Source of the DNA: Salisapilia sapeloensis CBS 127946 | Lineage: Eukaryota > Protista > Oomycota | Reading direction: 5' to 3' | Assembly: GCA_023334545.1 (NCBI GenBank) | Contig: JAADVB010000008.1 | Coordinates: 62,001-126,000, forward strand | Length of the DNA: 64,000 nt | Shown here: positions 1 to 64,000 of the stretch, piece by piece | How the letters are laid out: the number at the start of each line of letters is the position of its first letter | Position numbering within the stretch: the stretch's first letter is position 1 | Notes under the pieces: model-generated | The model's input: only the letters and a program-made list of their open reading frames with translations | The model's database searches: none | What the model was told of the DNA's origin: nothing | Program-made: the position numbers and the translations under genes

Positions 1-980
1 CCCTTCCTCCGGTCGGACAAACGACGTCAAGGGCTTTTTCGAGGGAATGTTCATCGGTTTCGAGACGGTGTATGGTTCCGGTGAGCCTTCTGTCATGGTC
101 GGAGTTGACTGTCGTCGCACTGGACCTTCCGAGTGCTCTTCAGTCGTAGGTTCGAGCGGAGGAGAGGGAGGAATATAGTCCTGAATGATCTGATTCGCTG
201 CCAAGACACCTTGAGATTGTTCAAAGAAAGCTTTTTGGCAGTTTTCCCTGTATAAAGCTGTGACGGTGAGGTATCCAAAGGGTGTGGCGATGGGTAGTAG
301 CCTGTATTTGTTGATCTGAGCCTCCTGGTCGAAGCTTGAGTCGTCTGAGATCGAGTAAGCGAGTGTGTAGTTTTCTTTGTAAAGATGGTGAGCAGGCATT
401 TGACGAAGGAAAGAATGAACGACTCGTAAGAGGACGCCGATACGTTTGCACACATCTTTTAGTTGAGAAATCACGTCTGTGGATGAATGAGTTGTCGGTG
501 CGTCGGACGTGTAGTGCACTTGCCATTGTTCCAGCAGCATTGGTGGACTCGCCGTTGTTGAAATGGATACTGTCAGTGGCCGATGGACGTCATCTCGATA
601 CGAAGATAGAATGTCTCGGACAGAAGTCAGCTCTTCAATGTCCAGACTGAACTATTTTCATACATCAGAACGTCAGTGGGATGCTAGTGACTATATATGT
701 AAAGGAAGAGGTACCCTTGCTCGTCGATGGGACTTGCGTTGATTCTGATCGACAGAGGAAGGAACTCTGGATTGGACAATCAGCTCTGCTATTTTGTAGA
801 GGAATTCAAGTACGACCTGCTCCGTCTTGACTCGACCGGCTACATGCAAGCAGCAGCAAAGACAAAGTCAGTAACAACGTGATGGGCACAGTGGATACAC
901 TGGAGGTTATAGATACATTCATACTACATACCTGCAGAAGAAGTGGATCGAGGGACTCGTCGTGGCGTAGTGGATTCCAT
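1..980 (-). CDS. ATG13: Autophagy-related protein 13 (N-terminal HORMA domain); 3' end runs off the window
   Basis: Absent from the ORF track; reconstructed by hand. ATG at 980, GT-AG introns 931-840 and 714-652. Translation MESTTPRR...EQVVLEFLYKIAELIVQSRV...FSLDIEE...LLEQWQVHY...LLRVVHSFLRQMPAH...LLPIATPFGYLTVTALYR matches Atg13 HORMA motifs and is followed by an S/P/T-rich region. Confidence 0.8.
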
Positions 981-1123
981 CGATCTCGTACTCGTCTTCT
1001 TTCTGCTCTTTTTCCGCTTCGCATGCAAATCGGTGTCTTTACCATTCTCCGGCAGGATTGCACAAACAGCACATATTTAGACGGTATGTGACTAGAGGTA
1101 CCGAAGAATAAGATCTGAATGTA

Positions 1124-1135
1124 TTTGATTGGATG
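1124..1135. promoter_or_regulatory. CCAAT-box-like element in the ATG13/INTS5 bidirectional promoter
   Basis: TTTGATTGGATG in the 192-bp gap between divergent start codons. Confidence 0.45.
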
Positions 1136-1172
1136 AAATGAACACGAGCACGATAAACACAAAACGAGCAAA

Positions 1173-4100
1173 ATGGAGGATCAGGAGACACCAGCGTCGT
1201 CTTCCGGTCTACCAGAATCACGACAACGGTCTGGTCTTTCATCTATACTCTCAGATGCTCCCGATGTTGATATGAGAGGTTCTAGCCCGAGAAGAAAGAG
1301 TCGAACGGGTATCTCAGGCATTATGAATTCCCCTACGGCAGACGATGATGTCGATTCGGATAGTAAAATGGATACTATACCTGATGAACGCATGGTGTAT
1401 GAGGAAATGAAAGAGGATGATGATGAAGAAGGAGAAGTGAATGATCTTCGACGAGACTTACTTGCTTCGATCCAAGCGTACGCCAAGGCAGATAATAAAC
1501 CACCGTCGAAACGCCAGAAGAAGGGAAAGCAAAAACCAAAAGCAAAAGCTCAGCTCTCAGGTATACCTAATGGTAGTGCTAAATCATAATGAGGCTGACA
1601 AGTATAATAGGAGAAGCTGCTTTGGAAGAGATACAAACAAAGTTTCGTCGTCTGCAGAAGCTGATCGAGGCATCCGCTGCATCTCCACCTACCATCCAGG
1701 AGCTTATCGCTTGTTGTCTTCGACTGTACGAGCAGATTCAAAAGAATCAAGCACTTCCGTCAGCCGTCCAGTCACATTCGACGATGGCGACTACCAACCA
1801 TGCAAGTGTGAACATTTCTGCCACTGCAGATTATATCTCTACGCACCCCATTTACTCTCTCCTATTCTCCTGCCTCCATTCCTGCTTTGCAAGTTCCTAT
1901 CACGACCAGATACAATTACAGTACGTCCGCCAAATTATCGATTGGTGCTTCACCTCTCGATCGTCGTCTCGATCACTGTGGCCGTTGACAGTGCTTGCCA
2001 CAAGCGAAAGCTTTTCTATCACTCGCATCACCTTTACATCCTTCTTACATGACACGGCAGATGATCGAGTGGATGAGTACATTACGTTCCTAGAAAGTCT
2101 TACGACCGAGCACCAATGCCAGATAACTGATGTCTTCCAAGAGCACTTGGATTTATTAGCATCTCAATCGAGTCCACTCTCCGTCGCTCACTTTGTCCGT
2201 CGATCCATCCTTCTTTTCAATCGATCGGCGCTCATTACACAATCTTGTGACGCAAGCATAGAACGAGTCCTTACACCATCGATCGTCACTGCTCTCATCA
2301 AAAACTTCTCCGTCGACACCACCAACGGCCAAAGTGTTCATGCGCACTCGTCTCTGCAGGATGAAATTCTCCAACTGCTAGAAGCACGAGGCAGTCAGCT
2401 ACGTTTCAGTGCCTTTTATATCCTCACGCTTCTACAGGATCTCTGTCTGAGTCAATCGGTAGTTTATTCATTCTACAATGAGCTCATTCGACGTACACAT
2501 GCCGATCCGACATCCTCCTTCCTAGCTCAAATAGCCAAGTCGCTTCGGTATATCGCTCACCTTACAGTGTCGCTTGCTAGAGAACTGGATGCAAGCTATT
2601 CAGAGGGTCGTAAACAACAGTTAGACATGTGGAAGCCTTGGTTACAGAACTGTCTTTCCCACGGTGCTTTGGATACACTCATCCAGACGGACTTAGTACA
2701 GGCGGAAAGCTCTCTAGAGCTCGAAAACTGTCGTTCGATCCTCTCTCTGATGTTAGCTGTGGCACAGGATGACACACCACATCTTCATGCAGTGTTGTCT
2801 GGATCTTGTAACCCACAAGCACCAAAAAAACATCAACGTCGACTGCTACAGCTTTTGTCTAGTCTCTGGTCGAATGCTACTGTCCCATCACTTGACTCAC
2901 CGACACAAGTAAGCTCTACATCTGTCGTGGAGCAATTATGTCGTGGGAAGACGTGGATACAAGATGAGAGGTTGATGAATGAATGGAAAGAGTCGTCTGG
3001 CGCGAACTTCTTCGGACCACTTTTGCAGCTATGTCTATCAGATGATCCAATTGTCTCCTATCGAGCATTGGACCTATTGCCTACAGCTAATTTCACGACG
3101 CTAGAGCAACCGCAGAGACAGCAACAGTGGCTCATGACTGGCATCTCTGTCTTATTCTATCTTCTTTCATCTCAGCGTCAGCATTTCTTGTCGCCTAGCA
3201 AACCTTTCCACCCGCCCCACCTCGGCCATGTCAAGAAAACGATTACTCGTCTCGTTCGACTGCGTGGTGGCGTCGCTCGATACCCAGCGTCTGTATCGAC
3301 GACCTTTTTCTCGCTCTTCCTGAACACTTTATTCGACATGACGTCACCTACTTCCGTCCCAGCTCACTTTTCTTTCGACAAGGATGAAGCTAAAGTACGA
3401 CTGGAACGAACGAGTACGCCGAAAGTGTCGACTTTACAAACCTCTAAGTCAATGATGTCGGACGCCACGATCACCTATCGGAAACCGATTGACCATGTCT
3501 GGGCACAAGAGCTGGAAGCTGCCAAGCTATGCAGCATGCACGCAAATGACGTTCTGAACCAGCTCTTACTATCCGGCGACGAGCGACTGATTAAGCGAGT
3601 TGTGGACCTTGTCCTGGAGAAGGCGCTACCGTGCTGTGGTCTACCGTCAGATGATAGCTACAAGGAGACGCTACCGAATCGATCGAGCTTTGACATGGAC
3701 TTGCGTATCGAGCACTGGCTCAACCACTATCCATCTTTTTTACCGCTGCTACATTCTCTCGTTCAGGCGTCAGTGTCGTTAAATGCAGCACAGCATACGC
3801 GACTGGTGCCACTGATCAAGTCTTGTCTAGTCGTCCTCATGGGTCATTGGAACAGCGTCAAGGGAGAGCTGGCGTATGAGAACATGGAGGTACCACCGTA
3901 CATGCGTAATGCCCATCAGCTCCACCTCAGCTGCGACTTGATGCGGCTGCTAGCACTGACGAATTGGCTTCCATCCGGTCTCTCGGCACGTACGAGTGAG
4001 CTGCTCCCATTAGTCCGTCCAGGAGACATCCGTGGCATCCTCTTTGCTTGCTGGTACTACCTAAGCGACTATCCTCCTGATAAGCAAAGCGGTAGTTCGA

Positions 4101-4273
4101 ACAACACGCCTTTGTCGACACCCGTGAGTTCACGTCCGTCATCCCCTGCTAATTCTCCTGGGTTGTCTGATAGAGGCTCGTCGTCGATGGAGTTTTACCT
4201 CGTTCCACTACGCAGAGCATTGCATCGGAACATGAGTAAGATCGGAGGACAGTATCCCAAGTTCATGGTTTAA
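1173..4273 (+). CDS. INTS5: Integrator complex subunit 5-like
   Basis: ORFs 1173-1589 and 1589-4273 join in frame through a GT-AG intron at 1561-1610. The C-terminus (DIRGILFACWYYLSDYPP...FYLVPLRRALHRNMSKIG) resembles the conserved INTS5 C-terminal segment. The body is helical. Confidence 0.7.
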
Positions 4274-4425
4274 TACAAGAGATATTCTTTCGAAAAACTA
4301 GTTGAATGCGTCGAAAAGGCTGTACCAAAGTGCATAAATTAGACATTACTCGATCAAGTAGGACGATGGCGAGTGACACGCATCGACTGGAGATCATCAT
4401 CTACTTCTATGGGCATGACAGTGTC

Positions 4426-5417
4426 TTAGCATCGCCATCTCGGTTTCTCCTTGTTGCTCTTTAGACCGGACATGGGAGGTGTCCCTGGCGTCGTATTTAT
4501 CAAGACGCGCATCGGAGCCTCCGTCCACTTGACTTGAGAGTCCGTCAGTGGTTTACTGGATATGAGGTCGTATTCTAATGGAGAAGAGAAGCGGACTGTC
4601 TTGGAGCGTAAGACTGTTGGCAGCCCCTCACGCTGCTGCTTTAATATGCTAATACGATCGATGAGTACGTTTGCAGTTGCCATGATAAGATAGTGTTTTA
4701 CCTCTTTGTAGGAGCATGGACGGGTCCTTCCTTGGGTACGGGCGAGTCAGATTCAAATATCCTCGCCTTCTTCTGCAGATCCGGCATGGGGCTCGTCTCC
4801 ACATCTCCTGTCTGTAGGTTCCCATTCTTCCGCTTGAGTCCAGTCGATCGGCCATTAAGAGACGATCGACGGTTCTTATCTGGTAAAATATTCTCCTTCC
4901 CATTCTCGACGCTCGACATGATTTCCTCCAACTTGCGTTTCTTGGATCCAGGTGGACTCTCGCGTTTCTTAGGTGTCAAGGACTTTCGAGCATCGATATC
5001 TGGAGACCTCCGCCTCTGCTCCAAGCTACGATAACTCTCCAACTGTCGTTCATACTTTTTACACAACTCGACTTTACTGTCGAGTTTATCCTGCAGTCGC
5101 TTTAGCTGCGCTGCTTGCGTCGCAATGACATCATTCAAACGCGCTGTCTCGGACTTGGTGGAGGAGCTTTGCCAGGAAAAGGTACTTTCCGCCGCAACTC
5201 GAAGCTGTCGTTCGTGCTGCAACTGATGCGTAGAAGCCTTCTCCTTTCGTTGAATCGACTGCAAGGCTGATAAGAGGTCTAGACCAAGCGCATGGAAATC
5301 GTGGCTACAGATCTGAAAAGACCTGGCCACATCTTGCTTGAGTCGATCTAAATCGCTTCGAAGAGCTTGTGTGACGGATGCTACCCCATTGTCGACGTCC
5401 GTCATCCTCTCTTCCAT
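4426..5417 (-). CDS. Hypothetical coiled-coil protein with SILK and RVxF (PP1-docking-like) motifs and many S/T-P sites
   Basis: ORFs 4698-5417 and 4426-4683 join through intron 4701-4649. N-terminal heptad-rich region, basic low-complexity middle, then SILK...KTVRF. Confidence 0.65.
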
Positions 5418-5529
5418 ATCTTCCGATCTAGTCTAAAGGCACACAAGTGGATACTAGTCGACCACGTCGTGTCGGCCGTACTTTCGTGCGCTTTCGTGTC
5501 TCCAATTGGGCGGGAAATTGGGTGAGTAA

Positions 5530-5539
5530 TGATTGGTAG
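5530..5539. promoter_or_regulatory. CCAAT-box-like element in a bidirectional promoter
   Basis: TGATTGGTAG between the divergent starts at 5417 and 5641. Confidence 0.4.
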
Positions 5540-5640
5540 AAATGTATTTAAAATGTCCAATAAACACTTTTAAAATTGCGACCCATCACCTTTACACCGG
5601 TAGCTCATCTTCGATCGGAAGCACCACTTTTCAACATTGT

Positions 5641-7074
5641 ATGGGTGACCCAAGCTGGCGACTGCTCTTCCTCGTCACTCTCACAAGTTGCTCACTCACG
5701 GCTGCATCCATTTTGGTATTTCTCGCAGCGACAAAGCACAAGAAGCCACGGAAACGGACGTTTACTCGACACGCATCTGATACTGACTCGGAGGACCAAG
5801 ACTACACCATGTCAAGCAATAAAGGTACGTCTCTCCCTCCTCTATACCTTCCTGCAATGTCTAACGAGGTGCTTGTCCATTGTCTAGTGTACTTGAACAA
5901 CCCATCCATCTACTTTGACTATCACGTCGGGAAAGACGGAGCGGATGAATTTGAAGATGTGAAGATCGTTGCCAAAGAGATCTGCTCTCAATGGTAGAAT
6001 CCATTTACTTGTGACTAATGCCGATATACTCATACTTGCAATAGGAAGGACGCGACGGATGATGACATTGCAGTTAAAATCGTATGTGGCGGTATTACCA
6101 ACCGACTCTATCGTCTTCAATATCAAGACCATTCCGTTCTCATTCGTATCTACGGCGACAATACGGAAGCCTTTATCGATCGGACCGTCGAGAATAAACT
6201 CTTTGCACTCCTGTCGGAACGTGGATTCGCACCAACGTACTACGGTCGATTCGCCAATGGCCGAATCGAAGGCTGGCTAGACGCTCGTCCTTTAGAACCG
6301 GAAGAAATGGGCATGCAATCGCCCATCAACTTTGTCCATCTGATCGGAAAAGAGCTTGGCATCATGCATGCCATGGATATCCCAGGTGACAAGACCCCAG
6401 TCCTATGGAGTAAACTCCAGCAGTTCATGAACTTGGCGCTGGAGATCCGCTTCGAGGATCCGGTCAAGCAAAAGCGATTGGACGCACTTGACTTGCCGAA
6501 AGTCGAGAAGAAGCTCGCGTGGTTGGAAACGGTTTTGCCGTCGGAATTGAATAACCATGGCCAGAAGCTGCTGGACGAAATGGATGCAGATGAAGTCACG
6601 ACGCAAGCGTTCCAATACGCGTACGACATCGTCTTCTGTCATAACGATGCATTGAGTGGCAACATCCTTCATCACGAGACGTGGGATCGTGTCCAGATCA
6701 TTGACTACGAGTATGGCGGTCACAACTATCGTGCGTTTGACTTTGCGAATCACTTTTGTGAGAACTGTGGCTTTGATTTCGATTTAGGGAATTACCCGTC
6801 GAAAGAAAAGCAATTCGATTTCTTCGTGTCGTACATGCAAAAGGCGTCTCCGTCTCTCTTATCGACGTTGGAAAAGAATCAAGAACGTCAGCTCTTCTTC
6901 TCTGCTCTCCACGTCGTCACGAATCGATTTACCTTGGCTAGCCACTTGTTCTGGGGACTCTGGGCAGTCGTCCAAGCTGGGCATTCGCAAATTGACTTTG
7001 ACTTTCTCGAGTACGCCGAAGCGCGACTCGGGAGCTTTGATCCGCACCAGAAAGACTTCTTTCCTTCGAAATGA
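5641..7074 (+). CDS. Ethanolamine/choline kinase with N-terminal hydrophobic anchor
   Basis: Intron 5994-6044. Motifs GGITNRLY, VLIRIYG, RFANGRIEGW, Brenner motif CHNDALSGNIL, IDYEY...FDFANHFCE, and C-terminal SHLFWGLWAVVQ...IDFDFLEYA. Confidence 0.92.
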
Positions 7075-7102
7075 AAAACAAGATATGCTTGTCATGATGT
7101 AT

Positions 7103-7756
7103 TTAACGCTTACGTTTCGTCTCTCCTGCAGTCTCTTGACTAATGTCGAACTGCGGCAAGTTCTCCAAGGAAGTCGACTCGCTGCTTTTGTGGAACATGC
7201 GACGAATGATCACTTGTGTCTTGTCCGGTACCACGAGCTTTAATTCGACTTTCATCTTCCCACGCTCGTCGATGGTCCGAACGTCCGTCAAATGACCTCG
7301 GCCACCTGATAATTCCGTCTCGGTTCGAATGTGCGTCGGATCACCGTACACCGTGATCAAGTTTCCCTTGACATTCACTTCCTGATTCCAACGCAATGTC
7401 TTGGTCTCGGTGAAGATGCGAGTGTACCGCGTGATGGTAAAGTCGTTCGGAGTTTGATTGATGATGACCATGAGTGCGAGCTTGTCAGCAGCTTGACGGG
7501 CAATGAGGGGCAAACCCATCGCCTCCAAGTAGTCGTTTGTCGAGTCCGACTCATCCTTGTCTAATTCCCATCGACCGGAGAGTTGTAGCGCGCCAGCACC
7601 ACTACTTGACGAGTCCGTCGGCGCACCGAATGCGTTCGTGGACATAGCATTCAAGCCTCGACTAGCGTCTCCCGGTTGCATGCCACCGACGGGCGACCGT
7701 TGAGGGATGGGAATGGAGTTGCCGACTGCATTCGGGTGCATATTCGGTGGGTTCAT
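7103..7756 (-). CDS. Calycin/FABP-like beta-barrel protein with low-complexity N-terminus
   Basis: LSGRWELDKDESDSTNDYLEAMGLPLIARQAADKL resembles the FABP first strand and helix-turn-helix lid, followed by alternating beta-strand patterns to RRMFHK. Start placed at the ATG at 7756. Confidence 0.6.
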   Translation of the reverse strand: MNPPNMHPNAVGNSIPIPQRSPVGGMQPGDASRGLNAMSTNAFGAPTDSSSSGAGALQLSGRWELDKDESDSTNDYLEAMGLPLIARQAADKLALMVIINQTPNDFTITRYTRIFTETKTLRWNQEVNVKGNLITVYGDPTHIRTETELSGGRGHLTDVRTIDERGKMKVELKLVVPDKTQVIIRRMFHKSSESTSLENLPQFDISQETAGETKRKR

Positions 7757-8426
7757 GGCTCTCGGTATTCTCAATAGCCAGGAGCTTCGTCCTCAGAAGT
7801 GCCTACCCAGCTGTCAAACCACTTTACTCGTTTCTAAAATGGATAATTCTGCAGATATGAATATACGGAGGAAATATGCAGAGTTGGGATGGTATGCAGT
7901 GCACGATTAGCTCGACCCATGCTTCAATGGTTCCAGGTACCGTTTCAGTGATACATTTCTCCGATCTTATCGCCGGTTCATGCTGAAGAGATACTCTGAC
8001 TTTCTAAATACCCGCGTGACCCTATACCGATGAAACGTTGGTGACTCTAGAGCTAACTTTGTCGAAACTCATACACAGAAAAAGACGTTACTCCTATGGA
8101 GAGATGGAGCTGTAACTGATGTTCTATCATCGAGAGAATTTGATTTGGGTTGAAAGCATGGATATTGATGCCATAGAGATAATATCAAGATTAGGGTGGA
8201 GAGTAATGTCAGATCTGCAGTCTACTAGCCGCTTATTCCCTTCGTCCTCACAGGTGGTCTTGATTGACATGAGCGCATCAGATACATTTATTTTCTATGC
8301 TGATTGCACCTACTTCCATCCATAAGTTACATGGGATAAGCCGCCGACATGTCTCGCCTTGTAAGCTCCATAATCTTTTAATCACTCGACAGCAGACATC
8401 CATTCGGCTTAACAACTTCATATACG

Positions 8427-10040
8427 ATGCTTGCTTCTCCGCTATGCAAGATCGCTCTTGTAGCTCTCGGTGTCTTCTTGCAATCTCTACCATCTGCGAA
8501 TGCATGGGTTGATCCGATTGTCGCCAAGGGGAACAAATTCTTTAACTCAGAGACCGGTGAAGAGTTTCGTATTAAAGGGATGGCGTACTATCCTCGTCCG
8601 AATGGCGGCGAGTTTGCTGATGTGAGCAACTACGACTGGGCCGCCGATAAGCACGTCGACGTGTGGAAACCTCACCTGGAAGTTCTCAAGGACCTCGGAG
8701 TTAATACAATCCGTCTCTACTCGGTTGATCCAGGTGAGCCGCACGACGAGTTCATGTGTGCTTGCTCCGAAGCAGGCATCTACGTCCTCGTTGGTCTTAC
8801 CGCCACGTACGTCACTATACTATATTTGTCGATCTTGCATTCCTTTGACGAGAGTTTTTAATGGCATGCACAGATGTAAGAACTGCTCTGTTCCGGATGC
8901 GAAGCCTCCCAAGTGCTACCCAGATGAACTATTCACACGAGCCCAAATGGTGTACAATGCTTTCGCCGTCTACGATAACACACTCGTACGTTTCTGTATC
9001 TTCAAGTGTATCTACTTGGCACTCATGTATGACGATCATAGGGCTTTAGCGTTGGAAATGAGAATAACCTTCAGACCAAGTATGGTAAGGACGGTACGAC
9101 CACTGCTCCTTGTGTAAAGGCGTTCTTACGAGACACACGAGAATATGCCAAGAGCTGTGGGCACAGTCTTCGCCAAGTTCCCATCGGTTTGGACATCGCA
9201 GACACTCTCCCACGCAGTCAGTGGATCCAGTACTATGACTGTGAAATTGATGACGACGAGAATACGCGTGCAGAGTGGCAAGGCTTTAACCCGTACGTCG
9301 AATGTGATCCCATTCGACACACCGAGTATGAGGACTCGACTGGTCTCCAGAAGCTCATGAAAGATTATGCTGAAATTGGGGTCTCTCGTCCGATCATGCT
9401 TGGTGAATACGGCTGCATCGAAGGCGAGAACACGGTCGATGGGTTCGCCAATCAGCGATCCTTTCGAGATGCCAAGTGGATGAACACGGAGGAGGAGATG
9501 ACGAATGAAGTTGTGGGTGGAAACGTCTTTGAGTTCACCACGGAAGTCGCGAATTTAGTCACGTCAAAGACATTGACAAAGGAGAAGGATGCAGGCAAGT
9601 ATGGCGTCGGGTACTTCCAACCAGATGACTGCAACCACGACGATATCCCGTGCAAGTTTGTGCCGTACCCAGAATACAAGAACTTACGAGAAGCATATAC
9701 GACAACACCGAACTCTACATTGATGATGAGTGACTTCAAACCGAGTCGGACAGAGACATTGTCTTGTCCAAGTGACATTAGCACCGACCTGCCTTCGACT
9801 CCAGACGTTGAAGAGCTAGCTTGTTCTGTCGCTCAGCCCAAGTGCAATGGTAAGAAGTCCAACGTCTTGGACACATCTTCCGATAGTCTGACATCGGACG
9901 ACACACCGACATCGACAGATGAAGAGGAGAGTGCGAATGAAGAGGATGGAGAGGATGCAGATGTAGAAGAAGACAGCGGATCTAGTCTCGAGAGACTACT
10001 ACTTCCAACTGCCATCTTACTAGGATATTTGACTGCTTAA
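8427..10040 (+). CDS. GH72 beta-1,3-glucanosyltransferase (Gas/Gel-like), secreted and probably GPI-anchored
   Basis: Signal peptide; FRIKGMAYYP; LGVNTIRLYSVDP; introns 8807-8873 and 8986-9041. Both catalytic Glu motifs are present (SVGNE, LGEYGC). Acidic Ser/Thr linker and hydrophobic C-terminal tail. Confidence 0.93.
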
Positions 10041-10068
10041 TTACCATACAAAGGAATCTTTTGTTGCT

Positions 10069-11295
10069 TTAACCGCTGTACTGAATGCCATACTGCTGCA
10101 TGTACTGCATGATGATCTGTCGTTCGTTCGGAGGAAGCATGTTCATCTTGTCTGGCGTCATGTCTTTCGCTAGCTCGGCAATCATCGCCATCTCGTCATT
10201 GTTATCCTCCGTCTTCATGCGCTTCTGAGCATGGTCAGGCGAAGCGGCAGCTCTTTTACGCGGGTCTCGAGCTCGCCTCGGGTCCCGACTGGCTGCTGGG
10301 GCTGGTGCAGGCGTTGGCAGTACGGATGGAGGTGGTTGGGACGGTGGTTGCGCCGATCGACCGCCCCACCTCGATGGTTTGGATGGAGCAGGTGCTGGTT
10401 GCGGAGGTCCATTTCCAGTCGGTGCAGAGCCTAAGATACCTGCGCTCGGAGGAGGTTGTGAAGGGCGGGCGTGAGGTGGAGGCATCTAGACTTGAGATAA
10501 GCTTACGAAGGCACGACTAGAATGATAAACGTACGTTCAGGAGAGGTGGAGCAGCTTGGGAGGGTGCTGGCATGGGGATACGGAGAGCTTTGAAGCACTG
10601 GACAATGGCATGCGTGAGCACTGGGTTTGCTTGCAAGATCGTCTTGGTGTAGTCTGGGTTCTGACGAGCATGTTCCTTCAGATGCATGAGCATGTCGTAG
10701 AGCTTCAACGGTCCAGAGCGATTGATAGCAGACTCGATGGCTCGTAGTAGTCCTTCACCTATTTCGGATGTTATGATGTTGATACAAGGTATGCTGGGGA
10801 GGAAGGTACCTGTGATGCCAGAGTTGGCCTTGTCCATGGAGCTTGTCTTGTCTCCTCCATCAGCAAAATCCACACGGAGGTTCCTGCCATTAATGTCATA
10901 GCCATTCAGATTGCGCATGGCACTTAAGGCTGTGGCGCCATCCGCATATTCACAGAAACCGTAGCCCTTGGGTTTACCAGTTTCTCGATCCGTGACCAAG
11001 CTATATACATGGACATTTTAGCTGTCTCATACTATATATGGTGTGTTCTGGGTATAGTACCGGAAGGTGAGTACTTCTCCTGCCTCGGAGAAGATCTCTT
11101 TGAGCATTTCTTCCGTCACATCGTACGGGATGTTACCGACTAGGAAAGAGGAATAGCGTATAAGTACACAAAATAAACTATATAAAAGGCATGCATGATG
11201 GAGAAAGTTGTAAGTAGGTTTGAGAATGAATTGGAGTGCCTACCGAACACACTGCGCTCCTTTGTCGTCACCTGCCGAGACTTGTTAGCGTTCAT
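10069..11295 (-). CDS. CSTF2: Cleavage stimulation factor 64 kDa subunit (CstF-64/Rna15)
   Basis: Spliced [17 protein letters not shown]...[19 protein letters not shown]...[16 protein letters not shown], a hinge domain ([16 protein letters not shown]), a Pro-rich linker and C-terminal [11 protein letters not shown]. First-exon ATG at 11295. Confidence 0.9.
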
Positions 11296-11481
11296 TTCGC
11301 CTCGAATATATCGTATCGCGCTTCTTGTCCACGGGCAATGTGGTTGCACGAAGGTACACATGTTGCACGTAGGGTATGTTCAAGGGTCGCGGTATCTTGA
11401 AAAGGTGCGGCGATTCCGTCATAAGGCGGTAGATCTTCCTAGCACTCTGTGTACGCATAACTACGATCCAATAAGTCTGCA

Positions 11482-13411
11482 ATGGGGTATAGTGGCTTGA
11501 AAAATCCTTCACATCACATGTAGCTAAAAGAGTGATGTAGAGACGCGTTTGGTGGGGAATACTTGATACTTCCAACCGAAGCTGAGGCGTTGATTGAAAG
11601 TCTGTGCAATGTGCCGCTGGATGAGATTGGATTAGAGTCTAGATGGATGACGTATCATACGAATATGGAGAAGTTGAATTTGCAAGCGCATCAATCTGTG
11701 CAAAAGCAGCAAGACAACTTTGTCGTCGAAGGTCTATTGACGTACAACAAGTTTCCACTCGTCATCGGCAATATGCTCCAGTGTGAGATTTGGAAGCAGA
11801 AAGTATATCCTCGATTGCAAACGAAAAGCAATTCGAATGTCGCACTACGAGTCTACTTTATCGTAAGGAATCATCAAGATTTACTACTTGAGATTTATTA
11901 TTTAACTACTGTTTGGGTAGTTGTATCATGAAGCCCTGCTCTGTAACTTACTAGAGCTGGCGTTCGCCCAAGAGCATGTCATCCAGTCGATGGACGAAGA
12001 CTATATCCTTGAAGTGGTCGACTTTTGTCTTCGTAAGATCACTTGGTTACTATCTCTCTCGCCCAAGCAGCTCGCATCTATACAAAATCCGTATTCTGAT
12101 ACCTCCAAAGAAGCCGTGTCCGCTCTTGCTCTGTCAACTGAGCCGTCCATTGACCAGCAGTCAATGGAGCTCGACTTTCGTGTTGCAGTCCAAAGCATCA
12201 CGCTTCTCCGTTACGTTAGTGAGAAGCTTCATTTACTATCACTTGGCGTTGTCTCTCGTCTGTTGGACAAGCACGATGTTCTTTTATCTCTCGTTCCACT
12301 CGTTGAGAATCCACCGTGGACATGTCGAACGACTAGACCTAACGGAGATGTGGTGTGGAAGAAGTTTGTGCAACAAAAGTGGAAAACAGTCGAAGCAAAG
12401 GACTTGCTCCAACTCACAAGTACTGAAGCTCAAGTGTGGATTGCTATCTATTACCTTCTCTGCACCAAGTCTGCTCGTGACCAGTATGAAATTACATCCT
12501 TCCGCAAGAATCAACTTGTCCGCATTCGGAAGTTTATGAATGACGTACTAGTGGATCAACTCCCTATGCTCGTAGACATCCAACGTTACTTGGATGAACT
12601 TGCCATCACGAATGTCGACTTGATGCATGGTGCTCGTCAAGCCAAATCGAGTCTAGTCATGGAAACGGTGCCTTATATTCGACAATCGATCCACACTCAA
12701 TTCAAGAACAGGTACGATGACATTGCGCAAGACTTTGATACGAGAGGCAAGTCGATGGAGAGACGACAAGATCTAATGCAGTTAGCTGACTTGTATCAAC
12801 TCGACGGTATCGATGAACTCGTGGATGAAGGTTTCCAAGAACCGATTCGAGAGGAAGACAAGGAGAAAGATAAAGACGTAGAAAGAGTAGATGAACTGAT
12901 GATACCAACGACAGTCAAGCTCATCTTTGATAACGTTGCCAATCGAGCAGCTAGTCACGAGCCATTGATCCAGGAGATATCCACAACTAGTGACAGCACT
13001 TCTCTCCCAAGTAAGTCGGGCAATGTACTGCCTCAAGTAGAGGTAGAGTGTATCGTGGATGCAACACAAGTGAAGATGATGGAGAACGGAAAGCTACAGT
13101 ACTACCGCTATCCAATGAAGAAAAAGAGTGAAGCATTGACGATTGCTGCGACATCTAAAGTAGATGCTCACATCTCCTTTGCGCCAGAGGAGAAAGCTAT
13201 CGACGGACTTGACAACCAGGACGAAAGCACGATCGTCACGGTTTCATGTGGAAACCTAAAGCTGCCAACTTCCAGCACCCAAAAGATGTGGACGCAACTC
13301 GGGTCACTACAAGACGGAAGTCTATCAGTCATCCAGTGTCAGTGCGTCCCACATACGAGCATTCGAGACACGTACACGATCGGTTCCGTCTTCCTTTGTG
13401 TGCCTTTTTAA
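11482..13411 (+). CDS. ZMYND10: ZMYND10-like axonemal dynein assembly factor lacking the MYND finger
   Basis: Introns 11487-11540 and 11863-11920. Motifs EKLNLQAH, EIWKQKVYP, LYHEALLCNLLE, HDVLLSLVPLVENPPW, EAQVWIAIYYLL and LVDQLPMLVDIQRYL are typical of ZMYND10. The C-terminus is divergent. Confidence 0.8.
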
Positions 13412-13494
13412 ATTTAACAAAAAGACAAGAGAAATTGCCAAATCGATTCTTGTTTCATTTAGCACTTGATGAAAGATCCAACTACTCGTACGTC

Positions 13495-14921
13495 TTATTC
13501 CTCCAACATCTTACCGTCTTTCATCTTCAAGATCATGGCGTCGACACGTTCCGTTGCCTTGGGAATATCCAATTCCAAGTCACCCAGTCGCTGACGCACA
13601 CGTTCCACGCCTTTCGACAACTGGACCTTGGTCATCACGTCGTCTTGGATGAAAAATTCCAGCAACGCAACCATGTCGTCATCCTTCTTCTCTTCCAATG
13701 CGTTCACAATGCCTTGTTTCACCACTTCATGGTGGAACTGCGGCACGTCCAGCTCCTTGACGCAACGTTTCGCTTCCTCCTTGTCACCCGACATGAGGTA
13801 CTCTTTCGTTAAGTGGTCGATGGCTGTCTTCAATTCATCCACTGGACGTCCATCGCCAGGTCCCCACGCTTTCTCCATACGCGCCGAGCCGTGGCTGATG
13901 CTGAGCTTCTGAATGGCTTCGGCCGCAATCGAAGGCGCATACCGAGTGATGAACGGATCTTCCAAGAAGGACGGAGGAAGGATTTCGTCCACAATGGCGC
14001 GAGCACAGAAGAGTGCTAGCATCGTTCGAGCAGACGGAATGTCGATTTGCAGGTCGTCGGCCAGCAAAAGGACACGCTTGAACCCCATGGCGATCTCAGG
14101 CGGCGTCAGAGAGTTCAAGTAGAGCGCCGAGAGGAGACGGGAGACGCGTTCGCGCTCCTTGTCGTGACGATCCATGGCCATCGTCATCGCTCGTTTCACC
14201 ACTTCATAGTGGAATTCACGCTGGTCCAACTCTTCCAACGCACTAATGACTTCTTCAATATCACCACTCGTCAAGTACTCTTCCAGAATCTCGACAATGC
14301 GCTTCTTGATCTCAAGCGGAGGCGTCACGGCGAGTTCCTTGGCAGCAAGATCGTCCGGCTCGAGGTTGATCGGCTCCGACTTCTTGGCAGGTGGCGCGCC
14401 AGTTGAAATGAGCACGACGTTTTCCTCGGCTTCACTGTCATAGTTCGGGTCGTCGCCATCCACGGCCGTGACCGCCGTCATCACTTCATTGTTCTTCTTG
14501 CTCCACACACCTTTCTGCCCGCCGCCCATGCGCTTCTCCAGATCCCGAGACTTGCTGCGCTCCTTGCGCACTGGCGCTGGTTTCTCTCCAGCATTGCCTT
14601 TATTCGACGGAGCACTGTTGCTTCGACTTAAGGATCTGGCTTTACCTACATGCATGCAGAGAATATAGTCGTCAGTAAGCCTATTTATAAGCAATAATAG
14701 CGACGCATATACAAGTATATTGGATGCAATATGCATGTTCAGTACATCTTGCAAATACATTCGTACAGGACAAGATACAAGATACAGCAGAGCATGAATA
14801 TAAACGGATACAAAAGATGCTAGCTCGAAAGATTTGCCTTAAGAACACGGAAAAACGTAGCTGCAAACGTACCTTTATCAGAGGTAGGCGTGCCTTTGGA
14901 GCCCTGCGTCTTGCCCGGCAT
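13495..14921 (-). CDS. PDCD4: Programmed cell death protein 4-like (two MA3 domains)
   Basis: DGDDPNYDSE acidic motif and two MA3 repeats (KKRIVEILEEYLTSGDIEE...; KTAIDHLTKEYLMSGDKEEAKRCVKELDVPQFHHEVVK). First exon probably starts at ATG 14921 (MPGKTQG) and splices to the acceptor near 14649. Confidence 0.9.
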
Positions 14922-15106
14922 CTTATGAGCAAGTCGGGAGGGGCAGGGAGGAGAATGGAGCGTTTCGAAAGGAAAGAAGGCGCGAAGGTCACACGGCGTT
15001 TATCTGCTTGTGGGTCTCGCGGCGAATTATATTGTGCGTTTCCGAGACGACGAGCGTCTTTACGACTTCAACAACTAACTCGTACGATTTACGACCGACA
15101 TAGACG

Positions 15107-18100
15107 TTAAAAGTGACTATTTATTGGAGAAACCTTCACGCGACATCCTACGCACTCCCGCCGTCTTTCATCGTTTGTGCTGTTGCAACTACATGGACGT
15201 CAGTATGGAAGACGTAATAGAGGTAAGTACTAGTAGAGAGTACATAGAGCAGAGCCAAGTGGACTCGTCGATGCTCGTGCCACTGGGTGGGAAGACCCGT
15301 CGACGATGGCAGCGTTCACATTTGGCAACCCAGACGCTATTTTCGAACCGGCAGTCTTCATTCACACATACCCACGTCGAGTGACCTCGAAAAAGTTGAG
15401 CTGTGAGCACTTTCATAATGGGACTTGACATCCTTTCCACTCGAATCCGCGTACTCGCCAACGTCATTGCTGTAACATCATTAGTATCTCTCCCAAGGTT
15501 ACCACAAGTCGAACGTACCATTGGTTTCCTCTGCAGCTTGTATTGCTCCTTTCGATGTTGAAAACGATATCATGGCATCCCCTCTCGGTCGGTGCGAACG
15601 TTGGCACATGAAGACGTCGATTTTGGGAAAGCGTCCAGTGGCATCCATCTCCAATCCAAAAGGAGCAAATGTGTCTTCCAACGTACTCTCGGTCATATTC
15701 TGATGGAGACCAGTCACATAGACCGACCGCAATATACTGTCTTCATTCACACCAACGTTCGTCAAGTCCACTTTAGCATTATTCGACGGCTTTTCATCCA
15801 CTTCATAGTAAAACCCGTCGCTGTCCACATCTTCTGTCGTGCTCATAGCTTCCGACGCACCATTCGACGCCACTTGCGACGTCGTGTCTTCCTCTTCACT
15901 GCTCTGAATAAACTCATCCGTCCTCTCCTCTTTCTCCTTTATACCTCTCTCCTCCCGCTTCTCCCCCACACCTCCCTTCTCTCTATCCTTCGACCAAGAC
16001 CTCCGCTCTCTCTCCTTTGACCTGGACCTTCGTTCTCGATCTTTAGGCCTAGACCGATGCTCTCGATCGTTCAATCTGGATTTGTGATTCTGATCTTTAT
16101 ACTTCCAAGTTGGAGCTTTATCTTGCCGTCGAGGACCGTACCGACTATCAGAGTCCTTTCGACTGTCCGAATCCTTCCATCGAGTGAAATTACGCTTGGT
16201 GTCGTCACGACGTCGACGCTCTGTTTGATTCCCTGCATCCTTGTACCCTCGGCTGTCATACTCCTTGGACGACCGCGTCGTCTCGACCTTTCTCTTCTTC
16301 GGGATCGGTGCATTCTCCAAATCTTTCAGTCGCTTTGCTCTCGCAGCTGCTGCCGTTGTCGTTCCCCACACATTCTTCTCCTGTTGCCTTTTGAATGCAT
16401 TCGGTCGCTTCGTCGTTCCTTTCTCCTCTCGTTCAGTCTCTTTTTTTTGTAAACCCAACGCATCGGAAAGATCCATCTGAGGTGTACGCTTAAAGTTAAA
16501 ATGCTGTTGGACCGGACTATACGAAAGGTATCTCGCCTCAACCTTCGGTTCATCCTGTAACACTTTAATTGAACGTCGATGGAATTGATATTTGCCTTTC
16601 GTCACAGTCGTCGTATGTATCGACGCTTCCTCCCGCTTCGCCATCTTCCGAAGACCGTTCGATCCATTCGGGAATTTTGGTTTATTAGATGATGGAGATG
16701 CTTTGGATGCTGGAGGTTCTTCCTTCTTGGGCTTACGAATCGTCGGAGCGGTGGGGATGGTCTTGCCAATTTTGGGCACTTTAGCTTGAGGCTGGACAGG
16801 TGGAGGGTCGTCTGCTTCCATAACGTCGTCCATGTTGGCGACGTCGTCGTACGCAATATCTGCTGTGCCTGTATCAGACGCTTCATCCATGTCCATGGTG
16901 CCTGTATCGGACGCCTCACCTATATCCATCGTCCCTGTATCCGATACTTCATCCATGAACTCCTCCATCGGTTCATCTACAAACTCAAGACTGGTGGTAG
17001 CAGATGTAGCTGCCACTTCTTCCGGCATGTCTTCTGTGCCATATCCATCGTCTACTTCACCCAAATCGTCATTGGTATCTGAGAACGATACAAAGTCTTC
17101 CTCCTGGTTATTAGAGATTGACGAAGCTTTACTATCATCATAGACACCTATCGTATCTATGCTATCACTTGTAGATGTAGATGGAGGGATTTTCTTTGCT
17201 TTCTTAGATGTTTTAAAATAAGAGAGAGGTTTATCATCATCACTCGAATCCAACGAGATAGTTACTGCAGATTGGATGTCCTGGATTCCTCTTCGTTTCG
17301 GTTTCTCTGGACTCTTGGCTGTTGGTGACTTTTGTGGAAAGTGGTCTCGACCGTCGAGGACAAGTGTCTTGGATGTCGTCTCTGGCTTCCGTAATCGTTT
17401 TTTGCCTTTCACAGCGATCTTGGACTTGGCTAGCAGCTCATCGTCCTTCGTGACCAGGTCCACTTGGAACTCTTTTGGATCGATACTTGTGTGTGCTGGA
17501 GGGGAATAGTCACTCGAGTCATTATCACTATTCACAGGACTACGACGGATGTCTTTTTGGTATTTCGATTGTGAATTTAAAGCTGTAACATGCTTGCTTC
17601 CTGTGATAGTAGGTCTGGACGATGTAGAAGGCGTTGTCTGCTTTTCCTGTCGAGATGTGAACGATTCTTTTCGTCCAGTGACATCAGATTGACGATTATT
17701 AGAGAGTTCATTCACTTTCTCTTGCACAGACCAACTACTGCTTACTTTAGACGGTTTAGATTGGCCTGAAGATAATGCTGCTTGGTTGACTCGGTTCAAA
17801 GAAGCTGTCTTGGGACTTAGTCCACGAACATCTCGCCGCTTGTTCCAGCTACTTTCTGTAGTATGTTTCTCCGTTGACTTTGAAACTGTGGATGAAGGTT
17901 CGACACTGCCGAGTATGGAAAAGCCATTGGATGTAATTTCCAACTCTTCCATTAGGTCATCTACGCCGTCATCCGGAAGGAATAGCTCGGACGTGTCTGA
18001 TACGGAGGTATTCGACTGCATGGACCCAAAGGTCGATGCAACTGACATAGATGTGCTAATGGGGCCATTGGTAATGACATGCGAGTCGCTAGACTTGCCG

Positions 18101-18366
18101 TTGGTCGTAGCATTCTCCAGCATTTGGATGTCTTCGGCACTGACACCACTGAGAAAAGCAAGTGCATCGCTATCAGGTAACAGGTCGGTATCAGAAGCTG
18201 CCTTGTCTATAAGATCTGGTGTCGCATGCCGCTGGTAGTGAATATAATTCAAGTGGCGATGGATCTTATTGAAAATGCTCATCGTGTCTTGCTCCAGCTT
18301 GCGTTCCTTGTACCGGATGTACCGATTGGTGTACTCGACTGCATCTTCCCACTGCTCCTCCGCCAT
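15107..18366 (-). CDS. Large low-complexity RNA-binding protein with C-terminal FET-like RRM and two RanBP2-type zinc fingers
   Basis: ORF 15499-18366 plus two spliced 3' exons. RRM SVYVTGLHQNMTE...PKIDVFMCQRSHRPRGDAMISF; fingers WVCVNEDCRFENSVWVAKCERC and WLCSICNSTNDERRRECVGC; stop at 15107-15109. Confidence 0.75.
15988..16068 (-). repeat. Three imperfect 27-bp in-frame tandem repeats (RS-like 9-aa units)
   Basis: Encode DREHRSRPK / DRERRSRSK / ERERRSWSK within the RRM-ZnF gene. Confidence 0.8.
16865..16963 (-). repeat. Three imperfect 33-bp in-frame tandem repeats (11-aa acidic units)
   Basis: Plus-strand units start at 16865, 16898 and 16931 and share cctgtatc. They encode MDE(V/A)SDTGT-type units. 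Confidence 0.85.
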
Positions 18367-19636
18367 GGACGTCCTTATAAAGTAACCTGCCTATAATCAG
18401 CTTGTATGCAGAGGTAGAGGAAGAGTACTGTACTGGATGACCCGGAGTACTTGAGGCACTCGTTTTTCCTTGCACTAATTGTTGTCTATCAAAAAGTATG
18501 GACACATTCGGGTAAATTTATATTGTAGATGATCGAAGAGTTTATTACTCCCGTCATGATTATCAGTGTTTTTAGATGTCCCTTGGATTTGCAGGGGGCA
18601 GGCATGGAAGAGGTACTTGACGATACGCTACTATGATGACTTTGGATGAAAGATACATGCTATCCTTTGACTCGGGATACATTCGATATTTTGATAGCAC
18701 GAAATGATAAGTGTGTCTTTAACATTTGGGAGTTGCAAGTGTTTCGAATGAAATTCTATAAGCACTTTTGATGCGTTGTCAATCAATTGCGTACATCTTG
18801 ACTTGCTTTAGATTAGTATGGCATGATCGGATGAATATTTGCTATCACATAGACTTGTGTTTTTACCTTTTTAGCTGAAATTGGTTCGTACGATTTGTAT
18901 TGCTGGAAATGATGCAGGTGTATTGAAAGTAAAGAACACACGTCCTCTAATGGGAACAATATGTGCCTTTACTTGTAGTTGCCTCTCTTTGCATAAGATT
19001 CTATCGTGTATCACTACTGATGGTCTCAATTCAATTATGGTTCCATCAATACTACGAAGACGAGTCAATTCACAGTCTAGAAATCTATCGCTAATGACTT
19101 GTCTCTTGGCTATTTACTTTTATAGAAATGATCCCATTATACTATACCTTAATTCGAAGGGTAGGCATAATTGTAGGTGTTGCTACCTACAAGGTACCGT
19201 TCAAGCTTCAAGTTCGTTGCTATACCAGTTGACGAATTGATTGTCACTCGAAGATTTTGCTGGTTTAAACAACATGCTGTTTTCTCTATATGACGTTCAA
19301 TGACACAAGTCAATGGAACGATAATCAAGAATACTCAAAAGTTCATCCGTGTAGCTAGCGAGTGCCATCTAAACGACCGTGAAACCTTCGTAGGAGATGC
19401 TATAGCTGTTCACATTTGATCCAATGAATAGAAACAGTATGCTACGGTATCTAACGCATAAGAGGAGCTACGATGAAACGTTTGAGTTGCATGAATCTAT
19501 CCATAGTTGTGAACACGCAGTGAAAGCAAGTTCGCAAGCTCTTCAATTTGCAGCAATTTTTCTTGACGTAAGCAACTTTAAAATGATCCGCCAAGGATGG
19601 ACATACAACACTCACAATTGTGTTAAAAGTTCGTCT

Positions 19637-19709
19637 TGGAGAAGCTGGGTATCGATCCCAGTACCTTTCGCATGCTAAGCGAACGCTCTACCATCTGAGC
19701 TACATCCCC
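19637..19709 (-). tRNA. tRNA-Ala(AGC): tRNA-Ala (anticodon AGC), 73 nt, intronless
   Basis: The minus strand folds as a cloverleaf: GGGGATG acceptor, GCTC/GAGC D stem, TTCGC/GCGAA anticodon stem around TT-AGC-AT, CTGGG-ATCGATA-CCCAG T arm, G3:U70 alanine identity pair, A73 discriminator, and a TTTT terminator 8 nt downstream. Confidence 0.97.
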
Positions 19710-20884
19710 TTTATATTTAATAATAGTAATTGTTTATATACAAACATAAATTTACATTCTCAGTTTTGTTTCATATATGAAAAAGTTTTTCAGGACAAGT
19801 TATAGGTTCGTCATAGGATGTAGAACTATAAAGAGCGGTTTGGAAACAAAGGTAAGGACCAATTTATGCACTTGCAAATAAAAGGCATTGGTTGGATGAA
19901 AGTATTGACTTTAAAGCATATGAATGTCACTTACTTTGACAGCAATACCTTTGTCAGGTTTCGGAAGTCGTAGTGGCTTGGTAGCTTGGGTTCTTTAGCA
20001 CGCTCAAGTTACGCACTATTCCTTTTTGACCTCGCCACTTCATACGCATTTCGAATCCGTGTGCTCGTCCTCGGAACGTATCAACTTTTATCAAAATCGT
20101 ATATATGATTCATGTCTATATTTTTCAGTGTCGTATCTTACGAGCACAAGCTTCGTTTATCTCTAAAATTGTACACATTACAATTATGACGTGAAAGTAG
20201 CTACTTCCTTTGTCATTTTTGGTGCACGTCTAAACGGTCAAAGTCGCATAAATCTCTTTATAGTCTATCGAGCAATCCGGTCTTCAACGGCAAGTTATGA
20301 GCTAAAATTTGGCTTCAGTCAGGTAGAGAGCTAGGATTCTCCCGATATGAAAGACTGTGAATATATTGGAAACCAATTTCAACAATCTTAAAATTATTTT
20401 TATTATTTCGACCTCGTCTTGGGCATGACGGTCAATTAAAAGCAACTTTGATACTCATTTCCCTTATATGTCATTTACAAAAAATACAAGGTGTATCCTT
20501 ACATCAGACTATGTTATATCAACAAAACCTATTCAAGACTTCGATCGTGTACAAGCGGCATGTTCCCATTCTCCTTGAACCCATGGTCATCCACACGATA
20601 CTAGCAATAACAGTCTTTCATCAGCGCATCTTACTTTCAAAACAAACTATGAAGACGAATGTTCTGGTGGGATTTATATGCCGGTATGGTATTTTCGAAA
20701 TGTAAAAGTCTTAAGTAGGTAGACAAAAGGCCAATCCTTGGTGACAGGAGACTCCATGCAGCCATCAGTCGTACAACTTTTGTCGACCACTGTTCAAAGT
20801 ATCATATTATAATGTATACTCTGCATACAAATGAATCATCTTGCTGACAAGACTTTCGCACACAACTAAAAACACCGATTGTGG

Positions 20885-22149
20885 ATGGCGGAGGCAGCAC
20901 AAGAGATGAAGCTACGAGGGTATGCGTTTTACAAAGCGATTGGAAGTCCATCTCGGATTGTCGCTCCAATGGTACCTACCCTGACTTTATACTAGCATTG
21001 AACAACAGTAACATGCAAGAAGGTCGATCAATCGGAATTGGCATTCCGAATGCTTTCCCGGCGATACGGCGGACAATTGTGCTATACGCCCATGTTCCAC
21101 AGCAGATTGTTTGCTGAAAGTGAAGACTACCGGAACAAGATGATGGAAGTTCATGCTCAAGACCGACCATTAGTCGTACAGGTACAACTTGCGAGACTAG
21201 AATTATCAGATGTGCGTATTGCAAATGTTAAACAAATTATTTTCATCTAGTTTTGTGGCAACGATCCACAGACGATGTTGGCAGCCGCCAAGCACGTCGA
21301 GTCTCAATGTGACGCTGTAGATCTCAACCTCGGATGTCCTCAGGTACATGAACTTCCAAATTACCACAGCAAATTATAAACTTATCTTTTGTCTAGGGCA
21401 TTGCTCGTAAAGGCCGATACGGCTCGTTCCTAATGAAAGAAAAGGATGTCGTTCGTGAAATTGTTAAGCTGCTCAGCCAGGAACTGTCTGTGCCAGTGAC
21501 TGTCAAAATTCGTGTCTTCCCAGACCGTCAAGAGACGCTGGAGTTTTGTGACATGCTACAGGAAGCAGGCTGTGACCTCTTGACCGTTCACGGTCGTACG
21601 AAAGAGATGAATAAGACGGCTGTCCGAGAAGTTGATCTGGACATTATTCGAGAGATCAAGTCTCGACTACAAATCCCAGTCATCTTGAACGGCGGCATCG
21701 AGACGTATGACGACATTGAAATGTCGTTAAAGCGAACTGGTGCCGATGGTGTCATGAGTTCGGAAGCTATTTTAGAAAACCCAGCTCTTTTCTCTGGCAA
21801 AAACCCCATCTACGACTCGGACGTGTCGTACTTGTCCATGGCAAGAGAGTACCTCGATCTCTCCGACGAGTTCCCTCCTTACACGAACAAGATCGTGCGA
21901 GCTCACTTATTCAAGATCCTTGCGCAGGACCTCGCGAAACATTCTGATCTTCGTCCGCAACTAGCTCAATCCAGTAGCGTCCTAGAGATGAAGGATGTGG
22001 TGGATGAATTAGAGAACCGACAGGATCCACCGACGTACAGTCTAGAGAATAGCTGGTACCGTCGGCATCGCAAGGCGCGACAGTTAGAAGAGGAAAAAGA
22101 CGCGTATGAGCACGTGCTGGACACTGGTTTCGGCGCCTTATTCAACTAA
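20885..22149 (+). CDS. DUS1: tRNA-dihydrouridine(16/17) synthase
   Basis: Spliced IVAPM|[16 protein letters not shown]...[27 protein letters not shown] (catalytic Cys), VTVKIR, LTVHGR, NGGI and DGVMSSE. Confidence 0.93.
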
Positions 22150-22183
22150 CACGAAAGTTCGTTTCAAGCCTACGTCTACTTTA

Positions 22184-25100
22184 TTACTGGAGACCCATGC
22201 CCCATCCAAGTTTCTGTCTCTTTTCCTTGCGTTCATTTTCTTCTTCCACGTCAAACCTTACCGATGCAGGCCGAGTCGGACGCAGCGCAGCAGGCAGAGG
22301 TGGCGCTTCCTCCATCTCCACATCGTTCTTCGCACGTGAATTCGCTTCCGTATTCTCCCTCGTCGTATCACTATCGGACGATTTATCCTTTTCTTTCTTT
22401 CTTTCCTCCCCTCTCTTCCCTCGATGTTTCTCAAGAGCTAAGAAGCGTTTGCGCTGGTCGTGGAACGTATCGTCCAAGGTCGAAAAGTCTACTTGATCTA
22501 CATGCGCAAAGAACGGAAGCTCTAGTAGTTTCTTGACGCTCAGACGTTTCATCGGATCCAACTGCAGCATGTGCTCAATCAAGTCTCTCGCATCTTGTGG
22601 TAACGTCGACTTGTCATGCCTGTCGCGATGCTCATCCAAAGCTTTATGCAGGCGAGGCTTGTATTCTTGCTTAGGTTTACTACGTCCGTATCGAGGGAAT
22701 TTCATACCGTCAGGCCACACGGTCTTGGGGCTACCACACAACCGGAAGATGCGATCCAATTGGGACTTGGCATCTGATCCACGCATCCAGCTCGTCGAGT
22801 CCGTTAGTAGTTGAAGCGTAAGACATCCGAGTGCCCAGACATCTCCTCTCCATGTGAAATTCATTTCTCCTAACAGCACTTCTGGAGACGTGAAGTGCAC
22901 CCAAGCTCCGGCACTCATCTCTCGTCGTTCATTCTCACTTAGAGTATAGCTCTGCAGCTCCTTTTTATCTTTGCTCGCCACACTTACTCGACGCATGGTA
23001 TGGTATCCACTTAGCTTTGCACCGTGTTTCATGAGGAAGACGTTCGTAGGTGCGACATATCGATGGACGATACTCTGGTCATGCAAGACGTTGAGTGCCT
23101 GGAAGACATCGTACAGCACCTTTTTCTTCTGTGCCATATTCACCGTCACTTTGCTTTCGATTAGAGAAGAGTACATGTGTAGAGGTTGTTCTAGCGCCAT
23201 GTAATGTGCCTTACGATCTAGTATACTTTCGTTTTCTGCTGCTGCTGTATCATCTATGGATGGGAAGATGATACCGACTGGACTTGGAAAGTGTTCAGAC
23301 GAGATAGAGGAGAGTGTGAGTGCTGAACTAAGCTCTCTTAACGCATCAACGGAGAAACCTTTTTCATCTACACCGGAGTGAATGCCAGTCTCTCGATACG
23401 GCCATGGCTGTAACCAGACTGATTTCCCAGCGATATCCATCGATAAGGTCTTATCGATGGACCCAATAAAGTTTTTCTTCTTTAGCTGCATCAAGTTCGT
23501 CACTTGGTCAGCACAAATCTTATCACTACCATCGTTGATATGCATCACATCCATGGCGTTTGGTGTTATTTGCCTGTCAATTGTTGAAAAGGAAGTAGAT
23601 GCACGTAAGAATGCATCTAAAGTGAACGGTGTGTGTGACTTGTAGCCTTCTCCCTTCGTCCATTGCGATAGCAAGGATGAAATACGTTCGTGAATATCTC
23701 CTTTCGGTCCATCAACAGCAAACTGGTCAACGTCAAACTCTTCCAACGTCTCACCATCCTTCTTCTTCATCTCCTGTCGTCGATACCGATCTGCTGCATC
23801 TTGACAGAGTGCTACGCAACACTTGTGGAGCTCCATCTGACCTGAGGCTAAGACTGGCAAATAGACAGGTATACTATCGTCCTTTGTCCCATCCAACGCG
23901 ACGTGAGCGGCTGCACTCACGTAGACGATAGCGAGGACGACACAAGGTATTGTCGCATGCTGCCACACTGGAAGCGCAAAAGCTTCCGAGAGCAGATGCT
24001 TTGCTTCCTTTTGTACTTCGACAGGTGGGAGTGTCGATGGGAACATCGAGTTAAGCAGATCTTCCGGTACGATCCGCCGTCGATGCTTGTCTGACACGAG
24101 AACATCTAGTAAGATGTACGGGTCATGCGTTCGAAAGTCAAAATGCAATCCTTCGAGGATATGACGTTCTTGCTTGAGAATTTGCTTTTGGAAATGCGCT
24201 AGTTCCTTCGAGTCGGACGCAATGTCGACGTTATGCTTTCGCTTGTAAGCTTGTTGCACGAGTGCATTGAACTGAAAACGACGACTATGAGCTTTCAATT
24301 GCATGTGCAAGAGACTTATACCTGTGATCTCCACTTCATTCACGTTCATCGGACGAACAGACAGGAAGCGATGGAAGGCCAGGATGGCACTCGTCGCGTC
24401 TTCTCTCGCGAGACGCAAGGCTTTCGCGACGTGGAGAACCGTACGCACCGTCTGTGATCGCATCCGAGCTTCTAGTTTGATCGAAACGCCGCTCGTCCGT
24501 CGTCTCTCTTCCCACTCTTCCTCCGATACGATCCAATCGAGCGGTCGACCGTAGCCATAAGGTCGAATGACGACCTTGTCTTCCACAAATTCACTCTGTC
24601 TCGACTCGTACAATTGCTTTTCCATTCGTTTCTGTGCCGCCAATCGCTTCGTGGTTTCAAACTTTTGAATACCTGCAGAAGCGACGCAAAAGACACGCAA
24701 GAGACCATCGAGAAGAGGTCGGTTATGTAGTTTACCACGAAAGCGAGACAAGTACTTGTCATCTATAAACTCTACGAGTGCCCACCCTTGTCCGTCGTCA
24801 AAGGAAAAATAGTCCAAGTGTTTTACTGGATGGATGACACTCTCATCGTTCTTCCGCTTGAGCTGTGCTTCGATACTTTTCGAAGGACGATGACGGATCG
24901 TAAAGAGTTCTCGAAGCATATCTTCATCACATTTCGCCGGAATGTGTTTAATCATGAGTTTCGTCGCTTTTTCACCATGTTCGTCGTAGAGAGAAAAGGA
25001 TGGCGACGGGAGGGATGGAGATGGTGTGGCAGATGATGTCGAAACAGGGGTTTCGGTCGGTGAAGACTGCATGGTGGAGGTTGAGACGATCGGGACTTGT

Positions 25101-26375
25101 TTCTTCGGAATGGAAAACACTTGCTTTTGGATCTCATCCTTGGATAGACCCTCGAACGAGACGTAAATGTTCCATTCAGACGCAGACAGATCGATCCATC
25201 GTCGATTCGATCGACTTTCCATGTCCACGTCGTCTAGAGGAGATTCTTCTCCCGACAAATCGTCTTCCAACTCGATCTGGTGCTTCCCACTTGCTGCATC
25301 ATACTTTCGCACATTCCCACTGCGATACATGGCTTCTCCTGGCATAGGTTCATACACTCGAATGCGTCTACCAACGATCTTCTCTGCTGTCTCATCCACG
25401 AGTGCATCTCGATAAAACCCTTTCTGCGCCTCATTCTCGACCGTATCTCCTTCCGTACCAATGATCCCTTTGCATTTACTTGTACCACAAAAGCATTTAA
25501 TCTGACGTGACCCGAGTGCTTTCCATTGATAGTCAAACGTAATTTCTTCATTCGGACCGATGGGACGTAAGGCAAAGACACCGATGCGTGTATCGTTACC
25601 GACTGTCCACTTCTCCGTCGTGCAGTTTGGATCACAACTATGGTTTACGAATCGTGTTAAACTACCCTTGTTCCGCGCGTCAATGTAGATCCCAGGCTCG
25701 AGCATGAGGTAGTAAAAGTTTAGTTCATGACGAGGAACGGTGCTAAGCCGTCGCTTAAGCTCCTTCTGATCAATTATCTCGCCTACATACTCGCCCACGA
25801 TACTTGCTTTCGAGATCGAGTCTAGCGTACGCACACCAAATCCCTTCTTTTCCGTCTACATGGCACGAGTTAGACTATGTTTTCCTAAAGGACAAAGATA
25901 CACTAGCCTGACGACAATACGACATCATTCATATACAACGAAGAAGAAATAGTACAAGTACCTTGAAAGCTTCTAGTTGAGGAAACTTTTCCGGGTGCTG
26001 GAGTCGTTGGTTCTTACAAAATGGACCTGCATCACAGTTCGGTGGACACTCTACGTACGTTGCGAAATTGAGGCACGAGACGTCGTTGCAGCGATCCGTG
26101 TCAGTGTCGTCTTCGTCTGGTCGGTCACAATAGCACTTGGCGCCGAGTTCGTCGCCAGATTCATCATCTTTCCCAAAGCCATCGTCATCTGCGTCCCGTA
26201 CTCGACGACGGACGTCCGATCGAGTCAAACGGTCGAGCGGATACTCGTTCCGTTCAATTAAACGTACGTGGCGAAAGGCTTCCAATGTTTCTGCACTGAC
26301 GCTCTCGTTGACCTCGACGTTGTCACTCTTACGGACATTAGCATCAGGAGGACTATGTGTGTGGCTTGAGAGCAT
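22184..26375 (-). CDS. AWS-SET-postSET (Set2/NSD/ASH1 class) + Tudor-like + RRM-like + cyclin T/K-like + CDK9/12-like pseudokinase fusion
   Basis: Exon 26375-25962, intron 25961-25856, then one uninterrupted reading frame to 22184. SET: RFVNHSCDPN, EEITFDY, CFCGTSKC. Cyclin: AILAFHRFL, QERHILEGLHFDF. Kinase: GFSVDALRE, SPEVLLG, DVWALGC, QLDRIFRLCGSP, LQLDPMKRLS. Confidence 0.88.
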
Positions 26376-26678
26376 CGTTGTGGTGGACGAAAGGATAGGA
26401 TGGACGCACGAAAGGCTAGCTCAGACTGGGAGGACGTCAAGCTGGAGTATTCCAGTTGTATTGTGGCGCGACTCCAGTCGAGTATATTTCTAGCCGCAAT
26501 TGGAAAAGTATGTGCAAATAAAGCACACAAAGAATTGGTTGTTTATGGTGGGTTGCCGTTAACTCGGCAGCTGTCGAGTTTGAAAATTACGTTAAAGTGG
26601 CTATAAATGGAATAAATGGTGGAGTAAGGATAGTTTGATATGTTGGCATCGAGATTTCTCTACCTCTATCGCTATCTC

Positions 26679-28640
26679 CTATGCGCCATACTTGAATTGG
26701 AAAGTGAAATCGACACCTAGAGGATGCATAGAAAACTTACTACGAAAGGAATTTATGTCAGGTCATGCAAACGTACCAAAGTGGACAAGTGTGTACTGTA
26801 AGACGTAAATGACCCAGACGAGAAGGCGACCTTGTACTTCCTCTGCCTGGTTCTCCAACACAAAAGATAAGAGGTAGATGGGAGAGTACCCAAACATGGG
26901 CTTTAAAGTCCAATGTAAAAGCAAGAAGGGAAGCGCTCCTAGGATGGCGTAGATGGTAATGTTGAAGTTTGTCCACCATAGTTGCTGCACGTCCATTTGC
27001 TCAAAGCGAGGGTAGTAGACAGCATTTGGAAGGGTGTAGAGGATGTTTGTATAAACAAGGTAGAGAAGTGGAATGATGCACTCGACGTACTCTACCAGGA
27101 CAAGGTATTCTGTCTGAAACAGAAGCTGAAGTGTATCTTCCACCAATTCCGTTTGCACATCGGTAACTTCAGTTTTACCACGTCTCTGAACAACAGATTC
27201 ACTTTGACCGTCAATGTGAGTGTTTGTTTGTGTCCTTTGATCTCTATTGGTGCTACGAGAACTTGGCTTAGTATCGCTGTCCCTTTTAATGCTCTTCTCG
27301 TTTGTAGACGTCTCAGACCGATCAATGTTTGTATCTTTACGATTCCAGACCCGATCTGATTCTGAAGCAGAGTTCGTGCATGAAGCAAGTTCTGATGGAA
27401 ACAGTTTTACAGAGCTTGGCTTTGAGAGGTCTTCATGGGTAGATGAACCAAACGATGGACGCACACGCTTGATATCTGACAGGACGCGAATCTTCGAGCC
27501 TGCTATAGCTTTCTTCACAAAGCTTTTGGTTTGTGCTATTATAGTGATTTCCGCTAGCAGTGTCGAAGCCTTTCTGGATGTGTTACCACAAAATACAGTT
27601 TGTTGAATGGTAAGTGCCTTCAGACGAAGTTGGTAGACGGCAAAGATTGATAGAGTCGCATCCGAGCATATCATGCCGATTGTCGCCATGGTACTCGACG
27701 CCCTATCTAGACAGGTCGCGACGAAGAGGGCATTAAAGATCTAAGACCGAAGAATTGAAGTAAGAGAGCAATGTAATACACAAAGGTATAACGTACAGCT
27801 TACCTCGACACTGAAGACAATGAGTTCTGGTAGTGAATCTTCAACGTACGAACCAGCAAGGGCAATGATATTCTTCATCAGGACTTTTATAAGAGGTAGT
27901 AGTCCGACCAAATAGATTTGGTTTTCAGGAGATGCTTGTTCGAAAACAGCTCCGAATGATGAATAGATGATAATAAGACTACCTTGTATTGCAATAACAA
28001 GATATTGCTTGTGAATAGCTTGACGTAAAGATGGTGTCGACACAATCCTGCGAAAACCCACCATGGCAGCAAAGTACACGGCGACGAAGAAGCAGTAAGG
28101 CCCTGCAAGCAGAACGACACCAAAAGGGACAGGAAAGCGCCACACAATTGCAATTACCATATACACTGCAACGTAGCTCAACCCTGTCAATACGGCCATC
28201 ACTGCTTTTCCTTCAAAAGATATGTCGCAATCCGGCAGTAGTGGAGGAATCTGTAAAGCTACCCCGAAAGAAGTTGGAAATGCGATCCAGAACGCTCGCA
28301 TCCAAAATGCCCAGTTTCCATTCCAGTCATCATTTGGATGCTGCAACTGTAAAAATTCGATGCCTAGTACACAGACCAAAGCCGGTAGTGGTGTCAAAAG
28401 GCAAGCGATAACAATCTTTAACCGAGAAGTTGTTTTGCTGTACGTTATAGTTTCTTCCAGCCTTGCAAGGGAAACAGTACCACGCGTACTAATTTCCACT
28501 CGTTCCCAAGTTTGATACACGAGCGTTGCCATGTCCAAGACGAACGTGTACACTGATCGCTTCTTCCTCGGCATAACAACTGGCTTGAGGTCATTTTCGC
28601 TCGGAATAACAACATTCTTTTTTAATACCTTCGTTGTCAT
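26679..28640 (-). CDS. Oomycete-family multi-pass transmembrane protein
   Basis: ORFs 27741-28640 and 26763-27689 join by an intron (SVE|IFNALFVATCL), with a small last exon GVDFTFQFKYGA. Family motifs IACLLTPLPAL, WNGNWAFWMR, LFQTEYLVLVEYVECIIP and YSPIYLLSFVLENQ. Confidence 0.75.
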
Positions 28641-28937
28641 GGGAATCGATTAAAGAACTATCGGGGCTAGCTCTATCAGTACTTATTGCTTGCCACCTCC
28701 GAGAAGAGATTTGATCAGTTGACTTTGGACAGGTCAAAGATCTATTTATGCCTACGAACTCGGCGTTCTTTCACGATGAAGCTCAACGGATCGTTACGCG
28801 TTTATTATCGATTTCGTCATCATTTATCAAGAATGCATCTAGGTCTCATTTCTCCTTATGACTTGGAGGTAATTGAGTTGCAATGTGTACTAGCTTTAAA
28901 TGAAAGCATATATAGTAATGCAATGCTAGTAGATGTA

Positions 28938-30347
28938 TTAAAGATGTTTAGGCTCATCTTGACGACTACTTTGGTTAGCCACGAGCTTTGTCTCTCTCTT
29001 CTGTATGCTCTTCTCCTTGGTATACTGTCGGACTAGCAACGGCACATCCTTTCGCATACGGGCTTCCAACTCCCACGTATCATCATGTAAGTCATACCCA
29101 AGCCACCGAACTCTTAGTTGCTTTTTCTGGTTTCTATATCGCTCTCCAACGATCTTTTCGACTTGGTATCCCTCACTAAGATCTTCACTCCTTCCTTCGG
29201 CACAATCCCAAACGTACGGTCTGGTAAGTCCAATTACTTGATGCGGTTGCTTTATATCGCGACGAGACGCAGTCGACTCCTTCCCAATTATATACCGGAT
29301 AGCAGACTTAATGGCCACTGGTGCGTCTTTCATCGTCATCCATTTACTGGTTTTCTTTGTCGTATCGAGATTTTCAACGAGATACTCATATGGTCGCTTT
29401 TGGCCTGTCACTCGAGACACTAAGCGCCTTTCATATATCCGGATACGTTTCCATGTTTGAGGATCTTCCAAGTCACTTGCCTTGCGCTTTTGGTTTGAAC
29501 GCTTCGTCGTCGTTGGGTCAACGGAAGAAGTAGATGGGATACCATCACTGGCATTTCTATCGTTGGATACATCTGATGATGGCTGCTGTAAGGTTCTTGC
29601 AGATGATGAGTCGTGTGTTCTTGCTGGAACTGTGGAGGATGTTGGATTGGAATTTTGCTGCACTTGTTGGTGGTGTGTAGCATAGTGGGAGAGATAAGAA
29701 AAGATAGATGAAAACGCGAGGTAAAGATCGTGTAAGGTTCTTGGAGAGACGTCAGCTTGATGCGTTGCAACCTCCGACTGCAAGTACATTTGGAGGAAAA
29801 TATCTCGCCAGACGATTGGGAGCTGTTCCGTGGTTATTTTACACTCAAGCGCTTCCTCCAAATTGTTCACCTTCTGAAGTAACCAGGAAGTTTTGATGTT
29901 TTTCTTCCAACCTTCTGCATCACTTGTTGCATTTGTTGATGGCAAGGCTGAATAATCATTCTCCTGTTGCTGCAGAGAAGCTGTATAAACTGGTATATTG
30001 CTGTCATGTCTGTTTTCTTCACTTGAACGAGGTAAAGCGGTAGAAGAAGTCTTATTGACGTCTTCCGTGATGAATTTATCTAGTCTTGATGTGAGGTAAT
30101 TAAGGTGATACACATTTAATTTTGCCTTTTGAAGAGCTTCGAGCGTTGTAATGAGAGACAACGAAAGCTTGTCTGCCGACGTGTCTTCTAACAGGAAAAG
30201 ATTGGCCTGTTCGCATGACTTAATCGCATCGTCGATATGTTCCCCTAGTGTCAAGTATGGTTCTGTACTGTGTTTATATTCGTCACATGAGGTGGCTAGA
30301 AGAATGGTATGCAGGTTATAAAGAATCCTTACAAGAGTGTCTTCCAC
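28938..30347 (-). CDS. Chromodomain-containing protein; 5' exons unresolved and probably upstream of 30347
   Basis: C-terminal YQVEKIVGER...LRVRWLGYDLHDDTWELE is a canonical chromodomain. The ORF opens at GTG next to a CAG acceptor and has no early ATG, so upstream exons are likely. Confidence 0.65.
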   Translation of the reverse strand: MEDTLVRILYNLHTILLATSCDEYKHSTEPYLTLGEHIDDAIKSCEQANLFLLEDTSADKLSLSLITTLEALQKAKLNVYHLNYLTSRLDKFITEDVNKTSSTALPRSSEENRHDSNIPVYTASLQQQENDYSALPSTNATSDAEGWKKNIKTSWLLQKVNNLEEALECKITTEQLPIVWRDIFLQMYLQSEVATHQADVSPRTLHDLYLAFSSIFSYLSHYATHHQQVQQNSNPTSSTVPARTHDSSSARTLQQPSSDVSNDRNASDGIPSTSSVDPTTTKRSNQKRKASDLEDPQTWKRIRIYERRLVSRVTGQKRPYEYLVENLDTTKKTSKWMTMKDAPVAIKSAIRYIIGKESTASRRDIKQPHQVIGLTRPYVWDCAEGRSEDLSEGYQVEKIVGERYRNQKKQLRVRWLGYDLHDDTWELEARMRKDVPLLVRQYTKEKSIQKRETKLVANQSSRQDEPKHL

Positions 30348-32491
30348 TGCTTTAGATTATCAATATTGGACATGATCGAATGCGTCATGGGATGGGCTTA
30401 TCTGGCACCAATCGAAAGGAAAAGTTGGAAATGATAGTTGAAGTAGATTTTCGTCCCTTTTGTGTACCCGTCGCTTGGCGTCGTGGAGTTTTGGTCATAT
30501 CGATCGAATATCTGCAGAGTAAGAAAGTGAATGAAGTGAGTTTATGCATGAGAGTATTGCGCATGGATAGCAGCGTCCTACAAGATTGTAGCGTTGAGCA
30601 CGAAGTCGTGGAGTTTGGAAATGTAGAAAGTATGCAAGAAGATGAAACGACTTTTAAACGCATCTTTGCTATCCCTTTGGCTGCAAGAGGTAGAAGCTTT
30701 CAAAATGGTTTCCCTAGATCTTTACTAAATGGGACTTGATAGAAATAACCTGTCTCATTTGCGCGTGCTTTGACTTTAGCCTCAAGCAAGCTCCGATACA
30801 CGACCATCTGCTCAAATTTATTCAGTGCAAGTGAACTTTGGGCAAGGTCGAGTCTTTCGCCACTTAGCCAATATATTCTGAGATGCCTTCTTTAAGTTCT
30901 TTATTGTAGAATGGTTAAATGGTAATGGAGCACTGCGTGTATGTTATGTTGTTCGCAACTTCCACATTGCTGTCTGTCACCTACTCGCAAGAATGCTATG
31001 GCTCTTTGGTCCAGCTAAGTCACCGGAAAAGACCTTGGGACAGATTGTCCAATGTTTAATGGTGTTCGACATGCGAAAGCTTATTTTTAGCGAGTGTCTT
31101 TTGTGCATATTCATGGTTTATGCTAATGACGTTATGATATAGATCTTGCTTTGAATACGAAGTCTGGAGTACAGATATATAGCTCTCGATTACGCCAACC
31201 TTATGTCTTCTAAATCTTTCTGGAACATACATTTTAGGTAGTTTTATACCATGCTTCGCTACGATGGATACGAGATTGTGGGAATGTCAAATACACAGCT
31301 TTTCGATCTACTCATATTGAAGTTCGGTTGAAGTGTGGATCGATGCAAATGTTCAACCTTTCGAGCAATGACTCAAGCGTTCGTCACCGTGAAAGTCGTT
31401 GAGACAGGTCATACTATCCTTTCTCTATCTTCTTTCGTAATCAGGGAAGCATAACTATGAGTCTGACACTATACCTTGTAGAAATACTTCAATCAGCAGA
31501 GTAGCATCAAACGAGTGCAGAAATTTTAAAGATTTAAAGGCTGTGTCTTCTGCCCAATTATACACTTATACAATTTAATACTTGTAAGATATTATCCAGG
31601 GCCGATGCGAGTTGTCTTTTGAGTGTATTGCTATGACAGACAGATTTGGCTCGTATCGTTATCGGCAAATGCTTGCTTTGTTCATCGATGAAAAGATAAC
31701 ACTTCACTAGACTTTCATCATTCATGTCCAACTTGCTGTTGAGTACCACTCACCGATAGCAATATCTACTGTCGGGATCGCATGGGTTTACGGTAACTCT
31801 GGACAAAGTTATGCGTGAAAACATAAAGCTGAAAGTAAGTCGTGTTTGGTGCTTTTATACACGCTGCAACAAGAGCGATAGTCCAACCGATCGAAAATTT
31901 ATGATATGTTAAAATGTTTGATAATGAGAAACTAAAAGTTCCAAGTAATAACACTGTACTTATCGAGGCATGAGGCAGCATCTAAAGTCTAGTCAAAGAT
32001 TTCACTCTAAAACAAAAGGTGGTGTATACAGATGTAGATGCAAGATGAGCTTCTCGATATCATTCTGTACGACGTCACCTCTCGGTATTCTATTTGACCA
32101 GCTGACTATCTTAATGCTTCATGCATTTGAATTAGCATAAATCCCAACGACCACTAGTAATTTTCTTTTGTCGTTTTAATCTTCGAGGTATGTCGTTGAC
32201 TACACAAATACTTTAGATGATATAAATTATCTCTTCGATCTAATCGTGTGCAACTAGAATGACTTTTACAGTACGGGAGATGCTGTATGTCAACAGGATC
32301 ATAAGTTTCTTTGCTTATCTTCTTTACAATCGTTTACAATCATTTACAATCTATCCCTACCAAAACGAGATCCTCTAGCACTCCTTCCACTTGTGTACAA
32401 GCTCAGAATAAAGAAGACATAGTACCGAACATCCTTGCTGTATTTCACCATGTGGGAAGTATGCGATACGAGAAAGCTATATCTCAAAAGT

Positions 32492-33400
32492 CTATGCGTC
32501 CTCAGCGGAATGCTCACTCCGTTCATTTTGCTCCCGTTCTCTCAGTATTTCTTTGTAGTGCGCATTACAATAATCTTTCGTACGTTTGTGTGCCTGCGTG
32601 GGGCATCCATCGACAATACAACGCTTTCCGCCTCCATGCGACCAACAATGCGCATTCGAAACGGCGATTTTATAGCAACCATCTTCCTTACACTTCGTGC
32701 CTCCTCCATGGCTCCAACAGAAACCACGAGACTTGGCTAGATTAACACACCCAGCTTGCTTACATATCACTCTGCCACCATGAGCAAAGCATTTTCCAAA
32801 TTTTTTTACGCGAGTTCGACAACCAGGTACCTCACATCTTTTCCCGCCTCCATGTTCCACGCATACTCCTTTGTCGACAATGTATTTACCACAGCCTTCG
32901 ACTTTACAAACACGGTTGCGAGGGCGAGACGATCCACTTCTGCTTCCAGTTGCTACTGGATGTGATATTTTGGGGCTTACTGCTTGATTCTGGTCCTCTG
33001 TTGATAAAAAGGAAGCAATTTGCTCGGAAAAGGATGGCTGAAGTGGCACATTACTATCAGCATTATGGAAGAATGCCATGTTGGAAGGTGGAGGCTCGGC
33101 ATTGTTGGATTCGTAGGTTCGGTTATCGCCGAGGATGAAATTTAAGGAGCTTTTGGAAGGCGTCATCGAACCACGCGTTGCTAGCTGATCATTGTAAACG
33201 ACTTCAGTTACTTCAGGCTTGGCTTGTGTTTCAATAAAGCGTGGACCATCCTTGTTATCTTCGTCTCGTGTAGTAAATTTGGACTCTTGCTCGAGGTCTG
33301 AGTCACTCTCAGCAGCGTTCTCATCAGGCTGGTTCCTTTCGGTGGTCGAACTTTCTTTTGAAGGCGCACGTTTTGAGTCCGGATCGGATGATGCAAACAT
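32492..33400 (-). CDS. WRKY19-like zinc-finger repeat protein (C-x4-GC...C-x2-HGG repeats)
   Basis: Five tandem units such as CKVEGCGKYIVDKGVCVEHGGG and CKEDGCYKIAVSNAHCWSHGGG follow a disordered N-terminus. Confidence 0.8.
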   Translation of the reverse strand: MFASSDPDSKRAPSKESSTTERNQPDENAAESDSDLEQESKFTTRDEDNKDGPRFIETQAKPEVTEVVYNDQLATRGSMTPSKSSLNFILGDNRTYESNNAEPPPSNMAFFHNADSNVPLQPSFSEQIASFLSTEDQNQAVSPKISHPVATGSRSGSSRPRNRVCKVEGCGKYIVDKGVCVEHGGGKRCEVPGCRTRVKKFGKCFAHGGRVICKQAGCVNLAKSRGFCWSHGGGTKCKEDGCYKIAVSNAHCWSHGGGKRCIVDGCPTQAHKRTKDYCNAHYKEILREREQNERSEHSAEDA

Positions 33401-34241
33401 ATTAGACAGTATGCACTTCGGACGTATGAATTTAATTTTCGCCTCTGTAGATGAGGCAGGAACGTATAATGTGTTGATTTCTTGTAGCAAACGTGTCAAT
33501 CGGTAGTCACTCGGAACGTTGGTGTAGAATCAAGTGGAAATCTCGCGTGATTCGATCGACGAAATAGAAGAATAGGACGAGCTTTATATGACGTCAATCA
33601 GTCGTGTGTGAAGAATAAGTCCTCGAGTAGGAGGAAGTCGAGTCGCTTGTGGTGAAGCAGGCAACTTTAAAAATGAGGCACACGTGGATGACGACTCACC
33701 GATAGCAATTGACGATTGATCGAAAGAAACAAGTACAAGTCGTGCAGTCGACGGGCTTGAAATTCGTGATCAAAAATACACTCGACTCGCTCGTTCCCAA
33801 TAAAGATTTCGCGGTCTCAAGAAGAAGGGAATCTGCTGTTTTGACCGCGCCATGTTAAATTACTTACTTGCATCTCGGCTAAAGTCGTCCCATCGCCCGA
33901 TGCTTCCGACACTTTCTACTCATATGGCTCCACATATTCTTACTGTTAGCGACAGAGTATGGAGACGTGAGTCAGATACGTACTCACTATCGCAGCGTAC
34001 GTTTGTTTTCAAATCGCAAGGAAAGATGAAGAAAATATTTATAACTACCATTTGATTGATAAGATTTGGTGGCACCAATGTGCAGGCTAATGGATACACG
34101 CATCCTTTAAGTAGCAAATGTGGATCGTTACATGGGATGAAACTGATTGAATCGTTGCACCGCCGGTCCGACCGGTAGGAGCGTGACGTTTTGTTGAAGT
34201 GACAATCGAAAGAAGAGTGCACTAAGTCGCTTTGCGCAAAG

Positions 34242-34637
34242 TCAGACGGTGTGAAACGAGGTCTTACAACGCCAAGGAGGGAGCGGTCGATTGAGAGACA
34301 TTTTGTTGGTCGAATATAGCGTGCACCTGACATCGAGGTAGTTCAGTCTTCCTGCAAGATAAGAAACGACGTTACGATAGATCATTGCCCAAGTCTTCCC
34401 GCCATTTATAGAAACATGAAATAAATCAAGTAGGCATGCATCAAACGAGACAGCGCTAATCTTGATAGTGCCAATCGACAAGGGAAAATGAAGAGCTTCG
34501 GATGAATGGAAACTTGAACCAACTGGAGATGATGCATGTAGCCACTCGGCGAGTGTACTATCCGTCTCTAATCGCGAATAAAAAGCGCAACGGTGTACTC
34601 GTGTCAACTCTACTGGAGGCTGCTGTGTCGATTCCAT
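34242..34637 (-). CDS. Possible small hypothetical protein (weak)
   Basis: 131-aa ATG-initiated ORF containing an Asp-box-like VSINGGKTW. No family recognised and the exon structure is unresolved. Confidence 0.25.
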   Translation of the reverse strand: MESTQQPPVELTRVHRCAFYSRLETDSTLAEWLHASSPVGSSFHSSEALHFPLSIGTIKISAVSFDACLLDLFHVSINGGKTWAMIYRNVVSYLAGRLNYLDVRCTLYSTNKMSLNRPLPPWRCKTSFHTV

Positions 34638-34881
34638 TCCATTCGATCCAGTTCGTATAGGCGACGGTCATAACCTAGCGCTACAACGTCGCAAGGCAGT
34701 CCAGAATGCATGCCAACGACTTTCGTTAAAGACCTTCGACGTATCGTCAGATCCATTACGATACTTGGCGCTAATGAAAAGCTCTATGCTACTATAAAAA
34801 TTTCTTGTCAAGTGACGCTTTTGTTTTATTTTCTCATTCGTGATGCGCTCTACCTTCTAGCAAAGTTATATCGCACAACAT

Positions 34882-36456
34882 CTACCATCCAGCGCCGTCA
34901 ATTTGCTTCAAAAGACTCTGCATAAACGCCACACCAAATCCAGTCGAACGCTCATCGTCGCTCGTGAACGACGGGAAGGCCATGTCAACGTGGATCCACT
35001 TGCCGTTCTGCTCGAACTCGTCACCCAAGTGGTTCGCAATGAACTGTCCAGCGCACGAGACTTGGCCGTTCAGACGGTCCTTGACCGAGTTCTTCATGTC
35101 AGCCACCGTGCTCTTGAACTCCTTGCGGAAGAACTCGGGTACGTACGGCATCGGGTGCACCAAGTCACCGCTGTCCTTGCCAGCCTTGACGGCAAAGCCT
35201 TCCAACTCCTCGTTGTTCGTGTACACGGCGCCAATCTCCTTACCCGTGGCAATACCCTGCGCACCCGTAAGCGTCGCCATGTCGACGATGACCTCAGGGC
35301 TCAAGTGCTTCACGGCATAAGCGACACCGTCTGCGAGCACAAGTCTGCCTTCCGCATCCGTGTTGTTGATTTCAACCGTCTTGCCAGAGTACATGACGTG
35401 GATGTCGTCCGGACGAGTCGAGAGGGCATCAACCGAGTTCTCCGCCATACAGAGCACAGCGTGCAACGGACGCTTGTCCGTCGAATTCTTCGACTGGACA
35501 GCAGCTTCGAAGGCGCCGAGGAGACCGGCAGCGCCACCCATGTCGCGCTTCATGCCGACCATGAAGCCTCCAGTCTTGATGCTGAGTCCTCCCGTGTCGT
35601 AGATGATGCCCTTGCCGACCATGGCAACACCGCCGTTGGAAGCATTCTGAGGAACGTGGCTGAGGACGATGAGTGCCGGAGGGTGGACTGCAGCCTTGCC
35701 GACACCGTAGATGCCACCAAAGCCTTGCTCACGCAGCTCCTCGCCACGGATAACCGTGATCTTGGCACCAGTACGTTTGGCAACACGTTGGGCTTCCGCG
35801 ACAAATGCGTCCGAGTGCATTTCGTTCGGAGGCGCATCAACTAGTCGAGCAGCGAGTTGGATGCCACGCGCCGTGTGGTGAAGCAAGTTCTTCTCAGCCT
35901 CCTGGAGCTGCTCCTCGTACACGACGTCTAGCTTATCGTCCTTTTCTTCCACCTCTTGCTCACTCGACTCCGTCGGTAGGCCACTGGACAACTTCTGCTT
36001 GTGGTCGTAGAGGAAAGAGGCCTTGGCGACGGCGCATCCGGCCGCAAACCAAGTGGTCGTGTGCTGCGGCAACGAGAGCACGACGAGCACCTTTTCATCG
36101 TCCGAAGCATCACCGGCAGCGTTCTTGGCCAATGCCTTGTTGTTCTTGACAAAGCTCGCGATGGCGTGCGGACGCGCAGAAGAGTTGCCACGCGACACTT
36201 GCGTCGGGAGAGCATGCAAGCTCACGTGGAGAGGCGTTTCCTGGTCGCGAGGAAGGAGCAGACTGGCCGAAGCACCGCTGTCCGTGCCCGGCGTGAGCGA
36301 TCCAACGGCGTGTTGCAGCAAAGATTGCGCGACGTCCGAGGCCTTGAGCGTTTCAAAGAGGAACTTGGACGTAGACGTCTGTTCCTGGAGCTTTTCCAAG
36401 GTACCGACGACTAGCACCTTGTTGATCTTGGAAGTAGCGCTGGCGTAGTTGACCAT
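34882..36456 (-). CDS. NPEPL1: M17 leucyl aminopeptidase, NPEPL1-like
   Basis: VGKGIIYDTGGLSIK, MKRDMGGAA and NTDAEGRLVLADG metal-binding motifs are intact; single exon. Confidence 0.93.
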   Translation of the reverse strand: MVNYASATSKINKVLVVGTLEKLQEQTSTSKFLFETLKASDVAQSLLQHAVGSLTPGTDSGASASLLLPRDQETPLHVSLHALPTQVSRGNSSARPHAIASFVKNNKALAKNAAGDASDDEKVLVVLSLPQHTTTWFAAGCAVAKASFLYDHKQKLSSGLPTESSEQEVEEKDDKLDVVYEEQLQEAEKNLLHHTARGIQLAARLVDAPPNEMHSDAFVAEAQRVAKRTGAKITVIRGEELREQGFGGIYGVGKAAVHPPALIVLSHVPQNASNGGVAMVGKGIIYDTGGLSIKTGGFMVGMKRDMGGAAGLLGAFEAAVQSKNSTDKRPLHAVLCMAENSVDALSTRPDDIHVMYSGKTVEINNTDAEGRLVLADGVAYAVKHLSPEVIVDMATLTGAQGIATGKEIGAVYTNNEELEGFAVKAGKDSGDLVHPMPYVPEFFRKEFKSTVADMKNSVKDRLNGQVSCAGQFIANHLGDEFEQNGKWIHVDMAFPSFTSDDERSTGFGVAFMQSLLKQIDGAGW

Positions 36457-36714
36457 GATGTTGACACTTGGCAGAAGATCTGTAAATGAGGTTCAAGAAT
36501 ACTTGTCAGACGTGTACCTCGATACTTGTATAATTGTTCTCATAGTGAAATCTAGATGAATGGAATGTTGTTGATATCATATATACAAGTTGAAGAGATT
36601 GTCTTCTAATCAAGGGATCTGTAAAGCCACTATTTTGTCCTATATTATAGGTGGATTATACTGTTTTTAGAGAGACGAGCGAGTAAATCGGAATTACGGG
36701 TGAGAAGCGTTGGC

Positions 36715-37455
36715 ATGAGCTCGTCTTCGGCTATCTCGAAGCTGTATCCGTCTGCGACGGAGCCTCAGTCATTGCTACAGAATGCAGCTTCGACACCGAA
36801 GAATAAGGTTGGACGGAAGAATGGGAAGAAGAAAGTGAAGAAGAGTAGTAAGAAAGCTACGACCAAGTCGAATGCTAAGCAAAAGAAGAATGGCATGCCA
36901 TCCAAAGATACGATGCCAAAGGTCATTGCGAATCTGCTGGATGAACCCAAGGTAGGATTGATGAAGCGTGTGGTGCAGCAGATTGGCCAGAACGTTGCGT
37001 GGGATCTTCTCAAGCGTACGCTTCAGATCGAACGGGAAGGTGGGATGTCGAAAACCGACGCTGTGACGGATGGAGAGATTCCGATGGAGGATCGAAGGTC
37101 TCCTGGTGGTGTCTATCTCTATCTACTCAAGCAAGACGTCTCTCCTCTCGTCTATAAAGAGATTTATCGTATTGAAGCAGAGAAGAAGAAGCATGCCAAA
37201 GTCCGATCGAGACGTCGGCGGCGGCAGAAAGAGGACAATGAGATCGTGGATGCAATCGGATTGAATAAGCTGGATATTAGTCAGGAAGAAAAGGACAGAC
37301 AGCAGAAGACGGAAGAGGATTGGAGTGCTCTCTCGCAATTGTATTTAAGTAGGACGTCCGAGAATCGAGATGAGGCCCAAGTGCAGGCTGGCGTTGGGCT
37401 ACTTGCTTTGCATGGAGAAGTCGGAGAAGTCGACGAGGAAATGGCAGAATTGTAG
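36715..37455 (+). CDS. PHAX: PHAX RNA-binding domain protein (snRNA export adaptor-like)
   Basis: IANLLDEPKVGLMKRVVQQIG...LKRTLQIEREGGM...RRSPGGVYLYLLK matches the PHAX RNA-binding domain, preceded by a basic NLS-like N-terminus. Confidence 0.8.
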   Translation: MSSSSAISKLYPSATEPQSLLQNAASTPKNKVGRKNGKKKVKKSSKKATTKSNAKQKKNGMPSKDTMPKVIANLLDEPKVGLMKRVVQQIGQNVAWDLLKRTLQIEREGGMSKTDAVTDGEIPMEDRRSPGGVYLYLLKQDVSPLVYKEIYRIEAEKKKHAKVRSRRRRRQKEDNEIVDAIGLNKLDISQEEKDRQQKTEEDWSALSQLYLSRTSENRDEAQVQAGVGLLALHGEVGEVDEEMAEL

Positions 37456-37861
37456 TGAGTAGAATCAAGCAGCAAATGGATCTTGATCTTTGTTATGAAT
37501 GGAATACTTAATCATCTTGCTCGAGTAACGTGAATATAAGTTTCCTAGCGACGCGCTTATCTACCAATGCCGACTCACTTTGTAGGAGTGCTAGTCGAAT
37601 CTAAGCAGCATAGATGAACACTTACAGCACGATACTAATTAAGTAAGGTCGTACCAAGACTGGCAGAAGGATTGACAGTGCATAAGTGTGTAAGAGTCGA
37701 AAGAGAAATGCTTTGGAGCTATAGAAGGGATCAATAGATACGTTAGCACTTAAACTGGATCATGGGAAGCTAGTGATCTACCAATTGCTAGCCAAGTGTC
37801 CGCATGATTCACTGCTTGGAGCGAAGTTGACGGTTTCTGGCGCAAGACTATCGCATAAAAA

Positions 37862-38565
37862 CTATAATGACATTCTAAAGCTAGTGAAAATAGAAGTCGA
37901 GTACCACACGGTAGGAGCACAGCAGCAGAGACTGGTGCCGCATTGCAATAGCGCAATAAGGAAGCTGTAGAGGATGCCAGTGATTGTAATGACAAGTACA
38001 ACAAACTTGAGTAAAACCAGTTTGTGCCCTGATAAAGGAATTGCTGGGCCTCTTTTACGCAGCAAGAGGTACTTCTGCAGTGATGATATGTATATCAACA
38101 TCGTTATAAGTGCAGGGAAGACAGCGATTGCTTCATTGAAGAATTTGTCTCCAGCTGAGCCATAATAAGTTGCCACTGGGATCACGCCACATACAACCTA
38201 ACTGAAAGCGTTAGTGGATATATTTGCAGTCCTGAAACTATCGATTGTACCAGGATTGGCTGCCAAAGTGGAAGTAACAGCTCCTGTGCGATAATAGAGC
38301 GCGAGTCAATGGCGGGTTTCTTGTTCGACTCCTTGATAGCACTGAGCAACGAAAACATGATCGCCTTGTCTGAAGAAGTAGATGCTTTGTGGAACTTGGA
38401 TGACTTGGAAAGGGCTGAATACAACAAGTACGACTCGCCTTTCTCATGCGTTAAAGCACTAGCTCTTGAATTTTCCTTGTTTCTGAAGTATTTCCTCTTA
38501 TGTTCGAAGTTACCATTATGGATTCTTCTCATAACTTCATGACGCATACAATATATTACTGACAA
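37862..38565 (-). CDS. Putative spliced membrane protein (hypothetical); start uncertain
   Basis: ORFs 38182-38565 and 37862-38185 join in phase through a GT...CTAAC...TTAG intron (about 38250-38197). The joined product has about three hydrophobic segments. Confidence 0.35.
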
Positions 38566-38953
38566 TGCTTCAGCTGTGGTTGGAGCCTAAGTCGTGCTAG
38601 CTACTTCTTTGTTAGCTTTCATTCTATCAATTACAATCGTAGATATATATGCATTGGTACTATGTTCCATCTTTCCACCGTACACGAAGATGGGAATAGA
38701 AAGTTAGGTAGAAGCGGTCTTCCACGAGGGTAATGACTTGAGTACTGGGCAAACATTGATAATGAGTTATAACGCTTGTAGCGCACACTAAGATCAAATT
38801 TCGCGGGAAGCACTTCAATTTCAACATGAAAAACAATCGAAATGTTAGCAAAGCTTATCAAAGCAGATAGAAGATAAATAATTCATGTCTTCGCAAGTAA
38901 AAGTAACTCCAACCCACGCTTGAAACAAAAATAAAAGTGCGCTGTGACCTTTA

Positions 38954-40948
38954 TTAGTCGATACTTTCCAAATCTTCTCCACTGCTACTCCCACTAATAT
39001 CCTCCGCATGATAGCTATCTCCAGTCATCTGCAGCTCTTCCATCAAATCTTCTTCATTTCTGTCCGTACGTTCCTGATCATCTGCTCCAAAACCTAGGGA
39101 CCGCATACTTCCACTCAACGTCCGTCGCATGACTTCCAAAAACGTTGGATTTCGACGTTCTTCACTCGGAGCTCGCGTTCGCATGGTGTCCAGCTCTGGA
39201 AATGTACTAAACGACTGGTCCGACACGACCGTCGTCTCCTGCTCTGCCGGCCTGTCACTCTCATTCGACTGGTCCAACGCACCAAGCACCGAACGCATAA
39301 ACCTCGACCTGTCCGACGCTTCCGATTCCGAGTCCGATCTCTCCCGTGGTGTCCGTGGCGAGTCCAAAGGCGCACTTGCCTCATTCTGGAACGTAAACGG
39401 CTCATACCTGCCATTAGGGTGTGGAGAAGCTGGTCGGGGTCGAAGCAACGGTGTTCGGCTCGTCGCTTCCTCTCGTCCAGCTCTCAGAGAAGAATCACGC
39501 AGACCGGTCCGAGAATAACGATCTTCCCGACTGCGAGCAGCTACGCTCGTGCCTTCGTCACTTGTACTGGATCGTCCGTCTCGGAAGCGAGAAGCAAAAT
39601 TGGACAAGGAGCTGGGTGCGACGATGGCATGGATATGTACGTCGATACTCCGATGGTTCCCATTATCATTGTTGTTGCGAGAGAAACTGGACATGTCTAA
39701 TAGAGATCGGAATCCAGCCGACCTGTCACTCGTATCCTCTTCGTCGTGGTCGTATACAGTACTGGAGGACGACCGACGTGGACGCACGCCATTCGTTTCA
39801 CGATCGAGGCCGTGAGCACTGTCAATCAACGCTCTACCTAATCGATCTAGTAAAGGAGCAAGGAGAGATGTATCAGTCGTGTTGGACTGCGTGATACTGG
39901 TGGTTGACATGGTTAGATCTTCGTCCTCGACTTCGGGAGTGTCGACGGAAGAGTCTCGATCCACCACTTCATTCAGACGTGGGAGAATTTCCTGAATAGC
40001 GTCTCGAACATCCCTTAATGTGTTTTGGAAGGAAGGAGTTGTACCGTCCGTAGCGTTTCGAACGGTATTATCGATGGAAGCATATGGACTGGACGCTTGG
40101 ATCGCTGCAGGATGGTGGACCGTCGTCGCGACGCGTGGATTGTGGCTACGAGTGTGCGTCCGGAAGGCAGCAATACGATCCGAGTTACGATGAATCCATT
40201 CATCCCATCTCGTGGGCCAGTGGTGGTAATGGATGAAGATTTGCGTGCGAGATACTTGCATAACCGTTGCTTCTAGCCACTGATCGACTGTGTCGAGAGC
40301 ATCTACCCATTGACCGACGTGAAAATCACGATACGAGGCATTGTCTTCCGATGAAGTCGACGTGGATAGCATAGTCTGTAGCGTCAGTAGACCTTGTTGG
40401 ATCGCTTCTAACTGCTGTGCACTTTGATCTGTCGATTCTTCCGTCTCTGTTGCCTGTGCAGGTTCTTGCAAGGACGAAAAGTTGAAAGGAGAATCATCGG
40501 ATTCGGCACTTGGATTCGCTGTGCCTGGGATATGCGTGAACATGGGCCGATCGCTAGTCGAGTCATTCGATTGAGTTGGCGTAGATGAGCCTGGAGGTGG
40601 GGGAGGTCGAGACACGAGGTGGATGGTATGCTCATTCTGGACAGAGTACGAAGAAAGAAGCGTTCCATCTTTCATCAATTTTCCTATAACACGTACAAGT
40701 ATGAACAAAGGAACGATGAGATTGGAAAGAGGGGAGGATGTACCTCGGTAGATGAGTCGCTGGCTTTCGGTCGGAATACGAGTAAGCTCTGCCACGCGCT
40801 CGCGAAAGTCGGTGACGGGCATCGATGTCGTGGCATCTACATGGAAGACGCGTTCATCCAAAAGCTTGACTTTTAGCATAATCGGTTCATCATCGGCAAT
40901 CGAGATGTCCGAAGCATCGTCACTCTCCACAACATTTGCTGTCGCCAT
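38954..40948 (-). CDS. BAG6/Scythe-type ubiquitin-like domain plus MBT/Tudor-like barrel protein
   Basis: UBL LKVKLLDERVFHV...QRLIYRG|KLMKDGTLLSSYSV...TIHLVSRPP (one intron), a barrel FHVGQWVDALDTVDQWLEATV...IHYHHWPTRWDEWI, and a VDVHIHAI-like motif in the disordered C-terminal half. Confidence 0.75.
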   Translation of the reverse strand: MATANVVESDDASDISIADDEPIMLKVKLLDERVFHVDATTSMPVTDFRERVAELTRIPTESQRLIYRGTSSPLSNLIVPLFILVRVIGKLMKDGTLLSSYSVQNEHTIHLVSRPPPPPGSSTPTQSNDSTSDRPMFTHIPGTANPSAESDDSPFNFSSLQEPAQATETEESTDQSAQQLEAIQQGLLTLQTMLSTSTSSEDNASYRDFHVGQWVDALDTVDQWLEATVMQVSRTQIFIHYHHWPTRWDEWIHRNSDRIAAFRTHTRSHNPRVATTVHHPAAIQASSPYASIDNTVRNATDGTTPSFQNTLRDVRDAIQEILPRLNEVVDRDSSVDTPEVEDEDLTMSTTSITQSNTTDTSLLAPLLDRLGRALIDSAHGLDRETNGVRPRRSSSSTVYDHDEEDTSDRSAGFRSLLDMSSFSRNNNDNGNHRSIDVHIHAIVAPSSLSNFASRFRDGRSSTSDEGTSVAARSREDRYSRTGLRDSSLRAGREEATSRTPLLRPRPASPHPNGRYEPFTFQNEASAPLDSPRTPRERSDSESEASDRSRFMRSVLGALDQSNESDRPAEQETTVVSDQSFSTFPELDTMRTRAPSEERRNPTFLEVMRRTLSGSMRSLGFGADDQERTDRNEEDLMEELQMTGDSYHAEDISGSSSGEDLESID

Positions 40949-41122
40949 GGTAGTCCGGTTCTTCCAGTACAAAGGCCAAAATGGGAAGTTTTCGACTTCT
41001 TTCGAGTATATTTCGCGATTACGGAATCACCTAGTGCTCCCATCTGGGTAGAATTATCCGGGCGTTTTCTCTTGGTGACAGACAGGATGGAACATCTGCA
41101 ATCGGTGGCGTTATTTTTTACA

Positions 41123-41130
41123 ACCAATCA
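41123..41130. promoter_or_regulatory. CCAAT-box-like element in the UBL/ProRS bidirectional promoter
   Basis: ACCAATCA between the divergent starts at 40948 and 41214. Confidence 0.4.
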
Positions 41131-41213
41131 CGAAGGATCATTTCCCACCACATACGCACCAAATCGTGACAACATCACATCCGAGTAGCTTGGACGATCG
41201 CGTCTGCACTACC

Positions 41214-43010
41214 ATGCATCGCTGGCATCATATCCAGCAGCGTGCATTGCCAAGCATCCGCACGAGACATGCTTCTATGCAATCTAGTTCAAAAAAGCGT
41301 GTCACGTTGCGATCCAAGCTATGGATGCCTACTTTAAAGAAAGCTCCGAATGCAGAGGCATCGATTGCAAGCCATCAATTGCTACTTCGAGGAGGTTTTA
41401 TTCGAAAAAATAACTCTCCTGGGCTCTTTTCTTTCCTGCCCATGGGTACAAGAGTGCTGAATAAGTTACAAGCCATCATTGAAGACGAAATGGATGCTGT
41501 TGATGGGCAAAAGCTCGACTTGCCACTCTTAATACCGAAAGAGTTATGGGAAGTCAGTGGTCGATGGGATTCCAAGACAAGTGAACTTATGCGAATGAAA
41601 GACCGCCATGAGAGTGAATTTACACTAGCTCCGACGCATGAGGAGAGCATTACAGACCTCGTGGCGAATAACTACACGCTCTCCACTTCATCCATAGACC
41701 GTGCCAATCCACCATCTCTTCGTCTTTATCAGATCGGTCGCAAGTTTCGAGACGAAATTCGTCCAAGATTTGGTCTCTTACGAGCGAGAGAATTTATTAT
41801 GAAAGACATGTACGCATTCGACGTGTCCTCTGAAGCAGCCTTGACTACGTACCATGATGTAGCAGCAGCCTATCACCGTATTCTGGAAGACAGGCTACAA
41901 CTAGATGGACATATCGCCAAGGTAGATGCTGATTCGGGAGAAATTGGTGGCAACTTGTCACAGGAATTCCACGTACTGAGCGACGTTGGGGAGGACGCTT
42001 TGTTGCTTTGTGATAACAACGACTGCAAGTATGCTGCGAATGTGGAGAAAGCTATCAGCTGTTCTGACACCTCTTTCGTATCGAAAGACGAGGCATCTTT
42101 GCTTGCTGACCTGATGGAAGGTAGATCTACTGCCGATACCATCGTATCGGAGATCATTCGCAACCATCACAAGGTCAAAGCACATGTTGTGCACGTTTCG
42201 GATTCAAAGAGCGATAGCGCGTACTCTATCATCGTCTTGACGGCTCCAGATATGGATCTGAATCCGATTTTCATGACATCCTTTTGCTCGGACGAGCTCC
42301 AACTAGCTGATGCTTCCATTCGATCTATCAAGTCTCTGTCCCCAGACAATTCTGCTCCATCGGGCTGGAAAGCTGTATGCATCGACACGTCCCTCATCAG
42401 CCCAGACACGGACAGTAGCAGAGCCAAGGACAATCATGTCCATATCGGAACGTTCCGTAGCGCGCAGGAAGGCGATACATGTGCACATTGTAACGAAGGT
42501 AAACTGCATGCCAAGCGAGGTATTGAAGTCGGTCATGTCTTTTACCTTGGGACCAAGTACTCGACCCCATTCCAAGCATCCTTTGATGAGAACATTCCTT
42601 TCGAAATGGGATGCTATGGCATGGGTTTGACCCGCCTCTTGGCTGGTATCGTGGAGGCGAGTCATGACAAGTTTGGCGTCGTTTGGCCCATGGCCATTGC
42701 TCCTTTCCATGTCTGTGTCTTGTCTACGAACGCCGCCTTCGCAGATGACACGATGCAGTTGAGTGAAGAGCTGCGATCGCAGTTAAACGCTGATGTTCTG
42801 CTGGATGACCGGTGGCAGGAGAGAGCAGGTGTGAAGCTTGCTGATAGTGAGCTTAGTGGTGTTCCTTTCCGTGTGGTGGTGGGGAAAAAGTTTGGAGAAG
42901 ATAGACAGGTGGAAGTGTTGCGTCGAAGGGATATGACGAAATCGTTTGTCAAAGTGGAAGAAGTGTGCGACCACCTTGCGATGTGGATCAAAGAAGAGAG
43001 CAATAGATAG
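41214..43010 (+). CDS. PARS2: Prolyl-tRNA synthetase, bacterial type, probably mitochondrial
   Basis: Arg/Ser-rich presequence, SHQLLLRGGFI, LAPTHEE, YQIGRKFRDEIRPRFGLLRAREFIMKDMY, GIEVGHVFYLGTKYS, MGCYGMGLTRL and an anticodon-binding domain. Confidence 0.93.
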   Translation: MHRWHHIQQRALPSIRTRHASMQSSSKKRVTLRSKLWMPTLKKAPNAEASIASHQLLLRGGFIRKNNSPGLFSFLPMGTRVLNKLQAIIEDEMDAVDGQKLDLPLLIPKELWEVSGRWDSKTSELMRMKDRHESEFTLAPTHEESITDLVANNYTLSTSSIDRANPPSLRLYQIGRKFRDEIRPRFGLLRAREFIMKDMYAFDVSSEAALTTYHDVAAAYHRILEDRLQLDGHIAKVDADSGEIGGNLSQEFHVLSDVGEDALLLCDNNDCKYAANVEKAISCSDTSFVSKDEASLLADLMEGRSTADTIVSEIIRNHHKVKAHVVHVSDSKSDSAYSIIVLTAPDMDLNPIFMTSFCSDELQLADASIRSIKSLSPDNSAPSGWKAVCIDTSLISPDTDSSRAKDNHVHIGTFRSAQEGDTCAHCNEGKLHAKRGIEVGHVFYLGTKYSTPFQASFDENIPFEMGCYGMGLTRLLAGIVEASHDKFGVVWPMAIAPFHVCVLSTNAAFADDTMQLSEELRSQLNADVLLDDRWQERAGVKLADSELSGVPFRVVVGKKFGEDRQVEVLRRRDMTKSFVKVEEVCDHLAMWIKEESNR

Positions 43011-44842
43011 AGCGTTTTGAATGCACATGAAATGCGTTTATGTTGTTTCATTGATGATCGTGATGGGTAAAGAAGAGAGAGTCGATTGCTGGAAACAGGA
43101 TGAAATTTAAAGCTTTACTATTCGCATGCAATTATTAGGCACATCTTGTCGCTGTAGATGAATTTATGACCATGCAATATGTTGTAAGCACATTTGTGGT
43201 GAAATGCGCGATGATATGATCGGCTCTTGAATAGTTGTTGCTGAAGGAAATGCCCCTAGCATCCATTCTTCAATGGAACGACACATCTTTAGCATTGGTT
43301 CATTGGTTTCTACTCAAGCGAGTAGAACATTCATTAACGATCTTGCAAAGTAAACCGTTCATTCTGTCGATGGGAGAAATAATAGCCTTTAAGTTGTGAT
43401 GTGTTTGACCTCATCGTTAAGTATTTTTTTAAACCTCGGTCTATTATATTACATCACCGTAAAATACTTCTCTTCTTTCTCGTGTGTCTGCAAATCTGCC
43501 GCTGCTGGTCAAGACGCGCACCCGAAAAGTTCACCATAGTCTAACAGTTTTAACAGGCAAACTACTTGACTGCGTTTAGAAGCTATTCACGCTACTATGT
43601 GAGAGAGGAACCGAGGCAACGGCTAAATTACCATATACATGAGATATCAGCGTTTCTTTGCAGCTTTTAATGCAAATTGCTAGCATACTTTTAGACAAGG
43701 CTTGCACGATGAATTTGCATCACTTCGATAAGGATGAGCAAGAATACTCACGAGAACTTGTAGCGAATACTGCCTTATCAATTTCACCTCCAATCGACTT
43801 CATTCGCATCGTTCTGCATTTAAGTCATGCATAACTTCATAAGCAGCGTCCTGCAGCTACTTTAAATATGTGTCATTTACAACTTTGATGTCATTGCATC
43901 ATGCAAGAATGCTTCCCACAAATATAAGTGTTGCCGCCAATACATGAGTAGCTAGAGAAACTTTGTCAGCGAGCGGAAATGTCACTTTGATGGGACGACA
44001 CGCCTAATATCAATAATTCTGAGCTCATCAAGTAAGCCAATGGATCGTGCATGTAGTAAGTTTATGGCAAAGCAAGACCCAAGACCAAACTGTCATACAA
44101 TTGCGATGTCGGGCGTATCAATATGTATCCATGCCAGGTTACCGGTAATGCAACCCTTTCGCATACACCGCAAAACAGCTCCAACCTTAGTATTTGGTCG
44201 AACGACTACATAGTGCCCTTTATCGCAAGATAGTTCATTGTCATATGACCGCTTAAACGAGAATTTATTCTCTCCGGCCAGCGCACATAACCTTTCAAGG
44301 ATACTACTACGTAGCCCAACTTTACAATTTCCCAGTGTGACTGATGATCGGGTTGTACTAAAGACAGGAAACTGAGATGGAGAAGAGACCTGAAGCAGTC
44401 TGTAAGCATTGCAAGTTACGTTATCAGGAATTCGACGAGAGTGGAACTTGATCTTATTCCCTCGGAAGTTTCAAAGACGCTGACAATTGAAGTACTGGAG
44501 GACATGAAGTGGACAGATGAGACTACTTCGTTTGCTTATCATCCGAGCTCCAAATCTTCAGCAATTTGTACTTCGATCTCTTTGTATTTAAACGACGTCT
44601 TGTGCTCAGCTCTTGCCAGAGCATATATGAACGGAGGATGTGATAGAGCCGTCAAAGTCTTTCGAGTGTTCAACGGCATCGCTCATTTTTCTGATTGAGA
44701 TATGTTACCGTACCAAGCACAAGACATTGCAAATCCACTATTGGATGATGTATTAAGCACGTGAGCAATTCCCGCCGTATCGTCTGCATCTAAAGGATTG
44801 GCATTGCGACTTTATATCATTTGTAGATTAGCACACTGACAC

Positions 44843-46308
44843 TTGCATCGAATCCATGACGACACAGTGAAAGCAGACGAGTATAAAGTCTTTCACCTCT
44901 CGGATGAAAAGAAGGCTGACTGTAAGCGCATTGCGATGATACTCGTACACGAAGCGCCCAGACATTATCAAAAGTTTGACCAGTCTGCGCCTTGGAAAAT
45001 GGACAGCAAATGCTGGAAGCCGGTCAAGACATCCAACAATGTGACCGTGTATCGTGAGCGGAATCCACCTCGTCGTGTGATGAAAGACACGTATAGTGAT
45101 AGTGCTGGCTGGCAAATGCCTCGTGTAGTCGTCGGAAACGGAACGATCTCAGGCAATATCGATGAGCTCCTATTTGGTCTCGTGAACGGCGACGAGGCAG
45201 CAATTTTGCAAGGTATAAACTACTCGGGATCACTGGCAACAAATTTTCAAATCCTTTCGACGATTGAAAAGCCAACTCTGGAGCACCCGTACCGTTGTAC
45301 TGTTCTCTAATGGCATGCTGCAAGTCCAAGTCCAGCACTTCAAGGCGTTGTCAAAGATCGAGATGTTGTCTACATTCGAGCGACTGGAATTCCCCAAGTC
45401 AATAGGGACGAACGTGTTAGGTATAATCTGATGCATTCAGTCGACTTGCCTTCTACACCGCTTGAACGACAAGGAATCATATGATCCCGCCTCTCATCTT
45501 GTGTTCTCTTGAAGCCTGTTACCGAACAATCGGTTGAAGTGTTTGTCAAGGCATACCATGAAGTATTTGGGATCAACGTTTTCGACTCCATTGGTGTTGT
45601 CACGTTGGCAAGTGCACTTATGGACAACTGGACATCGACCCGATGTGCAAAACGAAAGAAACTTTCGTGGCTCCTTTAAAGGAAAAATGCGAACAAGGGC
45701 AAGGTAATGAGCTTGATTGGCAGCAGTGAAGTTGACAGCAAGTCCGAATGCCGATCCTGCAAAAAGTAGTTTGGTCCTTTGCGCAAAGCTTATGCCTGTA
45801 CTTGTGCGATTCGTCAGTCCGTCGCAAATGCCTTTTTCCCATCGAGCTATTCGACGTCGTTCCCAAGCTAAAGCTGATGGCTGAAAAGGTTCATCTTTGT
45901 CTCACTTGTGACCAATTCACCGACCAAGTCAGCTCATATAAAGTAGCTCGACAAAATATTAAAGCTGGAAGGTATGAACAAGATCGCAGTAGATCCACCG
46001 TCGTCGAGGCGTCTAAGATCTCTCAGCTGGAAGACAGGCTTAATGAATTGACAGGCAAAGAATCCTGCGCTGGCGAAGTCTACGAGTTTGATTCGGACCA
46101 GCTTAGTCCTTTGACTGAAGGCTTTTTGCACTCCTTTGCCCACTTTATATCGTCTACTGATAACGCTGAAGTTGTCGAGTCGAAGCGAAGACTCAGTGAT
46201 GAAGGCTCTGCGGAAACAGACACTGGAAACGATGAAGATGAATTGGAAGTTCTAAATGAAAATGTATGGAGAGGTAGCATTTCGAAGCTAGATCTGAAAG
46301 ATGAATAA
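44843..46308 (+). pseudogene. Inactivated oomycete START-like + FYVE-like family gene
   Basis: WKPVK..NNVTVYRER, GTISGNIDELLFGL, VKDRDVVYI, CAKRKKLSWLL and a FYVE-like CxxC are readable across in-frame stops at 45308-10, 45482-84, 45677-79 and 45767-69, plus a frameshift near 45800. Confidence 0.85.
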
Positions 46309-46321
46309 CGAGGTCGATAAT

Positions 46322-46540
46322 TGGCTCAGCTGAAGATGACTGAGCAGCGACTTTGACAGGACAATAGAAGTGCTGTGGAATGAGAGCGAGTGGAGGAGCA
46401 TGGTGTTTAACTTGTAGAGAAGTTGGGCTTAATCGGAATTCGTGTTCTTCGGCTCTGGGCTACCCCACCATATAGTTTCTACCACAATACTCGGTTTAGG
46501 GGATTTCCTAGATATGCTCGCTCTCAGCTGACTGAGCCAC
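46322..46540 (-). ncRNA. Candidate structured ncRNA, possibly telomerase RNA (template CCCUAAACC)
   Basis: Perfect 10-bp helix 46381-90/46517-26 nested in an 8-bp helix 46322-29/46532-39. Telomere-complementary 9-mer at 46501-46493, a possible H-type pseudoknot, a 3' stem-loop at 46345-75 and a TATA-like element about 31-35 nt upstream. Inferred by eye only. Confidence 0.35.
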
Positions 46541-46909
46541 ATCTACCTCTTCTTTATTGTCACTACCGTCTATAGCTTGTGTCGTCAAGAAATCGATAGT
46601 TTAACAACTGCGTCTCAACACCTTGGTTTCCAGCACAAGCATCAGGGTCTCTTTTGCCTCTATTTTGGGAAAGAGTCGAATCATTCTAATGAAAGTAGCT
46701 GCCTAAACGGCGGGTTTCTTGCTCAGGCATTAATGAATTTGTAGCCGATGTGAATGGCATATGCATGTCGTACTACGACGTGGAAGCCTCAACAACATAA
46801 ACAATAAGGAATACATGCTACTTGAAACTAAATCCATAAAATCCTTCGGGAACGATGGCCAATCGGGTTGGTTGTGTTGACAGAAAATTATAGATTGAGC
46901 GTGTTTGCC

Positions 46910-47566
46910 TTAATGCTTCTGCAAGTCTGCCATACTCCAGACTGTAACGCCAGCCTCGCTTTGCTTCTCATAGTCTGCAACCATGGCTTTTGCAACAGAG
47001 CGAACGGAGACGGACGGCAAAATGTATTGACCAATCTTTTCCACCGTCCGAACCTTTTCACCTCGTTGCAACAGTCCAGGTTGGAAGATACTTGTACGTG
47101 CAAAGCCCAAGTCTTTTACCTTGTCTTCCAGCTCACCCTTACATTGCGGGTACAGGAACCAACTGGACGACTTTGCACCAGTAGAGGACAAGAGTCCAAA
47201 GTAAGGAATTTGATAGGTCTTGACCAATTCAGCAAAGCGAATGTTGTAGCCAAAGTCGATCTTCCGGAAGTTTTCAGCGCCACCGGCATCGGCACGAGTG
47301 GTACCAAAGCAGCTAAAGGCAGCATCAAACTTGTCCGATACGATAGACGCATCCATCTCTTCGAAGTCTATCGGACGAATTTCGAGCTTGGAGGATGCAG
47401 CGGAGACGTCCATGGAGGGGAATGCTTTCCCCCATTGGTCTTGCGGCACTTGACGGCGCGTGACAGCGACAACTCTGTTACAGTTTGAAGATGACACGAG
47501 CTCAGCAACGAGTTCACGGCCGACGGCACCAGTGGAGCCAAGGACGATTGCCGAGTAAGGAGACAT
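46910..47566 (-). CDS. HTATIP2: NAD(P)-binding oxidoreductase, HTATIP2/TIP30-like
   Basis: AIVLGSTGAVG Rossmann motif, AFSCFGTTRADAGGAENFRKIDF, LLSSTGA, YPQCKGELE and IFQPGLL. Confidence 0.9.
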   Translation of the reverse strand: MSPYSAIVLGSTGAVGRELVAELVSSSNCNRVVAVTRRQVPQDQWGKAFPSMDVSAASSKLEIRPIDFEEMDASIVSDKFDAAFSCFGTTRADAGGAENFRKIDFGYNIRFAELVKTYQIPYFGLLSSTGAKSSSWFLYPQCKGELEDKVKDLGFARTSIFQPGLLQRGEKVRTVEKIGQYILPSVSVRSVAKAMVADYEKQSEAGVTVWSMADLQKH

Positions 47567-50500
47567 GCTTGTTCTCAGGAGGGGTGATTGACGAGGTGAT
47601 GCCGTGCGAGATGTAAAGTGGACTTGGAAGTGACGAGTTGGCTCTATTTAGGGAAGCATATAAATTTCAAGTGTAAAATAAAGTTTCAAATAAATGTCTA
47701 ATGGATCTTTAGGGGGCGCGGAGTAGGGGCGATGGGAACTTCAGGAGAGCTACGTTAAGGCAGTCTTTTGTGGATACAAGTCGCAGATAGACATTTTCCG
47801 GGAGCATGTCTCCAAGAAGTTAGCTGGTAGTCGTGAATACTGGATTTATATTAATAATAATGACAGTGAGATTATTGTAAGTAGGCTTGGCGAAGGTGAA
47901 GGCAAGTTTGGGAAGGGGTTTACGATCTATTAGATAGCACGCAGAGAAGGCAGCTATCCTCGTTTATACTTTATACATTGAGATAAACACTGTGTAAAAT
48001 ATACTTCGCACAGCCGATGCCTTCTTGACGAACGAATGCGTTATTCGCAGTTGCAAACAACCCAGGTTCCGTTTCTGTTCATCGCTAAATAAGTTGCTAT
48101 CAGACAAGTTCGATCTGCACAAAACAACTCTCTTTGAATGTTTAGCTTGCATTGATGTGCAAATTGGGCATCGTTGATAAGTAATCGTCAAATCTTTTGG
48201 ATCTAAGCGTGCTCTAACGGAGAAGCAAAATTTTCCTCTGTGCTACGCACATTAAAATGATCTATCAGCACACACAATGGGTTTGAAAGCCGTCGTGACA
48301 CTCTAGATCTAACTCCTTTCAATGCATCGATAGTTGCTTCCATTTCAACTTCGCGTTCAACCAGACTAGCAGCGTTCCCTCTACATCTGCAACATGCCTA
48401 TATTCCTTTCGTATCTGTTTTCCTATAAGCTGTCCTTTAATAAAGAGGTGTGTCGGAGATTTTCAACATTTCTGCACTCTCTAAAACATTTAACAAGGAA
48501 TTACTGATAAACATATACGATCTCTTACTACTGTGTATTGCTTGTGTATCATCTAGTGGTTACACATGGAATACACGTCACGTGCTGTCAGGCCACAACA
48601 GGTCTTCGTGCAGTGTGATTCGCTAAGGGAACCAAACTATCGTGTGCTGCCTGCTGTGGTGGCCAATCGAATAGCTGCCAAGTCAATCGTAACTTTATTG
48701 AACTATCAGCGTTCAATTAAGAACAGAGCGCAAGGCATTCATTGTTAGATTTCCTTCGAATATACACAGAAGCAGCTCCCACAGAACCCAGAGTGAGTGC
48801 AATTTTAGCCCACGGAAACTTGTCAGCTCGAAGCTTGCCATGGGTTTGACTCGGACCAAGTGTCATTAACCCGTATCAATGCATCTTTCGTGAATACATT
48901 CTATCTAGATTCGGTCGGAGCGATAGAAGAGCATTTAAATCTACCTATACGATATGTTGCTGCATTCGATGCAAGTATCGCTTGACCTTGTCTGAATCAT
49001 GACATTTTGACAGACCGTATGCATATTCATCAATGCAACAACCTTATCTTTTATCTTCTCACCGAAACGACTAGCAGCACAGCAGCAACAGGTACTACCT
49101 CTAACTATGCTGAGTCGCTTTTAGTAGGCTTGCTTGCGCGCTACTGCATGCGGTGGTCTTTTAGCAATCTACTATGGTAACCTTGGATCGTTTGTTACGT
49201 GTTCGAACTGTTCCAGTGGATCGTGATACGACTTATGGATGAAAGGGATGAGCGTAGAGATAGATCGATTAAACCTCCATTTACGGAGCTACAGCCAAAG
49301 CTATGGTTTCATAGCTTTTACAAACTTGCAGGCATGACCAAGTTTCCATATTCGGCATTGAAGGGACATGACAAAAGCATTCATCGACTACGATCAACGA
49401 GTAGGATGATGAATTCGGACGTTTTGCAACATCACTGGATGCGGACCAGGCTCGAGTATCAACCTCATTTTAATTGCATTTAAACAACAGCTGACTAGGT
49501 ATGAGATATAAAAGTCGATGTGCTCCGATTCAGCTTGTACAAACTGCTAGGTTCTTTTTGTTGAAGATAGCTGAAATGCTCGAGTAATGCATTTTGGTAG
49601 CTTTCGAAGCTTCCATTAAAACCGTTACTTGTCGTAGCAAGTCGGTTAGAAGCCAGTGGGTGTCGAATGTTGCTTCGGCTTATTCGCATCGATCCAATGA
49701 TAGCGACACGAGCAGTCATTGACGAATAATCTGAACATTAGGGGCGATCGGCACGCACTGTGCCAGATGGAGACTTTAGACAGGACTATATCGCAAGTAC
49801 CATCACGTTTGTGAGGTGGGCAGGAGATAGACGTCGACGCTAAAATTACCAGTCTAGATAAACGTGGCTTTAATCGGTCACAAAGCAAAATTTTGATGTT
49901 CAACCAGGTACTTCCTCAACGATTTGGTCTATCTTTTCATCGTGGTGGTGTTTGAGTGGACTCTTGCATTCAAAATCGATGCAGGGATATCTAATTGGAG
50001 CCGGTACACATGATGGAATCGATGCCAAAGCAAAGTAATACGCGTAGAAATGCTGGAAACGGATGCTGTAATGTCAAAGGGTAGTAAAGAGAAATACTTA
50101 TCGGTCGAAGCCATGTTTAAGCACCAAGTGTCACATTTCATGTTCATACATATATCGCTTTAAAATGACGGGTTCTTCCGGCACAAACAAAACAAAAAAT
50201 GGCGACCCATTCGCTCCAGATGTCGTCGATCTCGATGATGTCAACAAGGATGATTCCTGATATAATACTTCTTGTCGATCCTAAGTCCATGCGCCTTATC
50301 AAGTTCCGTCCTTGCGTTTTCTCTAGTCTTCCCATTGGGTTCCGAATCATGTGCTCAATCCTACGGTACCGCTGACAGCACCGGAATACATAGCTTCAGC
50401 GCATCCCCCTTCCTTTGCGTTTCGCTGATGACTGTATCCTGTGGTAGAAGCGAAACGCGCCAAATGAAAAAACTCTTCCGATGCTCAAGAGCGAAATGTC

Positions 50501-50774
50501 CATGTGCGACATCGACATGCATATTCGTGTTAAAATAGATCAGATACACACCGTGTGCTTATACCTACACTTGCTCCGGCATGCTCGTCAAGCCAGCTAG
50601 AGCGCATAGAGCGACTCTAAATCTACGCCTAATCTGATCAAAACCCCTACTCCGACATTATCTGGAGGCAAGTTCAAGGTGTAAAATTATCCGTTCCCGC
50701 CTGGCTTCTTCATTCTCTTATTAGCCATATCGAGGGGAAGCGAATTGTGTTTTTCCGACGGTATAGCGCCACTA

Positions 50775-52091
50775 ATGACCAATCTCGAGGCCCCGCTCGT
50801 GCTCACGCCGTCCTCGTCGCTCGTGGACCTCGCAGCGGCATTGAAGAATAATGACGTCGACACCGATCTCCTGTCGGACTTGGAGGCAGCGACCACCAGC
50901 AGTATTACGTACCCAACTTCCCAAAGTGAACTCTGGAGCATGTCTTTCCAAAACTCACCCGTTGATGCGTTCGACCCTTTTCTAACGGATGAAGCGTCTG
51001 GATATGCAATGGAACCGGTGAAATCCGAGACGCGTGTATCACAGGATAATCCGAAGAAGAAACGAGGTCGAAAGCCAAGTGGCAAGGCGAAGGAGTCGAC
51101 AAAGAAAAAGAGACCGCCTCCTACGCCACATAAAGCCAAACTACGTACGTACGAACGTCGGAGTCGACATAAGCGACAGTGTACAATGCAGCAGATGAAG
51201 GAAGAAGTAAAGGAGCTGGAGAGACGGGTGGCCATGTTGTGTTCGGCAGACGACTCGAACGAGCATCGACAGTTGACGAAAGAGATTGTCGAGCTACAGG
51301 AGAACAACTTTCACTTGCGACAGACGATTGATGAGCACAAATTCTTTCAGTCGATGGTCCATCTAGAATTCGAGCATCGTGAGTCTGCTCCGGAAGAAGA
51401 GATCGAAGCGACGTTGACGACGCCCTTTGTCTGGCATCCCATGTCCGATGACGCGTGCTACGATACGATGCGCAAGTCCTTGGGTGAAATCGAGAGCTTT
51501 AGTAACGACCCAGACTTTACGTCGAGTGGTCTCCAGGTCTTTGGCTGGAGTGAAAAGCGACTCTTGCGTGGTCATGACGTTCGCTTTTTATTCCACAAGC
51601 AGTTCCACCGGTACTCGTATGAAGATCTCGCGCACAAGTCATTTGAAATGAGAGCCGTACAGGACCAGTGCTCTCGCTACCTCGGTCCGTTCTTGCGTGT
51701 GCAAGTGGAAATCATCCAGCGACTGAGCGACGACGTTGTCGTCGTCCGTCGTCGTATCCGGCATGAGCAAGATGGGTGGGTCCACCATACCATCTACCTC
51801 CTGTTCCGTATGGAAACGGAGGATGGACACGTCGTCTGCATACGAGACTTGAACCCGAGGAGCGCTGAGCAATTCAATGTCGTCCAGGACAGCACCAAAT
51901 GCGTGATCTGGGCGCATTGCTTCATCTGGTGGAGGTTTAAGAAGATGGAGGAAGGTGGCTTCCAAGTTGAATATGGAGGCAGTCTCGGCTCTGCGACCAA
52001 GGCGGATGCTGCGTTTTGGATGAAAGAAGTTCTCTTGTGTGCTTTGCGATGGGAAAGTCTGACGATCGGACCTTTGCTCAAGGTCAGTTGA
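50775..52091 (+). CDS. Atypical bZIP-like protein with C-terminal START-like (M96 mating-protein-like) domain
   Basis: Basic region KLRTYERRSRHKR with heptads M-L-L. The C-terminal region (VFGWSEKR, IIQRLSDDVVVVRR, IYLLFRMETEDGHVVCIRDLNP) is typical of an oomycete-expanded family. Confidence 0.7.
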   Translation: MTNLEAPLVLTPSSSLVDLAAALKNNDVDTDLLSDLEAATTSSITYPTSQSELWSMSFQNSPVDAFDPFLTDEASGYAMEPVKSETRVSQDNPKKKRGRKPSGKAKESTKKKRPPPTPHKAKLRTYERRSRHKRQCTMQQMKEEVKELERRVAMLCSADDSNEHRQLTKEIVELQENNFHLRQTIDEHKFFQSMVHLEFEHRESAPEEEIEATLTTPFVWHPMSDDACYDTMRKSLGEIESFSNDPDFTSSGLQVFGWSEKRLLRGHDVRFLFHKQFHRYSYEDLAHKSFEMRAVQDQCSRYLGPFLRVQVEIIQRLSDDVVVVRRRIRHEQDGWVHHTIYLLFRMETEDGHVVCIRDLNPRSAEQFNVVQDSTKCVIWAHCFIWWRFKKMEEGGFQVEYGGSLGSATKADAAFWMKEVLLCALRWESLTIGPLLKVS

Positions 52092-52159
52092 GGATGGAGA
52101 TTTGTTTTGCATGTTGTAGCGTTTATCTATCGAAATGAAAAAAAACTTGAAACGAATGT

Positions 52160-53980
52160 ATGTTATGGATGAATTTGGAATCGTCTGTACGTTTCAACGA
52201 GACTGCTGTTGCTGCTGCAAGGGGCTCAAGGATTCGTATGGCAGAAGTAGGATGTATCGAAGGGTATTTGATGCTCTTGTGTGATACGACGGACGGACAG
52301 GAACTAGTGTCGACATTCACGATGCTCAATGGGACCAAGCTACGGTGCTTTTATATGGGTGATGGACAGACTGGGAATGTACCAATGGAGGAGATTATGA
52401 GTATGGAAGTCGAAGGTGTCGGAGAGTGGGATCCATCGACAGAGTTACCATTCGATCGAGATCAGGCAAAGATTAGCTATTGTGTTGTCGGACATGGCGA
52501 AAGTAAGAAGGAACAGATCGAGTTATGTTTCATGGCAACCTCAGTCGAGGAAAAGCAGCTTTGGGTGGATGCGATTCATAAAGCGTTATCAAGTCGTACA
52601 AGCTGCAGTGACAACCATAGTGCTTTTACAATGGATGAACACCGACCATTGAGATCGTCTTCGTCGACATATTCTGCAGGAATTACTAGCTGTGTCATGC
52701 TTGAGCAAAGTGCATCCAAGACAGAAATCAATTGTCGACTGGATGCAAGAGCTTATGCGCGCAATCAGTCCATCGGCTCGAAATGGAGAGAGTGTCTTGT
52801 AGTATGGGAGCCGCCGACGGTTAGTCTCTACGATACGTTTACGAGATCTTCTATCAACGGCACAAATAGTGCTCAGCCGATAGAAAGCCATGTCGTTGTG
52901 CGAGTGGCGCGATTTCGCTCACTCTTCGCGTACAGTCCATCCAAGCATCGATGTAAGTATGGATTACGATTTCAAGACGCAAAGGGAGAGTATATAGAGC
53001 TCTCTTTGTCCGAGAACGAACAAAAGCACTGGTATACGGTCGTTTCTGAGTGTCTTGCCAGCAGAAGCAGCTCTGCCAGCACCAACTCAATGCAAAGACC
53101 GACGAATGGAATAAGCGAAAGCTCTGAGAACTCTGAGGTATCTCGAGACCAGGCGATACCACCGATCGCTAGAGCAGCCATGGAAGGCTATGTCGATGTC
53201 CGAAGCAAGAAACGTTTAAGTGTACATTGGAGTCGGCAGTACGCTGTTCTCATCGGGACGCAGTGGCTGTTGTACAAAGACCAAATACAGGCAAGTAAGC
53301 TTAATTGGAAATCATCCGTCGAAAATGTGATACGTGGTTCAGAAGCGATACTTGCAACTGACATTGTGAAAGCGGAAGTATGGAATAAAACTAACAGCTC
53401 ACCAATACGGCACAAAAAACGTAGCAAGAAAGAGAAAGAGAAAGACTATTTTGTAGTGACGCTCAGCACAGGTAGTACAATGGTTTGTCGAGTTTCTACA
53501 TCGACAGAGCGAGAGCAATGGCTGGAGGCTATTGAAAATGAAATCAACCTTTCGTCCCAGACAGAGCGACAGGTAGCTCAAGCGATCGAAGATTCACGTG
53601 CTAAAGCAAAGGAAAGAGATCGTGTACGATCCAAATTTACAAAACTACAATCGGAAGCCAAACGCCGGTCTATGCTGCTAAGAGAAATCTTGGAGGAAAA
53701 CACAGAAGCAATGGACGACCCCGAAGAGACAAACGAAGGGTTCCTCGCAAGAAGAGCATCGCGAAGACGGCGATCTTCGATATTGACTACTCCATCACCT
53801 GTTCAGAGCAGTAGCGCAGTGAAGCCTCAAGTAGGACTTTGGGATTGGATATGGACTGACTGGTTATTCCGCTGTTGTTGGCAAGAGCAGCATCACTGTC
53901 AACCAGCACCAGATTGGCTCGTACAGTCTGGTACTAGACAAAAACCTTTGTATATTTGTGAATATTATAGCGACGCATAG
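52160..53980 (+). CDS. Protein with three PH-like domains and a C-terminal coiled coil
   Basis: Three units ending in PH helices (EEKQLWVDAIHKAL, EQKHWYTVVSECL, EREQWLEAIENEI), with N-terminal strands such as MEGYVDVRSKKRLSVHWSRQYAVL. Confidence 0.75.
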   Translation: MLWMNLESSVRFNETAVAAARGSRIRMAEVGCIEGYLMLLCDTTDGQELVSTFTMLNGTKLRCFYMGDGQTGNVPMEEIMSMEVEGVGEWDPSTELPFDRDQAKISYCVVGHGESKKEQIELCFMATSVEEKQLWVDAIHKALSSRTSCSDNHSAFTMDEHRPLRSSSSTYSAGITSCVMLEQSASKTEINCRLDARAYARNQSIGSKWRECLVVWEPPTVSLYDTFTRSSINGTNSAQPIESHVVVRVARFRSLFAYSPSKHRCKYGLRFQDAKGEYIELSLSENEQKHWYTVVSECLASRSSSASTNSMQRPTNGISESSENSEVSRDQAIPPIARAAMEGYVDVRSKKRLSVHWSRQYAVLIGTQWLLYKDQIQASKLNWKSSVENVIRGSEAILATDIVKAEVWNKTNSSPIRHKKRSKKEKEKDYFVVTLSTGSTMVCRVSTSTEREQWLEAIENEINLSSQTERQVAQAIEDSRAKAKERDRVRSKFTKLQSEAKRRSMLLREILEENTEAMDDPEETNEGFLARRASRRRRSSILTTPSPVQSSSAVKPQVGLWDWIWTDWLFRCCWQEQHHCQPAPDWLVQSGTRQKPLYICEYYSDA

Positions 53981-54430
53981 GCTATAGATTAATTCCAAGT
54001 AGTTGATCTACCTCTCATTCACTCTTTAATACAAGAAAATTGTAGAGTTGAGGAAGCATCACGCTACGGAGATCATAAAACAAGTAGCATAGGATAAAAT
54101 GAAATGGTTTTAACGTTGTTTAATCGAAACAAAAGGTGGTTTCCGTAGCGTGGTTAATCTTATAAAAATCTCAGTAAGATTAGTATCAAAAGTATATTAC
54201 AAAAAATAATGTAGAATAAATCAAACAAACCATCTTTACTTCATGGAATCACTGGGTATCCATTCTGTGCCACCGCATACATTTAGCTAGGACCTGCCTG
54301 ACACTAGGGTTCTCGATCTATGTATGAAATGACCCGCGTGGCGGCGATGACCGTAGTTGTTGGTACGATTATGGTACAAAGTACCGCTTGCGACCACATA
54401 TTCGACACAAAACTTTACGAACACGAAGCG

Positions 54431-55543
54431 ATGAGGAGCGTAAGCGTCCTCTTCCTGCTCTTTGCACTTATCATTGCAGCCGTTGTTGCCGACCCACGTG
54501 AAGTGGAGAATGAAGCGTATGTTTTGAGTTCATTCACATCCTTTAATGCTTTATAAACAACATCCATAACCTAGCATTTGATTGCCAATAGATACATGGA
54601 CTTGGACGAAGCGTCTGTCCCTGATGTAGCAATCGAGAAGCGTGTATCCATTGCACTCGAGCATAACATCGGTCCAGAAGCCTCTAGCGTGTTTTCTCCT
54701 CGAGGCTCGGTCGAAGTCCTCTTCGGATCGTCCTTGGTGAAACCCCAAGCTACTTTCAAAGACACTCCTTCCTTGTCTGAAGTTGAGCTCCAGGAATTTC
54801 AGGTATGCATGCATGATGTAACAATGGACTATGATATGCTCACGACTTTATAGTCTCTCTTGGCGAATAATGGCTATTACATGGTTCGAGCTCGTTCAGA
54901 TCCGGAGGATGCCAGCTCTCATTACGTCGCTGCTTCCATCCCCATCGTATTAGCTCTTTTATGGCAGCATCTGTAGTCATCTAAATGTAGCTGTGTGTAG
55001 TGCATGCTAGCGGCCGTGAAGATGCATGAAGACTTGGCTTTCCACATGTCAGATGACGGTCAGCTCATCGGCATCGAGTTCCTCACGCCTTACATTTCTC
55101 CATCTACCTGCTCTCAAGTCCAGAAGGTATGCAAGTCACGACTTGATGTGTATCCCCTCTTAGCATTTGAGTATAGAAGGGACTGTCTACGGCGCAATTG
55201 ACACCCCACGCGACCGTCTTCTTGGCTCAACCTGGAGCGAGGTAATGCTCCAAACAACATGTACTAGTATCGAGTCTAATAAGAGTATCTAGTCCTCCCA
55301 AGAATGTTGGTGCTCGAAAGGATAGCATTCCGAAAGGAGTGAAACCAGCGAAAGCGGATGGCGAGGAAGAAGCTGTGGAAGAGAACCCGTCCTTCTTCCG
55401 AAAATATGTACGTTCCTCTTGGAGTTTGTTTAGATCGAGTACTCATGTCATTATAGTGGTACATCATCCTACCAATCGTCATCTTCAGCCTCGTGGGTGG
55501 ACAGGAACCACAAGCGGCTGGAGCACCAGCGGGACGACGTTAG
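54431..55543 (+). CDS. EMC10: ER membrane protein complex subunit 10
   Basis: Multi-exon. Signal peptide, LEHNIG...FSPRGSV, GYYMVRA, EDLAFHMSDDGQLIGIEF and C-terminal ENPSFFRKY|WYIILPIVIFSLVGG; stop at 55541-43. Confidence 0.8.
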
Positions 55544-56147
55544 AATGGTCGTATCGAAACTTGGGTTGGAATAAAGCTACCTGCCTTTAAAGACTGAAGC
55601 TATGCTCAATCTCGAGATTTCTATACGTAATAGTTGTATCGTTCTTTCGAAGGGTCCAGAGATCTGTCTTATATAATCTTTGCTTTTAATGTTGTGGATA
55701 CTTGATACTGAATCATGAACACTCTAGTTCCTCTCCTAGACATATAGATACAAGGTGAACTCAGAGATGGTACTAACCAGGAGCAATCATCACGCGACTA
55801 CCTCGACATTCTTTTTTATAAAAGGACTCGTTTACCCAACAGATTCTGCTTTTAGACGCTCGGAAAAGGATACTAGATGGAAGCATGAGCTAATCATCGA
55901 CCTCATCGCCTTTTATGGATGGCAGCAAAGCAAATCTTACTTTAGGATCCCTCGGATGTGTCATAGCTGAGTATGACGACATCGTGCGAGATCCAGACTG
56001 TAGCTGAAATCAAGTGATAGCCAGATTAGCAGCACATTTCTCTTCCAGCCTTTAGTAATTTTCATCAAATGTGTATCTGCTATCAAGTGTAGATACCTCC
56101 AAAAATTGAAACGAACACTACAAGCAAGTGACAGGAGAAATCAATTT

Positions 56148-56921
56148 TTAAATCTTTCGAGGCTGATGGTCCATTAATGACTGCGACTCTGTTTCTGGAG
56201 ATAGTTCAGTTGGTGATACGTCGCTAGTAGGATTCGACGCTTGTTGGATAGCAGATGCGCCAGTCCATTGCTGAGATAAGAGAAGCTGACCCCACACGGT
56301 GTTGTCTCCAGTGGCGACTACAACCGCAACGAGCGATCCTTCCACTACTTTTGTCGTCATATAGATTAGGTGCGGCAGACAAAGAGCTTTGTCGGGATAA
56401 TTTCCACTCGGACGACTGGACGGTGGCTCCGTCGATACTTTTTTACGCCACATATTCGAACCTCGGACACTACCTGACTCTAGCGTCAAGTCATCTCCTT
56501 CATCCGAAGTCTCCGAGGCCTCCAGTAGTTTAGACTGATCCACTATGCAGTCGTTGGATGCCTCAATGATACGCATATCAGCAGCGATAATGTCACCAGC
56601 ATGCACTTCAACGACGTCGCCTACAACCAAGCTCGTGGCATCCATCCGCAATGTGCGTGTAGTCGCGTTGGATAGTCGTCGTCTTACTCTGGCTTCCCGA
56701 GGAAGAGCTTCGTTATAGTTCTGCATGGCAGGGGTCTGTGCGAGGCAGGGCAGTAGGCAGCAGAGCCAAGATGGGCACTGGAGAGGCGGAGACACGCGGT
56801 TCGCGCCATGCAGTTGCCTTCGCGCTTGGGCTTCATCACGCGTGAGTCCGCGAGCTGCGTCTACGCCAAAGCGCTGGATGAAGTTGGATAATGCCTCCTC
56901 CTCGACTTTGGTATCCATCAT
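56148..56921 (-). CDS. Stand-alone P2-type ATPase N-terminal + actuator-domain protein (no TM, P or N domains)
   Basis: GLTRDEAQARRQLHGANRVSPP (cation-ATPase N), ARVRR, SLVVGDVVEVHAGDIIAADMRII and VVEGSLVAVVVATGDNTVWGQL. Intact 257-aa ORF with no further ATPase exons nearby. Confidence 0.75.
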   Translation of the reverse strand: MMDTKVEEEALSNFIQRFGVDAARGLTRDEAQARRQLHGANRVSPPLQCPSWLCCLLPCLAQTPAMQNYNEALPREARVRRRLSNATTRTLRMDATSLVVGDVVEVHAGDIIAADMRIIEASNDCIVDQSKLLEASETSDEGDDLTLESGSVRGSNMWRKKVSTEPPSSRPSGNYPDKALCLPHLIYMTTKVVEGSLVAVVVATGDNTVWGQLLLSQQWTGASAIQQASNPTSDVSPTELSPETESQSLMDHQPRKI

Positions 56922-58727
56922 CGCTCTTTAAGAACGGTTTCCTATGCCACTCCTGGTGGTACAGTGGCTGTTTTCAGATTTTAAATAATACAATTGTTTA
57001 CTTTTGGTATAAAGCAAAAGTGTTGCTTGCCGTTGTGATGAATTTCCAGAGTGCAGTACTGACTTTAATCGATGTTTTTGGACGTTGGTGCTTCTCGTAT
57101 GCACATAGCCAATAGTGTAGATATATTCACTCTTATCTGTCCTTTTGATCGCTTTTTGGTCAATGCTAGCCGCTTAGATTATCGATTGACGTCTCTGTTT
57201 CGTGAGAAATGCCGTCCATGCATGACATATCTAGCGTAAATGTGAAACGAAATGAACGTTCGAGAGGCACAAAATTGATGGGATTTATAGGCTACTTTAA
57301 TAGCGTCTAAAGTGTGGATATTTGTTTTATCAATCTACTTTGATATTCATAGGTTCAAAAATATGCACAGTTCGATTGTCATGAATGACATACTGAGTTA
57401 TAACGTTGTAATCAAGATAGCCTATAGTAAAGATCCAAATTCATCAAACTGTTATAAAATTTTGAACTAGCATTGATGCGCTCTAAGTGGCCATGCATAG
57501 TACAATTGAACTGAAAGCACATAGCTAGACACTGGAACAACAGTTTCATCTTACTGATTCTACGTGAGTCATATTCTAACACAATACTCGTGTAGTATCT
57601 CTGGTCTACTATTCTTTTTAATTATATTGCCTCGAGGCTTTATAAACCAGCTTTGAATGCAAGTACTTCATATTTCTTTCGCGTAGACTGTATCCACTCG
57701 TCGTTATCAGGACTTCAACGTTTATCAGATCTGATTTCCGGAACGGATTGTCGAATCTTTCCCGTCTAATGGCTGCTGGGAAACTTTACAAGTACTAGAG
57801 TGGATAGAGTACTTATCTCTGAAATATGATCCGTCCTGTGAAGTCTAAGCAGACACTTGGCCCGTGTGTTTGCCTCCATTGCGGTCATTCATCAGAAAAC
57901 CGAAGTGACCAGTCTGTTGGGCTTGTAGAAGCAGCGTGAGGTACTTTAAGCAAAGCATCGCCAATACGATCGTTTATAGCTAAATCGAAAGCAGCTTTCA
58001 TGACAGGACTGCTTTTATAGGTTAGGATAATAAAATTTTGCTGATACATTCCCGTCGCAACATAACAGATAAGCGTGTGCAGTGAATTTATATGCGAACG
58101 CACTCAAGCCATGCCGACGAAAGCTTTTACACAGAGTAATCGCACTCGGGTGACAACGTTCAAACTAGTCTATTCGAGTACTTGGTGTGTGATCAAAGAT
58201 ACGATTCCTTTTTAAGCATATTCTGGACGGAGGTTTTTTGCAAGAGCCTGAAAGCTTTCGATGTTTTTATATCCTTGTACAAAGCACGAGTTAAAGCTCT
58301 GACACCCAGCTGCATAGATCTTGTTTACCATTTCGATATTTCTTATCTCACAACGCATTACTGGTATGTCGTAGGTAGAGAAGGATGTATGTTACTATAC
58401 TGGTGAACTACGGGAATGGAAACTAGAAGACTGTCGATATGTGGCTTGAAAAGGGCTACATCGGCTGAATGACCATCCGAGGTCATTGTGACCAACAATT
58501 TGATTTATTGCATTCTAACACTATTGTAACCTTCTGTCACGAACTCAAGCCGTCACTACATGGAACCTCACCAACGAACCAGTCTACCCGAAGATGACTC
58601 CGATAGAAAAAATTGCGTACTATGCTGACCATTCGTGGATTTGATTGATTTGTATTTTCATCCGCACTTCATATCATTCATACTTGGATCTGCTTCATCA
58701 AACACAAGATCCTTCCACGTTGAGCAC

Positions 58728-60431
58728 ATGAAGTCGAAAGTGAGCAAGAAGCGCACACCTGGAGTGTCGTCTACTACTCATAGTACAGAAATGTACGACT
58801 TCATGCGATCCACTACTAGTACGAACTTTAGCATCCAGTCTCCGGTCACGAATGGTAACGCAAATTCTTCCAACGTGATTATGTACGGGTCCCGTGAGAG
58901 TGCTCTTGTATCTCCTCAAACGATCACGACGAACTTCGTGCAGTCCACATCAGCCATGAAAACCCTTCGTCAGACATTTATAGATGGAAAGACACTACCA
59001 TTGGAGCACAGGAAGAAACTCCTTCGCAACCTTCAGATCATGGTCACGGAAGGACAGCGACAGCTCACAGATGCTATATGGCTCGATTTAAAACGCCATC
59101 CTGCAGAAACCTATAGCTTGGAACTTTCGGCTGTACATGCTGAGATCCAGCTTCACCTTGATCATTTGAACGAATGGGTCAAGCCGAAAGTGATTACGAA
59201 CTATAACTTTACGACATGGCCGTCCCAGTCGTATATCGTCACTCAGCCGAGAGGTGTGATCTGTATCCTCGGTGCTTGGCACTTGCCGATCCGTATGATG
59301 CTACTGCCACTCATCGCTGCCTTGAGTGCTGGGAACTGTGCTCTACTCATCTTTTCCGGCGGAGATACTACTAAAAACACGAACGAGGCTCTTGCTTCTC
59401 TTCTAGAGCGCTACGTTGACCAGCGCTACGTGCGACTTGTTGGAGGCGGTCGAGAGATGGCAACTCATGTGCTATTGCATGAACAGTTCGACCTTGTCTT
59501 TGCCTCTGGCGGGCCATTGATGGGTCGTGTAGTTGCAAGAGCTGCGTCCGAGTCATTGACACCAACGATCTTAGAACTTGGAGGGAAGAACCCAGCAATT
59601 GTGACGCATACTTGCAATGTCCAAATGGCAGCAAAGAAGATTGCATGGGCATCTTTCTTAAATGCTGGCCAGACGAGTATGCGACCAGACTATGTGCTTG
59701 TCGATGCTCTAGTTGGTGATAAGTTCACAAAGGCAGTGGAGTCCTGGGTCATGCATTTCTATGGTAGCGATCCGAAGTCGAGCGAAAGCTTTGGTCGACT
59801 CGTGAACAAGCGAGCATTCGACCGGATCGATTCCATCCTGAAGAGCGATCGGCGATGGATTACTTTCGGTGGATACAAGGACGCTCGAGACAAATTCATT
59901 TCGCCCACGTTACTACACTTTGGTAAGAACCTTCCTGCGTTCGGTACGAGTTCCGCCATGGTTGACGAGATCTTTGGACCGATACTACCCATCGTCTACT
60001 ACAATCAAGGACACATTGACAGTGCCTTGATGTTCGTCTTGCAAAGAACTCGACCTTTAGCTCTATATCTCTTTACACAAGATGAATACGTTCGTCATCG
60101 AGTTGAGCAGCGGATGCACTCTGGAAGCTTTGTGGTGAACGACTGCATGGCACATACCTTTCATCCGACGCTACCTGTTGGTGGCATTGGTGGCTCGGGT
60201 ATGGGCAAGTATCAAGGCAAAGCTGGCTTTGACGCTTTCTCTCACCAGAAGAGTACGTTACGAAAGTCTGAATGGAATGATTTGGAGGCAAAGTATCCTC
60301 CGTACACAGACGCAAGTGAAAGCAAGTTGAAGAGAGCGATGCAACCGTCAAAGCGAACGCATCGAACGGTGGCTGTACTTGGCCTCGTTCTCTTTATCAT
60401 CATTTTCTTGTTGATCTTATCGACCATTTGA
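58728..60431 (+). CDS. ALDH3-family (fatty aldehyde dehydrogenase-like) protein with C-terminal TM anchor; catalytic Cys replaced
   Basis: PRGVICILGAW, LELGGKNP, NAGQTSMRPDY, EIFGPILPI, RPLALYLFT, GGSGMGKYQGKAGFDAFSH and a hydrophobic tail. Confidence 0.9.
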   Translation: MKSKVSKKRTPGVSSTTHSTEMYDFMRSTTSTNFSIQSPVTNGNANSSNVIMYGSRESALVSPQTITTNFVQSTSAMKTLRQTFIDGKTLPLEHRKKLLRNLQIMVTEGQRQLTDAIWLDLKRHPAETYSLELSAVHAEIQLHLDHLNEWVKPKVITNYNFTTWPSQSYIVTQPRGVICILGAWHLPIRMMLLPLIAALSAGNCALLIFSGGDTTKNTNEALASLLERYVDQRYVRLVGGGREMATHVLLHEQFDLVFASGGPLMGRVVARAASESLTPTILELGGKNPAIVTHTCNVQMAAKKIAWASFLNAGQTSMRPDYVLVDALVGDKFTKAVESWVMHFYGSDPKSSESFGRLVNKRAFDRIDSILKSDRRWITFGGYKDARDKFISPTLLHFGKNLPAFGTSSAMVDEIFGPILPIVYYNQGHIDSALMFVLQRTRPLALYLFTQDEYVRHRVEQRMHSGSFVVNDCMAHTFHPTLPVGGIGGSGMGKYQGKAGFDAFSHQKSTLRKSEWNDLEAKYPPYTDASESKLKRAMQPSKRTHRTVAVLGLVLFIIIFLLILSTI

Positions 60432-60479
60432 TTTGGTGTTACAAGTAGTTTCGATTAATCACATGAGATCCTACTTGTC

Positions 60480-61964
60480 TTAGTCTCGTAGCTGTCCGAT
60501 CGGTTTTCCAAGCATTAACTGTCATTCACATACCATTAGCTTTTCAATTAGCTTGCTAGTGTTTGTTAAAGTACCTTTTCTCCTGGTTGTGTCGTGAATT
60601 GGAAGTTTTTAGGTGCTTCGAAGACGAGGACGACGGTTGATCCGAGTCGGAACTGTGCCACTTCATCTCCTTTCCCTGTGTCCATCCCACTTCCGTACTC
60701 TTTAATGAAACACTTTTTGTCTTCCGCAGCTTGATCCTGCTCCTTGACATTCGTCAAAAAGTCTGGCTCAGCGGACAAGGTGATGGACCCGACGTTCGTG
60801 GCACCGACTGCAGACATACTGAACATCCCGTGCTGCCACTTTCCCATCAACACCACTCGTTCGTTTTCGACGAATAAGCTCGGAATGAGCTTGGCTGCTC
60901 GAGAGTTGACTGGGAAGAGGTTACCAGGAAAATGGCGTCGTTCCATCACCTTCCAGTCGATCGGTGAGTGGATACGATGGTAGTCGCCAGGGGCCAAGTA
61001 GATGACACACTGGTACAAAACCTTGTTCGGGTCTTTCGACCGCCATGAAGGAAAGTCTCCAATAAAGTCATCCAGACGATAGCGAGCTCCTTTGATCTGC
61101 TCTAGAGTTGCAGTAGGTGTAGTTTCATCCACGATACCAAAGGATGTGATCACGCCGTCCACAGGAGACGTGAGGACGCGTGGGTTCATCTCGATTGGAC
61201 GCACGTCGTCCTTTAGTGGACGAGAGAAGAACTCGGCTAGATTGCGGTACGATTCCAGCGGGTATCTACGCACTTGCGAGTTAAAAGGATAGACACAATG
61301 CCAATTAATAGGACGTACTTTGCTTCATCGAGGTTACAGTCGTAGACGTAGGTCCAAGCCTTGTACACTGGAGCTCGAAGGAACGTCGGTCTACAAGTTA
61401 CATATTAATTATTAGATCTATAGATGGATTGAAACATCTTACAGTTCCTTGTCGTGGACTTTGCCCCAGAGGCGAGAGATGGCTCGATAGGGAAGCAGTT
61501 TAATCGATTCCAGCTACCGCATGTGAGACATTGTGCTCTATGATAAATATGTGGAGAAAGGAGTACTTGTCTTTGGGTTGCCATGCCACTCTCGAATTCA
61601 GTTGGCGGTGTAGGAAGCCTCGTCACTGCCAGTGATGGACCTTCGCGACGGTCATCAGCGGCAATGCTTAGATGATACCATTGCAACGCTGCAATCAGTG
61701 CAAATCCACCTGCTGCCGGCACTTTCCAGCCCATTGGGTTACCCCACCCAGGCGGAACGTCATCCTTTGGGGCTTCATGTTTGGTCTTTTGCTTGCTAGA
61801 AAATGAGCGGACTCTGTACGACGATCACATCGTGTAGGCGATTAGTTTAAAGATTTAATGTGTTGGAATGATAGATTGCGAATCGAGCATGTAGCATACC
61901 TTGATGAACGCGCTGAAAGTCTGAAAGCGAATCGTGGCGAGGCTCTCGAGGGTGCTGCCAACAT
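60480..61964 (-). CDS. PISD: Phosphatidylserine decarboxylase, mitochondrial type
   Basis: Multi-exon with a presequence from ATG 61964. Motifs FFSRPLK, SPVDG, YLAPGDYHRIHSP, NERVVL, VGATNVGSI and the self-cleavage motif FRLGSTVVLVFE; last exon LMLGKPIG with stop at 60480-82. Confidence 0.93.
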
Positions 61965-62253
61965 GGTTGCTACTCCACAGCGTAAGTGAACAATAACGAT
62001 TTAACAAGCACATAAAGTATTATTTTGATAAATACATACAAAATTATAGTGTATTATAGGCTTTCAGTTTCACTAGATGTATAATTTAATCTTAACAAGG
62101 CTGTATTACGAATAAAGTGAAAGGTTTTGGGCATAATGGCTACGAATTAGACTAGCCAAGCTCGACGCCATCCGACGAAATTCTTAAGCGAATCGAAAGG
62201 TTTTCATCCCTTGTGTAATCTCTGCACTCCTTTTATAGACCTAGAACTGAATT

Positions 62254-63029
62254 ATGGACTCGTGGGGTATGTACACATATGCATAATGTTATTGTACGAG
62301 GAATCTTAAATTAAAATTGGTCTAGACGATGATGAATTTGAGGTGCCAACCATTAATGCGAACAACGCCACCAAGCTGAACTGGGACGATGAAGAAGAAG
62401 AGGAGGAAGCACCTGCCCCTGTCCAGGAGCCCACGCCGAGTGCACCCAAGGGTCCGCTCAAGCCCAAGCAGCTCAAGAAGCTAAAAATGAAGGAGCTCGA
62501 GGAAAAACGCGAGTTGGAAGTCAAGCTCGCCAAGGCTCGCTTGGAAGACCAGGCGAATGAGACGGAGGACCAGCGTAAAGCCCGTGAGAAGGCTGCGATG
62601 GAAGAGGCGGACTTTGAAGCTGCTGTCGATGCGTTTGCCAGTGTCCCTCTCAAATCGGCCAAGGCCAGTGGCGATGACAGCGTCGAGGGCAGTATCGAGA
62701 GCATGCGTCTCATGTCGCTAGCTGACCACGAGAAGCTCGGTGAAGCCGTCTCGAAGCGTCTAGCTGACTCGAACGCCAAGTACGCTTTGGAGTGCATTAA
62801 GGTCTTGTTGACGAAAGGCACACAGAGTCTCAGTGCCGACGACATGAAGGAGCTGACGACGATTTTGAACGTCGTGAAGAACGATAAAATCCAACGTGCT
62901 AAGCCCAAGACCAAGAAGAAGAAGCAGTCGGGTCGTCAAGGCTATGCGAATGTCGAACGCAGTGCTCCGACTCGAGGCGTCGGCGCGATGGACTATGACG
63001 AGTACGATGACTTTGATGATTTCATGTAA
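62254..63029 (+). CDS. EIF3J: Eukaryotic translation initiation factor 3 subunit J
   Basis: First exon MDSW, intron 62267-62325, then NWDDEEEEEE, AMEEADFEAAVDAF, a helical domain and terminal DYDEYDDFDDFM. Confidence 0.88.
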
Positions 63030-63071
63030 GCAGCTAGAAGGAAATACAAGACGCTTGCGAAAAACCTTGCT

Positions 63072-64000
63072 TTAGTAGTAATTATTTCGAATGAACTGGT
63101 CTGACGTCCGACGCTTTCGACTCACTTCATTCGCCACTTGGTGCGTCGCATACAGCGTCTGCAGAGCTTTCATGCGTTGGGCACTCAGGAAGAGCGGTCG
63201 ACCTCGTCGAAGGTTAATGTCCTCTTCTCCAAACTTATCAAGGTAAGGAGATCCAAAGTAAGAGCTGCGAGGACCGTAGACGAGTAGCACCGAGCTCACG
63301 CGCATGAGGAAGAACATGCCGACACCTGCGCCACATGTCAGCGCGTGGTAAGTGCATGCGCCCATACCATTCTGTCGTCGACAGCAGTCGCTGCCAGCGC
63401 ACAGGACCTGTCCGCAGACGAGGCAGATGGCTGGGTTCTCGACAATGTTCCACGTCTGTCGACACTTGCTCTTGCCTAAGATATCCGAATGCAAGTCCGT
63501 GTACAGACTAGCCAGCGAGACCAGCCGGACGCTAGTGAAAGCGTAGCGGAGGGTAGGATCGTCACTGTCGTTCGTCATGCTGTCGCCTCGCATACGACGT
63601 AGAGGTAGAGGCGGCATCACTTTCCAGTTACATTCTAGCACCTCATTGTCTACAGTCGTCGTCTTCGCCATGGCCGTGAGCAACGCCTCAGCATCGCCCT
63701 TCTCTTCATACGACACTCTCGCCTGATCCTCCACGGCTGCTAGACGGTGTGTCCGTAGCTGAGACGCAGCCATCAAGAGGTAGTTTAGCATATCGGCGTT
63801 GGACAAGACTTGCTCCACGGACGGCACACCTAGCTGCTCGGCCATGTCGTCGTACTTTGTCGTGAGTCTCAAGGACTGGACAAAGTTGGCACTCCACGAT
63901 GCGTCAGGGTCCTGCTCTGCTCGGAAGCAGGCGCGACAGAGCAGCGTCATTTCCCGCATGAAGGCCAGACAGCTCGATTCGAACATGCACCGAAGCTGCT
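63072..64000 (-). CDS. UBR1/PRT6-type N-degron E3 ligase, C-terminal part (5' end outside the window)
   Basis: PAICLVCGQVLC...CC...GACTYHALTCGAGVGMFF...SPYLDKFGEED..LRRGRPLFL is the conserved UBR1-3/PRT6 C-terminal domain. Confidence 0.88.
   Translation of the reverse strand, partial: QLRCMFESSCLAFMREMTLLCRACFRAEQDPDASWSANFVQSLRLTTKYDDMAEQLGVPSVEQVLSNADMLNYLLMAASQLRTHRLAAVEDQARVSYEEKGDAEALLTAMAKTTTVDNEVLECNWKVMPPLPLRRMRGDSMTNDSDDPTLRYAFTSVRLVSLASLYTDLHSDILGKSKCRQTWNIVENPAICLVCGQVLCAGSDCCRRQNGMGACTYHALTCGAGVGMFFLMRVSSVLLVYGPRSSYFGSPYLDKFGEEDINLRRGRPLFLSAQRMKALQTLYATHQVANEVSRKRRTSDQFIRNNYY

What the first reader, a model, noticed from the sequence alone, without database searches (positions are those of the whole stretch)
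22184..26375. One polypeptide fuses an H3K36-class methyltransferase with a cyclin T/K-like and a CDK9/12-like module
Seen: after one intron, a single stop-free frame carries AWS-SET-postSET (about 26140-25460), a Tudor-like barrel (about 25385-25200), an RRM-like domain (about 24970-24700), two cyclin folds (about 24510-23850) and a kinase fold (about 23500-22460). The kinase alphaC reads EKGFSVDALRE, comparable to KEGFPITALRE of CDK9. Established: Set2 is recruited by Pol II CTD Ser2 phosphorylation made by CDK9/cyclin T and CDK12/cyclin K (Ctk1/Bur1 in yeast), normally as separate proteins. Inference: a hard-wired transcription-elongation chromatin module in which an intramolecular cyclin-CDK pair targets or regulates the SET domain. 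I cannot tell whether this architecture has been described.
Basis: partly seen in the sequence, partly recalled or inferred. Interest (0 to 1): 0.82.

Follow-up and report, generated by a model that had tools for sequence, protein, structure and literature searches.

The report
Set2-type methyltransferase fused to dead cyclin-CDK pair
This oomycete gene makes one 1361-residue protein that joins a histone H3K36-type methyltransferase to a Tudor-like barrel, an RRM, a cyclin T/K-like domain and a CDK12-like kinase that has lost its catalytic residues; the fusion is real and conserved from oomycetes to diatoms, was noted briefly in 2010, and has no known function.

Summary
On the minus strand, exon 1 (26375-25962), a 106-nt GT..AG intron and exon 2 (25855-22184) encode one 1361-aa protein. 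Transcript contigs from two RNA runs span the whole gene with the intron removed.

Domains found:
- AWS-SET-postSET, closest to SETD2 (3e-38)
- a Tudor-like barrel (weak support)
- an RRM (VIA Z up to 12.5)
- a cyclin box (family profile to cyclin T2 at 6.6e-10, cyclin K at 6e-7)
- a CDK fold, closest to CDK12/13 (4e-24)

The kinase is a pseudokinase: the glycine loop, the beta3 lysine, the HRD aspartate and the DFG aspartate are all replaced, here and in every relative examined.

The architecture is not new. Judelson and Ah-Fong (2010) described an inactive CDK-like kinase fused to a histone methyltransferase in Phytophthora, and databases name the orthologues "CMGC/CDK protein kinase".

I found three points in no paper of the searched library. 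The cyclin lies inside the protein. The fusion occurs across oomycetes and in diatoms. Some environmental variants carry CCCH+KH where this protein has the RRM.

My working mechanism, which is inferred, is that the docked cyclin-pseudokinase pair is a non-catalytic targeting module. It may stand in for the missing SRI domain that normally tethers Set2 to RNA polymerase II.

The parts
26376..26445 (-). 5' untranslated region
   Evidence: The RNA contigs extend to 26445 (X1) and 26436 (X3), upstream of the ATG at 26375.
25962..26375 (-). Exon 1, residues 1-138: N-terminal region and AWS cysteine cluster
   Evidence: ORF list and translation. The N-terminus aligns with the orthologues.
25995..26135 (-). 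AWS domain (residues about 81-127)
   Evidence: Pfam AWS 2.6e-7. AWS is also found in 9 of 11 family members.
25856..25961 (-). Intron, 106 nt, GT..AG
   Evidence: Sequence. It is skipped exactly in the RNA contigs of runs X1 and X3.
22184..25855 (-). Exon 2, residues 139-1361 plus the stop codon
   Evidence: Single stop-free frame, covered by one contig in each of two runs.
25526..25843 (-). SET domain, with NHSC and the catalytic Tyr of FDY intact
   Evidence: Pfam SET 7.5e-24. Closest solved structure is SETD2, 3e-38. N71, H72, S73, C74 and Y109 are invariant in the family.
25457..25507 (-). post-SET cysteine cluster (CFCGTSKCKG)
   Evidence: It aligns to the SETD2 post-SET. C121, C123 and C128 are invariant.
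25157..25420 (-). Tudor-like beta-barrel
   Evidence: AF2 strands at exon-2 residues 146-233, pLDDT about 80-90. Profile match to the 7de9_A Tudor at E 0.0044. PF21743 at 2.6e-4, below Pfam's cut-off, in relative P0176. Atlas leads point to Tudor families. Support is weak.
24680..24967 (-). RRM fold (beta-alpha-beta-beta-alpha-beta) with an inserted loop and helix
   Evidence: VIA top 50 matches are all RRMs, Z 9.6-12.5, over model residues about 293-400. Profile to NONO RRM1 at 2.4e-4. Topology seen in the AF2 model.
23750..24523 (-). Cyclin T/K-like domain (first cyclin box certain, second box helical and probable)
   Evidence: Pfam Cyclin_N 1.1e-6. Profile matches cyclin T2 at 6.6e-10, T1 at 7.6e-8, K at 6e-7, then L. 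AF2 helices 16-273 of the model.
22454..23542 (-). CDK12-like pseudokinase domain
   Evidence: phmmer to CDK12/13 at 4e-24. Foldseek TM 0.76-0.81 to CDK12. VIA Z 26.5 to CDK9. Catalytic motifs are replaced.
23396..23419 (-). VWLQPWPY, the family signature [LM]Q.WP where active CDKs have the beta3 VALKK lysine
   Evidence: Alignments with active CDKs. L, Q, W, P and Y are invariant in oomycetes, and the signature is shared with diatom relatives.
23333..23365 (-). alphaC (PSTAIRE-equivalent) helix EKGFSVDALRE, with the alphaC Glu retained
   Evidence: E412 is invariant.
23042..23068 (-). Degenerate catalytic loop VHRYVAPTN (HRD to HRY; catalytic-loop Lys to Ala)
   Evidence: Alignment with CDK12 and with CDK representatives.
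22991..23017 (-). Degenerate DFG segment KLSGYHTMR (DFG to GYH)
22187..22222 (-). C-terminal motif KRQKLGWGMGLQ, of unknown role
   Evidence: Nearly invariant in the Phytophthora, Pythium and Albugo relatives. Absent from Saprolegniales and diatoms.
22163..22183 (-). Very short 3' untranslated region
   Evidence: The RNA contigs end at 22175 (X1) and 22163 (X3).

Best explanation
Shown. The locus is one spliced gene for a 1361-aa nuclear-type protein. Its domains, in order, are:
- a catalytically intact SETD2/NSD-class AWS-SET-postSET methyltransferase
- a Tudor-like barrel
- an RRM
- a cyclin T/K-like domain
- a CDK12-like kinase fold that lacks the ATP-binding and catalytic residues (a pseudokinase)

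The protein has been inherited vertically since before oomycetes and diatoms diverged, and it is under purifying selection.

Inferred. The cyclin domain binds the pseudokinase within the same chain, as a cyclin binds a CDK. Together they form a rigid, non-catalytic binding platform. The platform most likely uses the substrate-docking side inherited from a CDK12-cyclin K ancestor to hold the enzyme on the RNA polymerase II elongation machinery, that is, the CTD or a neighbouring elongation factor. This would replace the SRI domain, which the protein lacks. The RRM would add contact with nascent RNA, and the Tudor-like barrel would add contact with methylated histone tails. H3K36 methylation would then be laid down co-transcriptionally without any phosphorylation by the fused kinase.

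I am about 95% confident in the 'what it is' part and about 35-40% confident in the CTD/elongation-docking mechanism. The confidence figure given is for the mechanism in its general form: a non-catalytic targeting module for the SET domain.
For: One transcript. Spliced contigs of 4165 and 4168 nt from two runs span the whole ORF.

Domain identities.

Intact SET. The NHSC motif, the catalytic Tyr and the post-SET cysteines are invariant.

Dead kinase. The glycine loop, beta3 Lys, HRD Asp and DFG Asp are replaced in all oomycete, diatom and environmental relatives. The alphaC Glu, APE-LLG, DxWxxGC and the CMGC insert are retained.

Retained cyclin-CDK interface elements. The alphaC helix is among the conserved blocks. 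The cyclin-box Lys that aligns with the cyclin K 'AGKVEE' lysine is invariant.

Docking. The AF2 model of cyclin plus kinase has pTM 0.63 even though 204 of 794 residues are disordered. The three N-terminal domains modelled together give only 0.35. This is consistent with a confidently packed cyclin-kinase pair.

No SRI. No SRI or WW hit was found in any member scanned. [quoted passage not shown]

Constraint. There are 19 synonymous against 4 non-synonymous differences to a related organism, spread over all domains. The gene tree follows the species tree from diatoms to Phytophthora.

RNA-binding position. An RNA-binding module always sits between the SET/Tudor part and the cyclin. It is an RRM here and CCCH+KH in the variants P0176 and P0197.
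Against: - No binding partner was tested or could be tested here.
- I could not read the AF2 inter-domain error map or coordinates, so canonical cyclin-CDK docking is inferred from pTM and conserved motifs only.
- The T-loop and the alphaC arginine are not conserved across the family, so a CDK-like phospho-dependent substrate site is not evident.
- Absence of SRI from whole stramenopile proteomes was not tested by me. It rests on one paper's statement about P. sojae.
- H3K36 specificity is inferred from similarity to SETD2/NSD.
- The MSA used for the models had only 11 sequences.
Confidence: 0.5

Rival explanations
1. The cyclin-pseudokinase pair is an internal regulator of the SET domain. It would act as an autoinhibitory or allosteric clamp, comparable in role to the autoinhibitory region between SET and SRI in yeast Set2, and would not be a targeting module.
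For: - It lies in the same position, C-terminal to SET, as the regulatory middle region of Set2.
- Pseudokinases often act allosterically (general knowledge).
- The whole chain is conserved as a unit.
Against: - The N-terminal model gives no confident packing of SET against other domains (pTM 0.35).
- Long disordered linkers separate SET from the cyclin.
- A roughly 700-residue two-domain module that keeps CDK and cyclin surface features is more than a clamp needs.
- This reading is not exclusive of the targeting model.
Confidence: 0.2
2. The module works independently of polymerase docking, as a decoy or scaffold. It would bind regulators of the genuine CDK12-cyclin K or CDK9-cyclin T kinases (activating kinase, inhibitors, adaptor proteins) or some unrelated partner, bringing them to H3K36-methylated chromatin or sequestering them.
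For: - The C-lobe and CMGC insert, which are typical regulator-binding surfaces, are conserved.
- Different short C-terminal motifs occur in different lineages: KLGWGMGL in peronosporomycetes, LYD[ML]DD in diatoms and basic tails in Saprolegniales. This suggests lineage-specific partners.
Against: There is no direct evidence. It does not explain why the fusion partner is always a Set2-class SET together with an RNA-binding domain.
Confidence: 0.15
3. The kinase is active by a non-canonical mechanism, so the protein is a true self-contained cyclin-CDK that phosphorylates the CTD and methylates H3K36.
For: - The fold is complete, with Z 26.5 to CDK9.
- The alphaC Glu and the APE motif are retained.
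- A few kinases, such as the WNKs, work with displaced catalytic residues (general knowledge).
Against: - All four elements are lost at once: the glycine loop, the beta3 Lys, the HRD Asp and the DFG Asp.
- The catalytic-loop Lys is also lost, as is the catalytic-loop Asn in Phytophthora (VAPSH).
- The replacements differ between lineages at the former catalytic Asp (Y, F, S, T, V, N, M), which argues against a new conserved catalytic residue.
- Judelson and Ah-Fong reached the same conclusion for the Phytophthora protein.
Confidence: 0.03
4. The single long protein is an artefact, either an assembly join or two adjacent genes read through.
For: None found. The only caveat is that the RNA evidence consists of assembled contigs, which cannot exclude additional shorter isoforms.
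Against: - Two runs each give one spliced contig that ends at the gene's two ends.
- More than 20 collinear full-length relatives exist in oomycetes and diatoms.
- The frame is stop-free for 1223 codons.
Confidence: 0.02

Closest known systems
Phytophthora infestans PITG_14137 and its orthologues (e.g. P. sojae PHYSODRAFT_565808), named 'CMGC/CDK protein kinase' in databases; noted in Judelson & Ah-Fong 2010, BMC Genomics 11:700
   Same: It has the same architecture and is collinear over the full length, at 37-41% identity to the Phytophthora, Pythium and Peronospora proteins. The kinase is inactive in both, and both carry an N-terminal histone-lysine methyltransferase.
   Different: The window's protein comes from a deep peronosporomycete branch outside Pythium plus Phytophthora. 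The paper mentions neither the internal cyclin nor the Tudor or RRM, and it states that orthologues are limited to three Phytophthora species. Here they appear in Albugo, Saprolegniales, Pythium, downy mildews and diatoms. I did not retrieve the PITG_14137 sequence itself, so the link rests on the paper's description and on the P. sojae orthologue.
Set2 / SETD2 (KMT3) H3K36 methyltransferases
   Same: The AWS-SET-postSET core is present. SETD2 is the best solved match at 3e-38, and all catalytic and zinc-binding residues are kept.
   Different: There is no SRI domain and no WW domain. Instead the protein carries a Tudor-like barrel, an RRM, a cyclin and a pseudokinase.
Human CDK12/CDK13-cyclin K and CDK9-cyclin T (P-TEFb) complexes
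   Same: The kinase fold is closest to CDK12/13 and the cyclin is closest to cyclins T, K and L. The PSTAIRE-equivalent helix and the cyclin-box lysine are kept.
   Different: Here the two are domains of one chain, in the order cyclin then kinase. The kinase is catalytically dead, and the activation loop carries an insertion of about 8-9 residues.
The four P. infestans CDKs with C-terminal cyclin domains (e.g. PITG_21617; Judelson & Ah-Fong 2010)
   Same: A CDK-like domain and a cyclin domain lie in one polypeptide, and the kinase is probably inactive.
   Different: The domain order is the opposite (kinase then cyclin). The substitution is a single Asp-to-Asn change rather than loss of all the motifs. 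There is no SET domain. These proteins were not compared by sequence here.
PsKMT3 (Ps_130312), the characterised H3K36me3 methyltransferase of P. sojae (PMC10013772)
   Same: It is an oomycete KMT3-family AWS-SET enzyme without SRI.
   Different: It is a different paralogue, with an AWS-SET plus PHD architecture, no cyclin and no kinase, and no Albugo member in its clade. Its knock-out leaves about half of H3K36me3 in place, so another enzyme must exist. The protein family studied here is a candidate for that enzyme, but this is an inference.
SETD1A/Set1 RRM-containing methyltransferases
   Same: A SET-domain histone methyltransferase carries an RRM. The SETD1A RRM is the second-best structural match to this RRM (Z 11.7).
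   Different: The SET class differs (H3K4, not H3K36), and so do the domain order and the rest of the architecture.

Membership tests
Set2/SETD2-NSD (KMT3) methyltransferases | AWS-SET-postSET catalytic core | tested here: met
   Pfam AWS 2.6e-7 and SET 1.6e-21. SETD2 at 3e-38 and NSD1/3 at about 3e-36.
Set2/SETD2-NSD (KMT3) methyltransferases | Cofactor and catalytic residues (NHSC, Tyr of FDY) and post-SET cysteines | tested here: met
   They are invariant in 11 aligned family members and aligned to SETD2.
Set2/SETD2-NSD (KMT3) methyltransferases | SRI domain binding phosphorylated Pol II CTD (defines Set2/SETD2 proper) | tested here: not met
   No PF08236 hit in the window protein or in any relative scanned.
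Set2/SETD2-NSD (KMT3) methyltransferases | Methylation of H3K36 | not testable with these tools
   This needs an enzyme assay or ChIP after knock-out.
Transcriptional cyclins (T/K/L) | Cyclin-box fold, N-terminal repeat | tested here: met
   Pfam Cyclin_N 1.1e-6, above the cut-off. The family profile matches cyclin T2 at 6.6e-10, T1 at 7.6e-8 and K at 6e-7.
Transcriptional cyclins (T/K/L) | Second cyclin-box repeat | tested here: inconclusive
   The AF2 model has a second helical bundle (model helices 150-273). Only the cyclin L1 alignment reaches profile position 220. No structural match was listed, because kinase hits filled the tables.
Transcriptional cyclins (T/K/L) | Binds and activates a CDK | not testable with these tools
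   The conserved cyclin-box Lys and the conserved alphaC helix, together with pTM 0.63, suggest binding. Activation is moot for a dead kinase.
Cyclin-dependent kinases (CMGC; CDK12/13/9 branch) | Protein kinase fold with the CMGC insert, closest to CDKs | tested here: met
   CDK12/13 at 4e-24. Foldseek TM 0.76-0.81. VIA Z 26.5, and six of the eight best-scoring chains are CDK or CDK-related.
Cyclin-dependent kinases (CMGC; CDK12/13/9 branch) | Catalytic residues: GxGxxG, beta3 Lys, HRD Asp, DFG Asp | tested here: not met
   GSIDKT, VWLQPW, HRY and GYH stand at the aligned positions. This holds for the whole family. The domain is therefore a pseudokinase and not an active CDK.
Cyclin-dependent kinases (CMGC; CDK12/13/9 branch) | PSTAIRE-type alphaC helix with the conserved Glu | tested here: met
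   GFSVDALRE aligns to GFPITAIRE, and the Glu is invariant.
Stramenopile SET-cyclin-pseudoCDK fusion (PITG_14137 type) | Set2-class SET at the N-terminus and an inactive CDK-like domain at the C-terminus of one protein | tested here: met
   description in PMC3019232.
Stramenopile SET-cyclin-pseudoCDK fusion (PITG_14137 type) | Full-length collinear orthology, including the signature [LM]Q.WP in place of the beta3 lysine motif | tested here: met
   Alignments A1 and A2. The motif is shared with diatom proteins.
RRM domains | beta-alpha-beta-beta-alpha-beta fold | tested here: met
   AF2 topology. VIA Z up to 12.5, and all 50 top hits are RRMs. Profile E 2.4e-4.
RRM domains | Aromatic RNP1/RNP2 residues for RNA binding | tested here: inconclusive
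   The RNP1-like GQGWALVEF keeps an invariant Trp and a Phe. The RNP2-like KLMIKHIP has no aromatic residue. RNA binding cannot be decided from this.
Tudor / PTM-DIR17-like Tudor domains | Five-stranded barrel with sequence similarity to Tudor families | tested here: inconclusive
   Profile to 7de9_A at E 0.0044. PF21743 at 2.6e-4, below the cut-off, in P0176. Atlas scores of only 0.67. A confident barrel in AF2. No structural match was listed for this part.

The most novel reading that the evidence does not exclude
Stramenopiles couple H3K36 methylation to transcription by a route not described elsewhere. An RNA-binding domain (an RRM, or CCCH+KH) senses the nascent transcript.
Probability: 0.3. 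Interest if true: 0.8.

Novelty: new member of a known kind. Interest (0 to 1): 0.55.

Why it matters
How Set2-type enzymes follow RNA polymerase II is a central question in chromatin biology, and the SRI domain is the textbook answer. Oomycetes are reported to lack SRI, yet they have gene-body H3K36me3, and about half of it survives loss of the one enzyme studied so far (PsKMT3).

This family is a candidate for the missing activity. It also offers a natural experiment: a kinase-cyclin pair that normally writes the CTD code has been turned into a non-catalytic appendage of the enzyme that normally reads that code.

The fusion is present in major crop and fish pathogens (Phytophthora, Albugo, Saprolegnia, Aphanomyces) and in diatoms, so it is experimentally accessible. 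It is one of few documented cyclin-bound CDK pseudokinases, which makes it useful for understanding what CDK folds do apart from catalysis.

Tried and rejected
1. Foldseek and VIA searches with the two multi-domain AF2 models. Kinase hits and SET or RRM hits filled the tables. No structural match could therefore be listed for the cyclin repeats or the Tudor-like barrel, and I used profile searches instead.

2. Direct check of cyclin-kinase docking geometry. The tools give no coordinates or error map, so only pTM could be used.

3. Naming the lineage that carries the CCCH+KH variant. A word-index search with P0176 returned only one unnamed metagenome protein and a fish CDK12. Cluster members carry only MMETSP transcript numbers.

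4. Literature searches. I searched for oomycete and diatom descriptions of the fusion, the locus tags, and pseudokinase surveys. Only the two sentences in PMC3019232 turned up. The diatom SETD2 survey (PMC10421102) reports unexplained conserved motifs IV-VII and never mentions a kinase.

5. An active-kinase reading. Rejected on motif evidence.

6. A gene-fusion artefact. Rejected on RNA and orthologue evidence.

7. Earlier scan notes. A search by words for SET, SRI and related terms gave nothing.

8. Not attempted:
- a proteome-wide SRI search in stramenopiles
- a phylogeny placing the pseudokinase among CDK subfamilies
- retrieval of the PITG_14137 sequence itself

Full report
**Gene model and transcript**

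The minus strand between 26375 and 22184 holds two ORF pieces. Reading the sequence and translating it gives the following model:
- Exon 1 runs from 26375 to 25962 and encodes 138 codons from the ATG.
- The intron runs from 25961 to 25856. It is 106 nt long, starts GTACTT and ends CATGTAG.
- Exon 2 runs from 25855 to 22184 and encodes 1223 codons plus the stop.

The protein is 1361 aa.

Public runs that hold this sequence were found and laid on 21300-27200. In each of two runs a single contig (4165 and 4168 nt) covers 22175/22163-25855 joined directly to 25962-26445/26436. The 106 nt are skipped with CT..AC ends on the plus strand, which is GT..AG on the gene's strand. The convergent neighbour, a dihydrouridine synthase gene, lies on a separate contig with its own 53-nt intron. 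The long frame is therefore one spliced mRNA and not an assembly join. Assembled contigs cannot exclude additional shorter isoforms.

**Domains**

Pfam calls four domains: AWS in exon 1 at 2.6e-7, and in exon 2 SET at 1.6e-21, Cyclin_N at 1.1e-6 and Pkinase at 2.7e-21. The Pkinase match covers only profile positions 70-263.

Comparison with solved structures gives the following:
- The SET part is closest to SETD2 (3e-38), followed by NSD1/NSD3 and ASH1L. This is the H3K36 class.
- The kinase part is closest to CDK12 and CDK13 (4e-24 to 4e-23), well ahead of CDK2 at 1.5e-17.
- The cyclin part alone matches only cyclin K, and weakly (0.027). A profile of 11 family members matches cyclin T2 (6.6e-10), T1 (7.6e-8), K (6e-7) and L.

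An AF2 model of cyclin plus kinase plus tail has pTM 0.63. Foldseek puts CDK12/13 chains in its first 38 places, with TM 0.74-0.81 normalised to the target. VIA-align gives Z 26.5 to CDK9, and six of the eight best-scoring chains are CDK or CDK-related.

An AF2 model of the N-terminal 430 residues of exon 2 has pTM 0.35. The SET domain is poorly modelled because AWS is missing from it. It shows two confident small domains:
- A beta-barrel at exon-2 residues 146-233.
- A beta-alpha-beta-beta-alpha-beta unit at residues 299-391.

The second unit is an RRM. All 50 best VIA matches are RRMs, with Z 9.6-12.5, and they include the RRM of SETD1A. The family profile also matches NONO RRM1 at 2.4e-4, followed by dozens of other RRMs.

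The barrel has weaker support as a Tudor. The evidence is a profile match to the small Tudor chain 7de9_A at E 0.0044, a sub-threshold PF21743 match in a distant relative and low-scoring Atlas leads to Tudor families.

**The kinase is dead**

I aligned the kinase region with active CDK representatives returned by the profile search. One of these, P0059, reads the same as the human CDK12 chain shown over nearly all of the aligned stretch. The alignments show these replacements:
- Glycine loop: GEGTYG becomes GSIDKT.
- beta3: VALKK becomes VWLQPW, so there is no lysine.
- Catalytic loop: HRDIKCSN becomes HRYVAPTN.
- DFG becomes GYH.

Several features are retained: the alphaC helix (GFSVDALRE against GFPITAIRE) with its Glu, APE followed by LLGE, DxWxxGC, the CMGC-insert block CGSP..WP, and LDPxKR.

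The same pattern holds in every relative. The former catalytic Asp is Y, F, S, T, V, N or M depending on lineage, which argues against a relocated catalytic residue. This agrees with another first-stage note on the same stretch (s1-282431) and with the published judgement on the Phytophthora protein.

**Relatives and history**

A word-index search found full-length collinear relatives at 32-41% identity in the following genera:
- Phytophthora (several species) and Nothophytophthora
- Peronospora and Bremia
- Pythium
- Saprolegnia
- Albugo

They are aligned. Most are named "CMGC/CDK protein kinase".

A profile search of 1.84 billion representatives gave orthologues down to about 1e-100, then ordinary CDKs from about 1e-37. 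Looking up names added Globisporangium, Achlya, Thraustotheca and Aphanomyces.

More distant proteins have the same SET...Cyclin_N...pseudokinase order in two diatoms: Fistulifera solaris, where the protein is annotated SETD2, and Chaetoceros debilis. Many unnamed environmental sequences share that order as well.

A further variant (P0176 and P0197, on metatranscriptome-like contigs) reads AWS-SET-Tudor-CCCH-KH-cyclin-pseudokinase.

All share the odd [LM]Q.WP motif where the beta3 lysine should be. This marks a single origin.

A maximum-likelihood tree separates the diatom group, one unnamed sequence, Saprolegniales, and a 98/99-supported clade containing the window's protein, Albugo, Pythium and Phytophthora. 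The window's protein is a deep branch in that last clade. The gene tree therefore follows the organisms, and the fusion predates the split of oomycetes and diatoms.

Contigs from a related organism differ from the window at 23 listed sites in the gene, of which 19 are synonymous. This shows purifying selection across all the domains sampled, including the cyclin and the pseudokinase.

**What was already known**

Judelson and Ah-Fong (2010, PMC3019232) wrote that PITG_14137 is a CDK-like gene with inactivating substitutions. [quoted passage not shown] They list one SET domain among the accessory domains of CMGC kinases. They describe cyclin domains only in four other CDKs, where the order is the opposite.

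No other paper in the searched library mentions the locus.

The PsKMT3 study (PMC10013772) characterises a different AWS-SET-PHD paralogue. [quoted passage not shown]

A diatom SETD2 survey (PMC10421102) reports extra conserved motifs of unknown meaning and does not mention a kinase.

The family is therefore known, but only barely. The cyclin inside it, its breadth across stramenopiles, and the constant presence of an RNA-binding domain appear in no paper of the searched library.

**Mechanism**

Shown:
- The SET core is intact.
- No SRI or WW domain is present.
- The CDK fold is dead, with a conserved C-lobe and alphaC helix.
- The cyclin box has an invariant lysine at the position of the CDK-contacting lysine of cyclin K.
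- The pTM fits a packed cyclin-kinase body.

Inferred: the pair forms an intramolecular cyclin-CDK-like complex that acts by binding. My preferred partner is the Pol II CTD or the elongation machinery. There are three reasons. The ancestor was a CTD kinase pair. The fusion partner is always a Set2-class enzyme. And the usual CTD-binding SRI domain is missing.

This is a hypothesis, which I rate at about 35-40% for the specific partner and about 50% for "non-catalytic targeting module" in general.

Rivals are an autoinhibitory clamp on SET (about 20%), a scaffold or decoy for other partners (about 15%), a non-canonical active kinase (about 3%) and an artefact (about 2%).

**Unexplained**

The C-terminal KR.KLGWGMGL motif is nearly invariant in the Phytophthora, Pythium and Albugo relatives and in the window. 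Diatoms have an acidic LYD[ML]DD motif instead, and Saprolegniales have basic tails. AF2 leaves the tail disordered.

**Verdict**

The gene is a new member of a known but almost uncharacterised family. Interest is moderate to high, because the family offers a testable alternative to SRI-based coupling of H3K36 methylation to transcription.

Noticed in passing
window 21300-22149 (+): A convergent neighbour gene encodes a dihydrouridine synthase (Pfam Dus 3.6e-37). RNA contigs confirm a 53-nt intron at 21342-21394. Its stop codon lies only about 34 nt from the stop of the SET gene, so the two 3' ends almost touch.
   Followed up: partly
window 26763-27689 (-): A 308-aa ORF upstream of the SET gene has no Pfam match. 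It also has no coverage in the two RNA runs that cover the SET gene well (depth 0 from 26619 to 27200).
   Followed up: partly
L001:148-6066 (+), protein P0176; also P0197, P0108: An environmental variant of the family has a CCCH zinc finger and a KH domain where the oomycete protein has an RRM: AWS-SET-Tudor-CCCH-KH-cyclin-pseudokinase, 1972-2470 aa. The organism is unknown. Cluster members carry only MMETSP transcript numbers.
   Followed up: partly
Proteins P0107/P0204 (Fistulifera solaris) and P0201 (Chaetoceros debilis): Diatom proteins annotated as SETD2 carry the same cyclin and pseudokinase. They end in an acidic LYD[ML]DD motif followed by a basic tail, where the peronosporomycete proteins have KLGWGMGL. 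A diatom SETD2 survey lists unexplained conserved motifs IV-VII, which may correspond to these domains.
   Followed up: partly
window 22187-22222 (-): The C-terminal KRQKLGWGMGLQ motif is nearly invariant in the Phytophthora, Pythium and Albugo relatives. It is disordered in the AF2 model, and no function is known or suggested by any search.
   Followed up: partly
Activation loop, window about 22892-22990 (-): The residue aligned with the CDK T-loop threonine is Thr here (SYT). It is Glu in Phytophthora (AYE), and Ala or Val in Saprolegnia and Albugo. The loop also carries an insertion of about 8-9 residues in the oomycete members.
   Followed up: no
P0035 (Thraustotheca clavata, 1832 aa): In this record the family member has an extra N-terminal TPR region and is named 'CCR4-NOT transcription complex subunit'. 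It is probably a gene-model merge with the upstream gene.
   Followed up: no
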